Shown: positions 1 to 13,462 of the stretch, in pieces
How positions within the stretch are numbered: the stretch's first letter is position 1
Layout: every line of letters starts with the position of its first letter
Source: Nitrospira japonica
GTDB lineage: Bacteria; Nitrospirota; Thermodesulfovibrionia; Thermodesulfovibrionales; SM23-35
Assembly (NCBI GenBank): GCA_020725385.1
Contig: DYFC01000043.1
Location: 1-13,462, forward strand
Reading direction: 5' to 3'
Length of the DNA stretch: 13,462 bases
Program-made: the position numbers and the translations under genes
The notes under the pieces: model-generated
Databases searched by the model: none
What the model was told of the DNA's origin: nothing
The model's input: the letters and a program-made list of their open reading frames with translations, nothing else

Positions 1-77
1 GGCCGGACTCGAACCGGCACGGGGCGAACCCCGAGGGATTTTAAGTCCCTTGCGTCTACCAATTCCGCCACTTCGGC
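1..77 (-). tRNA. tRNA-Leu(TAA), 3' end cut off by the window edge
   Basis: Reverse complement reads GCCGAAGTGGCGGAATTGGTAGACGCAAGGGAC-TTAAAA-TCCCTCGGGGTTCGCCCCGTGCCGGTTCGAGTCCGGCC: D-loop GG, anticodon TAA, long variable arm (class II), T-loop TTCGAGT. Confidence 0.96.
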
Positions 78-85
78 ATTCTTAA

Positions 86-115
86 ATTTTAAACAATTTA
101 TATTGTTTTCATCAA
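86..115 (-). promoter_or_regulatory. Putative sigma70 promoter of tRNA-Leu
   Basis: Minus strand TTGATG (115-110), 18-nt spacer, TAAAAT (91-86), ending 8 nt before the tRNA 5' end. Confidence 0.5.
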
Positions 116-136
116 CCAGAAAAATGTAATTAGCGA

Positions 137-360
137 AGAGCAGAGAGCAAAGAGCGTAGAGCAAAGAGCATAGAGCATAGAGCAAAGAGCGAAGAGCAAA
201 GAGCGTAGAGCATAGAGCAAAGAGCAGAGGGCAAAGAGCAGAGGGCAAAGAGCAGAGGGCAAAGAGCGTAGAGCAAAGAGCAGAGGGCAAAGAGCAGAGG
301 GCAAAGAGCAGAGGGCAAAGAGCGTAGAGCAAAGAGCAGAGGGCAAAGAGCAGAGGGCAA
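137..360. repeat. Heptamer tandem array, 32 in-phase units of AG(A/G)GCNN
   Basis: Units AGAGCAA, AGAGCAG, AGGGCAA, AGAGCGT, AGAGCAT and AGAGCGA parse with an exact 7-bp period and no indels. A 56-bp higher-order unit is exactly repeated at 221-276 and 277-332, with a partial copy at 333-360. Confidence 0.97.
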
Positions 361-580
361 AGAGAAACAACACACTCCTACTTCCTTAATAGATGGAAGA
401 AAGAAATACGGGAAACTTGATACTTGAGACCGCATATTATCCGTATAGAATTCTTACACACACGGTTAACGGACATGTAAAACAGTTTACGTGTTACGAT
501 ATTTGAGCATTGTCTGTATTATTCTGGCTAATTGTTTATAATTGTATATTAAAATAATGAAGATATAAAGGAATAAATAT

Positions 581-1834
581 ATGGATAAGCTTGTTATTAA
601 AGGCGGGAAAAAGCTTAAAGGGATAGTTGAGATTAGCGGGGCTAAAAATGCGGCTTTGCCAATAATGGCTGCATCATTACTTTCAAATGGTTATTCGAAT
701 ATAAAAAACGTACCGTTTCTTAGAGATATTATGACAATGGGAAGACTTCTGGCTAATTTAGGCGCGGGATTTCATCAAGAAAAAAATAGAGTATTGATAA
801 ATACAGAGAGAATTAGGATTTTTGAAGCTCCTTATGATCTTGTAAGAACAATGAGGGCTTCTATACTTGTTCTTGGTCCATTGCTTACAAGATATGGAAG
901 AGCAAAAGTTTCTTTACCTGGTGGATGTGCTATTGGAGCAAGACCGATTAACCTCCATCTTTCCGGACTTGAGAAAATGGGTGCAGAAATTAAATTAGAG
1001 TCAGGTTATGTTATCGCAAAAGCAAAAAAATTAAAAGGTGCTTCTATATATCTTGATATACCTACTGTTACCGGTACAGAGAATCTTATGATTGCAGCTA
1101 CACTTGCAAAGGGTGTTACTTTAATAGAAAACGCAGCTAAAGAACCTGAAGTTACTGATCTTGCAAATGCTCTTATTTCCATGGGTGCTAAAATTGAAGG
1201 TGCAGGTGGAAGCATTATCAGGATTGAAGGAGTTCATGAATTAAAACCTCTGGATTATAGGGTTATTCCAGATAGAATCGAAGCAGGTACTTTTATGACC
1301 ATCGCCGGAATCACCTGTAGCGATATAACACTAAAAGGATGTAGTCCCGAACATCTTGATGCAACGGTATTCAAACTAAAGGAAGCAGGAATTATCTTTG
1401 AAAGTGCGCCTGAAGGATTGAGGGTTATCGGTAAGACAAGACCACATTCAACTAATGTGACAACAATGCCGTATCCGGGGTTTCCTACTGATATGCAGGC
1501 GCAGTTTATGGCTTTGATGAGTATTTCTGATGGAACAAGTATTATCAGGGAGAATATTTTTGAAAATAGGTTTATGCATGTTGCAGAACTTAGAAGAATG
1601 GGTGCGGATATTTCTGTTGAAGGAGGAACAGCAACTGTTAAAGGTGTTGAAAGGCTTAAAGGAGCTCCTTTAATGGCAACTGATTTAAGAGCAAGCGCTT
1701 CCTTGGTTGTTGCAGCATTGTCTGCAAAAGGAGAGACTGTTATTCACAGAATATACCATCTTGACAGAGGATATGAAAAAATGGAGGAGAAACTAAAGAA
1801 AATAGGAGCTGAAATAAAAAGAGTTAAGGAATAA
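581..1834 (+). CDS. murA: UDP-N-acetylglucosamine 1-carboxyvinyltransferase
   Basis: 417 aa with motifs GAKNAALP, MRASILVLGPL, LPGGCAIGARP (catalytic Cys), PGFPTDMQAQ, TDLRASA, YHLDRGYE; AAGGA RBS upstream. Confidence 0.98.
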   Translation: MDKLVIKGGKKLKGIVEISGAKNAALPIMAASLLSNGYSNIKNVPFLRDIMTMGRLLANLGAGFHQEKNRVLINTERIRIFEAPYDLVRTMRASILVLGPLLTRYGRAKVSLPGGCAIGARPINLHLSGLEKMGAEIKLESGYVIAKAKKLKGASIYLDIPTVTGTENLMIAATLAKGVTLIENAAKEPEVTDLANALISMGAKIEGAGGSIIRIEGVHELKPLDYRVIPDRIEAGTFMTIAGITCSDITLKGCSPEHLDATVFKLKEAGIIFESAPEGLRVIGKTRPHSTNVTTMPYPGFPTDMQAQFMALMSISDGTSIIRENIFENRFMHVAELRRMGADISVEGGTATVKGVERLKGAPLMATDLRASASLVVAALSAKGETVIHRIYHLDRGYEKMEEKLKKIGAEIKRVKE

Positions 1835-2279
1835 TTACAGGTTTATCACGTCTTGAATTAACAATGCATAAAAAACCAAAAGGCTTTTCAAATGGATTTC
1901 TCAACTGGTGTGGCTCGTTAGGTTTAATGTAAATAATATCAAGAAATTTAATATGGTATTTCTTTTTCCCGACAATGCATATACCCTCTCCATTTAAACC
2001 AATAACAACATGTTCATGGCGATGCTTTTCAAAACTACTGTAACCACCGGCCGAAATCTCAAAATATCTCACATGGAATTTTGTAGTTTCACCATGATTG
2101 CCAATAAGTGTCTGTCTTACTATATTTTTCCATTCATTACCTGACTGTTTGTATTTTTCTTTTTTAATATTGTTCCATGAAAAATTACCTTTATATTTGT
2201 AAAACCTGCTCTGGTTTAACAGACTCTTCTCTTTGACTTTCCCTCTCCAGTCACAAAATGATCCAGTAATTTTTTTCAT
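1824..2279 (-). CDS. Cupin domain protein
   Basis: Cupin motif 1 RYFEISAGGYSSFEKHRHEHVV..LNGEG and motif 2 DIIYIKPNEPHQLRN; its stop overlaps the murA end by 11 bp. Confidence 0.88.
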   Translation of the reverse strand: MKKITGSFCDWRGKVKEKSLLNQSRFYKYKGNFSWNNIKKEKYKQSGNEWKNIVRQTLIGNHGETTKFHVRYFEISAGGYSSFEKHRHEHVVIGLNGEGICIVGKKKYHIKFLDIIYIKPNEPHQLRNPFEKPFGFLCIVNSRRDKPVIIP

Positions 2280-3410
2280 TTAGTTATTACCTTTTAAGAT
2301 AGTGTTTTTCTTAAGATAATCAATAACCTTGTCAATCTTTGCTTTCATTTCTTCTTTTCTCCAGCTATTTTCAACATATTTTGCATCTCTAAGTTTATTA
2401 TCCATGAAACCTTCTTTTTTATATTTCTTTAAATATTCCTCAGGAATTCCATCTGGCAGATTAATATCATTCATAATTGCCCATGCAAGAGTCCATGCTT
2501 TCGCAACATTTGTAATATCATAACCACCGCCACCTAATGCTACCCATTTGGGTGATATTTCTTTTATTTTTCTTACAACCTCACAGTAACCATTATTTGT
2601 ATAGTTAAGATGAGCAAGAGGATCTGAGTGAAAGGAATCTACACCAAGCTGACTTACTACTATATCAGGTTTGAATTTTTCAATTAAAGGCGGTACTACT
2701 TCATTGAATGCATATACAAAAAGTTCATCATCAGAATATGGTGGCATAGGTATATTTACAGAATATCCTTCACCTTCTCCTGCGCCTGTCTCATGCTCAA
2801 ATCCGGTACCAGGAAAAAGTATCTCTCCTGTTTCATGTATTGATACTGTCAGAACCTGTTTTGAATCATAAAAAGCCTGTTGCACTCCATCACCATGATG
2901 TGCATCTATATCAATGTAAGCAATTCTCCTATTCTTTTTTAAGAGGGAAATGATGGCAATAACTATATCATTTATATAGCAGAAACCAGAGGCTTTTGAA
3001 GCCATGGCATGATGGAGTCCTCCGGATATATTAAAAGCTATATCAACTTCACCGCTTTCAACAAGATTGGCAGCCTGAAGCGATGCTCCGCACATAAGCC
3101 TCGACCAGTCAAGTAATCCTTGAAAAACCGGATTGTCACCCGAACCAACTCCATAAAAAAAAGCATGTGGCATCTCAATCCCGGAATTTGCCATTCTTAA
3201 AATATCAAGGTATTCCTTTTTATGGAAAAGAAGCAATTCTTCATCTGTTGCTTTTCTTGCTTTGATTAATTGTGTATTTGGTAAATTTAATAATCCATAT
3301 GATTGGATAAGTTCATAAACAAGTTTAAGCCTTGAGATTTTTAAAGGATGTTCAGGTCCGTAATCAAATTTAAGAAACTCATCTGTATAAATAAAAGCTG
3401 TTTTTGGCAT
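2280..3410 (-). CDS. acuC: AcuC-like / class I HDAC-family Zn-dependent deacetylase
   Basis: Motifs YGPEHPLK..R, GGLHHA, ASGFCYIND, YIDIDAHHGDGVQ, SIHETG..LFPGTG, QLGVDS...DPL, LGGGGY. Confidence 0.9.
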   Translation of the reverse strand: MPKTAFIYTDEFLKFDYGPEHPLKISRLKLVYELIQSYGLLNLPNTQLIKARKATDEELLLFHKKEYLDILRMANSGIEMPHAFFYGVGSGDNPVFQGLLDWSRLMCGASLQAANLVESGEVDIAFNISGGLHHAMASKASGFCYINDIVIAIISLLKKNRRIAYIDIDAHHGDGVQQAFYDSKQVLTVSIHETGEILFPGTGFEHETGAGEGEGYSVNIPMPPYSDDELFVYAFNEVVPPLIEKFKPDIVVSQLGVDSFHSDPLAHLNYTNNGYCEVVRKIKEISPKWVALGGGGYDITNVAKAWTLAWAIMNDINLPDGIPEEYLKKYKKEGFMDNKLRDAKYVENSWRKEEMKAKIDKVIDYLKKNTILKGNN

Positions 3411-3412
3411 AG

Positions 3413-4438
3413 TTAATCAAATATAATTATACTTTTTAAAGAGTTTTTTGCTTCAGCAGTAAGTCTGAAAGCCTCCTTTGTTTCTTCAATTTTAAATCTG
3501 TGGGTAATCAATTTTTGTGCATTCACAACCCCTTCAGCAATAAGCTCAAGTGCATCTGCTGTGTCTGAAGGTCCGCAAGAGTAGCTGGTTATAATATTAA
3601 TGTCTTTAAAATATAGTTCATTTGGATTAATTGTAAGTGTCTCATCAGGTTTTGCAGGAGTAAAAAAAACTACTTTGCCGCCAGCGCCAACGCAGAGAAT
3701 TCCCTGTTGCATAGCATTAACACTATTTGGACCTACTATTACAATATCAACCATTAACCCGTCTGTTACCGAACTTAATTCTTTAAGAAGATTGGAATTT
3801 GAGACATCTATTGTTATATCAGCCCCAAGTTCTTTTGCTTTGTTGAGTCTATAAGGTACCATATCGGCGCCTATGATTTTTTCTGCTCCGTATTTCTTTG
3901 CTAACAGAATATGAATCATTCCCATAACTCCGAGACCTATAATAAGTATTGTATCACCACGTCTTATGCCAGCTCTTTTTAGCGATTTAACAACACAGGC
4001 TGTTGGCTCAATTAAAGTTCCATCTTCAAAATTTACTGTTTCTGGAAGATTTAATGTATCATTCTCAAGATTAATTTCGGGTATCAATATATATTCAGAA
4101 ATTCCACCCGGTATTATTTTTGAGTTTTTCCATGTATCGCATTGGACATAATCGCCTTTTTTGCAATATTTGCAATTAAAACAAGGCGCATGATGATGAA
4201 CAAAAACTCTATCCCCGGGTTTAAAAGAATTAACTTTATTGCCTATCTCAACAATTATCCCTGATGGTTCATGACCGGGTACAAGAGGAGCTTTCTTCTC
4301 TATATACCATGGCATAACATCACCCGAACAAATGCCACAAGCTTTTGTCTTCAATAAAGCCTCATTCGGACCGGGTGAAGGGATGGGAATATCTTCAATT
4401 CTAATATCATTAAAGTTATATAATTTCGCAACTTTCAT
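3413..4438 (-). CDS. Zn-dependent medium-chain dehydrogenase (sorbitol/threonine dehydrogenase-like)
   Basis: CGICSGD and GHE catalytic Zn ligands; CxxCxxC-x7-C structural Zn site (CFNCKYCKKGDYVQC); Rossmann motif GLGVMG. Confidence 0.92.
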   Translation of the reverse strand: MKVAKLYNFNDIRIEDIPIPSPGPNEALLKTKACGICSGDVMPWYIEKKAPLVPGHEPSGIIVEIGNKVNSFKPGDRVFVHHHAPCFNCKYCKKGDYVQCDTWKNSKIIPGGISEYILIPEINLENDTLNLPETVNFEDGTLIEPTACVVKSLKRAGIRRGDTILIIGLGVMGMIHILLAKKYGAEKIIGADMVPYRLNKAKELGADITIDVSNSNLLKELSSVTDGLMVDIVIVGPNSVNAMQQGILCVGAGGKVVFFTPAKPDETLTINPNELYFKDINIITSYSCGPSDTADALELIAEGVVNAQKLITHRFKIEETKEAFRLTAEAKNSLKSIIIFD

Positions 4439-4587
4439 AGTTTAATTATACTAACAGAAAATTCTAAAAAAATTATTTATCCCGATAATGCTAAACTAAA
4501 CAAAATATAATATACTGCATTATATTTAATTTTATTGATTCTGGTAAAATTATTTTAATAAGGATTTATTTTTTAGAAGACAAGATT

Positions 4588-4743
4588 ATCTCGAAAATTG
4601 TAAAAGAGGTTATCAACTCGGGAGGACGAGTTATTCTTGAAGGATTACCAGTAGGATAGGAGTTATGATAAAAAGAAAAGGTATAAAGAAACCTTTATGA
4701 AAACATGCTTGAAGTGAGTAAAAGGTATAGGGGCAATAATTGA
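4588..4743 (+). pseudogene. Decayed small gene (probable former antitoxin) upstream of the PIN gene
   Basis: One frame reads (I)SKIVKEVINSGGRVILEGLPVG*, then several stops, then RNLYENMLEVSKRYRGNN*. Its TGA (4741-4743) overlaps the PIN TTG start (TTGA), as in coupled TA pairs. Confidence 0.45.
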
Positions 4744-4763
4744 AAATTTACCTTGATACAAAT
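4700..4763 (+). repeat. 64-bp direct repeat, copy 1 (contains PIN RBS, start and first 8 codons)
   Basis: AAAACATGCTTGAAGTGAGTAAAAGGTATAGGGGCAATAATTGAAAATTTACCTTGATACAAAT matches 5491-5554 at 63/64. Confidence 0.95.
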
Positions 4764-5201
4764 GTTATCTGTAGACCCTTTGATGATCACACTCAAGAAA
4801 GGATAGCTAAAGAGATAACTGCTATCAGCAAGCTTTTTGTTTATATCAGCAGTAGGATGTTTGATGTTGTCATATCAGATATAGTCCTTTCTGAAATAAC
4901 GCTTATCAAGAATCCGATTAAAAGAGAACTGGTTGAATTACTTGTAACGGAGATTACCACAAAAAGAGTTTCGGTTGGGAATTGTGAAATTACGATTGCC
5001 GATTTACTTCAAGATAAATGTAAAATAAATGACTATATGGATGCATTGCATGTTGCGTCTGCTGTAACAGCTAACTGTAAATACCTTGTTACATGTGATG
5101 ACGACTTAACCAGAAAAGCGGACTTTATTAAAAAAGAACTAATAAAGTCTGCATATAAAATAGAAATAGTAAACCCTTTAGACTTGATAAAGGAGGATTA
5201 A
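4740..5201 (+). CDS. PIN-domain (VapC-like) ribonuclease toxin
   Basis: N-terminal IYLDTNV, central SEI, DALHVASA and LVTCDDDL give the PIN acidic residues; TTG start. Confidence 0.88.
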   Translation: MKIYLDTNVICRPFDDHTQERIAKEITAISKLFVYISSRMFDVVISDIVLSEITLIKNPIKRELVELLVTEITTKRVSVGNCEITIADLLQDKCKINDYMDALHVASAVTANCKYLVTCDDDLTRKADFIKKELIKSAYKIEIVNPLDLIKED

Positions 5202-5204
5202 AAG

Positions 5205-5438
5205 ATGGTTAAAAAACTTCAGGAAGATATAATTGAAGAAGGGTTCAGTATCCTAAAAAAACACCTTGGAATTACCAAGACAGCTATATTTCTGGAGATG
5301 ATAGGGAGAGGACAAGGTGATAGCATTGAGGAGATAGAATCTAAAACTAAGAAATTTTCTAAACAAGAGGCAATTAAATTTATTGAAAAGTGCAAGAAAG
5401 AAAGAGCAGATTTATGGAACAAAATAAAGGTAGCTTAA
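5205..5438 (+). CDS. Small protein, probable antitoxin of the PIN toxin
   Basis: 77 aa, 3 bp after the PIN stop, strong AAGGAGG RBS. EEGFSILKKHLGITKTAIFL...G.GDS resembles small partners encoded downstream of PIN genes (recognition, not a search). Confidence 0.65.
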   Translation: MVKKLQEDIIEEGFSILKKHLGITKTAIFLEMIGRGQGDSIEEIESKTKKFSKQEAIKFIEKCKKERADLWNKIKVA

Positions 5439-5490
5439 AAGAAAATGCAGATGTAAGATAATGAAATGGATGACATAAAAGGATTTTATT

Positions 5491-5554
5491 AAAACATGCT
5501 TGAAGTGAGTAAAAGATATAGGGGCAATAATTGAAAATTTACCTTGATACAAAT
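5491..5554 (+). repeat. 64-bp direct repeat, copy 2
   Basis: Identical to 4700-4763 except one G>A; encodes only MKIYLDTN before diverging. Confidence 0.95.
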
Positions 5555-5590
5555 TTAGTAAAATGTATATTTGCACCTTTGTTTATTGTT

Positions 5591-6103
5591 TCAAGTAGGT
5601 TCAATTTGTTTTTTTAAATTTTTAATGACTAATTCAGCAACAATTCCATTTATTGTACCGGCAATTGTACCTGCAAGGACAATGAATGGAGAAACGAGTA
5701 TTATAGGTTCTATACGTTGAATAAGAAGGAAATAGGCAATAAAAAGCTGCATTATGTTATGAAAAAAAGCGCCAATGACACTAATGCCAACTGCACTGAA
5801 TAATTGAGGAATTAAAGATATTATCAACCACATTGAAATAGTTGCAGTAATTCCGCCACCGAGACTCATAATATAAGCCGGGCCAGGAAAAGTGCCATTA
5901 ATTAAAGATGAAATAAAAGTCCTGATAAGCGTAACTGTAAATGCTGCTCTGAATCCAAATAAATACAATGTAATTAGAGTTATTATGTTCGCAAGCCCGA
6001 ATCTAAGCCATGGAATTGGTGATGGCAAGAGATTTTCAATGCTATGGATACCTATTGCAAAGGCTGAAAGTAATGCAATTTGATATTTATTTTGTAACTG
6101 CAT
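5591..6103 (-). CDS. Gx transporter family membrane protein (heptaprenyl diphosphate synthase component I-like)
   Basis: Signature IENLLPSPIPWLRFGLANIITL, SLGGG and GAFFHNIMQL with several hydrophobic helices. Start placed at ATG 6103 (MQLQNK), overlapping the upstream gene end. Confidence 0.85.
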   Translation of the reverse strand: MQLQNKYQIALLSAFAIGIHSIENLLPSPIPWLRFGLANIITLITLYLFGFRAAFTVTLIRTFISSLINGTFPGPAYIMSLGGGITATISMWLIISLIPQLFSAVGISVIGAFFHNIMQLFIAYFLLIQRIEPIILVSPFIVLAGTIAGTINGIVAELVIKNLKKQIEPT

Positions 6104-6476
6104 CAATTCCACTACCTTCTTTTTTGTATTCACCGATTGAAACAATTATATTATTAGGCAAACAAATAATAGAGCCTGAATCTTTCCATCCCTGTTTTAT
6201 ACATAATTTATTTTCACATGGAGAAGAGGTAATTCTGACTTTTTTATCTTTTATTTCTACCGTTGTTATTCCAAGTCTGCCTTTAATATCTACTTTATTA
6301 TTTTCGTTTAACGATAAAATATAAACTTCTTTGCCTTCAGAATAAATATGGATGGATTGTTTGTTTGAAAATATTTTATTAAAAAATATTATGAAGCTGA
6401 AGCAAGAGATAAGCAGGAATAATATAAGAATCCTATCAGCTTTTGTTGTATTTTGAAGAATTTGAAGTAAATTCAA
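6087..6476 (-). CDS. NusG domain II-containing (DUF1312-type) membrane-anchored protein
   Basis: N-terminal TM after KADRILI; G.TTVEIKDKKVRITSSPCENKLCIKQGW...GSIICLPNNIIV signature. Confidence 0.87.
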   Translation of the reverse strand: MNLLQILQNTTKADRILILFLLISCFSFIIFFNKIFSNKQSIHIYSEGKEVYILSLNENNKVDIKGRLGITTVEIKDKKVRITSSPCENKLCIKQGWKDSGSIICLPNNIIVSIGEYKKEGSGIDAVTK

Positions 6477-7464
6477 TTTTTTTATCCAGTTCCGGTGTGA
6501 TAATTAAATTGTTTTCCTGATCAATTATCACTCCATATAATCCATTTTCTTCAAGAAATTTTAAACCCTTTTCATGTCCCAAAACAAATACTCCGGTAGC
6601 CAATGCATCTGTCATGGAATTTTCTTTTCCAATAACTGTAACGCTTTTACATGAATCAGCAGGCTTTCCTGTTTTAGTATTAAGTATATGATGATATTTT
6701 TTACTATCTAATATAAAAAATCTCTGGTAATCACCGGATGTTGAAATAGAAGAATCAGAAAGTTCAATAGCAGCAATAATATCATTTTCACCACTATTTG
6801 AATCGGGATCTTTAATGCCAATTTTCCATAATTTCTTGTCGGGTTTTGTACCGAAGGCATGTATTTCACCGCCAATAGCTACAATACCGGACTTAATCCC
6901 GTGACTTTTTAAGATTTCAACTGCTTTGTCTGAAGCATAACCTTTGGTGATTCCTCCAGTGTCAATAAGCATTCCTTTCTTTTTCAAAAAAACAGTTCGT
7001 TTTATTTTGTCAATTATAATATTTTTGTAATTAACGTACTCAAGCTTTTTTGCAATTTCTTCATCAGAAGGCTTGATTTTTTTTGAAAAGTCATATAAAG
7101 AACTTATTGCACCTATTGTTATATCAAAAGCACCTTTTGTTTTTTCAGATATATAGAATGCTTTTTCTAATATTTCAATTACAGTACTGGATACCTTAAC
7201 CGGCAATATACCTGCATTTTTATTAATCAAAGATATTTCGCTTTTATCTGAATAAAAATCAGTAAGTTGTTCAATTTTTTCAATTTCATTGAAAGCTGCT
7301 TTTATTGCTTTTTCAGCATTTTCTTTTGATTCTGATACAGCAGTTATTGTAACTACTGTATTCATATATAGTTGGGTATATTTGTAAATATGTTCTTTCT
7401 CCGGGGTACAGGAGTTTGTATGAAAAATAATAATGGTTAGGAGCAATAATAAATATCTCTTCAT
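6436..7464 (-). CDS. apbE: FAD:protein FMN transferase (flavin-trafficking lipoprotein)
   Basis: Signal peptide ending in Cys (TNSC); [63 protein letters not shown]. Confidence 0.95.
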
Positions 7465-9959
7465 CTTAGTTTTTTCTTCAGAAATTTTCCTGTATATGAA
7501 TCAGGATTAGCGCTTACTTCTTCTGGTGTCCCGGAAGCAACGACATAGCCGCCTTCATCACCACCCTCAGGACCTAAATCAATAATATAGTCTGCTGATT
7601 TTATAACATCAAGATTATGCTCGATAACTATTACGCTATTTCCTGCGTTTGTAAGTTGATTTATTACTTCAAGAAGTTTCTGTATATCAACAAAATGAAG
7701 TCCTGTAGTTGGTTCATCAAGAATGTAGATTGTATGACCCTTTGGTTTTTTGCCAAGTTCTTTTGATAACTTAATCCTCTGTGACTCACCACCGGATAGA
7801 GTTGAAGCAGGTTGTCCTAATTGAAGATACCCGAGTCCTACATTTTCAAGTACTTCAAGTTTATGGCGCAGTTGGGGTATAGCGGTAAAGAATTGTTTGG
7901 CTTCTGATACAGTCATTTGTAATACTTCAGCGATATTTTTATCTTTATATCTTATTTCAAGAGTTTCTTTATTGTATCTTTTGCCTTTACAGGTATCACA
8001 TGGTATATAAGCATCCGGGAGAAAATGCATTTCTACCTTAATCAATCCATCACCTTTGCAGGCTTCGCATCTTCCAGAGGGAAGATTGAAACTGAATCTT
8101 GAAGCAGTATATCCTCTTATTTTTGAATCAATAACATTTGAAAAGAGTTCTCTAATGAAGGTGAACGCTCCGGTATAAGTAGCAGGATTTGATCTTGGTG
8201 TTTTGCCGATTTGAGATTGGTCAACGCTGATAACTCTGTTAATTTTTTCAAGACCTTTTATTTCTTTATGTTTCCCCGGAATAACCTTGCTTTTATAAAG
8301 TTCTTTACAAAGTGCTTTATATAATACTTCTATTATCAGAGTGCTTTTACCCGAACCTGATACACCTGTTATGCATGTAAAAATACCAAGCGGAATTTCC
8401 ACATCAATGTTTTTGAGATTAAATTCTGATGCGCCGATTATTTTTATGGAATCCAGAGGTCTTTTTCTTATAATTGGAGTATCAATTGAAAGATAGTCGC
8501 TCAAATATTGACCTGTGATAGAATTTAGGTCTTTTTCTATATCCTGTGGTTTTCCGCATGATACAACCCATCCTCCTCTATTTCCTGACCCGGGTCCCAT
8601 ATCTACGATATAGTCTGCCCAGCGTATTGTTTCCTCGTCATGTTCTACTATGATCACAGTATTCCCTGCATCGCGTACTGCTTCGAGACTTTCAAGAAGT
8701 TTTTTACAATCACGCGGGTGCATTCCGATACTTGGCTCATCAAGTATATAAAGAACTCCTGATAAAGAAGAACCAAGCTGTGTAGCAAGCCTGATTCTCT
8801 GAGCCTCACCACCTGAAATAGAAAGAGAAGATCTGCTTAATGTTAGATAACCCAATCCAACTTTTTCAAGAAATTCAAGGCGGTCTTTTATTTCTTTTAT
8901 GATACGTGAAGATATGATCTTTTCACGCTCGGTTAATTCAAGATTATTAATAAAAGACAAAGCACCTGTTACATTTTTATTTGATAATGAAATGATATTT
9001 TCACCTTGAATAATTATACTCAGTGATTCTTTTCTAAGCCTTGAACCATTGCAGACCCTGCATGTTTTATAACTTATATCAGGGTCGAAGTCATCTTCAT
9101 TAATATTTTCGATTCCTAAGCCATTACACGCAGGACATGCACCCTGGCGGCTATTAAAGGAGAAAAACATCGGGTTGATCTCAGGAAAGTTGATTCCACA
9201 TTTTGTACATACCGCGGTTTTTGAATAAAGAATATCTTTGTTTTCTTTGAGCAAATTTATGATTACTATATCAGAATATCTTAGGGAAGTTTCTATAGCT
9301 GTTTTCAATTGACGGTCTATTCCGGGTTTTATAATTAATCTGTCAATTATAATTTCAATTGTATGCCTTTTATGTTTGTTTAAAGTAATATCATGGGTAA
9401 TATCAGTTATCTGTCCATCAATTCTTGCTCTTATAAAACCTTCATTACGCATTTCTCTGAGTTCTTTCTTATACTCTCCTTTTCTGTCTCTGACTATTGG
9501 AGAAAGTATCTGTATTTTGCTACCTGGCTCAAGTGACATTATCGATTGTATAATGTCTTCAGACTCCTGTTTTTTAACAAGAGAACCGCATTTATAACAG
9601 GTTTGTTTACCAATCCTTGTAAAAAGAACTCTGAGATAATCGTAAATTTCTGTTATAGTTCCTACTGTTGAACGCGGACTTTTAGTTACTGTTTTCTGGG
9701 TGATTGATATTGAAGGTGAAAGTCCCTCGATGTAGTCAACATCCGGTTTGCTCAATTGTTCTATGAATTGTCTTGCATATGCAGAAAGGCTTTCCACATA
9801 ACGTCTCTGTCCCTCTGCATAAATTGTATCAATGGCAAGGGAAGATTTTCCGGATCCGGAAGGCCCTGTAATAACAGTTACCGAGTCTCTCGGGATAGAG
9901 ACATCAATATTTTTGAGATTATGTTCACGAGCTCCCTTTATAACTAAGTATTCTTGCAT
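7461..9959 (-). CDS. uvrA: Excinuclease ABC subunit A (832 aa, short form)
   Basis: GAREHNLKN, two Walker A motifs ([18 protein letters not shown]), [11 protein letters not shown], signatures [11 protein letters not shown] and [11 protein letters not shown], two LDEP Walker B motifs, Zn-finger CxxC pairs. Confidence 0.97.
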
Positions 9960-10161
9960 ATGTTTAATCTTTTAGTATAACCAAAAACATAAAAGACAAG
10001 CTATCAGATAAGCAGACAAAGAGCGAAGAGCTACGAAGACTTTGATGAGCACGTGAAACATAACGTGGAAGGTCAGCACAGTGTATTATGTTAGAATACC
10101 AATGAGGAATTTTTTAGGATAAATTTTTATTAAAAATAATTTCAATAAAGGAGCGAATGAT

Positions 10162-10962
10162 ATGACTAACAATATTTCTTACAAAGATATGCAGGAAATT
10201 CTAATGGATGAACTCCGTCTTTTACATTATCCGGTTGCATTGAAATTTATTTTCAAAGAAGAAGAACTTGAAGACTTTGTCAAGAATGTATCATATTATG
10301 AGCCTGTGAAACCTTTAACTTTTTGCCAGATTGAGATCGCTGCCCGCATGAAGAAACAGACAGTCCTTGTGATGAGAGGAAATATAGGTTGCAGCAACGC
10401 AGCTTTTGTATTTGGATGGAAATCATACGACGATGCTGAAGTCAAGAGTCATCTAAAATATGTTAAAGACTGGGATCAAGCAGTAAGGTTTGTAAAGACA
10501 AAGCCTCGCCTTCCTGAAGGCGCAATGAAAGCATTAATTGTTTCACCACTTGCCGATACATATTTTCAACCTGATACAGTTCATTTTTATTGCGACAATA
10601 TGCAGGCTTATCATCTTTTGGTCGATTACATGTCTGCTATGGATGTGCACCCGCTTCATCCAAACTTAACTATAAATTCAGCAGCGTGCGGTGGAAATGT
10701 TTTCTCATATCTTGAAAAGACAGCGAATCTTATTACAGCCTGCAGCGGCACGTACAATTCGGGAAAAATGGAGAGAGGTGAAATCAATGTGATAATACCG
10801 GGTGAGCATATTGAAGCAACGGTACAAAGACTACTTGACCGTATTAAGAATCTTGGGAGTTCTTCTCTTACGAGGCCGGGTGATCATTTTCCAGGGGCAG
10901 ATATATGCAAAAATTGTCCGATGATTGTATTTAGAAAGAAGAAAGATAGTATTGTCTCCTGA
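10162..10962 (+). CDS. DUF169-family protein (Cys-rich)
   Basis: PVALKF, TFCQ..IAAR, IGCSNAAFVFG, SAACG, CSGTYNSG, E..VIIP pattern plus C-terminal CKNC; AAGGAG RBS. Confidence 0.75.
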   Translation: MTNNISYKDMQEILMDELRLLHYPVALKFIFKEEELEDFVKNVSYYEPVKPLTFCQIEIAARMKKQTVLVMRGNIGCSNAAFVFGWKSYDDAEVKSHLKYVKDWDQAVRFVKTKPRLPEGAMKALIVSPLADTYFQPDTVHFYCDNMQAYHLLVDYMSAMDVHPLHPNLTINSAACGGNVFSYLEKTANLITACSGTYNSGKMERGEINVIIPGEHIEATVQRLLDRIKNLGSSSLTRPGDHFPGADICKNCPMIVFRKKKDSIVS

Positions 10963-11087
10963 TGACAGAAGATAAAATGGATAAGGGTTATGGTAATATT
11001 AATTGTTTTGCGAAAATCAAGGATAGGCGAGATTTTATAATTCCATACACTTTGTTTATCCTTTTTGAATTTTTAATACCACGTAAG

Positions 11088-11109
11088 AAATTCCATACCT
11101 ATGGAATTT
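11088..11109. promoter_or_regulatory. Perfect 10-bp inverted repeat, candidate operator
   Basis: AAATTCCATA-CC-TATGGAATTT, 77 bp upstream of the DUF1573 gene; extra half-site AATTCCATAC at 11039-11048. Confidence 0.5.
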
Positions 11110-11186
11110 ACAATGATTTTGAGGACGAATATGTAAAACATAAAGTGTGAAGATTTTTTTATAGATTATGATATAAAATATGTATT

Positions 11187-11555
11187 ATGAAAAAAATACT
11201 TCTACTCATAATCTTGATAGTTTTTCCTGCAATCTGTTTTGCACAGCCTTCGATTGTTTTTGATAAGGAAAGACAGGATTTTGGAGAGGTTAAGAAAGGT
11301 ACAGAACTTGAATATACTTTCGAATTTGTCAACAATGGAAATGAAGAATTAATTATATCAAAAATAATTACATCATGAGGATGTACGGCAGCTATGGCTA
11401 GTTCGAGCCATATTAAACCAGGGGAGAAAGGAAAAATCAACACTAAAGTTGATACAGAGGGAAGAGGGGGGTATCTTCATAAACCTATTGCAGTTCATTC
11501 AAATGATCCTCAAAGACCTATTGTTCACCTTTATATTACCGCGATATTAAGATAA
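11187..11555 (+). CDS. Exported DUF1573-type Ig-like protein, predicted selenoprotein (122 aa, Sec at codon 64)
   Basis: Signal peptide (..AICFA/QP), then DFGEVKKG..LEYTFEFVNNGNEELIISKIITS-[TGA]-GCTAAMASSSHIKPGEKGKINTKVDTEGRGGYLHKPIAVHSNDPQRPIVHLYITAILR-TAA. The family motif is SCGCT, and typical downstream motifs (I.PGE.G.I, V.SNDP) lie past the TGA. Confidence 0.88.
11379..11412 (+). promoter_or_regulatory. Candidate bacterial SECIS element
   Basis: Perfect 7-bp stem TATGGCT (11393-11399) / AGCCATA (11406-11412), 6-nt loop AGTTCG with G at position 2, and 21 nt between the TGA and the loop. Confidence 0.75.
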
Positions 11556-11564
11556 ATAATTATC

Positions 11565-11810
11565 ATGTTAAAAGAAAGCTGTCCTGGAAGCAGGGAAATA
11601 AGAACACCTTATCCAGAAGAAATAAGATGCTTCTGGTGTGATAGAATAAATGAGATTTGGTCGGATGAAGTCGAAATAACATGTAAAAATTGTAAAAAAC
11701 AGATAACCCGTGATATGAAGCCTTCCTGTATTGAATGGTGTCCGGTAGCAAAAGAATGTATTGGAGTCGAAAAATATGAAAAGCTCATGAAACGTAAAAA
11801 AGTCGAATGA
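11565..11810 (+). CDS. Small Cys-rich, probably metal-binding protein (8 Cys in 81 aa)
   Basis: Pattern CPG..CxxC..EIWSDE..CxxC..SCIEWC..AKECIG; starts 9 bp after the read-through stop of the upstream gene. Confidence 0.8.
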   Translation: MLKESCPGSREIRTPYPEEIRCFWCDRINEIWSDEVEITCKNCKKQITRDMKPSCIEWCPVAKECIGVEKYEKLMKRKKVE

Positions 11811-11813
11811 CTC

Positions 11814-12185
11814 TTAAGACTTTATGAATCTTATTTTAAATGGATAAGAAAAACTTCCGCCCTGATACGATCTAAGAGAGGCAAAGATAATACATATCGC
11901 ATTGATAAATGCAATTATAAAGAGTAAAAACATCCCTATTCTGATATGTATAAACAATGCTGCAAATAAAGCATATAAAGTCATAGATAGCTGAAAATTT
12001 AATGCTTCGATTCCCTGTTCTTTAACAAAAGGATAAATGTTTCTTTTCAAAAGCCAAATGATTAAAGGTCCTGCTATGTGTCCAAAAGGAATTCCCAACA
12101 AACCAATTAAAGCACTAAGATGACAGGCAGATGCCCATATTCTTGCCTGTTTATCCATTTCAATGATTGGTTCTTGATTATTCAT
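11814..12185 (-). CDS. DUF4870-family membrane protein
   Basis: WASACHLSAL, GPLIIWLLK, FV.EQG.EALNFQLS and G..FSYPF.IRFIK motifs; ATGA overlap with the upstream gene. Confidence 0.88.
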   Translation of the reverse strand: MNNQEPIIEMDKQARIWASACHLSALIGLLGIPFGHIAGPLIIWLLKRNIYPFVKEQGIEALNFQLSMTLYALFAALFIHIRIGMFLLFIIAFINAICIIFASLRSYQGGSFSYPFKIRFIKS

Positions 12186-13036
12186 GAACTTTTGTTATTT
12201 GAGCGGCAGAGAGCGTCCGCTTCTTTTTTTAATAAGTGTGCAAGATGTATATCAATCCTGCTTTTTCTTAAAAAAGTATCTTCATCCATATCAGCAATAT
12301 CTTTTGCAAAAACAATATCATTTCGAAAAAGCATTTCAAGAGCATTTTTATTAATAGATGAAAGAATTGTAACAGGATATAGTTTTTTTGTCTCTATAAT
12401 TTTTTCGAGGCTTTCTTTTTCCGGATATTTCCAGCTAACTATTTTCAGCCCCACACATTCTGCATAACGCAAGGCATCATCTGAACAACGGGTGTTTGTC
12501 ACAAGCCAACCCTGCTGTGATGGAAAGTGATTGTCAGGTGATGATTCAAAAGCTTTTTTAATATCATTGAATCTTGAATGTACATAGAGCGCTGTCTTAA
12601 CATCTGTAGAATTTCCTGAATTACTATGGTATTTGCATTCAATTATTACAATATTATTTTCTTTTTTCGCTAATATATCAACTTCGTGAGAAACGCAATA
12701 GCCTTGAATTATTTTCCCTACTTCGGTAAAGTAGCCATAGGCTCTTAATATTCCGGCCACATATTTTTCGAATTGAAAACCCGCAGGACCAAGTGAATAT
12801 ATTGCTTTTTTTATAGAATAACGCATGTCAGAGACTTTGCTATATTGTCGTAATAATTTTTTGGCTATTTTAAAAATGTGTCTTGTGTGGGATGAGGGGG
12901 TAATTTGAGTTTCAATCTTTTTGGCAATTTCAAGGGCAACATCTTCAGTAGCACCTGATCTTATGAGAGAATTAACGAGTTTGTTTCTATCGAATTCCTC
13001 TAATTTCCCTGAAGCTTTAATTACAGTTTGAGCCAT
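12182..13036 (-). CDS. ATP-cone domain plus Mrr-like PD-(D/E)xK endonuclease domain protein
   Basis: N-terminal VIKASGKLEEFDRNKLVNSL (ATP cone); GFQFEKYV, HEVDILA, IECKYH and LVTNTR (Mrr-type nuclease core). Confidence 0.85.
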   Translation of the reverse strand: MAQTVIKASGKLEEFDRNKLVNSLIRSGATEDVALEIAKKIETQITPSSHTRHIFKIAKKLLRQYSKVSDMRYSIKKAIYSLGPAGFQFEKYVAGILRAYGYFTEVGKIIQGYCVSHEVDILAKKENNIVIIECKYHSNSGNSTDVKTALYVHSRFNDIKKAFESSPDNHFPSQQGWLVTNTRCSDDALRYAECVGLKIVSWKYPEKESLEKIIETKKLYPVTILSSINKNALEMLFRNDIVFAKDIADMDEDTFLRKSRIDIHLAHLLKKEADALCRSNNKSS

Positions 13037-13044
13037 AAGTATGA

Positions 13045-13122
13045 TGGCGGGGCGGACGGGACTTGAACCCGCGACCTCTGGCTTGACAGGCCAGCGTTCT
13101 GACCAAGCTGAACTACCGCCCC
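13045..13122 (-). tRNA. tRNA-Asp(GTC)
   Basis: Reverse complement folds fully: acceptor GGGGCGG/CCGCCCC, anticodon arm CTGGC-CTGTCAA-GCCAG, T-loop TTCAAGT, encoded GCCA end. Confidence 0.98.
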
Positions 13123-13160
13123 AAAAAGTTATATAGCTGAGACAAAATTATCAGTTCTAA

Positions 13161-13236
13161 TGGTAGGCGGAACAGGACTTGAACCTGTGACCCCAGCCTT
13201 GTAAGGGCTGTGCTCTCCCAGCTGAGCTATCCGCCC
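13161..13236 (-). tRNA. tRNA-Val(TAC)
   Basis: Reverse complement GGGCGGATAGCTCAGCTGGGAGAGCA-CAGCC-CTTACAA-GGCTG-GGGTCACAGGTTCAAGTCCTGTTCCGCCTACCA, 76 nt with encoded CCA. Confidence 0.98.
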
Positions 13237-13274
13237 GAAACATAAAATGAAATGTGATATTATACAGAAGTAAT

Positions 13275-13304
13275 ATAATATTAGTTTTATTTATCTTTTG
13301 TCAA
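13275..13304 (-). promoter_or_regulatory. Putative sigma70 promoter of the tRNA-Val/tRNA-Asp operon
   Basis: Minus strand TTGACA (13304-13299), 18-nt spacer, TATTAT (13280-13275); a second TATAAT lies near 13259-13264. Confidence 0.55.
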
Positions 13305-13328
13305 TAAAGAGAACGAAAATTTGCCATC

Positions 13329-13379
13329 TACGAATTAAAAGTGAACCGTTTTTTGTAAATTTACGAATTAAAAGTGAAC
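13329..13379 (+). repeat. Two identical 18-bp direct repeats, period 33
   Basis: TACGAATTAAAAGTGAAC at 13329-13346 and 13362-13379. Confidence 0.93.
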
Positions 13380-13423
13380 ACCTAAAAAGTTTAATATAAG
13401 CCTCAAAAAAGGAGGTTTATATT

Positions 13424-13462
13424 TTGGGACAGCTACACAGGAAGTTCACGAATGAACAGGTA
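13424..13462 (+). CDS. 5' fragment of a gene (MGQLHRKFTNEQV...), possibly a transposase
   Basis: Strong RBS GGAGG at 13411-13415, TTG start and open frame to the window edge. The N-terminus resembles transposases I recall starting MxQLHKRFTDxQV, but only 13 codons are visible. Confidence 0.5.
   Translation, partial: MGQLHRKFTNEQV

What the first reader, a model, noticed from the sequence alone, without database searches (positions are those of the whole stretch)
11187..11555. Hidden exported selenoprotein: DUF1573-type Ig-like domain with U-G-C in place of C-G-C
Seen: the 63-aa ORF stops at TGA 11376-11378 in the context ITS-TGA-GCT, and the same frame continues 58 sense codons to TAA 11553-11555, giving a complete 122-aa protein with a signal peptide. 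Known: DUF1573-type domains carry a conserved (S)CGCT motif followed by I.PGE.G.I and V.SNDP, all present after the TGA. Inference: the TGA is decoded as selenocysteine, giving a UxC redox or metal-binding centre in a small secreted Ig-like protein of unknown function. Gene callers would truncate or miss it. I cannot confirm whether this family is already catalogued as a selenoprotein.
Basis: partly seen in the sequence, partly recalled or inferred. Interest (0 to 1): 0.92.

Follow-up and report, generated by a model that had tools for sequence, protein, structure and literature searches.

The report
Exported DUF1573 selenoprotein gene, known family
This is a real gene for a small exported protein whose internal TGA is read through (most likely as selenocysteine), but its family is already listed as a selenoprotein family, so it is a new member rather than a new kind.

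Summary
ORF 11187-11378 ends at TGA 11376-11378, and the same frame runs 58 more codons to TAA 11553-11555, giving a 122-aa protein. Pfam DUF1573 matches residues 23-118, across the TGA (E 1.9e-25).

The TGA is conserved. It sits in the same column in 20 of 20 orthologue loci from related genomes and in 38 of 56 countable loci from a public genome scan, all with Nitrospirota titles. The other 18, from other phyla, have TGC or TGT there.

A 7-bp hairpin with loop AGUUCG lies 15 nt after the TGA. It shows covariation, and it is present with TGA (34 of 38 loci) but not with Cys codons (0 of 18). dN/dS downstream of the TGA is 0.075.

The genome has selA, selB and tRNA-Sec, and at least six other TGA-containing genes of known selenoprotein types.

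There is one caveat. selD was not found in this genome or its closest relative, and a Sec-like tRNA-Cys(GCA) sits next to a second selB. Cys insertion at this UGA therefore cannot be excluded.

The family is already catalogued: OS_HP2 = pfam07610, motif UxC (2007, 2008), and "DUF1573, UGC" in 2022 and 2026 reviews. Its function is still unknown. Gene callers did split this gene in two. Verdict: a new member of a known kind.

The parts
11187..11555 (+). Complete recoded coding sequence: 122 codons including one in-frame TGA, plus the TAA stop. It encodes an exported single-domain DUF1573 protein.
   Evidence: Orthologues are colinear over residues 1-122.
11187..11243 (+). Putative Sec-pathway signal peptide, residues 1-19, with cleavage after C-F-A.
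   Evidence: Read from the sequence by eye: MKK, a hydrophobic run, then A-x-A followed by QP. The pattern [AS]-[FY]-[AS]-Q-P is shared by most of the 20 orthologues. AF2 models residues 2-17 as a helix outside the beta domain. No predictor was run.
11376..11378 (+). In-frame TGA, residue 64: the predicted selenocysteine codon.
   Evidence: It is in the same column in 20 of 20 orthologue loci and 38 of 56 scan loci. Homologues in other phyla have TGC or TGT there, 18 of 56.
11382..11384 (+). TGT, Cys66: the partner of U64 in the U-G-C motif. U64 and C66 are the only Sec/Cys residues in the mature protein.
   Evidence: C66 and G65 are invariant in alignment A2. Apart from U64 and C66, Cys occurs only in the signal peptide.
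11393..11412 (+). SECIS-like hairpin. The 5' arm is 11393-11399 (TATGGCT), the loop is 11400-11405 (AGTTCG, with G11401 and U11402), and the 3' arm is 11406-11412 (AGCCATA).
   Evidence: Predicted by folding. It is conserved with covariation in 20 orthologues. It is present in TGA loci and absent in Cys loci.
11553..11555 (+). TAA, the true stop codon.
11565..11810 (+). Downstream 81-aa ORF with 8 Cys, starting 9 nt after the stop. It may be co-transcribed, and its function is unknown. The link to the selenoprotein gene is weak.
   Evidence: It lies next to the orthologue in 10 of 20 loci at 51-93% identity and in 10 of 39 TGA scan loci, but in 0 of 18 Cys loci. It has no Pfam or NCBIfam family. 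The Atlas places it in Nitrospirota-only clusters.

Best explanation
Positions 11187-11555 are one gene, not two. It encodes a 122-aa precursor of a small exported protein made of a single DUF1573 (HYDIN/PapD-like Ig-fold) domain.

The proposed mechanism has three steps.

1. Recoding. Translation passes the UGA at codon 64 because a hairpin 15 nt downstream (11393-11412, apical loop AGUUCG) acts as a bacterial SECIS element. This element recruits SelB with charged tRNA-Sec, so selenocysteine is inserted. This step is inferred from conservation, covariation and the presence of selA, selB and selC.
2. Export. A signal peptide (residues 1-19) sends the protein across the inner membrane. The mature domain of about 103 aa then sits in the periplasm. 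This step is inferred.
3. Active centre. The only Sec/Cys residues in the mature protein are U64 and C66, in a U-G-C turn between two beta strands. Both side chains can face the same way. I take this to be the working centre. My estimates within this explanation are about 55% for a selenol/thiol to selenylsulfide redox couple, used in periplasmic thiol or redox chemistry. This would be comparable to the Ig-fold carrier domain of DsbD, which I recall rather than tested. About 30% is for a soft-metal or metalloid binding site. All of this step is inferred.

The gene belongs to the DUF1573/OS_HP2 'UGC' selenoprotein family, which is already described and whose biochemical function is still unknown.
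For: - Pfam DUF1573 covers residues 23-118 across the TGA, E 1.9e-25. NCBIfam 'OS_HP2 family (seleno)protein' is the best NCBIfam hit at 81.4 bits.
- In 40 related genomes, 28 have a match carrying exactly one in-frame TGA. In the 20 loci fetched, the TGA is in the same column.
- The genome-contig scan gave 57 loci. Of the 56 countable ones, 38 have TGA, all with Nitrospirota, Thermodesulfovibrionales or Dissulfurispiraceae titles. The other 18, from other phyla, have TGC or TGT. The 57th locus, L092, is frameshifted but also has TGA before GCAAVVASSS.
- In a quick ML tree of 56 rows, the TGA rows form one side of a branch with SH-aLRT 99, so one change is enough.
- Hairpin covariation: 89.5% of 133 cells are paired, and 4 of 7 pairs show double changes. 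The covariation score is 0.323 against 0.208 +/- 0.020 in shuffles (0 of 500 reach it). Slid controls give 13.5-41.4% paired.
- Hairpin and codon go together. At least 6 of 7 pairs form in 34 of 38 TGA loci and in 0 of 18 Cys loci. Loop GUU is present in 38 of 38 against 2 of 18.
- dN/dS between G000 and G005 is 0.109 upstream and 0.075 downstream of the TGA, at dS about 0.8.
- Recoding machinery: selA at 628 bits, two selB copies over the cut-off, and tRNA-Sec(UCA) at 72 bits.
- TGA is a normal stop in this genome: it ends 206 of 991 ORFs of at least 300 aa.
- Six other genes have a Pfam domain spanning an in-frame TGA: two FdhA-like, a peroxiredoxin, a DsbC-like thioredoxin (UPFC), a DsrE-like protein and an Fe-S protein.
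- The AF2 model has pLDDT 91.3 and is an 8-strand beta sandwich. The best PDB match by fold is 2qsv, TM 0.75.
Against: - selD (TIGR00476) was not found in G000, which is 96.6% complete. The three weak hits are ThiL, HypE and PurM-like proteins. tblastn with a same-genus SelD found nothing better.
- The slot that holds selD in G002 and G003 is an AT-rich spacer of about 750 bp in G000 and in its closest relative G005. Both flanks are assembled inside contigs.
- A Sec-like tRNA with a GCA anticodon and discriminator U lies next to a second selB. Such tRNAs are reported to put Cys at SECIS-directed UGA (passages of PMC13582414; PMC5389517).
- Taken alone, the hairpin of this sequence is not unusually stable: z = -0.97, and 39 of 200 shuffles fold as well.
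- The NCBIfam score of 81.4 is below the curated cut-off of 100.
- The TGA loci all come from one clade, so the TGA-versus-Cys contrast in hairpin pairing is not a set of independent observations.
- No experiment shows selenium in this protein, and nothing here tests its function. The genomic context (uvrA, a Cys-rich ORF) gives no functional clue.
Confidence: 0.8

Rival explanations
1. The gene is read through as described, but in this organism the UGA is decoded as cysteine. The decoder would be the Sec-like tRNA-Cys(GCA) (selC*/tRNAReC type) and the second SelB encoded beside it, because selenophosphate cannot be made without selD.
For: - selD was not found in G000 (96.6% complete) or in its closest relative G005 (98% complete).
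- The syntenic selD slot is empty in both, with assembled flanks.
- selC* has a GCA anticodon, discriminator U plus CCA, and an 8-bp acceptor stem, and it lies directly beside a selB copy on C15. G005 has the same pair.
- selB* is under purifying selection, omega 0.095.
- UGA-to-Cys recoding by such tRNAs is reported in passages of PMC13582414. Opal suppression by a related selC* tRNA-Cys(UCA) in E. coli is described in PMC5389517, section 17.
Against: - selA (omega 0.078), canonical selB (omega 0.074) and tRNA-Sec are all intact and under strong purifying selection between G000 and G005, at dS about 0.6. That is not expected if Sec synthesis had been lost in their common ancestor.
- Both genomes are draft MAGs, so a gene on an unbinned contig cannot be excluded.
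- selD was found in 38 of the 40 other related genomes.
- G001 has selC*/selB* as well as selD, so the two systems normally coexist.
Confidence: 0.15
2. The TGA is a nonsense mutation or sequencing error. The locus would then be a pseudogene, or two separate small genes of 63 aa and 53 aa.
For: The public protein collection holds the two halves as separate predicted proteins. An ATG at 11394 could start the second half.
Against: - TGA is in the same column in 20 of 20 orthologue loci and in 38 of 56 scan loci, down to about 43% protein identity.
- One Pfam domain spans the TGA.
- omega downstream of the TGA is 0.075.
- Each half alone would be half of a beta sandwich.
Confidence: 0.02
3. The organism uses a changed genetic code in which TGA is a sense codon everywhere (for example Trp or Gly).
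For: Several genes in the genome carry in-frame TGA.
Against: - TGA ends 206 of 991 long ORFs.
- selA, selB and other genes have no internal stops.
- The aligned residue in homologues is Cys, not Trp or Gly.
- The in-frame TGAs found sit in known selenoprotein families.
Confidence: 0.01

Closest known systems
OS_HP2 / 'DUF1573 domain-containing protein' selenoprotein family (Zhang and Gladyshev 2007, PMC1976440; 2008, PMC2398784; reviews PMC9312934 and PMC13188914; NCBIfam NF041425)
   Same: It has the same Pfam domain (pfam07610) and the same U-x-C (UGC) motif, with Sec in place of the first Cys of C-G-C. It is predicted in the same way, from an in-frame TGA plus a downstream hairpin, and its function is equally unknown.
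   Different: The described members came from deltaproteobacterial worm symbionts and ocean metagenomes. This one belongs to a Nitrospirota (Thermodesulfovibrionales) clade. All 20 members scanned from that clade match NF041425, but the window's copy scores 81.4 against a cut-off of 100, and the best E-value among the 20 is 1.5e-24. I could not see the papers' supplements, so Nitrospirota members may already be listed there.
Cys-type single-domain DUF1573 proteins of Ignavibacteriota, Bacteroidota, Verrucomicrobiota and other phyla
   Same: They share the domain, the S-C-G-C-T-A motif in the same column, and a similar size.
   Different: They have TGC or TGT instead of TGA and no hairpin: 0 of 18 have at least 6 of 7 pairs. 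They are only 30-47% identical.
PDB 2qsv, an uncharacterised two-domain protein of Porphyromonas gingivalis
   Same: It is the best match by fold (Foldseek E 1.2e-7, TM 0.75) and the only match by sequence profile (E 1.9e-4).
   Different: The aligned domain has no C-G-C motif at the corresponding place. No function is assigned to it.
N-terminal Ig-fold domain of DsbD, a periplasmic thiol:disulfide carrier (recalled, not tested)
   Same: It is a periplasmic Ig-like beta sandwich that carries a redox-active pair of Cys residues. It serves only as a model for how this protein might work.
   Different: No sequence or fold match was sought or seen among the Foldseek matches listed. The Cys spacing differs, and DsbD has no Sec. 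This is an analogy, not membership.
selC* tRNA-Cys / tRNAReC with a second SelB (Mukai et al. 2016, PMC5389517; Vargas-Rodriguez et al. 2018, recalled and as cited in PMC13582414)
   Same: The genome's C15 tRNA is Sec-like (RF01852, 57.7 bits), with a GCA anticodon and discriminator U, and it lies beside a selB copy. The paper reports selC* in Thermodesulfovibrio and Nitrospirae.
   Different: The paper describes adjacency to a second selB for two deltaproteobacterial groups, whereas here it is seen in a Thermodesulfovibrionales MAG. The paper found complete selABCD sets in isolate genomes. Here selD was not found.

Membership tests
Bacterial selenoprotein gene (SECIS-directed UGA recoding) | In-frame TGA aligned with Cys in homologues | tested here: met
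   38 loci have TGA and 18 have TGC or TGT in the same column, out of 56 countable loci among 57.
Bacterial selenoprotein gene (SECIS-directed UGA recoding) | Protein-level conservation and purifying selection on both sides of the TGA | tested here: met
   The alignment of 20 orthologues has invariant residues on both sides of the TGA. omega is 0.109 upstream and 0.075 downstream.
Bacterial selenoprotein gene (SECIS-directed UGA recoding) | Stem-loop shortly after the UGA with a conserved G in the apical loop. The definition is recalled from bSECISearch-type models and echoed in the Figure 5 legend of PMC1976440. | tested here: met
   A 7-bp stem starts 15 nt after the TGA. Loop positions G26, U27, U28 and C29 are invariant. 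Covariation is seen, and the hairpin is absent from Cys forms. The single-sequence energy is unremarkable, z = -0.97.
Bacterial selenoprotein gene (SECIS-directed UGA recoding) | selA, selB and tRNA-Sec in the same genome | tested here: met
   selA scores 628.5 bits, selB 384 and 358 bits, and tRNA-Sec(UCA) 72 bits.
Bacterial selenoprotein gene (SECIS-directed UGA recoding) | selD (selenophosphate synthetase) in the same genome | tested here: not met
   The best TIGR00476 hit is 69 bits against a cut-off of 125. The hits are ThiL and HypE. tblastn with a same-genus SelD found nothing. The assembly is 96.6% complete, so absence from the organism is not shown.
Bacterial selenoprotein gene (SECIS-directed UGA recoding) | Selenium shown in the protein (75Se labelling or mass spectrometry) | not testable with these tools
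   This needs an experiment.
Pfam PF07610 DUF1573 | Score over the gathering threshold | tested here: met
   89.2 bits against 26.1, covering profile positions 1-95 of 98.
NCBIfam NF041425 OS_HP2 family (seleno)protein | Score over the curated cut-off of 100 bits | tested here: not met
   81.4 bits. All 20 of 20 orthologues match, but the best E-value is only 1.5e-24. This looks like a related clade outside the model's trusted range.
NCBIfam NF041425 OS_HP2 family (seleno)protein | U-x-C motif in a pfam07610 domain | tested here: met
   U64-G65-C66. The family is listed as pfam07610 with motif UxC or UGC.
Sec-pathway exported protein | N-terminal signal peptide with a signal-peptidase I site | tested here: inconclusive
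   MKK, a hydrophobic run and C-F-A|Q-P were read by eye. The pattern is conserved in orthologues, and the AF2 helix at residues 2-17 lies outside the domain. No signal-peptide predictor was available.
tRNAReC / selC* tRNA-Cys (side finding) | At least 80 nt, a UCA or GCA anticodon and discriminator U (criteria quoted from PMC13582414) | tested here: met
   96 nt, GCA anticodon, discriminator T followed by CCA, 8-bp acceptor stem. RF01852 scores 57.7 bits.

The most novel reading that the evidence does not exclude
The small lineage formed by this genome and its closest relative may really have lost selD. It still keeps, under purifying selection, at least seven SECIS-bearing UGA genes, selA, selB and tRNA-Sec, plus a tRNA-Cys(GCA) of Sec shape with its own SelB. 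If so, there are two possibilities. Either its whole 'selenoproteome', including this exported U-G-C protein, is translated with cysteine at UGA without selenium. Or selenium is activated for SelA by a route that does not use SelD.
Probability: 0.2. Interest if true: 0.7.

Novelty: new member of a known kind. Interest (0 to 1): 0.32.

Why it matters
For annotation, the gene is real but is stored as two fragments. A whole Nitrospirota clade of orthologues falls below the NCBIfam cut-off, so these selenoproteins are probably being missed systematically.

For biology, the TGA has been kept across an order-level clade, down to about 43% protein identity. That argues that Sec at this position matters in an exported Ig-fold protein whose function is unknown. 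The only reactive residues in the mature protein are U and C, two positions apart. This makes it a tractable target for working out what DUF1573 C-G-C domains do.

The apparent lack of selD beside a selC*/selB* pair is a side lead on how UGA recoding behaves when selenium activation is missing.

Tried and rejected
- Paralogues in the genome: none were found by tblastn.
- Rfam: nothing matched in 10900-12000 at E <= 1. This is no evidence either way, because I know of no general bacterial SECIS model there (recalled).
- Promoter and terminator scan of 10900-12300: 5 promoter-like sites against 7.2 expected, and 0 terminators. This was uninformative.
- Genomic context as a clue to function:
  - uvrA lies divergently upstream in 24 of 39 TGA loci and 0 of 18 Cys loci.
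  - The 81-aa Cys-rich ORF lies downstream in 10 of 39 TGA loci.
  - DUF4870 is present in 5 of 39 and the Mrr-like gene in 6 of 39.
  - DUF169 is present only in G000.
  - A crude ORF clustering of all flanks was dominated by antisense ORFs of uvrA and showed no shared partner, so I dropped it.
- Near-length protein search: 5 hits among 27 candidates, at 30-41% identity. No full-length close orthologue is stored, which fits truncation at the TGA.
- Profile search of 1.84 billion representatives: 41,706 hits at E <= 0.001, topped by giant multi-domain proteins. This shows only that the domain is very common. Predicted proteins stop at TGA, so it says nothing about Sec forms.
- PDB by profile: only 2qsv, and without the C-G-C motif.
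- Genome-wide screen for other read-through genes. A lenient filter gave 175 candidates, and hairpin and Cys filters reduced them to 14 plus 7. I fetched 13 loci and scanned 10 of them against Pfam.
  - In 6, a domain spans the TGA.
  - In 1 (Fer4/CCG protein, U271), domains lie on both sides but do not span it.
  - 3 had no family.
  - L123, L125 and L126 were fetched but not scanned.
- selU (TIGR03167) was not found in G000.
- The careful tree search did not finish in 288 s, so the tree cited is the quick one.
- The Vargas-Rodriguez 2018 paper is not in the library. I cite it from recall and from passages in PMC13582414.
- Supplementary files of the papers were not opened. They may list Nitrospirota members of OS_HP2 or of selC*.
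- 'No paper on the function of DUF1573' rests on one full-text search for DUF1573/PF07610, which returned 4 papers.

Full report
**Observation.** The window reads ACA TCA TGA GGA TGT ACG at 11370-11387.
- The ORF from ATG 11187 stops at TGA 11376-11378 after 63 codons. The same frame stays open for 58 more codons to TAA 11553-11555.
- With TGA read as U, the product is a 122-aa protein with the motif T-S-U-G-C-T.
- At the genome's GC content of 34.7%, 58 open codons have a chance probability of about 0.013.
- Pfam DUF1573 (PF07610) matches residues 23-118 in one stretch, at 89.2 bits against a cut-off of 26.1. The related HYDIN/VesB-like Ig model matches residues 21-118.

**Relatives and the TGA.** The evidence comes from related genomes, a public genome scan and a tree.
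- Related genomes:
  - Of 40 related genomes, 28 have a match that carries exactly one in-frame TGA.
  - One genome (G033) has only a weak match without a stop, and 11 have none. Three further weak matches without a stop are second hits to long proteins.
  - In the 20 loci fetched, the TGA is in the same column, within [ST]-U-G-C-[TA]-A. The proteins are colinear from the first Met to the end.
- Public genome scan:
  - A scan of one genome per species gave 57 loci.
  - I could read the codon in that column in 56 of them. It is TGA in 38, all titled Nitrospirae, Nitrospirota, Thermodesulfovibrionales/-ia, Nitrospiraceae or Dissulfurispiraceae.
  - It is TGC or TGT in 18, titled Ignavibacteriales, Bacteroidota, Pseudomonadota, Nitrospinota, Chthoniobacteraceae, Phycisphaerales, Hinthialibacteria or unclassified.
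  - The 57th locus (L092, Nitrospirota) has two frameshifts, but TGA still precedes GCAAVVASSS.
- Tree and source organism:
  - In a quick ML tree of the 56 rows, the TGA rows are one side of a branch with SH-aLRT 99. One Cys/Sec change therefore suffices. The root is not established and the careful search did not finish.
  - By its best matches, the window comes from a Thermodesulfovibrionales MAG.

**SECIS.**
- Fifteen nucleotides after the TGA lies a 7-bp hairpin, 11393-11412, with loop AGUUCG.
- On its own it is not exceptional: z = -0.97, and 39 of 200 shuffles fold as well.
- Across 20 orthologues (19 distinct rows) it is conserved.
  - 89.5% of 133 cells are paired.
  - 4 of 7 pairs show changes on both sides.
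  - The covariation score is 0.323 against 0.208 +/- 0.020 in shuffles, and 0 of 500 shuffles reach it.
  - Slid controls give 13.5-41.4% paired. RNAalifold finds the same helix.
- Several of the covarying positions are synonymous third positions paired with first positions of I/L or S/D/G codons, as the alignment shows.
- The hairpin goes with the codon. Among 38 TGA loci, the mean is 6.29 of 7 pairs, 34 have at least 6 pairs, and all 38 have GUU in the loop. Among 18 Cys loci, the mean is 2.83, none has at least 6 pairs, and 2 have GUU (L092 was dropped).
- The TGA loci are one clade, so this contrast is not a set of independent events.

**Selection.** Between G000 and its closest relative G005 (84-85% protein identity), dN/dS is 0.109 for codons 1-63 and 0.075 for codons 65-122, at dS about 0.8. 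The part after the TGA is translated.

**Machinery, and the caveat.**
- The genome (2.46 Mb, 71 contigs, 96.6% complete) has the following.
  - selA at 628.5 bits.
  - Two selB genes over the cut-off.
  - A tRNA-Sec(UCA) at 72 bits.
  - A second Sec-like tRNA at 57.7 bits.
- The second tRNA has a GCA anticodon, discriminator U plus CCA and an 8-bp acceptor stem. It lies directly beside the second selB on contig C15.
- That tRNA meets the criteria used for tRNAReC/selC* (passages of PMC13582414). selC* is reported from Thermodesulfovibrio and Nitrospirae (PMC5389517, section 17 and passages).
- selD was not found.
  - The best TIGR00476 hits are ThiL (276 bits to its own family), HypE (448 bits) and a PurM-like ORF.
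  - tblastn with the SelD of same-genus G002 gave nothing better.
- selD was found in 38 of the 40 other relatives but not in G005 (98% complete) or G024. 39 of the 42 listed matches carry a TGA of their own.
- In G002 and G003, selD lies divergently next to orf85-yedF-csd. In G000 and G005 that slot is an AT-rich spacer of about 750 bp after mtaB.
- The gene on the other flank of selD in G001 and G002 maps inside G000 contig C48.
- So selD is missing from its usual, fully assembled place in two genomes.
- Against a real loss of Sec synthesis: between G000 and G005, selA (omega 0.078), selB (0.074) and selB* (0.095) are all under strong purifying selection. G005 also keeps tRNA-Sec, selA and both selB copies.
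- I cannot resolve this. Either selD sits on unassembled or unbinned DNA, or the lineage lacks it.

**The genome still uses UGA recoding.**
- TGA ends 206 of 991 ORFs of at least 300 aa, so it is an ordinary stop codon here.
- A screen for read-through genes followed by a Pfam scan of 10 candidates found 6 with a domain spanning the TGA.
  - Two FdhA-like molybdopterin oxidoreductases.
  - A peroxiredoxin (FTFVU).
  - A DsbC-like thioredoxin (UPFC).
  - A DsrE-like protein.
  - An Fe-S protein.
- One further candidate has domains on both sides of the TGA, and 3 have no family.

**The protein.**
- AF2 with the 20-sequence alignment gives pLDDT 91.3 and pTM 0.79. The model has a helix at residues 2-17 and eight strands.
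- The best PDB match by fold is 2qsv (P. gingivalis, unknown function, TM 0.75). Next come ASH/PapD-like and VesB/VesC Ig domains.
- By sequence profile, only 2qsv matches, and its aligned domain lacks C-G-C.
- In the 20 orthologues, U64, G65 and C66 are invariant. Apart from U64 and C66, Cys is seen only in the signal peptide.
- U64-G-C66 lies between strands 55-62 and 67-71.
- From this I infer an exported Ig-fold domain whose working centre is the U/C pair. A redox couple seems more likely than a soft-metal site. Nothing here tests that.

**Known or new.**
- OS_HP2 was named as a new selenoprotein family in the Olavius symbiont metagenome: two TGA sequences, in the delta1 and delta4 symbionts (PMC1976440, section 12).
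- The GOS study lists 'OS_HP2, pfam07610, UxC' with 2 Sec sequences and 354 Cys homologues (PMC2398784, passage of its table).
- NCBIfam has a model for it (NF041425). The window's protein scores 81.4 against a cut-off of 100, and all 20 of 20 orthologues match it, with a best E-value of 1.5e-24.
- The public protein collection holds this gene as two fragments of 63 and 53 aa and holds no close full-length orthologue.
- The finding is therefore a correct detection of an unannotated member of a known selenoprotein family. It belongs to a Nitrospirota clade that current models under-call.

**Limits.**
- No experiment was possible.
- There was no signal-peptide predictor and no access to model coordinates or to the papers' supplements.

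Noticed in passing
G000 contig C15:19055-23099 (L102 5055-9100); not in the window: A selenium-related cluster lies here: orf85, yedF (TIGR03527, 210 bits) and a cysteine desulfurase/Sec-lyase-like gene. They are followed on the other strand by a second selB and a Sec-like tRNA-Cys(GCA) with discriminator U. G005 has the same layout.
   Followed up: partly
G000 whole genome; L102 4315-5055 and L111 about 6815-7587: selD was not found in G000 or G005. Its usual slot next to orf85-yedF, as in G002 and G003, is an AT-rich spacer of about 750 bp. Even so, selA and selB have dN/dS of about 0.08 between the two genomes.
   Followed up: partly
G000 C27:32846-35563, C27:11709-14783, C45:33359-34081, C62:14927-15703, C31:58754-59065, C31:134473-135621, C23:3663-4982: These are other genes with an in-frame TGA inside or between Pfam domains: two FdhA-like genes, a peroxiredoxin, a DsbC-like thioredoxin, a DsrE-like gene, an Fe-S protein and a Fer4/CCG protein. 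They are probably the rest of the selenoproteome.
   Followed up: partly
window 11565-11810 (+): An 81-aa ORF with 8 Cys starts 9 nt after the selenoprotein gene. It is 51-93% identical in 10 of 20 orthologue loci, so it is better conserved than the selenoprotein itself. It has no Pfam or NCBIfam family, and its Atlas clusters are Nitrospirota-only.
   Followed up: partly
window 10162-10962 (+): A DUF169 (COG2043) gene lies between uvrA and the selenoprotein gene in this genome only. It is absent from the other 19 orthologue loci, so it looks like an insertion.
   Followed up: no
relatives G001-G040: selD is itself TGA-containing in 39 of the 42 matches listed. G001, G004, G006 and G038 have two selD matches each.
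   Followed up: no
L092 2401-2768: This Nitrospirota orthologue has two frameshifts. It is either a pseudogene or a product of long-read assembly errors, and it still carries the TGA.
   Followed up: no
window 4740-5201 (+) and 5205-5438 (+): A PIN-domain protein gene is followed directly by a 77-aa ORF. This may be a toxin-antitoxin pair.
   Followed up: no
window 13045-13236 (-): tRNA-Asp(GTC) and tRNA-Val(TAC) genes lie here.
   Followed up: no

Follow-up and report, generated by a model that had tools for sequence, protein, structure and literature searches.

The hairpin at positions 11393-11412 of the window, which is the whole 13,462-nucleotide stretch of DNA that was analysed, is in our judgement a bacterial SECIS element (bSECIS) within the coding sequence of a gene for a DUF1573 selenoprotein with a U-G-C motif, and we put the probability of this reading at roughly 0.93. 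The reading draws on what was observed of the hairpin and its genome: the structure itself, its covariation among homologues, its restriction to forms of the gene that carry TGA, its agreement with the bSECIS model, and the selA, selB and selC genes found in the genome. The features of the gene and of the hairpin are as follows.

11187-11555, + strand: selenoprotein gene of 122 codons with UGA at codon 64 and a TAA end (11553-11555), translated with TGA read as U.
11187-11243, + strand: probable signal peptide of the Sec type, MKKILLLIILIVFPAICFA, judged by eye, with cleavage placed ahead of QP.
11376-11378, + strand: in-frame UGA, predicted selenocysteine residue 64, placed by the frame of the ATG at 11187 and by homologue alignment.
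11382-11384, + strand: UGU codon for Cys66, the partner residue in U-G-C; Cys66 is nearly invariant (at least 90%) in alignment A2.
11391-11413, + strand: possible, optional G.U pair G11391/U11413 below a one-base bulge, C11392.
11393-11399, + strand: 5' arm of the SECIS upper stem, UAUGGCU (columns 24-30 of alignment A1, all covarying with columns 37-43).
11400-11405, + strand: apical loop AGUUCG, in which the G at 11401 is invariant (70/70 homologues).
11406-11412, + strand: 3' arm of the SECIS upper stem, AGCCAUA (columns 37-43 of A1).

ORF calling with Table 11 closes the frame at 11378, and an antisense ORF (11159-11443) overlaps the gene. When the TGA is read through, Pfam DUF1573 (PF07610) scores 89.2 bits (cut-off 26.1) over residues 23-118, covering profile positions 1-95 of 98 and extending across UGA64, around which the motif is T-S-U-G-C-T. 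The best NCBIfam model, NF041425 ('OS_HP2 family (seleno)protein'), scored 81.4 bits with C in place of U; because this is under its cut-off of 100, the predicted protein is filed as a DUF1573 protein with a UGC motif and not as a certified NF041425 member. The predicted signal peptide has basic residues at its N-terminus, then a hydrophobic core, and ends small-x-small (pLDDT 65-72). An AlphaFold2 model built from 68 sequences (pLDDT 92.9) is an Ig-like beta-sandwich, with pLDDT of 96-98 from residue 21 onward, the UGA site included, and U64 falls in the turn that links strands 55-62 and 66-70. In a structure search the top match was 2qsv, whose function is unknown, and the other nearest folds were HYDIN/PapD-like domains and VesB/VesC Ig domains. 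These folds are generic and carry no information on function or chemistry. A PDB sequence search with the protein returned no match.

The first-pass annotation had described a perfect stem, TATGGCT/AGCCATA, with loop AGTTCG, and this structure is present at 11393-11412 as an uninterrupted upper stem of seven Watson-Crick pairs. Its placement of the hairpin 21 nt after the UGA is correct for the gap between UGA and loop (11379-11399) and incorrect for the stem, which begins after 14 nt. The small apical loop that it reported, with a G at either the first or the second position, has 6 nt with G at position 2. The GC-richer patch that it saw in an AT-rich gene was likewise found, with 52.9% GC in 11379-11412 vs 34.1% gene-wide (rank 6 of 335 among 34-nt windows), as was a weak lower stem, consisting of two further G-C pairs only (11387/88 with 11418/19) plus the possible G11391.U11413. 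RNAfold, which it had put forward as a check, returned the hairpin as both the minimum free energy (MFE) and the centroid structure, at -9.5 kcal/mol in a 55-nt and in a 121-nt context; folded by itself, the hairpin has an energy of -7.9 kcal/mol. The UGA is unpaired in the predicted structure, and no T-run lies 3' of the hairpin.

Considered alone, without homologues, the hairpin is only mildly unusual at most. The 55-nt fold is no better than its shuffles (z = -0.09; 84 of 200 shuffles equal it), and 0.625% of 60,000 TGA triplets, drawn from the 96,685 on both strands of the genome, precede a comparable hairpin, defined as perfect, of at least 7 bp, at SECIS distance and having a G at loop position 1 or 2. 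Since the single-sequence fold is not decisive, the significance of the hairpin rests on the comparison of homologues. An Rfam scan of the whole window (E up to 1) returned tRNAs and one chance snoRNA match but no SECIS family, which means only that no curated model matched. Three public runs, belonging to two studies, have DNA contigs that match 11373-11414 letter for letter, so the TGA does not stem from an error in this assembly alone.

A homologue turned up in 156 of the 401 genomes of the phylum that were searched in six frames. Among the 150 matches listed (39 further matches lie outside these), 127 have exactly one TGA and 23 have none. Seventy of the 127 listed rows, comprising the 30 best and 40 from lower ranks, were compared in a gapless alignment of 60 columns (A1) that starts 6 nt upstream of the TGA and ends 51 nt downstream. 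In 69 of these 70 the TGA lines up with residue 64, and the frame is conserved downstream of it; L099 has its TGA one codon earlier (U-K-A-C), and in L091 the Cys of the motif is missing (U-G-A-D). TGC or TGT occupies the UGA64 codon in each of the 28 forms without TGA that were examined.

Stem covariation among TGA homologues, which the first-pass annotation had named as a test of its hairpin, was evident at every pair: all seven (columns 24-30 with 37-43) have changes on both sides and compensatory changes among the 70 rows. Standard pairs fill 89.6% of stem cells, vs 16.9-45.5% when the 3' partner is slid by 1-3 columns. Double-change cells number 93, vs 33.8 +/- 4.2 after shuffling (0 of 500 shuffles reach 93), and the covariation score is 0.541 vs 0.275 in the control; the rows of A1 are kin, and these shuffle statistics, like the Mann-Whitney p-values, overstate their independence. 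The slid controls and the count of distinct stems, 41 different arm pairs among the 70 homologues, are not affected by kinship in the same way. Examples of these arm pairs are GAUGGCU/AGCCAUC, GGUGAUC/GAUCACC, GGUGGUC/GACCACC, UGUGGUC/GACCACA and UCUGGCU/AGCCGGA. Several pairs replace amino acids on both arms, from M-A...S-H to V-I...D-H or V-V...D-H, as is seen when GGUGAUC/GAUCACC (V-I-S-S-D-H) is set beside GAUGGCU/AGCCAUC (M-A-S-S-S-H). The five rows at or below 4/7 pairs in the A1 register (L074, L076, L080, L089 and L099) form the same hairpin with a 5-nt loop, AGUUC. RNAalifold, run on A1 with no structure given, predicted the hairpin at 11393-11412 and nothing else.

Columns 26/41 hold U.G in 23 of 70 rows, where the opposite strand would read A.C, so the constraint is on the sense RNA. 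The loop reads AGTTCG in 29 homologues, AGTTCA in 24, AGTTCT in 5, AGTTCC in 3 and otherwise in 9; it is AGUUCR in 53 of 70, and its second position is always G. Spacing from UGA to loop is equal in 69 of 70, with L099 3 nt longer. A lower stem of columns 20-22 with 44-46 was tried and rejected, only G22.U44 being kept (68/70; GU in 64 and AU in 4). Both of these columns are constrained codon positions, and their conservation may come from the protein.

The SECIS elements of Escherichia coli fdhF and fdnG have a bulged U in the upper stem, a GGUC-type loop and the UGA within the lower stem. The hairpin described here shares with them a G-U loop, SelB-binding in E. coli and predicted to be so here, and a fixed short distance after the UGA, in frame, and differs from them in its uninterrupted upper stem, its AGUUCR loop and its unpaired UGA; the FdhA gene of this genome has a GGUCU loop, to be compared with the GGUC type. 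The bSECIS consensus, as set out in PMC13188914, allows loops of 3-9 nt and upper stems of 4-16 bp, and it asks for an MFE no higher than -7.5 kcal/mol, a G at loop position 1 or 2 or both, mostly with G or U after it, and 16-37 nt from UGA to loop. All of these ranges include the present hairpin, with its 6-nt loop, 7-bp stem, G at position 2 followed by U, 21 nt from UGA to loop and energy of -7.9 or -9.5 kcal/mol. It is the same kind of in-CDS stem-loop directly 3' of a Sec-UGA as that model describes (bSECISearch; PMC13188914) and shows no conflict with it. The very weak lower stem differs, and the N1...N2 base pair of the loop, which mostly holds in the model as described in PMC13188914, is not evident for A...C in AGUUCG.

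DUF1573 selenoproteins with a 'UGC' motif are a known family, listed in PMC9312934 and PMC13188914 and traced to OS_HP2 of the Olavius symbiont study (PMC1976440). The protein described here has in common with them the DUF1573 domain, U-G-C at the family's C-G-C site and the nearest NCBIfam model. The legend to Fig. 5 of PMC1976440 covers SECIS drawings for five other new families, OS_HP2 not among them, and the OS_HP2 SECIS and its covariation may not be shown in the main text of that study, supplements aside.

Profile searches of the genome found selA (628.5 bits) and a canonical selB (358.5 bits), both above cut-off, and a tRNA-Sec with anticodon UCA scored 72 bits, likewise above its cut-off. 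selD was not found in the assembly, where the best TIGR00476 match scored 69 bits vs a cut-off of 125 and the best tblastn match to a same-genus SelD had an E value of 0.001; nor did it turn up in G286, the closest relative. The gene, itself with a TGA, was found in 14 of the 16 genomes searched (this genome, G000, and 15 relatives). Completeness of the assembly is 96.6%, with no contig shorter than 5155 bp. Two genomes of the same genus carry selD on contigs of ~2-2.6 kb, below that length, so loss of selD during assembly is plausible. TGA terminates 261 of 1235 long ORFs of the genome and is thus common as a stop codon, as expected of the standard code.

The genome was also scanned for in-frame TGAs flanked on either side by coding sequence, using crude codon scoring and then Pfam. 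Filtering left 612 candidates, many of them false, among which the hairpin at 11393-11412 ranks 9th by energy. An overlap filter discarded even the DUF1573 gene, owing to the antisense ORF at 11159-11443, and the scan thus falls short of a full selenoproteome. In seven other genes a Pfam domain spans an in-frame TGA and a hairpin of 5-8 bp follows the UGA (5' arm, loop and 3' arm are given in that order).

RnfB-like: GUUCGCA-GGU-UGCGAAC.
Methyltransferase: AGUUCC-GGUUGA-GGAACU.
FdhA: UAGCC-GGUCU-GGCUA.
DsrE-like: AGCUCACG-GACU-UGUGAGCU.
HesB-like: UGACUAU-GGAC-AUAGUCA.
Peroxiredoxin: UUUCGGC-AGUU-GCUGAAA.
DsbC-like, UxxC: CUUCAUC-AGGA-GAUGAAG.

Counted from the U of the UGA, these loops begin at 20-25 nt, vs 24 nt for the hairpin described here, and all have G at loop position 1 or 2, so that the comparison with other SECIS elements of this genome that had been suggested at first pass turned out in favor of likeness. 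Other candidates from the scan were set aside, namely LolA/TsaD (L114) and a 2Fe-2S protein (L116), which are adjacent genes or have true stops, and L115, L117 and L118, which have no family match.

The genome also encodes a second, full-length SelB (SelB*), which reaches 384 bits with the selB model, shares 58% identity with SelB and has retained the C-terminal wing domain. Immediately upstream of selB* is a gene for a tRNA shaped like tRNA-Sec, with a GCA (Cys) anticodon and a U73 discriminator, for which ARAGORN gives an 8/5 arm arrangement, not 8/4. The selC*/selB* module described by Mukai et al. (PMC5389517) likewise has U73, a GCA anticodon and selB directly after the tRNA. In that account selC* occurs in Thermodesulfovibrio and others, and selB* only in Syntrophobacterales and Desulfobacterales; the selB* found here lies beyond those groups, the nearest named relative of its genome being labelled Nitrospirae. 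SelB copies were counted in 66 genomes of the order (61 sampled and 5 of the same genus). One match was found in 59 of the 61 sampled genomes; only G000 among the 61 has two full copies, the second match in G408 being a 52-residue fragment at a contig end. Among all 66, a second full-length SelB was seen in this genus only (G000 and G286). G390 has a fragment of a second SelB beside a tRNA-Sec-shaped tRNA with a Cys anticodon.

The explanation that most directly competes with a bSECIS is that the hairpin is a by-product of the conserved peptide A-A-M-A-S-S-S-H, with the complementarity of its arms incidental. The unremarkable 55-nt fold (z = -0.09) suits this explanation, as does the retention of sequence in homologues with a Cys codon. 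Of the 20 Cys forms compared within the phylum (the first 20 of the 23 listed rows without TGA), 5 keep the loop letters AGTTCC or AGTTCG, and several of 8 Cys forms from other phyla retain the peptide AAMASS together with the letters of the 5' arm and loop, down to the codons AUG GCU AGU UCA (L134, L136). These 8 were found via peptide patterns in a single-protein search (9 loci) and are biased towards 'CGCTAAMA'. Conservation of the 5' arm and loop is thus partly due to the peptide, but it is in exactly those peptide-keeping Cys forms that the 3' arm is not complementary, with 1-4 of 7 stem pairs formed; in L134, GAUGGCU AGUUCA is followed by AAAUUAU. In the 20 Cys forms of the phylum, mean pairing at the stem columns is 2.75/7 vs 6.27/7 in TGA forms, and the median energy of the forced hairpin is +4.3 vs -8.8 kcal/mol. 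Loss of the stem in Cys homologues, as the first-pass annotation had anticipated for a SECIS, was therefore found both within the phylum and beyond it. Because AAMASS is kept in Cys forms that lack the pairing, the complementarity of the 3' arm is, as judged from these alignments, specific to TGA forms. The first codon of the loop is AGT in 63, AGC in 1 and GGT or GGG in 6 of the 70 Sec forms and TCN in none; among Cys forms with Ser at this codon, TCN is used in 3 of 15. The arms also change together in TGA forms, with replacements on both sides and more double changes than in the shuffles (93 vs 33.8), and the slid controls stay at or below 46% paired. We consider an origin in the peptide very unlikely. 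That the UGA is a true stop, leaving a pseudogene or a 63-residue product and a hairpin with another role or none, is scarcely credible, although Table 11 ORF calling does close the frame at 11378 and selD was not found in the assembly. The downstream frame is conserved, the DUF1573 match over residues 23-118 crosses the UGA, the AlphaFold2 model is confident across it, and the T-run is absent 3' of the hairpin. Recoding and not pseudogenisation, as first claimed, is favored because 127 of the 150 listed matches share TGA at this aligned codon, and further because TGA is otherwise an ordinary stop in this genome; the covariation and the loss in Cys forms point the same way.

It is also conceivable that SelB* uses the hairpin, instead of or besides canonical SelB. 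A full-length factor with its wing domain kept, its own tRNA gene immediately upstream, and a UGU codon two codons past UGA64 would suit such a use. Yet a GCA anticodon is unable to read UGA, dozens of genomes of the order have the same hairpin although only one SelB was found in them, and the 15 nt from UGU to the loop are just short of the 16-37 nt range of bSECIS elements; we regard use by SelB* as highly improbable. One specific form of it would have a single hairpin serving two elongation factors in this genus, SelB delivering Sec at UGA64 and SelB* delivering Cys-tRNA at the UGU two codons later. It draws on co-occurrence, and we hold it to be a long shot. If it were true, both redox residues of U-G-C would be installed by SECIS-tethered factors.

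For the bSECIS reading, SelB binding, Sec insertion, export and redox function are inferred by us from the established bacterial pathway. With a ribosome at UGA64, the hairpin would sit just outside the mRNA entry channel, where the C-terminal winged-helix domains of SelB would bind the apical loop (the invariant G and then U) and the upper helix. The complex of SelB, GTP and Sec-tRNASec(UCA) would thereby be tethered at the A site and outcompete release factor 2, so that Sec would be inserted at UGA64 and translation would carry on for 58 more codons. The product would probably be exported, with a U-G-C motif capable of forming a selenylsulfide in the turn between two beta-strands.

In practical terms, the annotation of this gene is corrected to a 122-residue selenoprotein in place of a 63-residue fragment or pseudogene, and the same correction applies to many homologues in the phylum that are shortened by standard gene callers. 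Knowledge of Sec decoding is unchanged, since the element is of a known type and lies in an already known selenoprotein family, and the hairpin will not surprise specialists; its value lies in the annotation and in a covariation series of unusual clarity. The DUF1573 homologues provide an uncommonly clean natural series of 41 stem variants with one invariant loop G and constant spacing, which is usable for training or benchmarking SECIS predictors and which shows mutual constraint between an RNA element and the peptide that it encodes.

A recurrent UGA was also seen in NuoB, and a literature search judged by title and abstract gave no report on point of selenocysteine in NuoB. This UGA and the pairing of SelB* with a Cys-anticodon tRNA, all of which lie outside the window, may be of more interest than the hairpin.

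Among homologues of the DUF1573 selenoprotein gene carrying an in-frame TGA, two forms with a variant motif have both retained a hairpin. L099 (G214:C4) has the motif U-K-A-C; its TGA comes one codon earlier, and the distance to its hairpin is 3 nt longer. In L091 (G163:C23) the motif is U-G-A-D, without a Cys following the Sec. Homologues with a Cys codon at this position were found to keep the loop letters AGTTCC, AGTTCG or AGTTCA in seven loci, namely L042-L045 and L047 from the phylum and L134 and L136 from other phyla. The 5' arm of the hairpin is sometimes kept in these same loci, but the 3' arm is not. These sequences resemble the remains of decayed SECIS elements, a reading that would point to conversion of Sec to Cys. 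Alternatively, the peptide could be ancestral and the SECIS element built upon it. The open frame containing the DUF1573 homologue spans ~226-264 residues in several of the order's families (e.g., genomes G284, G272, G208, G220, G344 and G306), as opposed to ~125-150, and these longer frames suggest that the selenoprotein there has two domains or is fused.

The surroundings of the DUF1573 gene were compared across 29 related loci, using the following features of the window.

Neighbors of the DUF1573 gene (window coordinates)
7461-9959, minus strand, and 10162-11150, plus strand: uvrA-side neighborhood
10162-10962, plus strand: DUF169 gene, between uvrA and the DUF1573 gene
10962-11150, plus strand: 62-codon ORF, between uvrA and the DUF1573 gene
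11565-11810, plus strand: Cys-rich ORF of 81 residues with several CxxC pairs

The Cys-rich ORF begins 10 nt past the end of the selenoprotein gene and is without a match in Pfam or NCBIfam. It adjoins the DUF1573 gene in 4 of the 29 loci (51-93% identity) and may be a functional partner of the selenoprotein. uvrA adjoins the gene in 9 of these loci; neither the DUF169 gene nor the 62-codon ORF was matched in any of them.

Candidate selenoprotein genes and selenocysteine machinery were located elsewhere in the genome of the window (G000).

Features of G000 outside the window (contig and coordinates)
C15:21092-23099 (L124:193-2200), minus strand: second tRNA-Sec-shaped tRNA and second selB
C31:43759-44274 (L113 / L126), plus strand: NuoB with in-frame TGA (251 bits, NuoB subfamily model)
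Seven further TGA-containing genes and an eighth candidate, coordinates as listed: C31:134476-135621(-), C26:19593-20384(-), C27:32849-35563(-), C31:58757-59065(-), C45:30971-31255(+), C45:33359-34078(+), C62:14927-15700(+), C60:42415-42723(-)

The second tRNA-Sec-shaped tRNA scores 57.7 bits on RF01852 and has an 8-bp acceptor stem, a discriminator U and a GCA (Cys) anticodon. It lies immediately upstream of the adjoining second selB, which is full-length (384 bits); its product shares 58% identity with the canonical SelB encoded on C52. This arrangement fits the selC*/selB* module of PMC5389517, whose passages on selB* report it for two deltaproteobacterial orders only. Two full SelB genes were present in G000 alone among 61 genomes of the order. 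In other members of the genus, such a tRNA adjoins a second full-length SelB in G286, the closest relative, and in G390 lies beside a partial SelB at the end of a contig. Searches of the G000 and G286 assemblies found no gene for selenophosphate synthetase (selD), although both retain selA, selB, selC and TGA-containing genes. A TGA-containing selD was present in 14 of 16 genomes searched, and because selD sits on contigs of ~2-2.6 kb in two same-genus genomes, its absence is probably an assembly gap.

In NuoB, the TGA occupies the first Cys position of the motif G-L-A-C-C-A-I-E-M-M, and the UGA is at the foot of a 9-bp stem (UGAUGUGCU...GGCGCAUCA) that is paired more fully in genome G259. Of 61 genomes sampled from the order, 19, belonging to several families, have a single TGA in their best NuoB match, and the others have none there. 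'NuoB' is absent from the 2026 selenoproteome review, and a literature search for NuoB with selenocysteine returned nothing on point, as judged by title and abstract.

In each of the seven further genes, a Pfam domain extends across the in-frame TGA, and a SECIS-like hairpin lies downstream of this codon. They are RnfB-like, a SAM methyltransferase, FdhA, DsrE-like, HesB-like, a peroxiredoxin and DsbC-like with UxxC. The eighth candidate scored 43 bits with the 'DF family (seleno)protein' model, below the cut-off of 70. A crude scan produced this list of genes, which is not exhaustive.

The window also contains tRNA genes and a PIN-domain locus.

Other features of the window
1-77, minus strand: tRNA cut off by the window start
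4740-5438, plus strand: PIN-domain gene (4740-5201), then a 77-codon ORF
13045-13122 and 13161-13236, minus strand: tRNA-Asp(GTC) and tRNA-Val(TAC) close to the end of the window, coordinates as listed

The 77-codon ORF is without a family match, and together with the PIN-domain gene it may form a toxin-antitoxin pair in unusual order.
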